From Selaginella moellendorffii (Eukaryota; Plantae; Lycopodiophyta), in assembly GCF_000143415.4 (NCBI RefSeq), contig NW_003314376.1:466156-530155 (forward strand): a stretch of 64,000 bases of DNA, given 5' to 3'. Below are positions 1 to 64,000 of the stretch, piece after piece (position 1 is the stretch's first letter; the number at the start of each line of letters is the position of its first letter). A program made the translations under genes and the position numbers. Below the pieces are notes generated by a model, which saw nothing but the letters and a program-made list of their open reading frames with translations, ran no database searches and was not told the origin of the DNA.

Positions 1-1276
1 TTTCTGGTTTGTCCTTGGATATCCATAAGTATGAAATGGATTTGGATTTAGCTCTCTCGTGCAGCCTGCACATATTCCTAACTGAGCTCTTCTGAGTTTC
101 ATACATGCCACACATCTTTGTTTTGCCTTAAGGCTCACATATCTCAGTGGCCACACCAGCTTGACCATCTGGAGGGAATGACAAATTTTGATTTAACAAT
201 TAACTGTTGTGAAAGCAAGAGTTATCCAGAAAGACAATTACTTCTTAGTTCTCTAACTCCATCTGTATGGGTGCTGGAAGTGCCCTCTAAGGCTGCATTA
301 GCAACTGCATTAATGGTTTGAGCTAGATCAATGATCATCACTCCTTCCTGCTTGTAAAGATTCATGAAGTAATTTCTTCTTCTTACTCTGACAGACGGTT
401 TAGGAGCAGACAATGTTGGATATGCATTGGTTTGATATAGATCACTGTCCACCACCTTAAAATACTGATGAACAAATTTGTGATTTGGTGAAGCAAACAA
501 AATCTCCCTGAAGCAAAGCTGCCTGCCTCACCCACATGGAAGCCAAATTCAGCTTTATACTCTGCTGTAAATGCTTTATTTCCACTTGCCCCTAGGTATT
601 CCCTTCCCCTGACGCATTGCATTCAAAGCCAGAGGAGACAGAAAGGATATGTGATTTCATACCACAAAGAGACATTGTTTCCTGGGAAGCTTGATGGTTA
701 TATACACCATAGAAATTTGTATAAAGCCCAAGAACTTGAAGATTTTATGCAGACAGAATTTCTACACATGTGTGGACTTCAATGCCTGTAGCATATGCGG
801 CATCTGGAGTTTTTGCTCGCACACCAGTCTCTTAGGACACAAGACCTTATGACCACCATAACTTTCAAAAATTATGTCTGGACCCATGAACTCTCTTGAA
901 TTCATGCAGTGCACTAAATCCATCATGCGAGGTTATTGTGCTTGGTTGAGTTTAACAACCAAAGCCACAAGCCTGTGAGAACTTGTATTGCTCCTCTCTC
1001 CAATTAGTTCTCTCCTCTACTCTGTTTTTTGGTGAAGTGGCTTTTGATTTGTCTTTGGGACATGGGGCTATGCAATTTAAGGGTTCTTTTATCCAGTTTT
1101 ATGGCAATCTCCATGGCAGTGACAGATCTTTGAGTCAAGATGACAATTAACTTCTGTGTGGACAATGTGAATTTATCCAGAAAGACACTGGAAGTTGTAT
1201 AACTCCACGTGCTGGTAGTACTAGCAGAATCTGAAATCCTATTGGTCAGGCTGTTTAATTGTCGATTTAATCTCAC

Positions 1277-4060
1277 AGGCGGTCGTCGCGGACGGCTCTG
1301 AAACTAGTGATCAGAGCGAGCCAGGAAGAAAGTATCCCCTGGTTCGTCATCAGTATAGGAAGCAAAAGAAATCTGTTCCCTTAGTTAGCTACTGCTCCTG
1401 TACTTGTACTGCTCGATCATGCCTCGCGTCAATCCTGTTAGATCGTCCAGGGTAGCACCTGCATGCATCTGGCATTGACGCGCCGCCGCAACCCAATCGC
1501 CGCCGCCCGTCGGCCCATATGCATCGCATCAAGTCGAATGAGTTGCTGGAGGTACTTGCAAAGGGATTCCGGATTGATCCAGATTCTTTGATCTGCGACG
1601 CGCCCACGGCCCCGGATCAATCGCACTATCAAGAACGTGCGACGCGGGCCTTCGGCACGCAAGGGCAAATCTTCAGCTTCTCCATGGACGGCACCCAAGC
1701 TGATCCCGCGCCCATGGATTGAGTTGACCATCCAGAGCTACCCGCAGCAGCTGATGATCCGGCCGCATTGACATTGCCCCCGATAGCTTCAGCAGCGTCG
1801 TGGGCGCTAAGAACAAAGCGACGTCGTCTGGCACCGCCATCACCAGCGATGGCAGCGCAAAGCCCTGAATTTACAGATGCGTCTTCACCATCGGCTTGTA
1901 TCCAAGAATCAAGATGAGGAACCGAGGAGCTCGGGCTCTTCAAGCGATGGTGAGCGATGGTGATCATCCAATGATCGCCGTGGAGACCACTCGGTCTAAG
2001 ACGAAGCGACCTCCAAGTGGCAGATCGAGCTCCAACATCATCAAAAGTTCTAGTTGTCCAGGCAAGAAGAAACGAGCAGGAAGAGGAAGCCAGATACACT
2101 AAAAAGACACGTTGGAATCTCGTTCTATAAGCGAATCCAGCGGTGTGAGATTAACCTTTTCTTCAAAAGGAAGATTTTAGATTTGTCACCGTTTTCTTGG
2201 TGATGGAAAACAAGCAAATATATGCAGCACCGAGGAAGCCGGAGCCAGGTTAGTTTGCTATTCTTTTTTTTTTCTTTTTCTTTTCTAAAATGTTTATCCT
2301 GTGTAGGATCTATGACTGAGATTATATCAAGTTCCGTGGCCAAAACTGCCCAAACTTCCCCTACTCGGACTACACTGATAAGATCCCCCATATAAACATT
2401 TCCACCAAAATTCTTTGGAAAGATCTAACACTTCCATTTTCTTTGCAGTGGCTCAATCTGTCTGACAAAGTACATGCTACGTAACATGAGTCCCGGCGAG
2501 TCATTCCTCTGGTTTACACCCGAACTTCTTGGAGATGACGCTGGCTCTCCATGCACGAGGCAGACTTGGCCTCGAGGTTCAAACTTCTATCGTCTCAAAA
2601 GGTCAGAAAGTCTTTTGAAGGTAACTAGTAAGCCTTATCCCTCTAAACCTGACCATCTAGGATGTGAAATACAACGTTGCCTGATCTGAAGGCAACAATA
2701 TAATCCAGAGCCAACACTCAAGCTTTTAATTCCAACACTCTGGTTTTTATGTCTTTTCTCTGCTGGTTTGCTTCGAGTGTCTCTTGTCAAGATGGCGCTT
2801 CGGGACCAGCTAGTGCCGTGGAATTAAAGTTCCAGGCTTACGGCGAGGAGGCCACGCTCGGGTGCTGATTGCGGCCCAGTATGGCGTCACCGTGTCGCCC
2901 CGACCCGCGACGAGATCGAGGAGTTCGTCGTGGGAGTGGAGGAGAAGGATGACAGCAGCAAGCGTTTTGTAGACAAGTAAGCACGCTCCCCCTTTTCTGT
3001 TGCCTGGCTGCCGCTCTTACTTGGTTTGTTTCTCTGGTGCTTACTTGGTTTTTTTCTGTTTACGTGTTCGGTTGTGCTTGACGTGCGTGCTTGCTCTCCG
3101 CAACGCAGGTACAATTTTGATGTTTTCAACGACGTTCCCCTGTCTGGTCGTTTCGAATGGGTACAGTTCCACCCTCGTTGCTCCTAAATTATTCGGACGC
3201 TACTCGCTACGATGCGCTGCTGCAAGAAGAAAACTGGAGAAAAGGAAAGAGCAGGAAAAAAAAACCGTCTTGTTAGACTAGAGAGAGAGAGAGAGCTCCT
3301 AGAGAAGACCATGCATTGACACAGTCATGTAACAGACTAATGCCATCATGATATATAGAAAAAAGATGAGAAGTAAGGCAAGCAAGAAAAAGAGATGTCA
3401 TACTCATACCTTCATCCACCTTTGAGCCAGTTGATTCTTTGCCATCATTGTTTTGTTTTTCTTTTCCTCTGGACTCTCATACGATTCGACTCGGTGAGTC
3501 TTTCATTATACGTTCCAAGAGATGAACTTCGATATTTCGCTTGCTTGTTTTGTTTTTGTTTTGCATTTCCAGGGTCATGTAAGACACAAGAGGAGGTCAA
3601 GAAAAACTCAAACCTCACTCGCTAATTACTAAGAATCTAACACATTGTTTCAACAGGACCTATGACAGAGCAGTCATTAGATTCTTTGGCAAGGCTAAAG
3701 CAGACATGCCTCAGGTGATTTGTTTGTATTTCCTGATTGAGATACTGAGACGATATTGCAGTGGATCACTTTTAGCAAGGTAGATTTTATTTCCTACATA
3801 CGCAGTCGAGCAGGAAAAGGAAGTTCAAAGTACATACAGCTCCAAGAGCTGTATACGATAGGAAGGTGAAGGAGAGGAGGATTGATGATTGTGTGGTAAA
3901 CGAAGCAATGCCACACTGCATAGATGAGAAGACGATCGGTGACTGTATAGTAAACGAAAGGATGCCACACGAAATAACTTGAAGCATATAAGAGGAATGG
4001 GGTGCAATGGATGAGTCGAATTTGAAGACATTTAGCATGCCAAACTCTCATATGTCATTG
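1277..4060 (+). pseudogene. AP2-like transcription factor pseudogene, copy A (paralogue of 27519-29516)
   Basis: Colinear nucleotide similarity to the intact gene from the upstream motif ggcggtcgtcg through ATG 1419, the AP2 exons and the last exon (KRKFKVHTA..AVYDRK). It has many small deletions, frameshifts and stops, and is interrupted at ~2750-3468 by a foreign insert. Confidence 0.9.
2828..3187 (+). pseudogene. KRP: KRP/ICK (Kip-related CDK inhibitor) gene fragment: last two exons, inserted in AP2 pseudogene copy A
   Basis: Splicing 2828-2976 (GT donor) to 3109-3187 (AG acceptor) gives ...VAPTRDEIEEFVVGVEEKDDSSKRFVDK|YNFDVFNDVPLSGRFEWVQFHPRCS*. This matches the KRP C-terminal CDK/cyclin-binding domain (EIEEF...KRF..KYNFD..ND.PL.GR.EW). 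There is an in-frame stop at 2825-2827 and no 5' exons. Confidence 0.85.
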
Positions 4061-7000
4061 TCTATGAATAAATCCTCAAAATTAGCATGAGAACAAAGAG
4101 AGTATATGCCACTTCAGTATACAAGTATCCTTAAAACATAATCACACTCTTGACCTAAGAATACATACTTCTTCAAGCTTCTCATCAGCAGATTTGAGTG
4201 TCGACTGTAAAGCAGCTGTGAAGAAGGGTGTTCAGCTGCAGAAACTGGATCACTCTGCCTCGCAAACCCGGTGAGATGAAGCAGTGAGACACTGTCATTG
4301 GGTTCACGCCGAAGGCTTGGCAATCGTACAGTACATAATATAGCATTCATGGCTTTGTTTGTGCATAACATTTGTGGATTTGCTTTTACATCTACAGTGA
4401 ATTTCTAACCCTTTGGCTCTATTGTGCAATCTAGATTTGGACTTGCTCACAAATCCTAGGAAGTATCATGTTTGTCGGTACAATTGAGTTTTTTAGTTTG
4501 GAAGTATGTGTCATGAATTGCAGAACTTTTTCTATCGATTGTTTTGTCTGTTTATGGTGTTGGATAACTGATTAAGTTAGTTGCGTGCTGAGAAATAATC
4601 TTGCTTAAACCATATAGCTTGGTCTATAACTACATGTTCTTTGTTGTAGGTTGTTTATTCTTGCAATGAACGTCTCGGCAATAGTTGCTGTAGTAGAGTT
4701 TGTCTACTCAAGTCCCGTCCTCAAAGCAAAGGCATTTCTAACGTCCAGAATTTATAATTTTGTTTTTTCTTCCATAAGATAACAGAAGGCCATAACTGAA
4801 CTGCTAATCCGGCCACCAGCCTCTCATTCTTACAGTACTCGACAACGCACTTTTCAAAGAGATCTGGCCCGAGCAGCAGGACAAAGCTCTGGACGATCTA
4901 AACACCTGTGTCCCAGTCCACTACTTCAACAACAGAGAAGTCAGTGAGTATGCTGAGCATTGACTCCACCTCAACAAGGAGGCACTTTTGGCAACGAGTT
5001 CATGGGAAAGGGATGACCATAGGCTTCTCAAGTTGCTACCTATCCCAGAGCAGCTTTCTAAGCTCGCTATTTGCCAGGCAAAAGGGGATCAAATCTTTTT
5101 CATTTCCATGTTTCATTTTAGCATGTACAGTCCATTTCCAGCAAACTTTTGATTGAGAAAGCTCTACAGCGACCTCGACTTGCTGCTGCTGGCCATGATC
5201 AAGGAGTGCCAAGATCTAGCGAGAAACAATAGAGGCCAGACCCATGACTTACTGGGGCTGGAAACTCTTCTTTCGACGATTGGTCCGTGATGGAGGAGTG
5301 CAAGACCACCTACGTTGCTGGCCACAAGATGATGGCAACTCCCCTCACCTGGTCCGTGATGGTTTTGCATATTGCTTTCAAGTTCAAGATTTGTTTTTCC
5401 TGGCTAGATCAACATAATTATGGCTTTGGAGCTGTTTGAGAGGATGAGCTATGGACAATATAGCTAGAACAATAGGGTTCTATGTCAAGAAGCATATTGT
5501 GCAATTCCTAGAAAGGATTAAACAGACTCTGGCATACATGATAAAATGCTATCAATGTATGAAAAGTGTAAAGACAGAACTCGCCCACCAGCTCTGAATA
5601 TCTTGAACCAATCGGGAGTGATTGCGCCACTGCATCCTTGATAAAAAAAAAAAAAAACAGTCTTCAAATTAGAAAGGTGAATGTGTGCCACTTACTTAAC
5701 AGTAGCAGCCAGCTCCAGCGAAGGAAATGGGCACTTGTCAAGCTCGTAACCACACAAGGAACCGACTCTTAGACTGCAAAAATCCCCAAATCTTCTGTTA
5801 GCGAGCTGAGAACTGGAGGATTCGGGCTGGAGAAGTCGGCCTTACATCCTCCACCGCTGCTACACAACTGCCGTAGCTCAACGACAAACCCCAATATATA
5901 TATAATTCATGTTTTGTGCACGGTGAGACTATTTACTCCCGCATGCTAGGTGAGACTATGCTGTGCCAACTATAAGAAGAGGCTGTCGTCGGCACCGAGC
6001 TCTGTGTCGCCCCTGAGGATTCCGTCCGAAGGGCGCCATATACCATTTTGAGCATACGAGTTTTGTCAAAATGTTACTCCAAATGTGACTATTGAGAAGC
6101 AAGAATTTTTTAGAGAGATTATATTTCTACTTACAAACGAATTTGATTAGAGATATACAGCAAAGTGATTGATTTTCACAAGAGGAACGGATACAACAGG
6201 AGTGAGAACCATCACATTAGAAGAGATGCAGCACTCAAAGTCAATTGCAGAACTTATTCTAGAATTCTTCTCCGAGGCCTCATTTTCGATGCAAGTAGAT
6301 GCCATCGTAGAATTCTTCATACCTATTTTCAACCTCTGAAAAACATGGCTCTTGCAAGTCTAACATTATATACTCTGGTGGTAAACAAGGTCTCTCCATA
6401 GCAGAATTTTAACAAACAGGATGGATTGATAACTGATCTACCTGAAACAAAGTGTTGTCTCTCATAGTATGTCTATGAGCAAGCTTATATTTTAATGCAA
6501 GTAGCTGGCATAGTAAAATTCTTAATTTTGAGTTAGATTAAGCTCCCTTAGTTGTGTGTGTTGCTTACCTAATTAAACAACTCAAAAGTTTGTGTGTTTT
6601 GGAGACGGTAACTACGATGGAGATCTGGTGAGGAGGAGCTTCTGCAGTGATCCGATCTTCGCACTGTGATGTTCGTCTGTTCGCTGAGGTTAGAGCCTCG
6701 CTGCGCTACCGTGATTAAACAACTCTGAAGTTTGTGTGCTTGGACACCTTGGACGGAACAGATATGAAAGGTTGAGAATGATTACAACATTAAATTAGAA
6801 GAGAAGCAGCAATTGTGGAACTTATCTTCTCAGGCAACATGAAGAGTATAAGTTAATCATCTTGCATAAAGAAAGAAATAATGAGGGAGCAAGATGATAA
6901 ACTTACACTCTTTGGAGAAGAAAAGTTATACAATTGTTAATCATACTCAACTTCTTTATCTTCTCCTTTTATAATAATCTACTTGGTGACCCAAGACAAA

Positions 7001-7140
7001 ATTAACTGTCAATCTGTGACAGAACACTAAGGCCAGTACTAAACACTAGTGGTGTCTCCCCGAGCTCACATTCTATTTGTCATACATTCCAGTGGCACTG
7101 AAAGCCATGGTGCGTATGTTTTAATGGGAGTGTACGTCAA

Positions 7141-9350
7141 AGGCCCCGATGGTGAAACGAGAGTGCTGAAAAACATGACCTCTCTATCAGAGCCAGGAAA
7201 AAAATATCCCGTGGTCGTTTCCTGTATAAGAGTCTTGCACCTGTGAGAGTGAGAGAGATCTGTAGCTCGCTCGAGAACAAAATTGAGAGAGAACGAAAGA
7301 GAGTGAGAGATGGTCTTCTTCTTCACTTTCTTTCCGGCGGCTTTCCTGATTTGCTTTGCTTTGATCCTTCGCCCTAGCTAGAACTTTGGCGTGGTGTGCG
7401 CAAGCTCGTGTTTCCAGTATAGGAAGGAAAAAAAATCTCTTATACAGTGGGCTTTAGTTCCTTCTCTTTTCGACTTGTGGTTCGTGGCCCCGTTTCCAGT
7501 ACATGAAATCTCTTATAAGTTCCTTGGTTTCTCTGGTTCTCTTTCGTCTTGTTTTGGTCGATCATGCCTCGCGTCAATAATTCTGTTAGATCGTCCAGGG
7601 TAGCACCTGCACCTGCACCTGCCTCTGGCATTGCGGTGCCGCCGTACCCAATCGCCGCCGCCCGTTGGCCCATATCCATCACATCGAGTCGAATGAGTTG
7701 CTCGCTATGGAGGTACTTGCGAAGGGAGTCCGGATTGATCCGGATTCTAGTGAGCGCCCACGGCCCCGAATCAAGAACACACTATCAAGAACATGCGGCG
7801 TGGGTGTTCGGTGTGCAAGGGTAAACCTTCAGCTTCTCCAAGGTCGGAACCAGCTCGCCACCAAGCTCTGGTCTTTCCAGCAGATCCCGCACCCATGGAT
7901 GAAGTTGACCATACAGTGCTAGCCGCCGACGTGCGCACGGAGATACACTAAAAAGACGTTGGAGTCTCGTTCTACAAGCGAATCCAGCGGTGGGAGATTC
8001 ACCTTTGGTGAGTATGTTCTTCAAAAGAAGATTTTAGATTTGTCACGCTGATTTTCTCGTTTTCTTGGTGATCAGGGGAAACAAGCAAATGTATGTTGGT
8101 TCATGCAGCACTGAGCCAGGTTAATTTGTTTATCTTCTTCTTTTTCTATCTTTATAAGATGTTTAATGACAGTGACCGAGCTTACATCAAGTTCCGTGGC
8201 CAAAACTGCCAAAACTTGGACGAGATCCCCCACGTACGATCATATTAACATTTCCATCAAAGTGATCTAACACTTGGGTGTTTTCTGCAGTGGATCAATC
8301 TGTCTGACAAAGAATTCATCTTCATGCTACGTAACATGAATCGCGGTGAGTCATTGCTCTGATTTACACCCGAACTTCTTGGAGGTGACGCTGGCTCTCC
8401 ATGCACGACGGAGACTCTGCCTCGAGCATCAATCTATCGCGGAGTCTACCGTCTCAAAAAGTCAGAAAGTCAAGAATTCTCTTGGGCACGTAAGTAACCC
8501 TTATCCCTCTAAACCTGACCATGTAACTACCTGGATGTGAGACACAACGTTGCCTGGATTTCACTTTTCAAAGCCAACGCAAGCTTTCGATTCTAACACT
8601 TTGTTTTTCATATTTGGTGTAGGCTGGACTCTCGTACATTTCGACTGGGTGAGTCTTTCATTATATGTTCCAAGAGCTGAAGTTTGATATTTCGTTTTTG
8701 TTTGATTGTTTTTGTTTTGCATTTCCAGGGTCATGTAAGACACAAGAGGAGGCAGCAAGGTTCAAGAAAAACTCAAACCTCACTCGCTAATTATTAAGAA
8801 TCTAAAACACAAGAGCTATGACTGAGCGGTCATTAAATTCTTTGGGAAGGCTAAAGCACTCAACTTCGCATATGAAGACTACATGGATGAGATGCCTTAG
8901 GTGATTTTTTTTGCATGTCCTGATTGAGAAACTAAAACGATATTACAGTGGATCACTTTGAGCAAGGAAGATTTTATTTCCTACATACTGCACACTTGAG
9001 CAAGAAAAGGAAGGTAAAGGTACATACAGCTCAAAGAGCTGTATACCATAGGAAGGTGAAAGAGAGAAGGATTAATGATTGTGTGGTAAACGAAGCAATG
9101 CCACACTACATAGATGAGAAGAGGATCGGTGATTCTGTGGTGAATGAAGGTTGGGCTTAAGGAAGTACCAAGCATATTAGAGGAATGAACGCTGTAGGAG
9201 TTTAATTTGGAGAAAGACACTTTGGAAAGACACGTAGACTGCCAAACTCTCATATGTCATTGTCCATGAATAAATCCTAGCATGAGAAGTCTACAAGAAG
9301 CGGCTATGTCACAAAGAGAGGGATGCTTGACGCCCAAGAATACATCCGCG
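7141..9350 (+). pseudogene. AP2-like transcription factor pseudogene, copy B
   Basis: Colinear with the intact gene: ATG 7564, microexon gctggactctcgtacatttcgactgg, and last exon. It has a large deletion in exon 1, frameshifts, and a TAG replacing the CAG at the end of the second AP2 repeat (~8898-8900). Confidence 0.9.
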
Positions 9351-9989
9351 TAGACTTCAACACTTGCAGCATTTTGCAGCGACGATGTTAAACCATTGAA
9401 CTTGTGGCTTGGAAATCTGCGTAGTACTCAACGTGTCTCTCGAGATGTGGTTGATGATATGATCTGACTCTCTCTTTTTTCTTTCTACCAGGTGTATACG
9501 CTGCTTGTTCCACGTGGGAACTCCCGGTAGCATGTTAACTATCCTCTTCTCACGCAAAGATTCCAAACTAAATTTACGACTTTTTCCAGAGTTCTTCAGG
9601 TAAAGGTGTTCCCATTTTCCTGGACCAGCTTTTTGATGGTTACAGGAAATGGTGTTTGAAAGTGGTTCTCCAGCCCGAGCCAAGCAGAAAGAATCGTCTA
9701 ATGAGAGTTCCAGAAAAAAAACGGCTTGGCTGCCATAAGAGAGCCTTGTACAGGAGGAACTCCTTTTTGACGAACCGATCTTTGTATCTGTGCTTACACT
9801 TTCAGTTCAGACGCTGGCTACTCTGAATTTTCAGATTTGTCCCAAAACCAGCAGTATGGACGCGGGATCTCGTCACCATCATAACTTTCGTTAAGTCTGG
9901 TCGTTTTTGAAGCCAGCGACAAGATCACGGAGCTCGCGTTTCCTCCCTTCCAATCGAATCACACCCCGGGGGTCTTCACCATATCGCTC

Positions 9990-10300
9990 AGTCGCACTTT
10001 CTATGACATGAATAAATCCCAAGTTTGCGACTTTGGTCTCCATGAATCCCAGACTTCGATCTTGTGTTCTTCCCTCACACCAGAACTAATGCTGCAATGG
10101 CTGGGAGTTAGCTCTAGGATGCGATGAGCGGCTCGTTTTCCAACGTGCAGATTGTTGGATTCGAGCACACCGTCCTCCACAACGCCAATTCCGGCTGGAA
10201 CGGCATACATCCTCGGCCTCCTCAAGCGGCTGAGCATATCTGAGATCACTATATTTTGCTCGAAAGTTGGCCGCTTGCCAACGTGGTGCTGGCTGTACTC
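9990..10300 (-). pseudogene. PPR gene 3' remnant (copy of the end of 12425-15193)
   Basis: Translates to RPTFEQNIVISDMLSR...HVGKRAAHRILELTPS...REEHKIEVWD, matching RPTFEHYVVMSDMLSR...HVGKRAADRILELSPS...RREHKIGVW with internal deletions. Confidence 0.85.
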
Positions 10301-10649
10301 ATGCCCAAATTTGAGAATCAGCCAATTAATGTGCATTCTTACATGAAAGAACCCAGTGGAATCATTTGCCTTGCACTTGCCCAAATCCACTGGAGAGGAA
10401 AAATGTTTGGGTCCAGTGTACAAAGAATGATGTCACTTTTGCTGTATTGGCTCTAGTTTTACCTTTCCTATTAGATATGACCCCAAGGATCAGATTTATG
10501 CCCATATGCTCCATTTAAGTTCAAGAATATCTCCATAATCGTATAGCCTTTTTGCCTAGAATGGGCTTAAAAGGATGACTAAGTTAAGTTTAGTCAATTG
10601 GTGGAGCAGTGGCGCAGAGGGCTTGAGGGTGGCTGGGTGGTGATCTGCT

Positions 10650-11745
10650 TTGTATCAATGTGGTAATTCTTCCTTAAGTTCTAATATTAGAGGATTGAGT
10701 TTGAGAATTTGCGAGTTTGTTGCTATGGATTCTACAGGGCAAGCTGCTAATCAATCATTTACGGAGGCTTGGACAATAGATAAGGTAGTACTAGAATTCT
10801 TCAACAACAATATCAAGGTTGACATGCCTTTGGCAGACATGTATAGATGCATTAAGAAGATGGGAGAATTCTTGAGATGGCTAGAGTTGTATCACAAATC
10901 AAGCTTAGATTCCTGAGTATATGGCACTGATGTCCCTGTAAATGAGGCATTCAGCTAGCTACAGAAGACTTTTGTAATTGATCTAGGTTCAAAAATTGTT
11001 AGAAGAGGATATTGATCCTTGTGGAGGTGGTGCTTAGTGGACTTGCCTTTTGAACTAACACACCACTGTTGGCAAGGGACTTTTAGCGTCATAAAATGAA
11101 TTTGAGTTTAAGTAGGAATTTGCTATGATGCTTCTCATGCATAATGTAATCTTCACTACTTGAAGCAAGACAATTTAAGCCTGGAAAAGTATATTGAGAA
11201 GTTTGGGATGTTGTTGAGTAATGTGCCCAATGATTATACTAAGGGTTTGAGAAGTTTGGAATGTTATTGAATCATGTACCCAATAATTATACTGAGGAGC
11301 TCAGAAAGATCACTTTGTGGACAGCTTGCACAACAATGGGATGTGAGATCATTTGAAAACTTAACAAAGTCTTTAGAATGTTTTTTGAACAAACTTAGAA
11401 CATAGTGGATAAGGGTGATACACATCCTTAGGACAAGGGTGCCAAACATGGGAGGAGCCCCTCCTGAGACGAGACTAGTGGCGGCAGTGAAAGGTAAATT
11501 CATTTGAAGTCTTGTGTGGAAAGTGGTGGTGGCAATAGTGGTCAAGGCAATGGAAAGAAGCCTTGGATTACCAAGCAAATGTATAACTATTGGAGTTTGC
11601 CTCAATTTGGTGCCGCTCTTGCACAAGAGTAGTGAGCACGAAATAGATGATTGACCATCCAGCAGCCAACAACACATGGATGGACGACCACACCCACACG
11701 GCACAAGTGTGGTGAGGAAGGTCATTGGAAGGTAGATTGTCCTAG
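10650..11745 (+). mobile_element. Degenerate LTR-retrotransposon gag-like remnant
   Basis: Stop-riddled reading frame with LHYLKQDNLSLEKYIEKF (~11150-11205), resembling the retrotransposon gag LxQ...S..EY..F motif. It joins abruptly to AP2 copy C at ~11750. Confidence 0.45.
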
Positions 11746-11749
11746 AATA

Positions 11750-12290
11750 AACCTTCAATTCTAACATTGTGGTTTTCATCTTTGGTGCAGGCTGGACTCT
11801 CGTACAGTTTGACTGGGTGAGTCGTTCATTATTTATTCCAAGAGCTGAACTTTGATATTTCATTTTTGTTTGTTTTGTTTTTGTTTTGCATTTCATTTGG
11901 GGTGATATATGACAGAAGACATTATTTCGACAGGAGCTATGATCCAGTGGTGATCAGATTCTTCAGCAATGCTAAAGCACTCGACTTTGCATATGAAGAC
12001 TACACCGATGAGATACCACAGGTTCTTTTGTTTGCATGTCCTGATCGAGAAACTAAGACGATTTTACAGTGGACCACTTTGAGCAAGGAAGAGTTTATTT
12101 CGTAGATACAGAATTCTGCACAGTCGAGCAAGAAAAGGAAGTTCGAGGTACATACAGCTCTAAAAGCTGTATACGATAGGAAGGTGAAGAAGTGGAGGAT
12201 TACTGATTGTGTGGTAAACGAAGCAATGCCACACTATATTGGTGAAGAGGATATAGTGAACGCTGTGCAATGGACGAGTTGAATTTGGAC
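11750..12290 (+). pseudogene. AP2-like pseudogene, copy C (3' part only: second AP2 repeat and last exon)
   Basis: The 26-nt microexon equivalent has an in-frame TGA, and the 31-nt exon is degenerate. It then reads RSYDPVVIRFFSNAKALDFAYEDYTDEIPQ|WTTLSKEEFIS*. Confidence 0.85.
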
Positions 12291-12424
12291 ACACTAGCTC
12301 CCATTTTCCTGGACCAGCTTTTCGATGGCTTACAGGAAATGGTGCTTGCAAGAGCCCGAGCCAAGCCAATAAGGAAGAAAGAGTTCCACCAAAAAAATTA
12401 AAATAGAGGGCATTCTCTGTGTGA

Positions 12425-15193
12425 ATGAAGCGATCTTTCATCCGAGCTATGCATTTCTCGGCATCATCCTCGAACCATGTTTTTGATCTGGAGAGAGCAG
12501 TGGAGCGAATCTCGAGCCAAGAGAGCTGCCCAATTGTGTCCGACTACGCCCCTCTCCTCCGCCAGTGCTCCAAGCAAAGATCCCTCCACTCGGGAAGGCG
12601 GCTCCACGCGCAAATCCTCCGCCACCGCCTCGATCGCCACACTCTCCTCTGCAATCTTCTCGTCCAGATGTATGGCAGATGCGGCTGTCTCGACGAGGCC
12701 AGATCCATCTTCGACAAGACCCCGGAGAGGAACCTCTTCTCGTGGAGCATCATGATCGCAGCATATGCCCAGAACGGGCATCCCACTTTTGCGCTTGCGG
12801 TGTACCGGGAGATGCTCCAGCGATCCATCCACGCAATAGACAGCACTACGTACGTGAGCGCGCTCAGCGCTTGCTCGGCGCTGGGCGATCTAGAAACGGG
12901 TAAATCCATCCACGAACGAATCCTCTCCAGCAAACTCGAGATTGACGCTTTTCTGGGCACAGCACTGATCAGCATGTACTCCAAGTGTGGATGCCTGGAG
13001 GAAGCTCACGAGTGCTTTGATTGCGTTCTTCGCAAGGATATCGTAGTGTGGAACGCAATTATTGCGGCATTTGCCCAGAACGGGCATCCGCAGCGCGCGC
13101 TAAACTTCTTCCATGCGATCCCGCGGGGTGAGCTCCAGCCCAACAATCTCACGCTGGTAAGCGCACTGGATGCGTGCTCGGATCTGGCAGCGCTGGAGGA
13201 GGGCAGGAAGATCCACGCGCTGATCGAATCGTCGCCAGAGCTGACGCTGGGTGGGAGCATGGGGAATGCGCTCGTCAATCTCTACGGCAAATGCGGGAGG
13301 GTGATCGATGCGAGGGCCGTGTTTGATGCTCTCCGCCCGAGAACTGTGGTGTCGTGGACATCCATGATCGCGGCCTACGCGCAAAATGGGCACAGCGATC
13401 AAGCGCTGGAGCTGTTTCAGCGGATGGACATGGCGCCCAATGGCGTGACGCTCTTGAGCGTGCTCCAGGCCTGCGTGGGAAGGCTCGATCGGCTGCGCGA
13501 GATCCATGCCACGGCGGAGTCGCGAGGATTGGCCAGGGATCTCTCGGTGGCAAACACGCTCATTGATGTCTACGGCAAGTGCGAGGACGTGGATGGAGCG
13601 AGGGCGGTGTTTGATTCCATCCCGATCAAGAACGTTGTCTCCTGGAACGCGATGATCGCAGCCTACGCGCACAATTGGCGTACCAATCCCGCAGTAGAGC
13701 TGTTCCATCGCATGGATTTGGAAGGGGCAATGCCCAACGCGATCACCTTCGTCACTGTTCTAGGCGCATGCCCTCCTTCTTCCATATGGAATCAGAATCA
13801 GAATATCCCAGAGAATCAGAATCTGGATCTGAATATTCAAGGAAATCAGAATATGCGGAAGATTCGTGGGTTTTCCCTCGCGCTGGGCGCCCAGATCCAC
13901 GAGAGGATCGTCGCGTCCGGGCTCCAATCCGATGTGATCGTCGCGACCGCGGTGCTGACCATGTATGGGCGATGCCAGCGGCTGGATGTGGCGGAGCGCG
14001 TCTTCCTGGAGATGGGCGGCGCCAAGAACGCCGTGTCGTGGAACGCGCTCATCAACGCCTGCGTCGAGAATGGCGAGTGCGATGCGGCCTTGCGGCTGTT
14101 TTTCAGGATGATGAGCGAGCCCTCCGTCCAGCCCAATGGCCTCACTTTCGTGGCGGCGCTCGAGGCGTCTTCGGCGCTGGGCGATCTGGCCACCGGCAAA
14201 GCTATCCACGAGAGAATCGTCGATCTGGCGATGGACGCCGAGACCGTGGTGACCAACGCACTGATAACGATGTATGGAAGATGCGGCAGCCTGAGCGATG
14301 CTAGAAAGGTTCTCGAGTCAAGCTCGTCGAGAGATGTAGTGTCGTGGAATGCGATGATCGCAGCATATGCCCGGAATGGGCATCACAAGGAGGTACTAGA
14401 TCTATACTGGGCAATGCTGCTCGAAGGATACAGGCCCGTGGAGGCCACTTTTCTTCCACTCCTCGACGCCTGCTGCTGCCTCCGAGATGTCGAGTCCGAG
14501 CACCGCAAAGGCTCTCACGCAGGGAAAACGATCCACGCACACATACGGCTCGCTGGCTTCGATGGCTCCCCGCTGCTCGACTCGGCGCTCGTCAACATGT
14601 ATGGCAAGGTCGGAAACCTCGACTCCGCCATGGTGGTGTTTACGCAAATGCGGGAGCGAGACGCCATCACTTGGACTGCTATGATCTCATCGTACGCCCA
14701 GCACGGGCATAGCAGGCAAGCACTCTCACTTTTTAGTTCCATGCTGCTCGACGGCATTGCCACCGATGCTGTGACGCTCGCCTGTGTAAGTTCGGCGTGC
14801 AGCCACTCGGGAGACGTGAAGCTCGGGTGGGACTACTTCGTGTCGAGTGTGCGCGACTTTGGCGAGCGGCCAACTTTCGAGCACTATGTGGTGATGTCGG
14901 ATATGCTCAGCCGAGCTGGGAGGCTCCAGGAGGCCGAAGATTTGCTGAGAAGTATGCCGTTCCAGCCGGACTTGGTGTCGTGGAGGACGCTGCTCAGTGC
15001 GTGCTCGAATCACAACAATCCTCACGTTGGAAAACGAGCCGCCGATCGTATCCTAGAGCTGAGTCCCAGCGATCCTGCAGCATTGGTTTTGCTGTCCAAC
15101 ATATACTCGGCCGCAGGGATGAGTGATGAGGCCGAGAAGTTGAGGCGAGAACACAAGATCGGGGTTTGGAATTCGATTTGTCAATGTCATTAA
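12425..15193 (+). CDS. PLS-class pentatricopeptide repeat protein with E domains, no DYW (putative organellar RNA-editing specificity factor)
   Basis: Intronless 922-aa ORF with repeated P/L/S motifs (NALVNLYGKCG...AR.VFD....VVSW..MIAAYAQNG). C-terminal E region: HYVVMSDMLSRAGRL.EAE.LL.SMPFQPD.VSWRTLLSAC...LLSNIYSAAG. The start could be 12425 or 12449. Confidence 0.95.
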   Translation: MKRSFIRAMHFSASSSNHVFDLERAVERISSQESCPIVSDYAPLLRQCSKQRSLHSGRRLHAQILRHRLDRHTLLCNLLVQMYGRCGCLDEARSIFDKTPERNLFSWSIMIAAYAQNGHPTFALAVYREMLQRSIHAIDSTTYVSALSACSALGDLETGKSIHERILSSKLEIDAFLGTALISMYSKCGCLEEAHECFDCVLRKDIVVWNAIIAAFAQNGHPQRALNFFHAIPRGELQPNNLTLVSALDACSDLAALEEGRKIHALIESSPELTLGGSMGNALVNLYGKCGRVIDARAVFDALRPRTVVSWTSMIAAYAQNGHSDQALELFQRMDMAPNGVTLLSVLQACVGRLDRLREIHATAESRGLARDLSVANTLIDVYGKCEDVDGARAVFDSIPIKNVVSWNAMIAAYAHNWRTNPAVELFHRMDLEGAMPNAITFVTVLGACPPSSIWNQNQNIPENQNLDLNIQGNQNMRKIRGFSLALGAQIHERIVASGLQSDVIVATAVLTMYGRCQRLDVAERVFLEMGGAKNAVSWNALINACVENGECDAALRLFFRMMSEPSVQPNGLTFVAALEASSALGDLATGKAIHERIVDLAMDAETVVTNALITMYGRCGSLSDARKVLESSSSRDVVSWNAMIAAYARNGHHKEVLDLYWAMLLEGYRPVEATFLPLLDACCCLRDVESEHRKGSHAGKTIHAHIRLAGFDGSPLLDSALVNMYGKVGNLDSAMVVFTQMRERDAITWTAMISSYAQHGHSRQALSLFSSMLLDGIATDAVTLACVSSACSHSGDVKLGWDYFVSSVRDFGERPTFEHYVVMSDMLSRAGRLQEAEDLLRSMPFQPDLVSWRTLLSACSNHNNPHVGKRAADRILELSPSDPAALVLLSNIYSAAGMSDEAEKLRREHKIGVWNSICQCH

Positions 15194-15194
15194 A

Positions 15195-15460
15195 AGCGCG
15201 TTTGCGGAGCAGGGAATGAAGACTCCCCCGCGATCGTAAGGAGTAAACACGAGCTTCGTGATCTTGTCGCTTGGCTTCGAAAACAGATCGAGAATAATGG
15301 TGATGAGATCTCGCGTCCCAGGAGATCGATCATTATCCATACTGCTGGTTTGTGAGGACAAATTCGAAATCCAGAGTAGCCAGCGGTCTACACTTGAAGT
15401 GTTCAGCACAGAAACAATTCGTCAGGAGGGAGTTGGAGCTTCTTGGAGCAAGCATCGAAT
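15195..15460 (-). pseudogene. Heavily deleted remnant of the 3' end of PPR gene 31104-32837
   Basis: Short blocks occur in the same order as at 31118-31530: cgtttgcg.agcagggaat, gaagactcccc, cgagcttcgtg, cgtcccaggagatcgatcat, tccatactgctggtt, tcagcacagaaacaa. Confidence 0.75.
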
Positions 15461-15899
15461 GAACCGATGCCCATTTCGCTGTGTCATCCTTAGACGTTTT
15501 CATATGCCCACACATTGTGCCAACTGTGACTATCCCGTTTGCATGCATACAGACTTTCAAATGTGGCATTGGTAAATTAGCTCCATTCAACCAACTTAAA
15601 GTAGGTGGTAGATTCCAATTGTAGATTGTATTCATTCTAATTACTAGACTTTAAAAATTAGCTTAGCAATTTATGGAAAAAAAATCTATTTTGGAGTTAT
15701 CTAATCTAGATTGAGGATTTCCTTTTTAAGGGTTTGGTCATTCATCCTTATATATTCTAAAAAGAAAATATATTTTTGAATCTTATGAAATATATAAATA
15801 TATATTGTGAGTTAAATATGGAAATGGAATACAAAAATATGCCCAAAAACCCTAATTTATATATAGAAAGGAATAATTCAGATTAAAATCAATCTAAGA

Positions 15900-17950
15900 C
15901 TATATGGCATTATAACTATACATTTAGACCTCACATCATCAGAATGATGGAAAACAATTAGGATTCTTTGGTAAATGGGCTGGGATCTAGAGGAACATTA
16001 AGAAGAGACATCAATGGATTTGTAAATGGTATCAATTGTTCTTTATCCCAAATGTTTTAACTGTTGCACATGTGTAAATTCTAGAGGATTAACTTATTGA
16101 ATGTCATGCCAAACTTTATAAATTGCAGTCCAACTTGCTATAACACTTGATATGGTCTCTTCCACTAAACAAAAAACCTTTAGACAAACCATATATTGTA
16201 AGATTGGGAAAATAAATTAACATTAAATCATCCATTTTGTATTCTACAAATGGATGATGATGAGAGTTATAGTGATGTTGTTGTCCCATTTGTATGCAAC
16301 CCAAGTGTTTAATAGACTCCATTAGGAAAAGTAGAAGAATATTTGTCAAATACAAATTTTAGGACTTAATATCGTTAGCTCATAGCAATCACAAAGATAA
16401 ACTTAGCTCAGTATTTGATCATGACTATATAGGAGTTTATATAGTGAAGCATTAACATAACTCTATACCCTTGTGATATACATATATTGAAGAGATAACA
16501 AATAACTATCCCAATCTAAATGTTAAAGGTTCACATACTTTGTTATCATCTCTTTGAAAGTTCGGTTAAAACATGAAATGTCCCAGCCATAAATGTAGAA
16601 TCATTATTTAAGAGAATCCACTTAAACAAGAATGTTAGAACACCATTTGATTGAGAAGGAAATATCGAACAATACTAGTAAAAGCATTAACTTCCACCTA
16701 GTGAGTCAAGTAATCAGAAACAATAATGACATATTCATTATCAGCAGTCAACCATGAAAAATGCCCCATAAGATCACCAACTCAAACGGATGGAAAATTA
16801 CAATTAACTTTAACTGTTCTTCCCCAACATAAGGGGGAGTATTACAAACTTGGCACCAAATGCAGTTATTCATATACCAAATAAAATCATATTACATCTC
16901 CGGTTAATAAAAAGATCTACATAATTTCTTAATCACATGACAATATTTTATATGCCCACATAGAATAGAAGAATCATGATAGGCATAGAGAAAGTGTTGA
17001 ATAAAGTTTGAAGGCACCCCCAACCATAAATGATCATTAGGATCAATCCCTATAAAATAAAGAAGGTTATCTTCAAGGCGATATGAAAAATATAAATGCC
17101 GAAATGGCAAGTCATCAATAAATGATACAGGATTCTCCAATCCATCATAAAACTTTTGGATCCACAACTTAACTTTTTGAGCTTCATGAACTTTTTCAAG
17201 AAAAGGTAAATTTTGCTCCACACCTTGTGGACACTAAATATCAAGTATAACAACCATTGACGACACAAAACCCTTGTTCAAACAGTCCATTAATGATAAA
17301 ACAATAAGTTCATTAGGAATAAGAGAAGAGAGCGAAGAAGGGAGATGAGTTCAAGAAAAGGCATTAATATTAACCATAAAACTCTTGGGTAATGAACAAC
17401 TCCAAAATTATATATTTAAAATTTTAGAGCTCACTTTATTTAAACCAAATAGCATCACTAAAAACTCATACAAAGTAAATAGTGTACTAAAAGTAATTTT
17501 AGAAACATCTTTTCTTGCCATTAGCATTTGCCAATATCTAAAAATAAAATCTAACTTAATAAACTAATGATTTCTCCCCAAATGATTTAGGAGATCAACA
17601 ATATGAAGAAGAGGGTATATATTTAAGATAGTCACCTTGTTTAATGAATAATAGTTAATATAGAAGTGAATGCTTCAATTAGGCTTTGTTATAAGATGAG
17701 GTTCACACATCTAAGGACTCCATGGATAACACCCTTTCTTAACATTTTTTTGACGTTTGTGTGTAAAATCTTGATCTTCTTTGATGACTAAGACAAAACA
17801 AAAGTTTTGATTGGAGAAGTATCCCTAGTTGGGATAAAATGACATGTTGCAATCTTAGCCTCAAATAACATGTCAAAGTTGAAGAGATTAACATACTCTT
17901 TCTTGAGTTGATCCATCGCTGCGATATAAAGACCATTGGAAAGATCTAGA
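15900..17950 (-). mobile_element. Degenerate Ty3/gypsy pol remnant (integrase zinc-finger region)
   Basis: AT-rich with many stops. ORF 16904-17221 ends QHFLYAYHDSSILCGHIKYCHVIKKLCRSFY, an integrase N-terminal HHCC-type region. A homologous inverted copy lies at ~46900-47620. Confidence 0.6.
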
Positions 17951-18103
17951 GAGGGAATAAAAGAGCAAGATGGAAACACAGTAAGAATAATAAAGAGAAA
18001 AAAGTGATGGAAGTAAAGGTAGAAGTAGAGGAACAAAAAGGAATAGAAGTGAGAGGAATGTATAAAAAACTAAAGAGAATAACTCAAAAGACAATTTATA
18101 AAA

Positions 18104-18650
18104 GTTCAAATATAAAAGGAAAAAGCCTATGAATAAGAGTGCACCCCCTTTTCCAGTTGATTAAAAGTCTTGGGATATTTAGGGTTAAGTGTCCATAGGT
18201 TTAAATAATATTAGGTTGGATGACCTCTCGTGAAGTCCAAATCCAAAAACTTACATTTGGTATTATAGTGGTTTCGGGTCCAATTTTGTCGGTTGGCTTA
18301 AGGAAATCATACCATATATTGATTGATATCTGGCAAGTTTAGTTTGCTTCAGTTGGGCTCGACCCAAGGGGTAGGGTGTTGAGAGCAGGGTCTCAGAAGA
18401 GTTGTGGCTCTTAGTTTTCATTCACGAAAGTATGAACTTGCAGGGAAGCGTGATAGATTATAAGCAACTAAAGGGAATAACTCAAGAGATGATCTATATG
18501 GGTTTAAATATAGAAGAAAAGGGCCTATGAATAAAAGTGCATTCTTTTTTTCAATCGGTTAAAGATCTTAGGATACATAGGGTTAAACGTCCCTGGGTTT
18601 GAATAATACTGGATTGGGTGATCTTTCGAGATGTCTAAATCTAAGAACTT
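18104..18650. repeat. Two copies (18104-18250, 18502-18648) of a ~150-bp dispersed repeat; third copy at 53691-53838
   Basis: Shared core gtt(c/t)aaatata....a.gg.c.at.aataa.agtgca..ctttt...gggttaa..gt.c....gttt.aata.ta...g.tg..ct.t..gag..gtc.aaat. Confidence 0.8.
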
Positions 18651-19029
18651 AATAAATATGAGGAAGTATGAGACAAGAGGGAGAGAGACAAGATCTCTTA
18701 TTATTCTCTCTATATTAGTTAATATAAGCTTGAATTTATCTTCTATTGCTCAACTTGTTGCCACACATTGCCATCTATAGTTGCGTTACACAATAAAGGC
18801 AATTTTCATTCTTAATAGCAACAATTATACATATGTATGTACACAAAATGAGGCAAACTTAGCTATGCATATGGGAGATCTCAAGTTTGAATTTCAATTG
18901 TTTCGGGTGGTGCTAAGTCAAGCTTTTGACCTCATCCTTAGTATGGATTGGTTGTAGTGCAATTATGCCAACTGTGATTTTGAAATAAAAATGAGCTCAA
19001 AAAGTAAACACTGAATGAATTGTACAAAC

Positions 19030-22000
19030 AACTAATTTTTCCATTTTACTTTAACCACTTAACCACACCTTTGACCATTTGAAGGCCCTTCGTCCTTGAG
19101 TGGTCATCTTTTAACCACACCTTAGCACCCTTTGACCATTTGAAGAAGTCTCATTCACAACCTTCATAAATCTTATTCCTGATTTGGGGACATAATATTC
19201 CCATAAATGACATCTATGCCACTTAACCTTTGCACTTAGTCCAAATGCTCCATATGTCAAATCTCATGATTGACATTTAAAAGTACCACTAATATATCAA
19301 CCCATTATGTTAAGGCCATGCCCATTCACCCTTATTATATCGGTAATCCAAGATCATCTATATCACAGTCCCGTCTCTCAAAGACTAGGCCCTCTGTCCC
19401 TGAGTGGTCATCTTTTAACCACACCTTAGCACCCTTAAGATGCCTAGAGATATAGAGAACATCCTTCCCCAATGTCCCTTCTTTAGTCCCCACCAACTCC
19501 TTGTAAGCAATTAAATTTTTCTATTTTACTTTAGCTTCTTAACCACGCCTTTGACTACTTAGAGGAGTCTTACTTATGAACTCCATAAGTCTTATTCCTG
19601 ACTTGGGGGTATACTAGCCCGATAAATGGCATCTATGCCATTCAGCCTTTGCACTTGGTCTAAGTGCTCCATATGTCTAATCTCATAACTAACACCCAAA
19701 AGTACCACCAACATATCAGGCCTACCCTAAAGTTATGTCCATTTATCCTTGTCACATCAGTAATCCAAGACTACCTACATCACAGTCCCGTCTCTTAAAG
19801 ACTGAGCTATCTGTTCATGAGTGGTCATCCCTAACCACACCTTAGCACCTTTAGGATGCCCAAAAATATAGAGAATACCCTTCCCCAATATCCTTTCTTC
19901 CATTCCCCCCAAGTCCCTTTCCTTCCACAGATGTGCTTGTCAACACTACCATTAGATCAAGGCCCAAATGCCCAACCACTAAGTCCTATTAACCTTTGGG
20001 ACTTCCAATTGTATCCTTGGTCACTACACCAAAGGACTACTCCTTTTCCTTTCTATAGTTTGGGACTTTGGGATGATATTTTAAAACACCATGGCCCTAT
20101 ACAAACTTCATAGGTACTCTCCCCACCTTTTGCCCTTAGGTGCCTTAGCCATATGGCTAGAGTGAGGTTCTAATGAGCCATGCCAAGTATCAAAGTAGGT
20201 AGTGCTACCTATATTTGGATTGAGAGCAATGACCATTAGATCTCTCGAGGGAGTTAAAGTTGGCTCTTGAACACTTCATCAAACTACCTCGCTTGTCTGT
20301 CTGTATTTACTTTAGCTTTGAACTCTTCAATAGTTATATCATCACTCAATACATAGGTATAGCATTCCTTGGTCACATTGGCTTTTCCTACCCAAATTGG
20401 CTCCATTAGAGTCCTCCCCTTATTATACTTTTGGAGCTCACAAAACCCCCTAGGGTCTAGAAGACAATCGTTTTGGGCTTTCACCCTCGGACTCAAACTT
20501 GGACTCGAACTTGGACTTGAACTTGAACTTAGACTCAGTCTCGGTCTTGGACTCAGTCTTAGTCTTGGTCTCGGTCTCAATTTCGGTCTCAATCTTGGAG
20601 TCGATCTCAAACTCTATCTCAGGTCCATTTCGGACTCTATCTCAAGTCCATCTTAGACTCCATCTCGGGTCTATCTCGGGTCCATATTAGACTCCATCTC
20701 AGACTTCCATCTTGGGTCTATCTCGGACTCCATCTCAGGTCTATCTCGGGTCCATCTCACACTCCTTCTCAGACTCCATCTCGGATTTCGTTTTGAACTT
20801 CTTTTTAGACTCCACCTCGGACTCCTTGGGTCCCATCTCGAACTCGTTCTGATACTTTTATGTATCATGACACTCACTATGTGTTAGTTCTTTTCGTGTC
20901 CCTTTCTAAAGACTCATTCATCAATTTCTTCATGCTCATTCCTTGAGCATTTTGTTCAGAGTTCCACTCCCACTCTCGACTTTCCAAGTTAAAATTTTTG
21001 GTCCAAACATGTTACCCTTGTTAGACTTTTGTTTTGACCACTACCATATGGCACTTTTTCAGCTCCACTCTGAGGTCTTAGGGATTTGTTTCTCCCTCTC
21101 CATCTATAGTCGTACTTGCCAACACCACTAGTGGGTCAAGGCTTGAAGGCTTGACCACTAAGTCCCATTGACTTTTAAGACTTCCTCACCATGTGACCAT
21201 ATCCTTAGTCACACTACACAAGAGAATTGCTCCTATTTCTCTTTAAGTCTAGGACTTTGGGATAATATTTTTAAACACTGTGGCCCTAAATGGTACTCTC
21301 CCCACCTTCTGCCTTTGGGTGCCCTAACCATGTGGCTAAAGCAAGGTTTTGATGAACTATATTAGGTATCCAAATAGATAATGCCACCCACACTTTGATT
21401 GGGAGCATCAATCATTTTATCTCCCAGGGGAGCTAGAGCTAACTCTTGAACACTTCACCAAGTTACCCCAATTGACTGTCCGTGTTTACTCTAGCCTAGG
21501 ACTCCTCAATGGTTATATCATTACCCACCACATGGGTATAGCCTTCCTTGGTCACACTATCCTTTCCTGGCCAAACTAACCTTTCCCAGCCAAATTGGCT
21601 CCACTAGAGTTTTCCCCCCTACTATACTTTTGGAGCTCACCAAACCCCCTAGGGTTTGGGAGACAATCATTTTGGGCTTTCACCCTCGAACTTAGACTTA
21701 AACTTGGCCCTAGTCTTAGTTTCGGTCTCAATCCCCATCTTAGACTCCTTCTTAGGTTCATCTTAGATCCATCTCAGACTCCTTCTCGAACATCTTCTCA
21801 AACTCCTTCTCAAGTTCATCTTGGGTCCATCTTGGACTTTATCTTAGACTCCATTTTGGGTTTTTTTCTAGTGACTTGTTTATTGATCACTTTATGCTCA
21901 TTCTTTGAGCACTTCGTTAGAAATTCCACTTTTGCTCTTAACTTTTTGAGTTGGAGTTTTTGGTCCAAACATGTTATGTTTATTGGACTTCCACTTCAAC

Positions 22001-22040
22001 CACTACCATATAGCAACCTTTTGGCTCCATTTTGAGGCTT
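19030..22040. repeat. Tandemly duplicated TE-derived blocks (19030-19480 vs 19510-19920; ~19970-21100 vs ~21150-22040)
   Basis: Direct near-identical segments, e.g. cacagtcccgtctct.aaagact and ttttggagctcac.aaaccccctagggt. An inverted relative lies at 46660-46880. Confidence 0.75.
20486..20850. repeat. Degenerate 6/12-bp minisatellite (ctcggactccat-like units)
   Basis: Visible periodic units ctcgga/cttgga/ctcagt, then ctc(a/g)gactccat. It produces the low-complexity LRPRPR/LGLGL ORFs. Confidence 0.85.
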
Positions 22041-23399
22041 AGGGATTTGTCTCTCATAACTTCACCACCCATAAATAAAGTTTGATATCCTCATCAAACG
22101 ATAAACTTTTTTGTCAAATAATCTCACCATAGATTACCATTTTCATCTTTAGCACCAAGCTAATATTCATTAAAGAATACTTATCAAAAGACCTTCCACT
22201 ACTTGTGTAACTCCTTGTTTCCTAGAAGAATCTTTGTGTTAAAACCTTCAATTACAATAACACCAATAAAACAATGTTGATGTTAAAGCCTCCACCTAAA
22301 AAATGGAGGACACAAATCCGAAAAACACCAACAATGCCAATACATGTGGCTAATTTCATCATATGCTCAATAGTGAATATCATGGCCACAACCACATCCT
22401 CACATTTGTCTTTGAAGTGGAAGAGGCAATATATTATAACATTGTGTCAATCAAAAAATATCATTAAGGTGACTAAAGTAAGTGTATATACAAGTCCTAT
22501 AATTTCTTAATGAAGTGTTAGCATAACATTCTCAACTTAGTTCACTCTAACATATTTTACTCTACACAAAGTAAAAGGCTCTAGAGGCAAATGCTAAATT
22601 GCATCACTAACTTAGATAGCCTTTGACTAAGATGATTCAATTGTTAACATGTCCAAATATACACTTGAAGACATCAGGAGAATATTTCAATCTACACAAG
22701 TGGCTACGCTCAAACCATTGTACCATTGCAATGCCATTCCTTATATACATATGGGAAACTCATGTAAACACCGAGTATCATCCCAAAAATGATAGGTAAT
22801 AATCATTATAAAGTGATCAAACTAATTATACATAATCCTCGAGATTCCCACAAAAGAACTTTGGTTAGATGCGAGAATTGATAGTAATAACAAAAGGAGT
22901 TATACCACACACTATGAATGCCACCATCAATTTAGTTTAATTGTTCAACTACAACCATATAGCATCAAGCAATTGCAATAAGTACTACTCCAAAATCAAA
23001 GGAGGAAGAGGTTATTGCTCTACCATGAAGATGAATAAAAAAGAAAAAAGAAAATGAAAAAAGCTAAGGAAAGTGATATTTAAACAATGTAAAAGCTAAA
23101 TCTAAACTAAAATCCCAAATCTAAACACTCTTTAAAGATAATCAAAGTTGTCCCTCACCTCCGCCAATGTGAGTGCATTGAATATAAAAATAGAATATAG
23201 AAATGTGTATATCAATTAGCCCAAAAACAGTAGCTTATATATATGAGTAAGTGGTCAGGCTTGAAACCAATTTGAGAGCTATCAAAATTCCACTACACTA
23301 CTATTAATATACAGCATCATACTTATACACTTGGACCTCACAACTTAAATTTGAATGAATTAAATTTTATTGAATTTAAAATAAAGACCCTAGTATAGA

Positions 23400-25500
23400 C
23401 TTTTATCAAATGATGATTTGGATTCACTTTCAAATGCCTTTTATCGATACAATCTTGGATGTTATCATAGGAATTCATAAATGGGTTTTAGTGGATTCAA
23501 AACCATCCTCTAAATTAGTTGACACCCTAGAAACTTTATATATAAAACCTTTGTATATAAAGTTCTTCTTTTTGGACTTGTGAATGCTCTCTCCACTTTC
23601 CAGGGTCTCATCAACTTTGCTTCCACAACTTAATGTTGCATTCAATACTGATTTACATCAATAAATTTGATTGCCACTAGCTTGCTTCATCTTTGGTAAA
23701 TCTTTGAGTGTTGTCATCTCTACTCAATCCAACTCATTCCAGCAAACTATTAGTTCATGGTTCTAGAAGGTAGATTGCTTGGACATGTGATTTCTCAATA
23801 AACAATCACAATGTCACATTCTAAGGTCCAATAGATCATGGCAAAGGCAATACCAACCAATGTCTAGCAAGTTTGCCAATTCTTGGGAGGCTTTATATTC
23901 TTTAGGCAATTCCTAAATGGATATACATCTCTCTTGTTTGATCTCTACAAAAGCTTCTTCATATTGGGGCCATCAGAGTGGGATAGAGACTTCCATCTTT
24001 ATAGTCTCTCTCTTGGATAGAGCATGTGGGATAGCATTGTATCAATAGGATTATGATAACAAACTTTATGCCATTTACTTCACTAGACACTAGAACTCCC
24101 TTGGATTGAGATGGATTAGCATGTGGGCTTTGTAGTGTATGCTTTCCAATGGCTTTTCCACTACTTGCTTACTCATTATATGGCACTTCATGTGCATTTA
24201 CATACCCAATGATTTACTTGCTGCACAATCCAAGGTAAACACAGTTGCTGGAGTATGACTTGGTTGAGAAAGGAAAAGTCTTTTATCCAAAAAATCTTGT
24301 GTTTGTGTTACCTGGAATGAAGTAAATTGATGACTAGCAGCTTGAATAGCCTTTTCAAGATGAGGTGCTCAACTACATTAGCCATGAATAACCATGGTAT
24401 TCTGACATCATTGCAACACTCAAAGCTCAATTGTTTGAGAACAATTTGGCATCAAATCAGCATCATCTTCAAAAGGCAGCTGGTTATATTCTTCTTGTCC
24501 GACATCTTTACAAGAGATATAGTGACAGTATACTACTACAATACATTATAATAGAGGAGTTCCCTGCAATTATCACAAATTGCCACTCATGTAGTGGCTA
24601 TCTTTCATCACTTCTCTTTGCAAAGCACATCCTTCAAGTAGGGTATTTCTGATTTACTCTTTTTTGCAATATCAAGTCCTTTTTTCTAGTATTTTCTGCC
24701 ATGATAGAAGTTCCAACAAAATCGGTGTGATTGCTGTTATCCATTGGTTCCCATCAATCCAAAAGGTCCATTCACTTAATGAGGATTGGATTTTGTGGGA
24801 CCATTTCCACAAGTGCAAAACCACCATCTTCATATCATCGCAGCCATGGATTATTGCATGAAGTGGTCTCAGTGATCTCGGCCAATCAAAAAGCCATAAT
24901 GAACTTCATCTATGACTTATGTTGTAAACTTTGGAGTGCCTTGCATCATTGTCTCTACAGTTCATGGGGAATATTTTTGAGAAGCTCAGCATCAGACACA
25001 TAAAAGCAAGTGCATATTATCCATAATGCAATGGCCAAGTAAAGTCTACCAACAAGGTTCTCAAAGCCATGCTCTAGAGTATGGTTGGTGAGAATCCTCA
25101 CTTGTAGCCATTTCATCTCCAAGCACTATAGCATTTTAGAACCACATACTGATCAACATTGAGCACCTACCAATCTCTCTCTTGACTACTATGGTTGATC
25201 CAAGGACAGCTCCTCTTGCAAAGGCACAACTCCAGCATTGGCATGATCAGCTCCTCCAGCTCAAAGAACTTTGCCAAGATGCTACTGTGATGAACCAGCT
25301 CTGTTAGAGGCATATGGAACTTTGTGTTGCAAAGCAATGTGAGACAAAGTTTGGCTCTTCTTTAAAGAGGCAAGTTGGAGGCACTATGGATTGGACCATT
25401 CTGCCATGGGTGAAAACTCCTATTAGACCATGGTGGGCGAGCTATTTCCAAACCTCAAGGAATGGCTTGCACTTGAGGCATGACTACTTTTGATGCCTCT
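23400..25500 (+). mobile_element. Highly degenerate Ty3/gypsy pol remnant (RT to integrase)
   Basis: RT-like FGL.NA.STFQ.L (~23572-23610) and integrase-like NGQV.STNKVLKAML (~25030-25075), amid many stops. Confidence 0.6.
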
Positions 25501-27518
25501 TTTTGGTGCTTTTTTCTTTACTAATATTGTTGTGTTAAGCTTAGGCAAATTTTTTAATGGAACCCTAGCACTGTGTTGTCACACTTGTGTCCACTGATAA
25601 CTAGATGATCACCAGGTATGTTAAGTTTGGAATTTAAATATTGCATAGTCCATTGCTTGACGTTAAGAGCAGAACCTTGGAGTTGGCATGTTTCCTATTC
25701 TTGCTTATTCATCTTGTACATGGCTCTTTGAGAAATATTTCATCCATGAGTAGCTTCAAGTGCTTTTGGAATTTCTTGCTCACACCCAGTCCTAGAATGG
25801 ATAAATGATACTTGTAAAGTGATATCAAATGATTAGAATTTTCTAGCATACATTTAGAAATTTCACATAATCTAAAAATGCTCTGCAGTATAGAAAAAAA
25901 AGTGATTACTGCCATACCACAAAAAAACACAATGATACAAAATTGCAAAGTGATTTTCTAGAATGAAGCTGCCAGAGAATAAGTTTACTCTCAGGTCATG
26001 GCTTGTTTATGACTTTGTATTTGTTTTGGAGTTTCGGATGGTGCATGCTTGATCCACTCTTTGTGGTCATCTTGTTATCTTTAGACATATTCTGGTTTGT
26101 GGCATTGGGATGGCCCAGTGGAGAGTGCTATATATATATATATGTGGAGATCGATATATTTCCTTGATCCATGTTTGATACATAGACCAATGCAAAACAG
26201 GTAAGGACAGGATGGCTCAGCATCTTAGTGTAAGGCCTTCAGATCCTCAAGGATCTTGTCTTGCATCTTTTACTGAGCTAACCCGGTCAAAGCTTCACTA
26301 AGAGAGTCTAAGCTGGCATAATGACATTGGGAGTAGCCGTCATGCTAACATGTCCTACTCAACCTTCTCGGTTGGCAAATAACATACTTCTGCTTTGCAC
26401 CTTACACTGGCTTCAAACCTTGGATGAAAGCTGCAGTGATAGGCTTTTAGCATAACTTATGACCAATAATTATATCCAGGAATATGCCTAGCATCAATGG
26501 TCAAAACTGCGGATATACACAATGTAATGGGGCTTTAGCTTTTCACATCGTTTGTTCCACAATGGAAGGGCACAGGCGGGAGTAATACTGTGTATTCTTG
26601 ACTCCAGACTACTGATGACTGGTATGGCGGGTTTGGTATGCTGGTTTTGTTTGTGGGCTTGTTCACAAGACAAGAACCATGTATATCATGATCTATTTTC
26701 AAGGCTGGTTCATCTAAGTCTCTACTCCAAATTCTAAATGCTTATTATGATGGTCTAGTCAACAAATCATGCCCAAAACTATGCCAAACTCCAAACATGG
26801 TCTTAGTAGGCAGATGTGGTATAAACTCAGAATAATCTTACTAGTGCAAGAGTGATATCAAACCTTGAACGTAAAGAACTTGTGTTCTTAAGGTCTCTCC
26901 TTCACACCCTCTCTAACTTCCTTTTGGAAGGTACCAGTTAAGCTGTGAAAATCAGATGTTTGTATGTACACATCAAATGTCGCAGTTAACTCCGTTCAGC
27001 CAAGCACAATATTTCCCAGAGGCAGGTGGTCGATTCTGATTGAGGTCTTTCATGCATGCTGCGGATTTGTTGGGCATGGTCACATGCTCAAGGCCCAGAT
27101 TTCTTGATGGCATATGACCATTTGTTGGGGCGGGCGGGCGAGGGGAGGGAAGAGCAGCGATAAATCTTCTCTCGCTTGCGCAAGACGTATGCGGTCACGC
27201 GTACGGACTACTCTCTATTTTCGTATATGTATGAATGCGAATCCAGCGGCCCTGAAAACCAGGGTGCGTACGTTTTAATGGGGCTGCGTGGCCGCATGTC
27301 AAAGGCGGTCGTCGTGGGCGGCCCCGATACGGTAGCCGGGTAGCGTAAACGAGAGCTGGCGGGCTCGAAGAAACAAATAACCTCTCTATCAGAGCCAGGA
27401 AGACAATATCCCGTGGTTCGTGGTCTCTGAGTATAAGAAAGGGAAGAAAATCTCTTATACTGTACAGCGCTCCCTTGGTTTCTCTGGTTCCTTCTCTTTC
27501 GATTTGTTTTGCTCGGTC

Positions 27519-29516
27519 ATGCCTCGCTCCAATCCTGTTCGATCGTCCAGGGCAGCACGGCCACCGCAACCCAGTTGCCGCCGCCCGCCGGTCCGTATGC
27601 ATCGTGCCGAGTCCTCGTCGAATGAACTACTGGCAGTGGAGGTACTTGCGAGGGGATTCCAGCTTGCTCCAGGAGATTTCACGGCCCCGGATCAAGATCC
27701 CAACATCAAGGACACGCGGCGCGGGCGTTCGGCGCGCAAGGGTAGATCTCCATCGTCGTCACCCCTCTCTCCACCTGATCTGGCAGCTATCGATGATCAT
27801 GATCTAGCAGCTCCTTCTCTTGATGATGGTGCTGATCTTGCAGCCACATTGACAATGTCCCCGGTGGCTTCAGCAGCGTCCCGGGCGCCAAGAACAAAGC
27901 GACGTCGTCTAGCGATGGATTCGCAAAGCTCTGGATTTTCGGATATCCCTTCATCATCGGCTACTGTATTCAAAAATCAAGATGAGAGCTCGAGTGCTTC
28001 AAGCGATGGTGTGCCGGGTGTTGACGATCATCCAATGACCGAGGAGAAGCCCACCTCCATTGCCACACGGGCCGCAGCTTTGAAGACCAAGCGACCTCCA
28101 AGTGGCTGCTCGAGCTCTAAGGTCAAACGGTCCAATTGTGTGAAGAAGAAGAAGACCACGGTTTCCAAGCAAGAAGAAACGAGCAGGAAGAGGAAGCCAC
28201 CAACGTGCGCGAGGAGATATGCTAAAAAGACGTCCCGCTACGTTGGAGTCTCGTACTACAAGCGAATCAAACGGTGGGAGACGCACATTTGGTGAGTATG
28301 TTATTCTTTTCCTTCTTTTCTTCAAAAGGAAGCAACCACGCTGATTTTTCTTGAAGGGGTACAAGGAAAAGCAAGCAGATATACGTCGGTTCATGCAGTA
28401 ACGAGGAAGCTGGAGCCAGGTTTTCATCTTCTTTTTTCTTTTCTTTGTGGCGCTTATGAAGTTTAAGATGTTAATCACAGGATCTATGACCGAGCTTACA
28501 TCAAGTTCCGTGGCAAAAGCTGCCCAAACTTTCCCTACTCGGACTACGTGCACGAGATACCCCAGGCATGATCATATTAACATTTCTACCGAAAGTTTGG
28601 AAAGATCTAACGCTTAAATTTTCTCTGCAGTGGATCAATCTGCCTGACAAGGACTTCATCAACATGCTACGTAACATGAGTCGTGGCGAGTCGTTGGTCT
28701 GGTTTGCACCGGAGCTGCTTGAAAGTGGCGCTGGCTCTCCATTCACGAGGGAGGCTCGGCCTCGGGCATCAAAATATCGCGGAGTCTATCTTCTCAAAGG
28801 TCGAAAGGTCCCTTGGACGGCTTCCATAACGTAAGTAGCCTCATCCCTCTAAACCTCTTTCTTTTCTTTGAGACACCATCTAGCTATCTGGATGTGAAAC
28901 ACAACGATGCTTTGTGTGAAACATGACCAACACCCAAGCTTTCGGCCATCACCATTCTAACATTATGGTTTTCATCTTTGATGCAGGCTGGACTCTCGTG
29001 CAATTCGACTGGGTGAGTTTTCCAAGAGCTGATTTCTTTTTTTATTGTTTGTGTTTTTTTTCTTTTGCATATCCAGGGTCATATGAGACACAAGAGGAGG
29101 CAGCAAGGTTCGAGAAAAACTAAAACCTCAATCGCTAATTACTAAATATAACACATTGTTTCGACAGGAACTATGACCGAGCAGCTATTAGATTCTTTGG
29201 CAAGGCTAAAGCACTCAACTTCGCATATGAAGACTACACTCATGAGATGCCACAGGTAATTTTGTTTTCATGTCCTGATTGTAAAACTAAGACGATATTA
29301 CAGTGGGTCACTTTGAGCAAGGAAGAGTTCATTTACTACATACGGAATTCTGCACAGTCGAGCAAGAAAAGGAAGTTCAAAGTACATACAGCTCAAAGAG
29401 CTGTATACGATAGGAAGGCCAAACAAAAGGGGATTGATGTTTGTGAGGTAAACGAAGCACTCCCACACTATTTAGATGAGAAGGGGATAGGTGTGGTAAA
29501 CGAAGACACAATATAG
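27519..29516 (+). CDS. Intact double-AP2-domain transcription factor (euAP2-related), ~492 aa, 8 exons: 27519-28291, 28357-28419, 28481-28565, 28631-28830, 28987-29012, 29077-29107, 29168-29255, 29304-29516
   Basis: Hand splicing keeps the frame open. Repeat 1: TSRYVGVSYYKRIKRWETHIW|GTRKSKQIYVGSCSNEEAGAR|IYDRAYIKFRGKSCPNFPYSDY. Repeat 2: SKYRGVYLLKGRKVPWTASIT|LDSRAIRLG|SYETQEEAAR|NYDRAAIRFFGKAKALNFAYEDY. Basic NLS-like stretches precede repeat 1. Intron 3 needs a GC donor. Confidence 0.88.
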
Positions 29517-29772
29517 ATCTTGGGCTTGAGGAAGCACCAACCATATCAGAATCGCATTCAAAGGGAGGCAAAGAGAAAGAGCATCGTTTCCTGGAGAGAT
29601 TTTATATCCGCGTGGACTTCAATGCTTTGCCCGGGTTGGGCATCTGGACAGCATATGCATATTAAAACGTTTAGAAGCGAGATACAAGCTCTTGGGCATC
29701 GAGATGCTTGCTCGAAGCGGGTGCCACAGGCTCCCTCCTGACGAACCGAGCGACTAGATCATGAGGCTCGAA

Positions 29773-30830
29773 TCACTCCCGCACCGTATTCCCTGCTTGC
29801 AAACATGCTTTTGATGACATACACAAATCCCAAACCGCGATCTTGTGTTCGTCCATCAACTTCTCGGCCTCATCACTCATTCCCGCGGCCGAGTAGATGC
29901 TGGACAGCAAAGCTAATGCCGGAGGATTGCTGGGACTGAGGTCTAGGATGGGCAGCTCGTGGGGATTGTTGTGATTCGAGCACACACTGAGCAACGACAC
30001 CGAGTTCGGCTGGAACGGCATACTTAGCAAATTCTCGGCCTCTTCGAGCCTCCCAGCTCGGCTGAGCGTATCCGAGATCACCACACAGTGCTCGAAAGTT
30101 GGCCGCTCGCCAAAGGGGAGCGCCATAACATCGGTGGGGATGCCGTCCAGCAGCATGGAACTGAAGGGAGAGGTAGAGTGCTTACTTATGCCCGTGCTGG
30201 GCATACGAGGAGATCATGGCAGTCCAGATGATGGCTGTCTCGCTCCCGCATTTGTGTAAACACCAACGTGGTGGAGAACTTGCCAGGCAAAACAATCCAC
30301 GCACACAGGCTTCGATGGCTCCCTGCTGCTCGACTCGGCACTCATCAACATGTATGGCTCCGTAGAGCTTTCGCGGTGCTCGGACACGAGCTCCACGGGC
30401 CTGTATCCCTCGAGCAGCATCGCCAAGTCGATCTAGCACCTTCTTGTGACCCGGCATCATCGTATTCCACGACACCCATCTCTCAACGAGCTTGAGTCGA
30501 GAACCTTCCAGGCTGCCGCATTTTCCATACATAGCGTTGGTCACCACAGTCTCCGCGTCCACGGGCCGGTGGCGAGATCGCACAGCGAAGAAGACGCCTC
30601 GACGGAGGCTCGCTCATCATCCTGAAAAAGAACCGTAGGGCCGCATCGCACTCGCCATTCTCGACGCAGGCGTTGATGAGCGACCGCCATCTCCAGGACG
30701 TCGCGATCTGGATTCCGCATATTCCAGATGTTTATGATTTATGATTTCTTGGGATATTCGGATTCTGCACATGACCATGTTCAGTTTCTGATCGGATTGA
30801 ACACCGGCCTCGCTCCATCGACTCGCCGTA
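29773..30830 (-). pseudogene. Deleted pseudogene of PPR gene 12425-15193 (3' half)
   Basis: Reads FGERPTFEHCVVISDTLSRAGRLEEAENLLSMPFQP...ALLSSIYSAAGMSDEAEKL, with DAETVVTNA.MYGKCGSL and a copy of the NQN insertion. Multiple frameshifts. Confidence 0.9.
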
Positions 30831-31103
30831 GACTTCGATGAGGGAGATTTGGAATTCTTCACGGTCAAGAAAGGTTTGCAAAGTCTGAAGTACTTGCGAA
30901 TTTTCCAACAGACAAGAGAAGGGAGCAAAGCTATGGTCTTTTTTTCCATTTCTCTTGTACACTCTATTTTCTCCTTTCAAAGAGTTGTTTATAATAGGAA
31001 GGTGGTAAACAAAGGAACGGCAGACTTTATAACACATGTATATACATTTAGTGACGCTGCTCAAAGATCGGTGCGTGCTCAAAGAATACAAGATCGAAGC
31101 CAT

Positions 31104-32837
31104 CTATGTGATCGAGAGCGCGTTTGCGAGCAGGGAATACGGTGAAGACTCCCCGGGGTGTGATTCGATCGCAAGGGAGGAAACGCGAGCTTCGTGGTCT
31201 TCACGCTGGCTTCGAAACGAGTTCATGAGAGAGGCCCAGACTTCCACACCCGGAACGAAAGGCATGTTGGTGACAAGATCTCGAGCCCCTCCAATGTAGC
31301 CCGAGCGTCCCAGGAGATCGATCATGCATCCATACTGCTGGTTCGTGGGGATAAATCCGTAATCCAGAATTATGGAGCAGAAGTAGTAGCAGCCAGCCTC
31401 TACATTCCCGGCATGGCTGCAAGCAATCAGCACAGAAACAAAGCTCGGTTCGGCAGGAGTAAGTCCCTCCTGCTGCATTGTCTCGTATAGGTTTTGGGCT
31501 CTTTCATGATAGCCGTTACGAGCATGCATCGAAAGAACTGATGCCCAAGAGCTTGCATCTCGCTGTGGCATCGTCACAAAAGTTTTCATGGCTGAAAACA
31601 CATGCCCATTTTGGGCATATGCTGCAAGCATGGTGTTCCAAGAAACGTGTGTACGAGAAAACCCACAATAGAATAGTTCTTCGGCCTCTCTAACACGCCC
31701 GTTATTTGAGTACGCTTCCAGCATTGCATTGAACGTAGCGGAATCTCGGTTCTCACGCAAAAGATCAAAGACAATCTTAGACTCCTGCAGATGCCCAATG
31801 GTGGCATATGCTGAAAGCATTGAAGTCCACGCCATAGAATCTCTCCTAGGCATAGAATCGAAAAGCTCTCGAGCTTTGCACAAATTTTCGTGGCGTATAT
31901 ATACATCAAGTATCGCCCCCCAGGAAACTATGTCTCTCTCTGGCATGGAATCGAATAGCTCCTTTGCCTCCCCCGCCAAATCACGTTCCAGTGACGAAGA
32001 TGAAGCATAGGCAGACACCATCGCATTCCAGGAAACAAGATTCCAGGCAGCCATCTCAAAATAAAAAAGATCTCTCGCAAATTCGATGTGGCCGGCAAGA
32101 GCAGCCCATGAGAGCATTGCAGTCCACGACACAAGATCATATGCCGGCATCAAGCGATAGAGCTCCATGGCTGATTTGAGATCGCCGCCACTCGCAAATG
32201 CGTTGATCATCGAGGTCCATGACACCATATCCTTGGCAGGCATCCAATCAAACAGCGCCTTTGCTTCGTTGATCCACCGGCGATCTACACTTAGCTGTGA
32301 AGAAGCAGATCTCGAGTTTCCGTAAGCCGAGAGCATGGAGTTCCATGAGACGAGGTTGTGACCCGGCATTCGATTGAAGATCTCGCGAGCTTGGTCAACA
32401 TGCCCCGACCGGGCATACGCCGCAAGCATCGTCGTCCAGGAGATCACATTTTTTTTCGGGAAGCGATCAAAGAAATAAGAGGCAAAAGCAAGGTTTCCTA
32501 CTTGTATGGCTGCCGCCAGTATCGTGTTCCACTGCGCCAGATCCCAGTCAGGCATTGCATCAAACACGGCAATGGCCAGATCAAAATGCCCGTTGCGGGC
32601 ATACGCCCCCAGTAGCAGGTTCCACGAGAAGGCGTCCTTGAGCACGATCGAATCGAAGGCGGCACGGGCGCCCTCCACGCTGCCGTGCTTCCCATACATG
32701 TGGACGAAGAGATTCACAACAAAGGTCTCGTCCTTTGCAGGAATTCTCTTTTGTAGCTGCTGCTCAAGGAAACTTTGGTGAATCTTCTCCACTTCGCAGA
32801 GAGCCTGGCACGATCGAATGAGCTCACTCCATTGCAT
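31104..32837 (-). CDS. PLS-class PPR protein (many short S-type repeats) with truncated E domain
   Basis: Intronless 577-aa ORF with repeated SW..ML.AYA..G....A..LFD.MP motifs. It ends QYGCMIDLLGRSG...NMPFVPG.EVWASL...SPYSLLANALSIT. Confidence 0.93.
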   Translation of the reverse strand: MQWSELIRSCQALCEVEKIHQSFLEQQLQKRIPAKDETFVVNLFVHMYGKHGSVEGARAAFDSIVLKDAFSWNLLLGAYARNGHFDLAIAVFDAMPDWDLAQWNTILAAAIQVGNLAFASYFFDRFPKKNVISWTTMLAAYARSGHVDQAREIFNRMPGHNLVSWNSMLSAYGNSRSASSQLSVDRRWINEAKALFDWMPAKDMVSWTSMINAFASGGDLKSAMELYRLMPAYDLVSWTAMLSWAALAGHIEFARDLFYFEMAAWNLVSWNAMVSAYASSSSLERDLAGEAKELFDSMPERDIVSWGAILDVYIRHENLCKARELFDSMPRRDSMAWTSMLSAYATIGHLQESKIVFDLLRENRDSATFNAMLEAYSNNGRVREAEELFYCGFSRTHVSWNTMLAAYAQNGHVFSAMKTFVTMPQRDASSWASVLSMHARNGYHERAQNLYETMQQEGLTPAEPSFVSVLIACSHAGNVEAGCYYFCSIILDYGFIPTNQQYGCMIDLLGRSGYIGGARDLVTNMPFVPGVEVWASLMNSFRSQREDHEARVSSLAIESHPGESSPYSLLANALSIT

Positions 32838-35544
32838 AATTCCAAGCGGCTATTCTACATGCAATGAAGTTTTGTGTTATAAACACCATGCTCGCCAAAA
32901 GGTGAAGGAACGGATTAACAACTTTAATTTTGTTTGGCTCAAGGAAGTTTAAACCCACCAAGTCTAGTGTGCAAGAAGGAAGCACTGAATAACTAGCTGC
33001 TCGTTAAGATGAGTATTTCAGTCACAGCATTTAAATTTCTTCTACACAATGCTTGGGAGGATTGTTGGAAGTACCACTTCTTCTACATTTTCAGCTGATA
33101 TAGACCTAGTTTGACTGAAATTTAACTGCTCCATTAGCGTGCCATGAATATTCTCTTTTTAAAAAATTTTAATGATATTTTCAAGTATGTTTCACAAATT
33201 AGCAAAGCTAGTCAGACACCGTCCCTCCCATGCTTGACGTTGCCAGCAAATGCAGCCCCTTAGGCACAACGAGTTATGCATTCATCCAAGTGACGTGCTT
33301 CACTTGGGGTGTCACTACAATCAACTTGGGCATCTGGTGCGAGGACCAAATCCCTCACCCCAGGATTCCCGGTTGTTTCCGATCGCCCGTCTCAAATCCC
33401 TGTGCGGAGCATCCTATGACACCCAGAGCGGCACCCTGACCGTGGCCAGGGACTTCGAGGACTAGAGCACCCTCGTCGCCAGGCATTTTGTCTATCCTCG
33501 AGTGCCGCCATGCTATAAAAATCCCACCTCCAGGCCCGTTCGACAGAGAACGTCGCCAGCAGCAGCGATCCATCAAGCAATGCCCGCGTCACAATGTGAC
33601 ACTGCGCTTGGTCGCGAATGAAGCTCCAAACGACGCCGTCCGAGCACCACACCACAAGATTGTAATCCCAGGGAGGGGACGAAGAACCAGTGGCGATGAG
33701 GCGGACCCTGGCATGTCACCAGAGCTCAGGTAGACGAAGAGCCTCCTCACCTGTGTGCGAGAAAGAGGTGTTTGTTGAGACACGGCGCACAGCAAGTCCT
33801 TCTCCTCCTCGAAATGTCCTGGATGCGGAGAAGAGCCAGGCGCTGTTCCTGCTCCGGAAGCCGAGAAAGGCAATGGGCTTAAGAAAGAGGCTGCTATCCC
33901 CAAGGAGAAAAACAAAATAATATAACGAGACAAGCTTATTAAAGCTAGAATCATAAGTAATCTTGATTCTGCCTTGGTGCGAAAGCAACCCATCTATCGA
34001 AAAAACAGCGGCCATCCTCTTCTGACAAGATTCCCAGTGGAGATTCTACCACAACCTGACACTGTAACTAATTATCTTTGCCACTTACTAAGTGCTCAAT
34101 AGGTGTCGTTGTCTACGCATGGATCATCCTCATGCGTCCAGGATGGTAGCCATCTTCCCAGTTCTTCATTACGAACAATCCACTCCTCTTTCTCTACATC
34201 CATAGTCTATCTGTCCCACTGGTGCCCATAGTCACCAATTTGACTCCGACTCTCCCATTTCTGAGTTCATGAGTCATAGACAAAGGTAGCCTGGATCAAA
34301 AGCCTGAAACATTTTGAATTCCTTACCCATGGATTGAGCAACACCCAGTAGAATGCTGGAGCGGGTGCCAGGGAAGCCACACTGAAGGCACCTCATTGGC
34401 CAAGAACCTTTACACAACCCCACCCCCCAAAGGCCACAAGCACTCACACATGGGACACTGCTCAAAGAGTTTCACAATTGAATCACTGATCAAGTAACAC
34501 TTTGATAGATGCTACACGTGCTTGCTACTAAAGTAGTGGGCACAAGAAGCCCACAGGGTGAGGCACACAAAAGAAGCCATTGAAGCACTAATGATGGGAC
34601 CTTGGTAAGTGAGCCAACTTTTGTTTGCATGAGAAGCAGAGTTAGGCACTGCTTGAGAACCTCCATTTCCACCCATCATCAAGTAAAAAAGTCCCTCATG
34701 TTTTTGAGATAACACAAGTCCGAGTCTGATCTTGAGTGTGAGTAAGAGCCCAAGTCCCTTTTAGCTATTTGTCCAAGTCTGATTTTGACCTCAATTGTGA
34801 GTAAGAGCCCAAATCCGAGCACAAGCCTGAGTAAAAGCCCAAAAGTTTCTGTTCAAGCCCAACTTCAAGCTCAAGTTTGACCAGCTGAGCCAAAATTCCA
34901 ACAAGGAGTGCACTTGAGGTTTGACTTTAGCTGCCAACACTTCATCCCCCATTATCCTTGAGTTTATAGCTTACCACATTTAAGTAAACAAGTGCTTTGG
35001 ACTTTCACCACGTATCCACGTCAGAACTTGAACCCAAGTTCGAAATAAAGCCCAACCCTAAATCCAACATAGTGCATAAAAGGTGGAGCCTAAGAGCCCA
35101 TGTATGAGCTGGAACTCCAGTAACATTTTCAAGTGCTGCAAAGTCCACATCCCACATGTGGCAGAGTCAGAATCTGCAATAGTGATTTTGATTAGCAAAG
35201 TTGCCAATATCAATTGCTTTGCTGTTGGATTGCAAACGTAGACGTTAGAAGCAAAGACTCTATATACATGTATAATTGGCATTTTTCGGGCAGTAGAATC
35301 GCATCTAGCGTGTTGAGTCCACTCAATCAGCGCAGCTAGAGGGGTGTGCAAGCGCTGGAGAAGCAAGCTCTGCGACTCATTCTTAAAACACTGGATCCTC
35401 ATGGGCAGCGATGACCATCTAGCCTCAAGGTTTTTCTAAGAATATTCTTGCAAATTGGTAAACAAAGTGTGGCATGAGCGTCCTTGTTTGCTGTTGAGTA
35501 AAATTCAAATGAGTTGGTTGTTGGTGACAACCAAGAAACTTTAA

Positions 35545-35860
35545 AAGCTCCAGTAGCTTCATTGTCAACGACCAATACCTTCGCCTATGAAAACGCATTA
35601 ATCTTTGGAAAAGAAAAGCTCGACTAGAGCTGCAACTTTTGCAACTTGTTTCTCCATCGCCACTGCTGCAATGCTTGCTGTGCTTCTCATACATTTGGAC
35701 GAAGAGATTCACAACAAAGGTCTCGTCCTTTGCCGGAGTTAACTTTTCTCGCTGCTGCTGCTGCTGCTGCTCGAGCAAACTTTGAGGAATCCTCTCCACG
35801 AACCTGGCACGACCGGATGAGCTCAGTCCACAGCCTATTTCCAAGCGGATATTTCCAAAA
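35545..35860. pseudogene. Chimeric remnant: deleted copy of ABCB exons 1-2 (+, ~35545-35690) fused to the N-terminus of PPR 31104-32837 (-, ~35690-35860)
   Basis: cctatgaaaacgcat and tctccatcgccactgc.gcaatgcttgctg match 36140-36285. PAKDETFVVNLFV.MY matches 32695-32740. Confidence 0.8.
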
Positions 35861-35985
35861 CGGATTTTGTTCCGCACGATAATTCGCTCTCTGTTGCTCG
35901 AAAGAAATTGTATCTGTGAGTGGGAATCGAATCGTGATGAGTTTTCAGTGGTTTAAAAGAGATATTTGGTCTTACCTCGGAAGTC

Positions 35986-38900
35986 ATGGCTGGCACGAGC
36001 TTGTTTCGCGCAGCAACTACTCTCGACGCCACCTTGATGATTCTTGGAACCATTGCTGCTACCGCTAATGGCCTCGCGTTGCCGGCCATTCTCATTGTCG
36101 CAAGCCTTGTTTACGACCAATACGGGCGATCAGAATCATCACCTATGAAAACGCATCCCAAGGAATTCGTAAGTTTAATCTTTCCTTAAGACAAAGCTCG
36201 AATACTGACCAGGCTAGAGCTGGATCTTTGGCAACAGGCTCAGAGGTATCTCTCCATCGCCACTGCCGCAATGCTTGCTGCGTATCTCAGTGAGTTTCTC
36301 AGTATCGTATACTTCAAAGACGATCAATCTACCTGAGTTTTTGGCAGATGTGAGCTGCTGGAGTTGCACTGCCGACCGGCAAGTTCGAAAGCTTCGACTG
36401 ATGTATATGAGCTCGCTACTTAGCCAAAGCGTTGGCGATGTTGACAACTCTACTGCGAACGTGATAGACAACGTTACCAGCAATCTGGTGTTGGTCCAGA
36501 AAGCAATCGGAGAGAAGGTAACATCTCTACGCTTTTCTCTTCTTCACGGAATTGTTGCAGATCGGGAACATTATCTACAGCGTTGCATTTTTTCTTGGAG
36601 GCTACCTGGTAGCAGTAGTGTTGATATGGAGGATTTCTCTACTTCTGCTGCCTTGCACGCCGCTGCTCATATTACCGAGTGTTCTCTATGCAAGGATTGT
36701 GCGAAAGTGCTCCCAGAAGAGATTATCTTCCCAGAAAGAAGGTGGAACAATAGTCAAGCAGGCAATCTCCAACATAAGAGTGGCGTACGCTTTTACCAGC
36801 GAGAAGAGAACACTGCAGATGTATTCCAGCTCTCTGGAGAAAGTGGCCGAGATCGAGAGAGTAGAAAGCCTGGCAAAAGGAGTGACTGTAGGCCTCAACG
36901 GTATCTCGTTGATGATCTGGGCTCTTTTGATGTGGTACGGGAGCAAGCTGGTTGCTGAAAACCATGGTACTGGAGCTCAAATTCTTGTTGTCGGGGTTGG
37001 TTTTATAATCTCCTCCGCGTAAGTTTTGACGTCTATTCTCTCCCATGACGTTCGCGTTGAGCGTGATGCAGGCAGCTTCAAACTGCAATAAGCGACAGCA
37101 AAGGACTTATTGAGGGCCAAAACGCGATGAAAGACATTCTTCAAGCCATAGAACGCTCACCTTTCAAGCAATGCCAAGGACGGGCGGGACTGGAGCTTAG
37201 AACTGTTGAAGGTCACATAGCCTTCAAAAGTGTCAGCTTCTCATATCCATCCAGGCCCACGCAGCTCGCGCTTGAAGTCCTCACGCTAGATATTCCAGCT
37301 GGTAAGCGGCTGGAATTCCCTCATCTTCAATCTGCATGAAAAACATTGCAGGTAAGGTTACCGCTCTTGTGGGAAGAAGCGGATCGGGAAAGTCTACAGT
37401 CATTGCGCTCCTAGAGCGATTTTATCATCCAACCGCAGGTGAAATCACTCTGGATGGTGTGTGCATCAGAAGTCTTGACTTAAACTGGTGGAGGTGTCGG
37501 ATTGGACTGGTAAGCCAGGAGCCTACACTGTTATCCTCTTCCATCAGGCAAAACATTCTATATGGAAACGAGAGAGCCAGTATGGCAGACATTATTGCTG
37601 CTGCGAAGCTAGCCGATGCACACGACTTCATCCAAAGACTACCTAATGGATACGACACGCAGGTATGTTGTGATCGACATCCACCTCACATGCAAGGCAA
37701 GACGTCTTGCAGGTTGGTGAACTGGGAATGCAAATCTCAGGGGGTCAGAAACAGCGTATTGCAATCGCACGAGCCATCGTGAGGAAACCACGCATCATGC
37801 TGCTAGACGAAGCTACGAGCGCACTCGACAACGAGTCCGAGAGAGTTGTCCAGGAAGCTCTAGACAACGCATGCAAGGACGTCACAACAGTAACAATCTC
37901 GCACAGGCTCAAGTCAATCCAAAATGCACACTACGTCGCTGTCATGGATGGTGGGAAGGTGCTCGAGGCAGGAAGACAGCAGGAATTGCTTTCCAGAAGG
38001 GATGGGATCTACGCAGGCATAGTAAAAAACGTGAACAGGAGCGATACAGACCTTGGCGTGCTGTATAACGGGTTCGAGCATCTGACATACGGAAAAAACA
38101 TTTCAGAAGGTACGGAGCAAGAAAAAAAAGCCGCACCTTCAAGCGTCAAAGGCACTCCTCCAGCACAAAAACAAGGGTGCTCGACTTTCCTGCAGATACT
38201 CAGTTTGAATAGCCCAGAGTGGAAACATGGATGCATGATAGTAGTCAGTGCGACACTGACCGGATTCATTACTCCAGCGAATGGCGTACTAAATGGAGTC
38301 ACAGTTGCAGCCTTCTACAGCCAAACCTCCCAGGAGCTGAAGCACACAGTGAGATTCGCATGCGGATTATATATCTTGGCCTCTGTGGCACTTTTCATCG
38401 CAAACTTCAACCTGCATTACCGAGCTGGAGTCACTGGAGCAGCACTAACGATGAGAATACGACGTGCAATGCTAGCTAAGATATTTCAGCAGGAGGTGGG
38501 ATGGTTTGAGAAGGATGGAAACTCAAGCGGACAAATCTACAACCGCCTAGGAAATGATGCGAAAATCGTGAGTGGCTGACTGACCTGCTTGCTTTGCAAC
38601 TTTTCTCACTGTTGTCCTGGTTGACAGGTCGGAGAACTCTTTTGGGACCGTGGCCAGTCGCTGGTACAGGTGATCACAACAGTTGTCTTTTGCATGAGCT
38701 TCAGCTTTTGCCTGTCGTGGAAGCTAGCAGTTGTCGCCTCCGTCCCTCAACTTCTGATCGCCGGTGCTTTCTACGCCAGAAGCAGGAGCCTCATCGGACT
38801 GATGCGTCACATTGCTGCAGAGCACAAGAGAGTTAGTGATCTAGCCAATGATGCAGCCTCACAACAGAAAACAATCACGGCCTACTGCTTGCAAGACACG

Positions 38901-40023
38901 GTTTTAAAAGAAATCAAGGCCACCTCAGCGAGAACTCTGGCTGCATCTCAAGTTGCAGGGTTTCTCTACGGCTTCTGCTTCTTTGCACTCTACAACTTCT
39001 ATGCCCTCTGCATCTGGTATGGAGGAACACTACTGGTAGCAAGAAGAATAACCTTCCAGAATTTTGTGATCTGCTACAGCGCTCTGGTGTCCGCCGGGCG
39101 AGCACTAGCAGAGACCGCAGCAGCAACTCCAGCAGTGGCTCATGGCTTGACAGCAAAAGCATCGGTCCTCGAGATACTCAACAAGAAAACAACAGTTTCC
39201 GACGTAGAAATGTCTGGAAACGAAGACAACATGCGAGGCGAGGTGGAGTTTCGCGACGTCAGCTTTACGTATCCCTCGAGCATGGAAATACTGGTGTTAA
39301 AGAACTTCAGCATTAAAGTGGACGCAGGCCAGACTGCAGCATTGGTTGGAAGGAGCGGGACGGGAAAATCGACAGTCATAGCTCTGCTGGAGAGATTCTA
39401 CGAACCAATAGCAGGCACAATTCTCCTAGACGGCAAAGACATCAGGAGCATCCACGTTCACACGCTCAGGAAACAAATGGCACTGGTAAACCAGGAGCCA
39501 GCTTTGTTCGCGATGAGCATCAGAGACAACATAGCGTATGGCCTAGACAACGCGACGGACGCGGAGATCATCGAAGCAGCAAGCGTAGCAAACGCACACA
39601 CATTCATCAGGTACCAAAGAACTCTCCAAGAAAACTCTCTAAAGATGGATGCATGGCAGTGCTCTCCCGGAGGGATACGAAACAAATGCCGGCGAAGGAG
39701 GCGTCCTTCTCTCCGGAGGACAAAAGCAACGCATAGCAATCGCTCGAGCCGTGATAAAAAAGCCAGCGATTCTTCTCCTGGACGAAGCAACAAGCGCTCT
39801 CGACGGTGAGTCCGAGCGCACCGTCCAGCAAGCCCTGGACAAGATCGTGCACGGCAGCACGGCAAAGACGACGATCATCGTCGTCGCTCACAGGCTCTCG
39901 ACGATCCAACACGCAGATCTCATCGCAGTGATGGAGAATGGCGGGGTTTCGGAACAGGGCAAGCATCAAGAGCTCCTGGCCAAGAATGGCCGATATTTCG
40001 CTCTGATCCACTCTCAGCTCTAG
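35986..40023 (+). CDS. ABCB: Full-size ABCB (MDR/P-glycoprotein) transporter, 9 exons: 35986-36168, 36238-36289, 36348-36517, 36561-37018, 37072-37301, 37352-37662, 37713-38567, 38628-39610, 39660-40023
   Basis: TMD-NBD-TMD-NBD layout. Walker [10 protein letters not shown] and GRSGTGKST; signatures [14 protein letters not shown] and [14 protein letters not shown]; Walker [11 protein letters not shown]. All introns are GT-AG and keep the frame. Confidence 0.93.
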
Positions 40024-40183
40024 CAATCGAGGAGACGATCGATCCAGACGTACCTAGACATGCTAGCGCCTTGCCGCCTTGCCGCCTTGCCGCCTTGCCG
40101 CCATAAACCCTAAGTAGCTACATTGTGATAGAGATTGATACATATCATCGTTACTCGTTAGGGAGCTATATACTTCTTCCATT

Positions 40184-40623
40184 CTATCGAGCGTGAGGCT
40201 TCCAGCACGAAGACATCTCTTTGACATGCGACGAGTAGGGATCCTCGGGACCATTTGGAACGTCTCGATCTGGCTTGGCGACCACCGCCGGAGGATCATT
40301 CGATGATGGAGCGGTCTGGAAGTCTCTCCCGCCGCAGCCGCTCGTCCTGTGCTTCATCCGGTACTGCTCCGGATCGTCAGGGCCGGATGGAGTCTCTCTT
40401 TCGGGATTGGAAACCATCTTCCTCGACTGGACTGGTCCTGCACCAAGAGAGAACAGCCACACCCGTTAGTATCTCGGATCATCTCGAGAAAAAATCGAAT
40501 TTTTTTCTTCTTTTTTTGCTCTGGAACGAACGAACCTCCTCCAAGGCAGCGAGTCATGAGTGGAAAAAGCAGGAGGAGGATGATAGCCACAACACGGTGG
40601 CTGCTTTTGGCGGATGGAGTCAT
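40184..40623 (-). CDS. Secreted peptide precursor with two divergent CLE-like motifs, 113 aa; exons 40623-40536 and 40437-40184
   Basis: Exon 1 encodes a signal-peptide-like MTPSAKSSHRVVAIILLLLFPLMTRCLGG. A 98-nt phase-1 GT-AG intron with a CTAAC branch site follows. Exon 2 contains RKMV, RETPSGPDDPEQY and RDVPNGPEDPYSSH. Confidence 0.7.
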
Positions 40624-41239
40624 GGCTTTGGCAGTGATGATGGCCAAAGAAACAGCACAGGAGCTAGCTTAATGATTCGAAGCACAGCACAAGTTACACA
40701 GAGCAACGCATCATTCACACCTCCAAGCACAGCGTCACAGAGAAAAAAAAAAGTTAAAAAGAATCACAGAAAATGGAGGAGCAGAATCATACAACTCTAC
40801 ACTTAAAAACCACTCAACTCTCGTCCAACGATCGACAAAGATCTCTCTAGAACACAAGCAGACCTCAACAAAACGGCCCTTTGCCACTCCCACTCCACAA
40901 AGATCCCGCAAGAACACGCCGTATAAATACCCGAGCGACGATGAGACCTTTGCTCGAGGTACTAATCCGTGCTTGGTTTCTTCGTTTCTTCCTCTTTCGT
41001 GTCTTGTCTTGTCCATCTTTTTAACACACACTTACACACACACACACAGCGCACAAAGCCTTTTGTTTCCAATTCCAACACGGCCAGACAGACACACACA
41101 GAAAGATGGAACACAGCTTTTGCATTCATTCCTGATTTGAGAGCTCTCTCGTTTAACGCATGAGGGATGGATTTAACGGAACGAATTGGGCAATCAAAGC
41201 ACAGAATCGTTGGAAGAATAGAAGGAGTCACAGACAAAA

Positions 41240-41283
41240 TGGTGGCGGTGGTGGCGGTGGCGGCGGTGGCGGTGGCGGTGGCG
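41240..41283. repeat. (GGC/GGT)n trinucleotide repeat
   Basis: ggtggcggtggtggcggtggcggcggtggcggtggcggtggcg. Confidence 0.9.
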
Positions 41284-42174
41284 AAGTTTTGGTGGTGGCG
41301 AGCAACGTAGCAGCTTTCCAGGCAGACAAAACTTACAGGAAAGAAAAGCTCGCTCCTGCAGAGGAGACAAGCCTCCACAGATTCCAAATGATTCCTGCCC
41401 GGAGCTTGCGAGCCTGCTTGGCTTGGATACAAAAAATCCCACTCGCATCCCACTATAACAAAAAAAAAACCAGTAACGATCAAAGAAGAACATTTCATGG
41501 CTTGTGGAAAGCCTACAAAAGCAAGACAACCAACTTGTTTTTTTCTAATGTTGTGTCGTGTGGCTTCTTTTGGAGAATCAATGTCTCTCGTAGATTCTAC
41601 TGCGGAAACTCCTTGTTTAATCCCCGCAATGTTTTTCTGTGAGGCAATGGCATGGAATCTCTGGGGCGAGGAGATCGATGCGTGCTGTCTGTCTGCCTGT
41701 CTCTCTGTGTCGAGTTGCTTGCATTATGCTCGAGATCCATGGCGTTGCTCGCTGTGAATTCTTGCGAAGAACAAACCTTTGCTCCCGGACTTGTTGATGG
41801 GTGTTTCTATGATTTTCGTGGAAACACTAGTAAACAATGGGGAATTTGAAAGCACAATCCAAGGATTCCCTATGATTGAGCTCACGTTCCACCCGTCTTT
41901 ATCACTTGGACTGTTCAACAGCCAAAGTTTCTTCCATATTCCAAAGTTCTCTTGCATCTTTCTTGTCGATTTTTGGTACTGTAGAACTACCAACAATGTC
42001 GTGACATAAGCTGGTGCTATATTGTAATTTTTCAAAAGTCATTATATACATATTTCAGAAGTTCCAAAATTGATTTTTTCTTTTCTTTTTTTTCTTTCGA
42101 ATCTTCTTTTGCCTGGCATATTCCCAAAATGTAAAGGACGAGAAAAAAACGGAGAATGAAGCTCGTTTTTTTTT

Positions 42175-42768
42175 TCAGTTCAAATCGGGAATGAGCATGG
42201 ATGGAGGCGTCGACCTGTGATGTAAAGGATCAGGGCCCCCAGGAACATATCGATCCGGGTGGTCGATTTGATGAACTTCGCGAACTTCACTGGATCGATT
42301 CACATTCACAAGTTTGCGATCATCACCCCCGTGGTGATTCTCAATTGCTACCGCTGCTGCTGCTGCTGCTGCTGCTTGGTACTCGAGCATCTTTCTTCCC
42401 ACAAGCTGATTGCTCTCCGGGTGATCCCTGCGTGGTCGCGGTGGGATCCTCTGGCAAGAAGAACTCGTTAGAGTCTCCAAGAGAAGGAAGAAAACTTTCA
42501 AATGCTTTCACAAACCTGCTGGTGGCGGAATCGCGTCCGGAAATTTGGCACATTTCTTGGGAAAGAAACGCAGCCGGGACAGGGGCGTGTCACCGCCAGC
42601 AGCTTCCGAGCCGAGATCCCCCGAGAATCGAAATCTAGAAACCACCAAAAACCAATCAATCAAGCACGAGATGACCCAAAAGAGCACACCTGTAGTGACC
42701 AAGAGGTAGAAACAACACACGAAAGCCATCCAGAACAGAGCGCTGTGGATCATCGCAGCGCGCGACAT
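42175..42768 (-). CDS. CLE: CLE (CLV3/ESR-related) peptide precursor, 157 aa; exons 42768-42690, 42634-42516, 42450-42175
   Basis: Signal peptide MSRAAMIHSALFWMAFVCCFYLLVTT; two GT-AG introns (55 and 65 nt) keep the frame; ARKLL motif. Canonical 12-aa CLE motif RYVPGGPDPLHH at 42217-42252. Confidence 0.9.
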
Positions 42769-43892
42769 GGACGATCGATCCAGAAAAACCAGAAGAGGAA
42801 AAGGAATGATCGATCAAGAAAAACAGAGAAGCTCCAGTACTTTTGAGTCAGTCTTGGCCAGTCCACTCTCCCTTCTTCTTCTTCGACTTAACAAGCATGA
42901 CCAAATCTATGGAGCAATCTAACAGGCTTTATAGTAAAACACTGGAATTTGGGAACTCGTGACGAATACAAGGAAATAATTAAAATAAATACCCCAACTA
43001 ATTCACTTTAAAAGCCTTTTTTTTTCCTTTAAACTGAATGTAAGATTAGGAAGGAACTGATTACCGACCGATATAGTTGGTCTAGATTAGTTCGAGTCCT
43101 ATCAACCACACGCTCCAATCCATCATTCCAAGGGTTTTTAGTATTTCCAATTGCAGGGTGGCGGCAACTTAAGAGCCCTAAATCGGTGCATGCATGGTGG
43201 CGGTGACGAGACATTCCCTCATTTGGGGTGTGCGTGCCACCAGAGTTGATTTCCAAATGTGGCAACCCCCGGGTGCATCATTTGTACACTCCATGGTACA
43301 TGGAGTATTTTTACTATGTCCAAGGTTCACACATTCCAGGCTTTAATAGCTTGGGTGCTAATATGATGGCCGCGAATATGTGTCCGGCCGTAAAGGAATA
43401 ATTTCCATATCCGAAAATATCAATCCTATTACGCCTCATCATTTCCGTCCCTGGAATAATCACCCTTGATCACGGGAAGAAGAATCGGAGAATTTCTCGT
43501 TAGTCTTGCTCTGATACAAAGCTGCCAAGGCATAAAAGAATCCAATCAATCAGTTCTCTCAGAGAAAAGCTCTCGAGTCTCTCTCGCGCGCACAAATACG
43601 TACCTGTCGATTCTTTGGAACGGTGAAAACTTATCTGATTGTTGTTCTTTATTGAGTAGCGTTCTTGAACAAAAGTACTTCACTCTATTGTCCGGTGAGT
43701 TGCCCTTTGACGTAAGCATGATCAACTCTAAAGCACGAATCTTTCCATAAAGAAGGGATATAAATCATCACAGATGTGAGTGAGAGAGAGAGAGAGAGAG
43801 AGATATTCCAAATGTTTAAGCTTTCTGTGTGCTCAACAGCTAAGGATGGATTAGTATCAATACTTACAGTTTCTGGAACACGATACTGGTTA

Positions 43893-44900
43893 GGAAACCT
43901 TGTTTGGCGTCTACTCTCTTTGATCGCTTCCCGGAAAGGAATGTGATCTCCTGGACGACGATGCTCGCAGCGTATGCCATATTGACAAAACTCGCGAGAT
44001 CTTCAATTCAATGCCGGGTCAGTCATGGAACTCCATGATATCGGCTTACGGAAAGCCAAGTCTAGATCGTAGGCGCTTTTGGGTTGGATGCACGGAACGC
44101 GATCTCAGATCGGCCATGGAGCTCTATCACTTGATGCCGGCATATGATCTTGTGTCGTGGACTGCAATGCTCTCATGGCGTGCTCTTGCCGGGGAATGCG
44201 ATGCTGTCTGCCTAATCTTCGCCACTTGAACGGGTCGATTCCATGCCAGAAGCATTGTTTCCTGGGGGGCGATGATTGAAAGCCATGAATTTTTTTAAAG
44301 ATTCTATGCGAGATTCTATGGCGTGGCCTCCAATGCTTACAGCATATGCCCGGTTTGGGCATCTTCAAGTGGCAAAGATCATTTTTGATGTTTTGCATGA
44401 GAAGGGACGCAATGCAATGCTGGAAGCGTACTCAAATAACGAACGTGTTGGCGAGGCCGAGGAATTATTTTTTGTGGGTTTGCTCGTACACACCTTTCTT
44501 GGTTGCAGCATATGCCCTATATGGGTACGATGCCGCAGCGAGATGTTCGATGCTTGCTCGTAACGGCTACCATAAACTCTAGGAGATAATGCAGCAGCCT
44601 GTTGAGTCGAGCTTTGCTTCCGTGCTGAATGCTTGCAGCCACGCCAGGAATGTAGAGGGTGGCATGACTCTGGATTACGGATTTATCCCCACGAACCAGC
44701 AGTATGGGCCTACGTTGGAGGTACCAAGAATGCTTTCGTTCCGGGTGGAAGTGATCCGGCGAAGCTCGTGTTTCTTCCTTTGCGATCGCCCCGGGGAGTT
44801 CACCATATTCCCTGCTTGCAAACGCGTTCTCGATCACATAGACGAATCCCTCGATTTTGTGTTCTTTGAGCACGCACTGAAGCGTCCTCCACGACACGAC
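43893..44900 (+). pseudogene. Inverted, deletion-riddled copy of PPR gene 31104-32837
   Basis: FDRFPERNVISWTTMLAAYA, DLRSAMELYHLMPAYDLVSWTAMLSW, NAMLEAYSNN and LDYGFIPTNQQYG appear in shifting frames. Confidence 0.9.
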
Positions 44901-45334
44901 GTGTATATATAAGTGTGTATTTATATGGTTGTAACATCTATATAGTCTGCCTTTCCTTTGTTTACAGCATCAATCTTTGACCTTTCTATATAGCTGTATG
45001 TACTAAGGCGAGCTCAATATTGAGAGGAATACAGCTTCTGCGAACTCCAGGAGACTTTCAAATGTGGCAGAACTCCCTTTTGCAAACTTTTTCTGACCGT
45101 GAAAAATTCTCTTCCTCTTGTGAGGACGTGATGATCACAGCCTACACTGAATCACGCGGTGGAGCATGGATAACTTTCATCTATGGAATCAGAATCCAAA
45201 TATCCCACAGAGTCGGTATCTGCATCTGAATATTCTAGAAAATGGAATCGGCTGCCATATTCGTCAAGGAAGAACGATATATATCAATCTCTAGGCCTAG
45301 ACTCCATCACAATGTTATTTAGGATTTATGGCGG

Positions 45335-46015
45335 CACTGCGGCAAGGCGCTAGCAACCCTAGTTACGTTTTCCTCCTCGATTGCTAGAGCTGAGAGTGGA
45401 TCGGAGCGAAGTATCAGCCATTGGGCAGTAGCTCTTGTGACTGCGATGAGATCTCCGGCCGGATCGTCAACAACGATTGTCGTCCAGGGCTTGCGAGACG
45501 GCGGACTCGGACTCACCATCGAGAGCTTGTTGAGAAGAATCGTGGCTTTTTTTATCACTGCTCAAGAGCTTGCTTTTATCCTCTCGAGAGAAGGATGGCC
45601 CCCTTCGCCAGCATTTGTTTCGTATCCCTCTGGTAAAGCACTGCCATGCATCCTTCTTTCTTTGTTACCTGATAAATGTGCGTTTGCCTTGTCTTCCATA
45701 CGATCTCTCATGCTCATTGCAAACAAAGCTGGTTCCTGGTTTACCAGTGCCATTTGTTTCCTGAGCGCATTTCCATGCTCGAGAGATACGCAAAGCTGAC
45801 GTTGCAAAACTCCACCTCGCCTCACATGTCTTCGTTTCCAGACATTTCTATGTCTAAAACTGCAGTTTTCTTCTTGAGTATCTTGAGGACCGATGCTTTT
45901 GCTGTCAAGCCATGAGCCACTGCTGGGGTTGCTGCTGTGGTCAGTGCTCACTCCACAGACACCAGAACGCTGTAGCAGATAAAAAAAATGCTAAAAGGTT
46001 ATTCTTCTTGCTACC
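45335..46015 (-). pseudogene. Inverted, deleted copy of the ABCB 3' end (~39045-40080), intron retained
   Basis: Reads [33 protein letters not shown] and IKKATILL. The shortened last intron ending ggatgcatggcag is present. Confidence 0.9.
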
Positions 46016-46639
46016 CATAGAAGTTCTAGAGTGCAAAGCTGTACATGGGCTCCTTTGAATTTTTTTTATAATATGTTTTATAATTATTTTTATATAAGAA
46101 TATATACTATTATTTTTTTTGGGTTTGTTTTAATCCAAAAGGAGATGGAATGGTTAATGCTTCAAATCCAAATATGAGTGGCATTATCTACTTAGATATT
46201 TTGTATCACTTATTGAAACTTTACTCTAATCATGTGGCTAGGGTACTTTAGTGATGGAAGGTCATGAGACTTGTGTTGGTTGCTGTGTTTTGAAATGTTA
46301 TTTTAAAATCCTTAATAGTGGAAAGAAAAAAAATGGTCCTTTTACTTGGTAATGGGTATAGTGATAGTGGAAAGAAGAAGGATGGTCCTTTTACTTGGTA
46401 ATAAGTATTGGTGATTAATGGAATTTAGTGGATGGGCCTTTAAGCCCTAACTCAATATAAACACTATTGTGAATAAAGAAAGACTTGGTGGGGATCAAAA
46501 AAGAAGTATTAAAGAATGGTGTTCACCTATATCTTAGGACATCATAAGAGTGGTTATAAAATGACCACACCTAAAATGGATGGTTTGGTTCTGGAGAGAC
46601 AAGTTTGTTATATGGGTGGTTTTATATTACTAATGAGAT

Positions 46640-47620
46640 AATGAGAATAAATAAAGCTTTAGCATAAAAGGTTGGGATATTAGTAATACCTTTGGGTGTT
46701 TGCAACTAGATTTGGACATATAAAACACTTCGACCAAGTGCAAATGTAATGTGGCCTTTGGGACTTAGCAAGTACCTTAAGATAGAATGAGAACTTATGA
46801 AGGTTATAAGTGAAACTCCTCTAAATGGATGAAAATGTAGTTAAGTGACTAAGGTAAAATAAAAATTTAATCACTTACATAATGTTGATATTCTTTCTTA
46901 AGATCTTTTTTTTTCTTCTCTCTTTTCTCTTGTTTCTAAAGGGCCTATTGTTTCACCATCAGTAGATTTTTTGGATGAGAATTTTGTACCATTAATGGTT
47001 ACCATATTTGATGCTAATAACAATAAGATGTAAAGTTGGATTTACCTTCTTTAAATGAATGAGCTATAGATCAAAAACTTCTTAATGAGTTTAACAATTT
47101 TGCATCACTTTTTAATAACTTGTCATTTTGGCATTTACATTCTTAATATCTCCTTAAGAACAACTTTTTTTTTTACTTTATGGAGATTAATTCTAATGAC
47201 CATTTACAATTAGTAATATTTTTAATCTTTATTCCACACTTCCTCCATATTTACTATAACTCCTATTTTAGGTAGGTATATAGGATATTGTCATATGACT
47301 GAAAAGTTATGCAAGTCTTTCTATAGGCTAGAAATATGATATAATATCATTTAATATGTGCATAGTTGCATTCAGTGCTAAGTTTGTAAAACTTTCCTTT
47401 GTATTGCGGAAGAATAATTGAAGTCAATTGTAGTTTTCCATTTATTTGAGATGGTGGGGTTTGATCTTTTCAATAGTTGACTATTAACAATGAGTATGCC
47501 ATTATTATTTTTAACTGCTTAACTTAATAGTTTTACTAGTGTGTTTGGGAATGCTATAAGATATTTCTTCCTCAATTGAAATATGGTGTTTTAACATATA
47601 ATTTTCACCCTTTACTTTAT
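46640..47620 (+). mobile_element. Degenerate gypsy-family remnant, inverted relative of the 16.6-19.3 kb debris
   Basis: 46660-46880 matches the reverse complement of 19030-19340. 47200-47330 (ggatattgtcat.tga.t.a.aa.ttatg.a..tctttt/ctat) matches the reverse complement of 16905-17040. Confidence 0.6.
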
Positions 47621-49849
47621 GATGTTTTACCATAGAATAACCATAGAGTGGAAGTTTGGACATGTGGGCCAAGGGTAGCTAATCGAAGCATGGAACGACT
47701 CTTGAGCATATAACCTAAAGAGAAAAAAGATAAAAGTATGAAGTAACTTTGGAATAGTTCTAGAGTATCTAACATCCTATTGTTAGAACCAACATGTAAA
47801 ATAGAGTTAAATGGAGTTTGACACCATTTCAGCATACTAGTAGTTTAATGCGAGGACATAAGTACATCACCAACTATATGGTATGGAACTTGGGTTTAAA
47901 CTCAAGTTAGACATAAAACAAAGGTAAACACATAAGTAGGAAGTAGACTATACTTTAGGTTGATCAGCCATATCCAACCTTATTATAAATTTGGAACCCA
48001 CCCCTTATATGTAGCATGCTTTGGGCTTTCATACTAGGAGTTAGTTTTTGGAACAATTATAAAAACTTACTAAATATAGAATGATGTTAGATTGCAAATC
48101 TACAGTCTAAGTACACTTGAAATATTTATTAACTCCACTAACATAAGAGGGTTTGATAAAGAGTCTAGCAATATCAATTTTGCCATCATAGCAATAAAAG
48201 AATATAAAAAAAGACTCACCAATAAGTAATATTGATACCCGCAGTCTCATTCACAACAGTCTTTGAGTGCAGGCCACTCTTGAGCTCATGAGCTAAGAAG
48301 TTGAGCTCACGAGTTGAGTTCAAATTTTAATTGTAATTTAATACAAATTATAAACTTAAATATTAAGGTTGTGGCAAACCTAATAATTTCACAACTCTCT
48401 ACAAATTATATAGATAAAAATGTTCTAAAGAAATATTCTTGTTCTAACAATTTAAATATTAATTATATGCCATAATAGGGATGTTTGTTAGAACATAAAA
48501 TAAGATATTTGCAGAAAAAGTATTCTTGTCACTTCCTTAAATCTATACTCTATACTTTCTGGCTAGTAAATATCAAGTTTGTCAAAATTTAAAAATTATT
48601 AAATTTTAAAAAAAAATTATATAAGACCATATAACCATTTGAAAGGAAAAAACCAACTGTTGATGTAATCTTGTTGTATATAAAATAGAGACTTAGTTTT
48701 TCTCTTGAATACATTTTTAAGGGGTTTGCTATAGTATAGTATTTAGAATTTATAAATCTTCACTTGCACTTTTATTCTAAGAGAGGGAAATATATATAAA
48801 CATCAGTAGGTTCTATTGGTAATTTTAACTTTTGCAATCTTTCTTCCCAGAGTGGTAATTCAAGGGCTAAAAGTTGCAATAGTCGTCCCATTGCACAACA
48901 CAATCAAACCATACAAGAAAAAAAAAAAAGGATAGTGAAGATAGTGATTAAGAGTTGGAAATAAATATAATGACAAAGGGTGCATCAAATTGAGTAAAAA
49001 AGAATGCTCTTATATTTATTTTAGGAAATTGCAATTTTGTGACTTTCAAGAAATGCCTTATATGTTTTTTGGCTTTCAGTGGAAACAATGGCAATGATCA
49101 ATATGATGGTATATATGCTCTCACAACACACCCAAAAGACTACCATGAAATATTTTTTGAGATGCTAAAGACAGAAATTGAGATACATAAGTACTATGGG
49201 CAATATTGTGAAAAGAACACTTGCAAGTATATAAAATGAAAAGTGAAATGAAAAAATGTTTTTTATTAATTATATAGAGTATAATAGAATAAAAATTAAT
49301 AATCTTGGAAGATCTAGTTAACTCCAAAAGTCTTCTGCAACTTAGCGAAAGTAAGGCTTGCTTAATATATATAAATATCCACTTTAGGATCTTAGTGTAA
49401 TATGTTGATGAAGATGTAATACATATACTTGCAAAGAGCATATGCTTTTTCATGTTCCTCACACTTCATGAAATCTAAACATGTGCAAAAAAGAAAGTCT
49501 TAAATGATGATTGTATACTCTTCACCTTTTATTTTGATTATGTACTCCTTTGCAAGCGTAATGATGTACTGTATGGAGAGAATCTCACACTTAAGCATTT
49601 GAGCCAAGTTTATTTTACCATGCTTTTATTTGGAGACAGTATTAATAAATTTAACTACCTTACCTTTTTTTTTCTTGACTTTCTATGTATCTTTGTGGGA
49701 ATAGTCTTGGTTTTGTTACTTATGTCTTCAACTTTCCTCTCAAGATTGAAATTAGATTTCTCAAAGTTTTCAATATCATCTGAGATGAGTGTGGCCCTAT
49801 TAACAACTAACCATTCTTTAGGTATCACATTAGGTTTAGTCACTATAAT

Positions 49850-52800
49850 GTCCTCCTTCCATGTGGCCTGAAGTGGCCTAAAGACATTATAGTGACTAAA
49901 GGCCACTTCATAATGGCAAAATACTTGAGATTTTTGTGATCTGTCCAGACCGTTGTTTGATGGCCCGCCCCCTCCAAGAAACGACGCCACTCTCCAACAG
50001 AATCCACGATGGCAAGGAGCTCCTTGTCGTGGATTTCGTATTTGATCTCCGTAGGTTGGAATTTCCGAGAATGGAAAGTGACTGGGTGAAATTTTTGATC
50101 CGCTCCGAGTTGAGACAGCATAGCATCGATGGCAAAGTCGGAGGTGTCAGCCTCGATGAAGAAAGGTTGTGAGGGATCAGCGTGAATCAAAACAAGAGTA
50201 GAACTGAAGGCCGCCTTGAGTGTGTTGAAGGCTTGCTGGGCAATAGCAAACCAAGAGAAGGGAACATCTTTGCGAGTGAGATGTGCGAGAGGAAGGACAA
50301 TGTCAAAGTAGTGATCAATGAATTTGCGGTAGAAGTTGGCAAAGCCAAGGAAAACCTAAACGTCTGACATTGATTGTGGAGGCTCCCATTCAAGAATAGT
50401 CTTGACTTTGGTAGGATCCATCGTGATACCCTCAGGAGTGACAATGTACCCAAGGAACTCCACAGACTCCTGATCAAAGGAACATTTCTCAAGCTTCGCA
50501 TATAGGCTATGTTCCCGCAGCTTCGCTAGCACCTTGCACACATGCTCGTCATGCTCCTCCTAAGTTTTTGAGTAGATGAGGATGTCATCAAGGTAGACAA
50601 TCACTATCTGATCAAGAAACTCCCGAAAGACATCATTTGCCATGTGTTGGAAAACTGCTAGAGCATTTGTCAAGCCAAATGGCATGACAGTGTACTCAAA
50701 ATGGCCATAGTGGGTTCGGAACGCAGTCTTCCATTCATCACCAAGCTGGATCCAGATTAGATTGTATGCTCCACGGAGGTCGATTTTGGTGAAGAAGCGA
50801 GCATTGCCAAGGCGTTCCAATAGGTCCGAGATCAGGGGTAGTGGATAATGGTTCTGAACAGTTACCTTGTTCAAATCTCGGTAGTTGATGATTAGCCACA
50901 AACTCCCATCCTTCTTCTTGACAAAGAAGACAAGTGCTCCAGCCAGGGACTCCAAATGTTGAATATACCCCGAGGCAAGGTTCTCATCCATGTACTCTTT
51001 GAGGGCCTTAAGCTCGGACGGGGATAACCCGTAGATAGGCCCCCACAAAGGTGACGTTCCTTCTTGTAACTCAATGGGACAGTCATAAGGCCGATGAACA
51101 GGTAGTACACTAGCTTTTTTCTTGTCAAACACATCCCCAAAATCATGATACTTCTTAAGAAGACTAACAAGAGAAACATGCAAAGCAAAAAGGAAAATAG
51201 ATTCTTCATGAAGGAGTTTTTTCATAGTGATTCTGGAGATAGAAGGAGGTGTACAACTAAATGGAATGATGATACGAGGATACTATCCAGTGTAAGATGG
51301 AAGAGAGGAAAAAGAAGAGGGTGAAAACTTCATAGAGTTAGGAACAAAACCCCGATTTGAGTTTAGGGAACTTTTCTTGATTCGGACTCGATGAACAGCA
51401 GAAGAAGCCGTGGGAGATGGTGATGTGGTTGAGACGAGCCATAATTTCTTCCAATAGATCTGAAGTTGATGTAGTTGGAACCAAGGAAAGCCAAGCATCA
51501 CAAAGGAGGACTTGCTGTTGATGACGTTGAAGGCAATATCGATGATGGTGGACCCGATGTGTACTCGAACGGGTAACGTTTCCCTAATTCCAGAAGATAG
51601 AGACACAAAATGCCCGCTAATGCCTTCAACCCTCAGATCCCATATGGTAGGAGAAAGAGGAACGTGAAGTCGGGTAGCAAAGTCCGTGTCCATGAAGCAG
51701 GAAGTTGCACCCGAGTCCAGTAGTGCCAGAGCCTTGAGTCCTAATTGTCCAATGAAAGAAAGGAGACATAGGATGCGGAAGTTGCAGGAATTGGTGGTGG
51801 CTTTGATAAAAGGTGGTGAGGAGCTTGATAAAGAAGAAAAGTGATTTTTATTCGGGGAGTCCAAACAGACAACTCCTACTCTATTTGGACAGTGTCATTT
51901 CCCGATTGTAACAGAGGTGGACTTTGAGGCAGAGTGAACTCAAGTAGTCGGGGAAGCTTCTTGGGACACACAGTTGCTTTGTGATTAGGATCAGCACAGT
52001 AGAGGCAAAGATTATGAGATATTCGACGTTGCTTCTCAGCAGGACTCAATTTCCCTCTAATGAGTCGGGGAGTACCAGAAATATCCATCAGGACCGGAGC
52101 AGTAGGTTCAGGAGTATGCCCCGAAGACTCAAGCTAGGATTCTTGAGTCTGGGACGGGAAAATGGCAGCGCGGCGACTTTCCTGATGACATTCAAAGAGA
52201 CGATTGTCACATCGAACAACTTTGTTGATGGCGTCTGATAGATCCGTGGGATCCTCTATGGTGAGCAACAAATCCTTGACACTATTATTGAGGCTAAAAT
52301 GAAATTGATCAATCAAGGCCCACTCATCCCACTGAGTGTCCAAAGCAAGGAGTTGGAACTTTGCAGCATAGATCAATGCAGGATGAGACCCTTAAGAGAG
52401 ACGTCTCATCTTTGTGGTGGCAACTCAAACCCGATCTGTGTCGCCAAAACATACTTCAAGCTTCTCTTTGAACAATTGAAGATCCATCAGCTCCGGAACC
52501 ACGACCCCTTTCATGCTCTTTTCCAAGAGAGGAGAAAACTATGACAAAGCTACACCTTTGAGCAACGTCCTAATTGCGCCGATTTGAGACTCAAGAGTGG
52601 GGTACCGCTGATGTTGAAGTGCGAAGATCAGCTCTATCTAGTTCAGGAATCCGCGAAGCTCCGAATGCTTGCTTAAAAATTTTGCCGGGAAACTCACTTT
52701 CAGTTCAAGAACCTTGCTGGATCCTTGAGCCGAAAGTGAAGCAAGCTCCTACTGCATGCGAAGAAGGGTCACCTTCAGCTCAGTATTCTCAGACTGGATT

Positions 52801-53359
52801 TTTGCAAGGACTTTGGCAAAGAAATCAGGATGGCTTGGAGACTCCATCAGCAAAGAAGAAAGAAAAAGGGGGAAAAAAGACAAAGGCAGTCAAACAATCA
52901 AAACGAGTTAAAGTAAAAAATGAAAAAAACACAATCTGAATCAAACTGTCAAAACCCTCAACAAGATCAAAACTGAAAAATGCAGAAGACAAAGAGAAAA
53001 GTTAGTGGAAACGAAGAAAAAGCCTTAGACTGGCGTTGATTCAGATTGTGGAAAAATGGTACAAGGCTAACCTATATATATTATAGGTTGATGAAGCTCC
53101 ACCACTTTTGGATCGAGGACGGCCTAAATATAGCTAAGGTCGAGGAGGCACCACATCATCATCAGGAATGTGGCTCGAGACTTAGGAATCGTACGGGAAA
53201 TCAGAGAGTGAGGAATAGGGAAGTGTCTCGAGAGTCAGGAATAAGGAAGTGTCTCGAGAGTCAGGAATAGAGAAGTATCTCAAGAGTCAGGAATGTGGTC
53301 TGTAAGTCAGGAATCCGGCGAGAGTCAGGAATGTGGCAAAAATTGGGGGATTCCTGACA
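49850..53359 (-). mobile_element. 3'-truncated Ty3/gypsy (chromovirus/Tf1-Tcn1-like) LTR retrotransposon: 5' LTR, gag, PR, RT, RNase H; no integrase or 3' LTR
   Basis: Gag with CLYCADPNHKATVC zinc knuckle; protease ALLDSGA; RT FTKIDLRGAYN...MPFGLTNA...VYLDDILIYS; RNase H ADTSDFAI..MLSQ...YEIHDKELLAIV...VWTDHKNL. There is a premature TAG at 50560-50562 and several frameshifts. Confidence 0.93.
52947..53359 (-). repeat. 5' LTR (413 bp) with TGTCA...TGACA termini, internal gagtcaggaat tandem repeats and TATA box (53073-53085)
   Basis: 5-bp terminal inverted repeats at 52947-52951 and 53355-53359. It lies directly upstream of the PBS and gag. Confidence 0.8.
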
Positions 53360-53839
53360 GTGCATAATGATTTGCATCACATGTCATTTTATAAAGTTTT
53401 GATGGATTAGCAATGCATTAGAGCCTTACTCCATAACTATTTCAATTCTACAAAACTATCCTTTTATGGCTTCTTCCACTTAAATAACACATTTTTATGC
53501 TACAAACTTGCATTAGAAATGTCAATAATAACTAGCCATACTAAAAATATTATGTAACTCGATCACTAAAGTTAGTGTATGCTAACTTTCTATCACAACC
53601 ACCTTCCTTAAATTTGTCTTAACACCCTTAAATGTTATACTACTCCACTATAAGCAACCAAAGAGAACAACTTGAAAAGCGATCCATGAAGTTCAAATAT
53701 AGAGGGAAAGGGTCCATAAATAAAAGTGCACCCTTTTTTACAATTAGTTAAGGGTCTTGGGGTAGTTGGGGTTAAGCGTGCTTGGGTTTGAATAGTATTG
53801 AGCTGGGTGACTTTCTGAGAAGTCCAAATTTAAGAGGTT

Positions 53840-55500
53840 ACATCCACCTTTAACTTTGCAAATTTATATTTGCATTTCTTCATATAAGGTTTGTGACAAT
53901 ATAACTTATGCTCCATATAATTGCTTAAAATAAGAATATCATTCAAAAAAATCTCCACAAACTCGTGAAGATAATACCTAAACACCTCCATCATCAACAA
54001 AGTAAATATGGCTGGTGCATTCCTCAAATCAAATGGCATAATTATGAATTTAAAATGTTTAAAGCTCATATTGAATACCATCTTGGAAATATATATGTCA
54101 TTTATTGCAATTTGATGATATCCACTCTTTATATTAGTCTTGATAAACATTTGGGCTTCATCAAACTTGTCTAAAGTATCATCCATATGTGGTATTAGTA
54201 TGTTATCCTTCACTATTTTTTTATTCAAAGTATATATTGAGCCATCCTTCTTTACAAGCAAAACCAATGTGCCAAAAAAAGATATACTTAACTAAATAAA
54301 TCTAAACTCAAGTAATTGAAATGCTAAATAGAGGTTGTTGCACCTTTTATCATTAAGGCATACTCTTCAATAAACTTTGCTAAAACAAAGTTGTCAACAC
54401 TCTTACTATCTAATAAACTTTCACTAGACCACCACAAAACACACTCTTCAGCATTAAAGTTAATGCAAAAGTGTGTTTAACCTCTATTTTATTCCATATA
54501 GACAAGTAAGGATTAAAAATCTCTTCATTCAACTAGAACAATCTTCTTTATCATCCTCATGTTGCAAAGTTTTGCAACTCTCCAACTTACCATCACTAGA
54601 AGATTAATAATTTTTCTTACTCTACTATTTGTTCTTCAGTTATGGATAATAAGCTTTGTAGTGTTCAATCTCACCACAATAGTGTATAATTCTTTACAAA
54701 GAACTTTAGTTTTTTTGACCCCTTCACATCCAAAGTAGCCATCACAAATTTCAACTTATGATATTTGTTCTTATCTTTGTATTCACAACAATCATCATAA
54801 TGATTCTTGACTAAAGGACTCCTCAAATGCTTGTGAGACCTATGCTTATCATTGTCAAGTCTATTAAAGAGCGCCTGTAAAGTTTTTATAGGTTGGGAGT
54901 AATGCAAATCTAATCAAGCAAGTAAGGTTCTTAATAGTGTTATTTTCCCTTGCTGAAAATGTCAAAGTTCCCTGTGAGCATTCTTTATGTTATAGTGAGG
55001 GGTAAAACATAAATAATAAGCAACCTTAAACTCATCTATAGTAGACACTACTGATTTCTTGTTTGCAATATGAAACTCCTCAAGTTAATTCCACCATCAA
55101 AGACTTGCATCACACAAACCTTTAAAATAGCCATTAACATCTGGAGTTCCTCTACCAACCAAGAACTTCTTCATATTAGCTAACCAAGCTAAACATTTGT
55201 TCACACCATTATCACTGGAAAAAGTTGAAATCTTGAGTTAATCCACCAAGAAAGTTTTACTTGGATCACCATCACTACTAGCTTCAAGTCCCTCAACACA
55301 CTTGTTAGCCATTATGCCATACATTGCCTTTTGCATGTTTTGTTGATTTTTATTGAAGGTTCCTAGTTTATGAATAACATCATAGATAGTCTAAACCTTT
55401 GTAACTCTATCAACATCACCATTAACACTACTATCAACAATAAAATTCCAACATTCATCTTGGTTAACCATTGCAACCAACTCCTTTAATACTAATGTTA
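53840..55500 (-). mobile_element. Older degenerate gypsy remnant (RT and probable gag)
   Basis: ORF 53830-54267: KKDGS...NIKSGYHQI...MPFDLRNAPAIF..LM.EVF...FVEIFLNDILILS. Confidence 0.75.
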
Positions 55501-55779
55501 TAATCTTGTGCTAAATAACAAAGGCAAAGAGGTCAACTAGACTATGTTATACCTTTTTTTAAGGTTCCTCACCACTCAACCACCCCAAGTTACCTCAAAA
55601 GCTCCACCACACCACCACTCAATTGTGAGCCCCTTAAGTTAAAGAAAAGATGATGGAAACTTCAACTTATAGTCAAGCATAAAAATCTCTAAACTTTAAT
55701 AGCTGTTAGGCAACAATATAAATTTAGGGTAAAGCATTTTTTTTCAATAACTATTATTTAGGAAGTCAACTATTTTATT

Positions 55780-56470
55780 GATATATGGCACATATTTTAA
55801 TTATAAAATTATTCAAAAGTTGGCAACTCAACAGCTAGTTGATGGTTTAAATACTACTCCATCACCCCTTATATTTAAGCCATCTACTATTGAAAGTAAG
55901 CAACAATATCTTCCATTTCTAAAGGTGGCAACATATCAAGGTGAAAGTCTTGGTCATTTTGGCCTTTGTGAGGCTGAGATAAAGTTGACATTAGAAGTCA
56001 TATATTATCACCTTCATAGACAACTGTTGTCAAATTTTTAACAGGGAAAACTGAGGCTTTGTATGAGTTTAAACTTTATTGTGCCAAAGCTTTCAAGTAT
56101 TTTCACTCAGATGGTTGTGAAGAGTATATGTTACAAGCTTTTCTGAATTATTAGATCAAACACTAATTCACTATAGTTTATACTCCACAGTACAATGAAG
56201 TAGGTGAGCATATGAATTGAACTTATTGAGACTAGATGTACTATGCCTTATGTTGCTAGATTGCCTAAAAGTTTCTAAACTCTACAACACTATGTTCTTA
56301 CTACTGCCGTAAAAGGATCAACCCTCTCTGTCAATTTCGTTGTATTGCCTATGCTAGTAAACTTTGGCTCAAGTTTGATTCAAAAATACAAAAGTCTATT
56401 TTAATGAGATATAGTTTTGATATTAAAAATTATTTCTTAAGCTAAATATTATTTTCAATGAGTAACATGT
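55780..56470 (+). mobile_element. Degenerate Ty1/copia integrase-region remnant
   Basis: SDG.EEY (~56107-56130) and TPQYN.V.E.MN (~56182-56220) motifs with stops. Confidence 0.5.
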
Positions 56471-56480
56471 TTCTAAGAGT

Positions 56481-56605
56481 TGATATTTCTGGTCAACTAT
56501 AGTCAACAGAGTCTGCATCTGAGGATGCAATTGATGATGATTCATCACAATTGTGATGAATCAATGAATTTTGACTCTGTTGACTATAGTTGACCAGCAA
56601 TATCA
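56481..56605. repeat. 33-bp inverted repeat (1 mismatch) enclosing a perfect 26-bp palindrome
   Basis: Arms at 56481-56513 and 56573-56605; palindrome tgattcatcacaattgtgatgaatca at 56538-56563. Confidence 0.9.
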
Positions 56606-57003
56606 CCATCAATTGCCACACACACCACATCTTCAAGGAGCACAACTCCATGTTATGACATCAACTACCAACTCAGTAGTCCATGCCATATGAACATATT
56701 GCACCAAATCCCTATCTCCCCAAGGAATGGTAGGAAGTTGTTATCAGAGGTGGTCATATTATCTACAGTTGCAAAGGACATGGAAAACATCCTCAACTTG
56801 GGAAAAGTTGCAAACTTGGCAAAGGTGAAGATAAACTCAAAGCCCATCTCAACATAGGTGGTGCTTATCACATCTGTATGTGGCAACATTGACCTTAGAC
56901 CAACTCGGCCATCTCAACTTCTTGTTTAATATTAATCTCGTGCCAACTTTCACGTAAATTTATTCATCGTGACAAAATTTGTAACAAAGATACAAAGATC
57001 TTG

Positions 57004-57780
57004 TCATGGAAAGCTTGTGTCAATCCTGTGATGGATGGGTTTGCGACCAGTCGGAGCGTTTCTCTCCGGCTCAACATTTATCATCTCGTTCTTGTCACCA
57101 CGATTGATCGCGAGCGTGTGCGGAAATACCGATCCCTCACCAGCAGAGAGGGAATCCGGGAACAAAGATGGAGCTGGATGCCCGTTCCTGATCATCGCTT
57201 TCTGGCAGGCCAAAGACGAGGAGAGCTCTTGAGGCGGTGGAGGAGTGGGACCAGCGAAGCCATTGTAATGGGGATCACAGTAATCATCAAACATGGGACC
57301 GATGCTTTGTGGAGCCGGAGACGCACCGATTTGCCCCGCGTCGTCCTTCGCAATGCTGCCCTGGTACTGCTTTGGGTCGGATACGGTGCCGCTTGGAACT
57401 TCTCTTGGCTCATGCTTCACAAGCTCAGCGCCGGTTTGAAACAACTTTCTGGGCACTCCTCGCTCCTGATGGAGGCAAAATCGTTTAACACAGAGCCATT
57501 CCCTGGTTAGAAGACAGAAAAGAGAGATTTATCATTGAAAGCCTTGCCTTGGGACCAAGAAGAGAGCGATCGAGCGATGCAGTCGCAGTGGAAGCGGTCG
57601 CAATAGAAGCGCCCAGAAGCAGCATTGAGACGATACTGACAATCGTGAACATCTTTCTCCGGCCATGATCATCAGAAAGAGAATGAGAAGGAAAAAAAAT
57701 CTCTCTAGCAAGCGGTGTTTAGCATGGCTGCTTGGAGAAAAGCCACTTGTGTGTGCTTCACGTCGATTATCTTCGACCAT
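57004..57780 (-). CDS. Putative secreted multi-motif peptide precursor (two CLE-like motifs plus PSY-like DY motif); tentative exons 57780-57548 and 57502-57004 (~243 aa)
   Basis: Hydrophobic FFFLLILFLMIMAG near the N-terminus. Two same-frame ORFs are joinable by a 45-nt AG|GCAAG...CTAACCAG GC-AG intron. Contains RKLF, REVPSGTVSDPKQY, DYCDPHYNGFAGPTPPPP and RNAPTGRKPIHH. The 5' structure is uncertain. Confidence 0.6.
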
Positions 57781-58456
57781 GGATTGATCTCAGTCGCTCA
57801 GGATAGTTTGGGAGAGCTCAAGATCTGATGAACAACATGCTATTTCTCCCTCATGAGGCTCCAGCCAGAAGCTCCGTCGCCATATCCTTAGAGCAATGTT
57901 GTCCAAATTGCTATTACTGTAGGGATTCACGACATTAAATACTCTCCGTTTGCTTCGGGGTTTGGATCTTGCCCTAAGAAATCAGCATAAAGTTGACAAA
58001 GAATTCTTGAGTTCAGACTTGAATGCGCGTTCTGAATGCTGCCTGGGTTGTCCAGTCCAATTGCGCGTTCTGACATGTGGATAATGCTCCAGCGATATCA
58101 ACGTGCATGCTACCGCTTTACAAATGTACTTCCAATGGATCCTAAGTTATATCTCAACCAGAACACGATCCATATAAAGAAGGATACAATAGAATTATGA
58201 AATCAAAGTTCTCTCCCGAGTACAAATCAATCATGGAGCTACCCAAAGTCCACTCAAATCACAATGCAGCTAAGTATGTACCAAGAACATAGAAAAGTGC
58301 AAGTGTGTATGTGTGTCTAGTGTGCGTGAGGAGAGAGCAAAAATTGAATGATATACCTGAGAGGTGGTACCACCACCATCACCACCAAAGAGAATTTCCA
58401 TTTCCATCCATCTCCTCCCTGTGATCCATCCCCAAAATCTCCAAAAGAATCGGACA

Positions 58457-59182
58457 CTACCAAAGAAGAGCAAAGCCCACAATCGAGCTCCCTAGCAGCA
58501 GTGTCGAGGCAAGAATTCGAGGAGCGCTGGATTGGTCCGAGGCAGATCCAGGCGACCTGGTGGATGCGGGAGTGGCAGCCGCGAGACCGGGAGCCGGGGC
58601 AAGGATCGGTGCTGGAGCCACTGGAACTGGCGCTGGAGCTGGGACCGTGCCTGGCGGAGGAGCTGGGGTGGGAGCTTGCGGAAGAACTCCATTGGGAGTG
58701 AGTGGCTTGTCCACCTCCACAATGCTGAGGTTGTAGCCGATCTGCTTGACGCTCTTGACGATGGTGGTGTTGGATCCGGACATGACGATGTCGAGGCCGG
58801 CCTTGGTGTTGGTGAGATTGGCCGTGCCGTCCTGCCCGGGGGCCTTGCCGGTGGTCTGGTAGAGCGACGTGATCTGCTGATCCTCGTTCTTCACGGCGGG
58901 ATTGATGTATGTGAGGAAGATGTGGACGCGGATGATGTCGATGAGCTGCTTCTCAGTGGCGGTCTGGCCCAGGCTGCCGCGGAGCTGATCGATCTTGGAG
59001 TTGGGAATAACAGCGACGGTGATGGAGTTTCTGGTGTTGACGTCGCTGGCGAGGCCGGATTTCGTGAGCAAATCGTTGAACTCGGAGTAGTCGGGTTCTT
59101 TCTGGAGCTCCTCGGTGACGTTGAATGCCGCGGCGGTGGCCGCGACGGCGAGGAGAAGCGCCATAGCTAGCGGGATCTTCAT
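58457..59182 (-). CDS. FLA: Fasciclin-like arabinogalactan protein (single FAS1, GPI-anchored)
   Basis: Signal peptide; FNVT..L...PDYSEFN.LL..SGLA..VN.R.SITV (FAS1 H1); YNLSIVEVDKPL (H2); AP/TP/VP-rich AGP region; C-terminal hydrophobic GPI signal. Confidence 0.93.
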   Translation of the reverse strand: MKIPLAMALLLAVAATAAAFNVTEELQKEPDYSEFNDLLTKSGLASDVNTRNSITVAVIPNSKIDQLRGSLGQTATEKQLIDIIRVHIFLTYINPAVKNEDQQITSLYQTTGKAPGQDGTANLTNTKAGLDIVMSGSNTTIVKSVKQIGYNLSIVEVDKPLTPNGVLPQAPTPAPPPGTVPAPAPVPVAPAPILAPAPGLAAATPASTRSPGSASDQSSAPRILASTLLLGSSIVGFALLW

Positions 59183-59489
59183 CTTGCCGAAATCTGGGAA
59201 AAAGAAGAGCGCGGGGGTGAGAAATCCTCGAAATCTGGCCGGGGAATCACGAAATCTAAGCTACATTCTGGCTAGAACGCTGGAAGGGCTCCAGATCTAA
59301 CCTGCATTGCTTGCAATGCAGGAGATTTGGAGGGATTTCCCAACAGCGAGAGATTACCAGATACAAGGAGACCGGAATATCGATCGATGCGCGCCGCGGA
59401 GCCGAAGAGATCCAAGTGAAGCGATAGTGCAACCCCTGCTCCTGGCTATTAAAACCCCCAAGCTCAAGAACACACGCCCTAGAAATAAT

Positions 59490-59965
59490 AAAGTAAAGCC
59501 GACGTGTCAATTACGCTGCCGACGTGGAGGCCGTTTGCCCTGGCACGTCAGCGAATATTCGCGAATGTGTGGTGGGACGTCCACTTTGTAACCACCTAAC
59601 GCTGGTGAGAATTTTTTCTCACTGGGCCAGGCTGGCATATGTTAGCTGGTCGTGACACATCCGCACGCCATTTCGACTGGGGCCCTTATATGGCGCCCTC
59701 ACATTCTTTGGAGTGTCCATTCCATCCACCGGCCGCCGGGGTGAAAGGTATCGAACCGCGGACCTCTTTGCCTGGCCGGGGGATCGAGCCCGTGACCGGA
59801 TCGAGAATCGACGGGCGGATGTGGTGGTGGAATCGGACGGCGATGTGGTGTGCCAGGTCACGCGCGTACTGCTCAATGCTGAGTGGAGACAAGCTGCGGG
59901 AGAGGGAGGAGGCCTAGGTAGAGGAGAGACTATGGCGGAGCACACGAGAGGTTCTAGGGTTTGAT
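59490..59965. promoter_or_regulatory. Divergent promoter region FLA / CCCH gene with ACGT (G-box/ABRE-like) motifs, GGGCC(C/A) site-II-like motifs and telo-box
   Basis: gacgtgtc 59501, gacgtgg 59521, cacgtca 59544, tgggcc 59623, gggccc ~59680, tagggttt 59955. Confidence 0.5.
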
Positions 59966-59975
59966 TTATTCGGGA

Positions 59976-62321
59976 ATGGCGACGGCGAATGGCGATGCGT
60001 CGACGCTAGCGGCGGCGGCGGCGGCGGCGGCCCCGGGCGCCATCGCCCCGGCCAGCGCCGAGGATGTGGCGCTCAAGAAGAACACGGATTGCGTCTACTT
60101 CCTGGCATCGCCGCTCACTTGCAAGAAGGTATTGCGATCGATCGGGGCGAGAGTAGAGGCTTTCTGCAGTTAGGGTTTAGTGTTTTTCTGGCTGCTGGCT
60201 GGCAGCAGCCAGATCTGCCGAGCTCGAGCTGACAGGCAGCGCGTGATTTGTTTTTGCAGGGGGAAGAATGCGAGTTTAGACACAGTGAGACTGCGAGGAT
60301 CAACCCCCGCGACTGCTGGTACTGGGTATCGGGGAGCTGCTTGAATCGGGATTGTCCATTTAGGCATCCGGTAAGAACTGTAGAGCTCTTGGCATCATAG
60401 CTTTAAGTGATTTTGTCCTTGTTGTTCTCTCCAGCCTTTGGAAGCTGGAAATCCGACTCCTGGACAGCAGCAGCCCGCGAGCAACAAAGGACGAACGCCG
60501 TGCTACTTTTTCATCCAAGGATACTGTGCGAAAGGCGATCGATGTCCCTTCTTGCACGGTGTTCCTAAGCTGACCACGACTGCTCCTCCAGAGCTCGAAG
60601 TTCCTCCAAGGTCGGAAGCTGCCATTCCATCTAAGCCGTCTTTGACAGCACAAAAGCCATCGGTGGACATACAACTGCAGGCAATAGCAGCAGTGCCGGA
60701 AGCGAGGCCAGCGCCACCTTCTCAAGTTGCAAAGCCAGCGGCAGTTTTTCAGCTTGCAAAGCCAGCGGCAGCAGCTACTCAGGTTGCAAAGCCGGCAGCT
60801 TCTCAGGTTGCGAAGCCAGCACCACCACCGCAAATAGCGAAGCCGGTTGTGAAGCCATCACCGCCAGCTCAAGTTGCGAAGCCAGCACCATCTCATGTTG
60901 ATCGGTCCACTGGCTATACCCCGGCAGAGAATGTTGATCGATACACGAGAGAGCCTACTGGTTACACTCCGGCAGAGAATGGCAACGGTGTAGCAGGCAG
61001 ATCGAGAAGCGTTGCAGCTGAGCCGGAAGAGAGCGCGGAGCCTGTGTCGAGTACGCACGAGGACGATGATCTTCTCATGACGACTTCAAGAGCAGAGAAT
61101 GGCACTCGAGACCCGGAAGAACGTTGGGAAGAGTCTTCGCCTGGGTTTGATGTGCTCGTAGACGACGGGCCAGAGGAGTCGGAGTTCCTCCACGGGAACA
61201 ATGACGAAACAGGCGATCGTTTCGACGACGACTACGAGTTTCAGTACTCCGAGATGTACAACCAGACTGGCGGATTCGAGTCGGGACCTCCACTATACGA
61301 GCGTGAAAGCTATGATCGCATCCGGCATGAGAACGGGAGGTTCGAGCAGGGGGAGTACACTGACTACGACGCTCCCTACGACCGGATGGACTTCGATCGT
61401 CCGCCGCTGCTGGACAACCCGGAGCGTGATTATTTCCGACAAACAAGACAAGTTCGGACACAGTCCATCAAGGAGAGGCTACGGTTCAACCATCAAGACC
61501 CACGGCCGTTTCTCGACAATGGTGATCTGCGAAACGTTCTCGAGCGGCGGCGGAGGCTGGATGTTTACCCGGGTCGAGAAGGCGATGACAGGTTTCCCAG
61601 GGAGTTTACAGACCGGGAGAGGCATCGCGACGACTTTTCCAGGGGTCGGGAGCGCGACAGGGCTCAGAACTACTTCCACCAGGCTAGACTTAACAGCAGC
61701 AGCGGCAGGAGATCATCGAGGGAGAGAAGTAACGAGCGCTTCCACCACCGGCATCCTCCTCCCGACGCTTTCATGTACAGGGGTGGTGGTCAGATCGATC
61801 GTAGGCCTGTGAAGGATGCATCTCCTCCGGGCTACGAGGCGAGGAACTTTGGCCTGGGCTTCAGCCGAAGAACAGGCGGGGAGGAGCCATCGGACTTCGC
61901 GGCACCGAAGAGCCTGGCTCAGATCCGGGCCGAGAAGAGGAAGCTCGACGGGGAGGAGGTGGCGATGGTGAGCTCCTCCAAGCGCAGCTACATCTCCAGG
62001 GAGTCGAAGTTCCATGGCGGCGAGCTCAACGGTGGCGGGGACGATGGTGATCAACACTTTGAAGGTCCCAAGCCGCTCCACGAGATTCTCAAGGACAAGC
62101 GCAGGGAGGAATTCTCGCAGCTCCGGCGCCATGACGAGAGCGTGATCGTGGCGAGCGATGAGCGAGAAGAGCGAGACAGCCGCGCCAATGGAGTGGCCAA
62201 CCATCATGTACACGCTGACAAGATCACTACTACCACCGTGACTGCTCGAGAGGAGAGTGACGATGACGAAGACGATGACGACGACGATTTCGCGAAGAAG
62301 CTAGGCGGATACTTCTCGTAA
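59976..62321 (+). CDS. CCCH zinc-finger protein (three N-terminal CCCH fingers); exons 59976-60128, 60260-60370, 60435-62321
   Basis: Fingers: NTDCVYFLASPLTCKK|GEECEFRH, RDCWYWVSGSCLNRDCPFRHP and PCYFFIQGYCAKGDRCPFLHG. Conserved SSPGFDVLVD, FAAPKSLA and FEGPKPL.EILK motifs follow. Confidence 0.93.
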
Positions 62322-62463
62322 CTCTGATTTCTCTGATCGATCGAACAAAAAGGTCTGGATTGACACTTCGATGCGATCCTCTTCCTCTAATGGCTCTAAG
62401 CTAGCCACTGTTTTCTCAAGTTCCTGTTTAGACAGGACCCCGTCCTTGACGATGAACAGGCGG

Positions 62464-63107
62464 CTAGAAATCTTCCCGAGTTTTACCAGTGCTTGATGAC
62501 AGTGGCTCCACTGGCAATCGCTCGCAAGTGCATATCTCGATCATGAATCCATCGGGGTCGTGGAAGAAGATCTGCTCCACTTCGATCCCTCGCTCCTGGA
62601 CGATGCGTTTCTCGTATTTGATCCCAGCGTCTCCCAGCCTCTTCTGGACGAGAGCTAGATCCTCGCACTGGACAATGTGGATGGATTGTTACAAGAGAAG
62701 AGATTTTCTTTTTTTCTTTCGCGTACCTGGAAGGAGATGTGATCGTCGCGAGGATTGATTGAGTGTTCTTGCGGAGGCCCCGCATTTTCTTGCTGGAGCA
62801 AATGGATTCCAATACCATAGTTGTACAACCTGGACGATCAATCCGTAGCGAAAAAAATCGATAGCGCAATCGATACAGAGTGGGAAAAGAGGGAGGAGGG
62901 ATGCTCTTACCAGGCGCCGCGGACCTCGAGAGCGTTCGGGCGCTTGACGGGCACGAACCCTAATACATCGACGTAGAACTTGAGCGATTCTTGGATGTCG
63001 CGGCAGTTGCGCGAGAGATGATTCACGGAGGAGAGCGGCAGCGGCTGTGGATTCTGGAGCGATTCCGCGCCGCCGCCGCCATGGGCGCTGCTCGCGTTTT
63101 GGATCAT
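62464..63107 (-). CDS. Glyoxalase I-like / VOC family protein; exons 63107-62911, 62829-62727, 62667-62464
   Basis: LSSVNHLSRNCRDIQESLKFYVDVLGF...GAW|LYNYGIGIHLLQ...INPRDDHISFQ|CED...QIFFHDPDGFMIEICTCE. Confidence 0.92.
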
Positions 63108-63318
63108 AGGAAACGAATGAAGGGAAACAAAAAGAGCGTACGCTTCCGGGCAGAGAGAAACCCAACGTTGATATAACAAGTGGCGGCGGAGATCCACGTG
63201 TCTGACACGTGTCCACTTACCGACTCATTGCTAGATTGTGATCTCCTTGCTGCTGCCGGGGTTTGAACCGGCGACCTTGTTGTCCTAGGGATTAGGGTTT
63301 GCGGGAAGAAGGGAAGAA
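63108..63318. promoter_or_regulatory. Compact (~210 bp) bidirectional promoter with paired CACGTGTC (ABRE/G-box) motifs and telo-box
   Basis: ccacgtgtctgacacgtgtcc at 63194-63214 and tagggttt at 63293-63300, between divergent ATGs at 63107 and 63319. Confidence 0.6.
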
Positions 63319-64000
63319 ATGGCGGTGCTGGTAGCGAAGAGGACGAGCGCGGATGTGGAGATGGCGCACGGCTTCAAGGAGCATGCGACATGGAGCCCCT
63401 ACGAGAACAATGGCGGGTGAGTGATCTTGGATCGCGCTTTGCTTCCTGTGGCGAGATTATCACGGATTTTCGCAGGACTTGCGTCGCGATTGCTGGATCG
63501 GATTATTGCATCGTCGCAGCTGACACGAGATTGTCGCTTGGCTACAGCATACTGACCAGAGGCCATTCTAAGCTGTTTAAGCTGTAAGTTTTTCTTTAGT
63601 GACTTTGGAAACAAAATGTGATTTTTCTTTCCTGTCTTTCGCAGCTCAGACACTGCGGTCATGGCTTCCTCTGGCTTCCAGGCGGATGTGAGAACTCTGC
63701 AAAAGAATCTAGAAGCCCGGCAAAAGGTTCGATCCTCTTTGTTTCCGGATTTTCGCCTTAGACCGCTGTTTTTTATTTGCTTCTCTTGAAACAGGGTTAC
63801 TACCATCAGCACGGGAAACCAATGTCTTGCCCAGCGATGGCGCAGCTCCTGTCGAACACCCTCTATTACAAACGCTTCTTTCCATACTACAGTTTCAACG
63901 TTCTTGGTGGTCTAGACACCGAAGGTACGTGTGGAAGAGAGCATCAAAGTCTAAATCTTTGTGGAGGCTTGTAGGCAAGGGATGCGTCTACACTTATGAC
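63319..64000 (+). CDS. PBF1: 20S proteasome subunit beta type-1 (beta6), 5' part; runs off window end
   Basis: WSPYENNGG|[29 protein letters not shown]...|[13 protein letters not shown]...|[49 protein letters not shown]. Confidence 0.96.

Follow-up and report, generated by a model that had tools for sequence, protein, structure and literature searches.

LOC112342690 of Selaginella moellendorffii lies in the 64,000-nucleotide stretch of DNA analysed here (the window) and is a two-exon, minus-strand gene that encodes a protein of 113 amino acids (40623-40536 joined to 40437-40184). The coding part of exon 1 (40536-40623, minus strand) consists of 29 full codons from Met1 onwards and one further base, the first of codon 30, as given by the sequence, by RefSeq identity and by the junction in assembled contigs. 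It is followed by a 98-nt intron (40438-40535, minus strand; phase 1, GT..AG), seen as a joint in the contigs, and a TACTAAC box sits 26 nt upstream of the acceptor AG (40438). The coding part of exon 2 (40184-40437, minus strand) comprises residues 30-113 and a TAG stop codon (40186-40184). Judged by contig coverage, the transcript extends approximately over 40054-40883 on the minus strand, and the contigs do not fix its ends; the 5' leader reaches to at least about 40883, and the 3' end abuts a convergent ABC transporter gene. Every exon, intron and motif coordinate proposed in the initial annotation of this locus matched the sequence, and the joined translation was identical, letter for letter, to RefSeq XP_024520632.1, a 113-aa entry named "uncharacterized protein". 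Read by eye, the exon 1 product is signal-peptide-like: K6 and R10 are basic, a hydrophobic core of 13 residues (VVAIILLLLFPLM) follows, and then comes TRCLGG, including the small residues C26/G28. By this inspection, the protein has the N-terminal secretion signal on a small protein that is a trait of CLE precursors.

Contigs from four public runs, belonging to four studies, were mapped to positions 39000-43000 of the window. In runs X1, X6 and X8 (three studies), a contig joint at 40436>40535 skips 98 bases with CT..AC on the plus strand; given the stated 1-base ambiguity, this joint, which reads GT..AG on the minus strand, coincides exactly with the intron that had been predicted. Run X8 also splices the 49-nt intron of the convergent ABC transporter gene, run X1 also splices both introns of the neighbouring CLE gene Sm411648 (42451-42515 and 42635-42689), and the intergenic DNA at 41.3-42.1 kb has no contig coverage in these runs. 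Because the ABC and CLE introns are spliced and the intergenic DNA is uncovered, the runs were taken to be RNA, that is, transcript assemblies. The initial annotation had made its reading depend on a spliced and expressed locus and had suggested RNA-seq for the 98-nt intron; the removal of this intron in contigs of three studies demonstrates both. No indel in the coding sequence was found in the contigs of any run examined.

Exon 2 (40187-40435, minus strand) was used as the database query, and later comparisons used XP_024520632.1. The exon 2 search led to one cluster with two 113-aa S. moellendorffii RefSeq proteins, XP_024531451.1 and XP_024520632.1. The former represents the allele of the second haplotype in the assembly (GL377580.1), and the DNA of the two haplotypes is about 96% identical over 12.9 kb. 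The gene had initially been described as "hidden", which it is not, since RefSeq models both haplotype copies. The accompanying expectation that standard CLE searches would probably miss it found support: LOC112342690 is absent from the S. moellendorffii CLE list in the supplement of PMC7552357 (eight CLEs), and the 90%-identity cluster of XP_024520632.1 contains none of the deposited SmCLE (BAH...) GenBank proteins.

Exon 2 encodes two CLE-like repeats, each preceded by a P-[DE] lead-in. Motif A with its P-E lead-in (N40-Y55; 40361-40408, minus strand) reads NPE-RETPSGPDDPEQY, with RETPSGPDDPEQY at 40399-40361 and Arg43 at 40399-40397. Motif B with its P-D lead-in (K84-H100; 40226-40276, minus strand) reads KPD-RDVPNGPEDPYSSH, with RDVPNGPEDPYSSH at 40267-40226. 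Both repeats were thus found at the positions first reported for them, with P-[DE] before the Arg and without the terminal HH/HN. When a loose CLE-core pattern was applied to the whole window in six frames, it matched motifs A and B and the neighbouring CLE (42252-42217) only. The canonical C-terminal CLE motif, [RH]-x-x-P-x-G-x-[DN]-P-x-H-[NH], scanned over the window in the same number of frames, matched the neighbour (42217-42252) only; motifs A and B agree with CLE positions 1, 4, 6 and 7, align at D-P only once a gap of one residue is allowed, and are without H-[HN]. A Pfam search (including CLE_plant, PF27922) at E values up to 10 gave no match, and the last exon of the canonical neighbour was likewise blank, so this result is uninformative. 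An ESM Atlas feature search returned only weak and unspecific neighbours among plant small peptides (<=0.86), some of which were clusters containing CLE_plant, GLV1-2 and IDL5.

The neighbouring canonical CLE gene, Sm411648 (42175-42768, minus strand), has three exons separated by introns at 42689-42635 and 42515-42451. Its CLE peptide, RYVPGGPDPLHH (preceded by HPD), is encoded at 42252-42217 on the minus strand (canonical HPDRYVPGGPDPLHH at 42.2 kb), and the supplement of PMC7552357 lists Sm411648 as a CLE with RYVPGGPDPLHH. Both genes are on one strand, with LOC112342690 located 1.55 kb downstream of Sm411648. The two genes share, besides this tandem position, a phase-1 intron after the signal peptide, which in Sm411648 falls eight codons before A-R-K-L-L, and an RK[LM] box. 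Like canonical R-type CLEs (CLV3 type, e.g. RYVPGGPDPLHH of Sm411648), LOC112342690 encodes a small precursor of the secreted type, and its motifs keep Arg1, Pro4, Gly6 and Pro7 and then, after one extra residue, D-P; they also keep the acidic residue before Arg1, as in the R-type S. moellendorffii CLEs examined (HPD-R, QPE-R, ASD-R). It differs from canonical CLEs in the extra residue between GP and DP, in the absence of His11 and of His/Asn12 (the motifs end in EQY in A and YSSH in B), and in having two motifs, neither of them canonical. In addition, LOC112342690 has conserved cysteines, whereas CLE peptides are without cysteines.

An exhaustive phmmer search of 1.84 billion representative proteins (E <= 0.001) gave two matches, the allele and a protein of the SmCLE7 cluster (E 6e-4). 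The second match is a partial RefSeq model misnamed 'flocculation protein FLO11-like', and its 90% cluster includes BAH56538.1, which was deposited as 'CLAVATA3/endosperm surrounding region 7', that is, SmCLE7 (RefSeq partial models XP_024543134.1 and XP_024527273.1). By BLASTP, XP_024520632.1 and the front half of SmCLE7 were 36% identical over 91 aa (E 3e-12). The alignment is colinear through an SRK box (SRK[LM] in both proteins), motif A, a Cys, motif B and CW..KPH, in the same order and behind a signal peptide in both. Motif A (NPERETPSGPDDPEQY in LOC112342690, QPERLIPSGPSDPKQY in SmCLE7) has the common form PER..PSGPxDPxQY, and 11 of 16 residues are identical between NPE-RETPSGPDDPEQY and QPE-RLIPSGPSDPKQY of SmCLE7; the extra residue is Ser and the DPKQY residue Lys in SmCLE7, whereas LOC112342690 has Asp and Glu at those sites. 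Motif A also aligns with HEP-REVPSGTVSDPKQY of a gene at 57 kb. Motif B (KPDRDVPNGPEDPY in LOC112342690, HLEREVPTGPEDPF in SmCLE7) has the common form [DE]R[DE]VPxGPEDP[YF]; here KPD-RDVPNGPEDPYSSH aligns with HLE-REVPTGPEDPFQR of SmCLE7, and GPEDP is identical. The linker residue Cys64 (40334-40336, minus strand) is kept in SmCLE7 both in the alignment and by BLASTP. A third conserved block, VKEMSSCWKPH (V101-H111, including Cys107; 40193-40225, minus strand), aligns with LKDFVACW(NSAVG)KPH of SmCLE7 (tail block VKEMSSCW-KPH against LKDFVACWNSAVGKPH). LOC112342690 ends two residues past KPH, whereas SmCLE7 continues with Ser-rich SSKDSIPVP repeats and then a canonical C-terminal CLE, RQVPSGADPIHH, which is the motif given for Sm86322 in PMC7552357.

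The introns of the two genes also correspond. In LOC112342690, the phase-1 intron splits the codon just before P-V-Q-S-R-K. In SmCLE7, exon 1 ends with ...GAA TCT CGA G, followed by GTAAG, and exon 2 begins after ...TTGCCAG with AT CCA GGA ACT TCG CGT AAA; this intron is likewise in phase 1 and splits the codon just before P-G-T-S-R-K, and the junction in BAH56538.1 reads ESR-DPGTSRK. A chance open reading frame at LOC112342690 is ruled out by splicing, RefSeq identity and SmCLE7 homology. The gene model and SmCLE7 are already known; the searchable literature contained no account of the variant motifs, of their conservation or of a CLE-family gene keeping only them, and a full-text search for motif strings gave nothing relevant.

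The gene at 57 kb (57004-57652, minus strand) is a further paralogue, with a motif A' (REVPSGTVSDPKQY, 57405-57364), a degenerate middle and a CLE-like sequence, RNAPTGRKPIHH, at 57063-57028. It is colinear with SmCLE7 at both ends, where REVPSGTVSDPKQYQGSI corresponds to RLIPSGPSDPKQYQNSI and EPERNAPTGRKPIHH to QPERQVPSGADPIHH. The initial annotation had noted that the DPxQY ending is common to LOC112342690 and this gene, and DPxQY is indeed present at 57378-57364 on the minus strand (SDPKQY, 57.4 kb). The residue between GP and DP is Asp or Glu in LOC112342690, Ser in motif A of SmCLE7 and Val-Ser in the 57-kb gene, in which Thr replaces Pro7 of motif A'. The "one-residue acidic insertion" initially proposed for this peptide type therefore holds for LOC112342690 (Asp, Glu) and fails as a trait of the class, given Ser in SmCLE7 and Thr-Val-Ser in the 57-kb gene. 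Judged from these paralogues, the family signature is GPxDP, not GP[DE]DP.

Motif A of LOC112342690 is closer to motif A of SmCLE7 (11/16 identical) than to its own motif B (7/16), which indicates that the A/B duplication predates the gene duplication. The SmCLE7-type layout consists of a signal peptide, the SRK box, A, Cys, B, CW..KPH, a spacer and a canonical CLE, and LOC112342690 is without the last two. SmCLE7 and the 57-kb gene, two of the three paralogues, both have an A...CLE layout, so the simplest history likely begins with an A-B-CLE ancestor, whose tail LOC112342690 then lost. Because intron phase and position are common, the location is tandem and the sequences are homologous, LOC112342690 is placed by this comparison in the CLE precursor family by descent, as a paralogue of SmCLE7-type precursors. 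The evidence for common descent consists of the BLASTP match to SmCLE7, the shared phase-1 intron position and the tandem arrangement with Sm411648, a catalogued CLE, and it upholds the original proposal that the gene is CLE-derived, with the qualification that its relationship is to the front half of SmCLE7. Relatives outside S. moellendorffii were found neither by word-index searches (with exon 2, with SmCLE7 residues 12-105 and with an alignment profile) nor by exhaustive phmmer, in collections that seem to be without lycophyte transcriptomes. The XP_024520632.1 cluster has no member from a transcriptome assembly although the gene is expressed, and for this reason lycophyte transcriptomes are seemingly absent from the protein collection. 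Because the collections appear poor in lycophytes, the missing outside relatives are weak evidence and were not read as lineage restriction.

Given the paralogy with SmCLE7, exon 2 of LOC112342690 was compared with SmCLE7 by the Nei-Gojobori method, with motif bounds (A, 16 residues; B, 14 residues) that the initial annotation had fixed before SmCLE7 or any other relative came into the comparison. Motif sites had a pS of 0.64, a dS of 1.41 and a dN of 0.27 (dN/dS 0.19; identity 19/30), and the remaining sites had a pS of 0.62, a dS of 1.30 and a dN of 0.92 (dN/dS 0.71; identity 14/49); at a dS of 1.3-1.4 for motifs and remainder alike, saturation has been reached at synonymous sites. The difference in identity between motifs and elsewhere was significant (Fisher's exact p 0.004). 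Neutral drift of the LOC112342690 lineage alone, over half the synonymous distance, would contribute a dN share of about 0.65, which is greater than the motif total observed. In a drift simulation with 0.65 substitutions per site, the probability of no stop codon was 0.04, mean motif identity was 28% and the probability of at least 19/30 identical residues was <5e-5; with 0.3 substitutions per site, the joint probability was 0.02. This pattern, drawn from one paralogue pair and 30 codons with lineages that are not cleanly separable, indicates that purifying selection has acted on the motifs ever since the genes duplicated and that the rest of the protein drifted. The initial annotation had suggested a dN/dS comparison of motifs and flanks among orthologues, with equal conservation as the mark of a decaying duplicate; with paralogues standing in for orthologues, the motifs proved more constrained than the rest. 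A long-term pseudogene is ruled out by the motif dN/dS and the drift simulation.

The open reading frame is intact on both assembled haplotypes. The haplotype coding sequences differ by 4 non-synonymous and 2 synonymous changes, a ratio not different from neutrality; the replacements are conservative (L27V, V32I, M37L and T45A, the last at motif position 3), and both synonymous changes fall in motif B. It is highly improbable that LOC112342690 is a decaying CLE duplicate, a gene that has lost its CLE peptide and is still transcribed without any function. The canonical CLE of its relatives is missing, as such decay would predict, and the haplotype N:S of 4:2 is compatible with neutrality. However, neither haplotype nor any transcript contig shows a broken reading frame, the intron is spliced correctly in three studies, the motif dN/dS is 0.19 at saturated dS, and the simulation rejects long-term drift. 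A very recent loss of constraint is the only form of decay that would fit.

We consider that the best overall explanation is a CLE paralogue of the SmCLE7 type in which motifs A and B have been selectively kept and are processed into extracellular ligand peptides, and we assign to it a probability of roughly 55%. According to this explanation, the LOC112342690 protein would enter the secretory pathway and would be cleaved between each Arg and the conserved P-[DE] that precedes it, a site that would suit an Asp/Glu-directed subtilase. Asp-directed subtilases process plant peptide precursors, e.g. SBT3.8 with CLEL6/9 (PMC7162652). Pro4 and Pro7 may be hydroxylated as in CLE peptides, and the basic residues after Tyr55 of motif A (RMKHR) could be trimmed. 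The predicted products would be an A peptide 13 residues long and a B peptide of either 14 residues or, should it extend to KPH, about 25. These putative peptides would act extracellularly and would have a subfamily-XI LRR receptor kinase as their target.

The RxR motif of LRR receptor kinases recognises the C-terminal His/Asn of CLE, IDA and RGF peptides (PMC7007523). Because the His/Asn end is missing and the register is shifted, the putative A and B peptides, by analogy with these ligands, probably do not behave as conventional agonists of CLV1/BAM/TDR. Most likely, they would have a receptor of their own, or would modulate or compete at a receptor or at processing proteases, in keeping with the initial suggestion of a different LRR receptor or an antagonist role. 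The C-terminal His/Asn that motifs A and B are without is common to the known subfamily-XI ligands named in PMC7007523, which is an observation against the ligand reading.

Conservation reaches beyond the two motifs. Two cysteines and the [VL]K[DE]...CW..KPH block are also kept between LOC112342690 and SmCLE7, so that, by alignment, the conserved unit is larger than two short peptides. Lying outside the CLE-like motifs, these cysteines and CW..KPH hint at a larger unit and speak against a reading as two linear peptides. An AF2 model of residues 28-113, built on a five-row alignment, had a pLDDT of 55.8 and a pTM of 0.16, with two short low-confidence helices after each motif and no confident fold; such a foldless model is compatible with a disordered peptide precursor.

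Instead of a pair of ligands, the A-B block might form a pro-region that is conserved, or a small secreted protein with disulfide bridges, which we regard as doubtful. As a pro-region, it could direct how SmCLE7-type precursors are processed or secreted and, on its own, could be a protease decoy or competitor or have an unrelated extracellular role. We know of no CLE pro-domain function of such a kind. The extension of conservation to Cys64, Cys107 and [VL]K[DE]...CW..KPH is what a pro-region would predict, as are the position of the A-B block in SmCLE7, where it occupies the normally "variable" pro-domain ahead of the canonical CLE, and the missing His/Asn C-terminus of both motifs. Nevertheless, AF2 gave no confident fold, on a shallow alignment, and the best-kept residues are those of the CLE ligand core (R, P, G, P and DP) together with the P-[DE] context, twice over, a pattern that fits released peptides better than a scaffold.

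The PSGP core of motif A is shared with IDA/IDL peptides (..PPSGPSxRHN; PMC8462819), and motif A of SmCLE7 even reads IPSGPS. LOC112342690 differs from IDA/IDL in that it has no terminal HN, has Asp rather than Ser after GP and is one residue longer after PSGP. Membership of IDA/IDL (P-[PS]-[GA]-P-S-x-x-H-N) was rejected, as PSGPDDPEQY and PNGPEDPYSSH are both without Ser after GP and without HN. The tyrosine-sulfated peptides (PSY, RGF, CIF and PSK) were rejected as well: there is no DY, Tyr55 follows Gln (EQY), Tyr97 follows Pro (DPY), and neither Tyr starts a motif. The PIP motif of IDA is tabulated, and the DY sulfation rule is used, in PMC8462819. Multi-motif CLE precursors resemble LOC112342690 in carrying CLE-type repeats in one precursor, and SmCLE12-15 are said to encode five H-type motifs (PMC4659896); their repeats are canonical 12-mers, whereas in LOC112342690 both repeats are variant and there is no canonical copy.

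SCREW/CTNIP peptides (HSL3/NUT; PMC9191895, PMC13261660) provide a precedent for a subfamily-XI ligand that combines an IDA/CLE-like PxSGP core with a longer Cys-containing C-terminal part. The defining feature of CTNIPs is a pair of cysteines that follow the PxSGP core with a spacing of 9-11 residues (PMC9191895). LOC112342690 was rejected as a CTNIP/SCREW because Cys64 and Cys107 lie to either side of motif B, 42 residues from each other, rather than 9-11 apart downstream of the core; the layout differs, and the parallel is offered as an analogy only. Read in the same manner as SCREW/CTNIP, motif B and the tail could form one long C-terminal ligand, R87-H111, of about 25 residues, which appears improbable. 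Motif B and the tail are conserved as a single stretch, the protein ends just after KPH, and in the SCREW/CTNIP precedent a subfamily-XI receptor reads a PVPxSGPN/S core and then a disulfide loop (PMC13261660, PMC9191895). However, the stretch contains one Cys, whose conserved partner lies 42 residues upstream, before the core, whereas CTNIPs need two cysteines 9-11 apart; no sequence similarity of the LOC112342690 protein to CTNIPs was found in any search; and motif A, which is equally conserved, would be left unexplained.

How new classes of peptide hormones and new receptor specificities originate is an open question in land-plant evolution, and PMC8462819 discusses homology versus convergence of the CLE and IDA families. 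The three S. moellendorffii genes can be viewed as stages of one process: SmCLE7 with variant and canonical motifs, the 57-kb copy with a degenerating middle, and LOC112342690 with variant motifs only, under selection. Beyond the processing of A and B into ligands, it is possible, and we advance this tentatively, that they represent, in mature form, a lycophyte branch of the CLE/IDA superfamily that has not been described before, with peptides longer by one residue and without the His/Asn anchor, with its own subfamily-XI receptor and with LOC112342690 as its dedicated precursor. If this were true, the locus would be a living example of a new ligand class budding off a multi-motif hormone precursor, with SmCLE7 still co-delivering a canonical CLE. 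If A and B are ligands, the pair would offer a tractable means of studying how a one-residue insertion and loss of His/Asn affect receptor choice, and of asking whether peptides of this type are antagonists of canonical CLE signalling. If not, the A-B block would be a rare conserved and functional CLE pro-domain.

The transcript contigs also carry allelic differences. At 40241, 40271 and 40393 the contigs contain variants that agree with the other haplotype, and both alleles are therefore transcribed. In run X8, 40271G occurs without the variants at 40241 and 40393, a pattern that suggests a third allele.

The 5' leader of the CLE-less gene (LOC112342690), which bears two variant motifs, was covered by transcript contigs at 40624-40883 on the minus strand. 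Within this contig-covered leader are two very short upstream ORFs (ATGATTCTGCTCCTCCATTTTCTGTGA and ATGATGCGTTGCTCTGTGTAA), and a poly-T/indel polymorphism was found at 40739-40741, the state of which varied from run to run. At the opposite end, the 3' region common to the CLE-less gene and the convergent ABC-B transporter gene carries a short (GGCAAGGC)n microsatellite (40060-40095), and every contig was broken at 40054/40083 in this region. This common breakpoint seems to reflect a junction in the assembly graph and not the end of a transcript.

The terminal portion of the plus-strand ABC-B transporter gene, which ends at 40023, contains a 49-nt GT..AG intron (39608-39656). Among the contig sets from the four public runs, this intron was removed in the X8 contig only, and the X1, X5 and X6 contigs read through it. 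Retention of the intron causes a frameshift upstream of the ABC signature motif. Because the unspliced intron shifts the frame before this motif, either retention is common at this site or the X1, X5 and X6 contigs represent pre-mRNA.

The canonical CLE gene Sm411648 (42175-42768, minus strand) was covered by contigs from X1 only (1/4 runs), compared with 4/4 runs for the adjoining CLE-less gene. Both introns of Sm411648, of 55 and 65 nt, were confirmed by contigs.

The exon structure of the 57-kb paralogue was predicted by sequence reading. A putative GC-AG intron (AAG|GCAAGG ... CAG|GAG) at 57466-57547 on the minus strand seems to be needed to join the signal-peptide and motif exons in frame; use of the sole nearby GT donor leaves the frame closed by a stop. 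For SmCLE7, a paralogue of the CLE-less gene that also has a canonical CLE peptide (GL377618.1; positions 5880-6030 of the extracted locus L002), the RefSeq models are partial and wrongly named 'flocculation protein FLO11(-like)', and the start of the deposited BAH56538.1 is an internal ATG. As judged from the genomic sequence, an in-frame ATG further upstream would provide a fuller signal peptide, MALELHSLILFFFMALLCCYALESR, ahead of the phase-1 intron.

On the other assembled haplotype (GL377580.1), a 121-aa gene model at positions 6300-7300 of the extracted locus L001, corresponding to approximately 43.4-44.3 kb of the window, looks like a spurious model across PPR-pseudogene remnants. The strand opposite to this model encodes PPR-like peptides, NVISWTTMLAAY among them.
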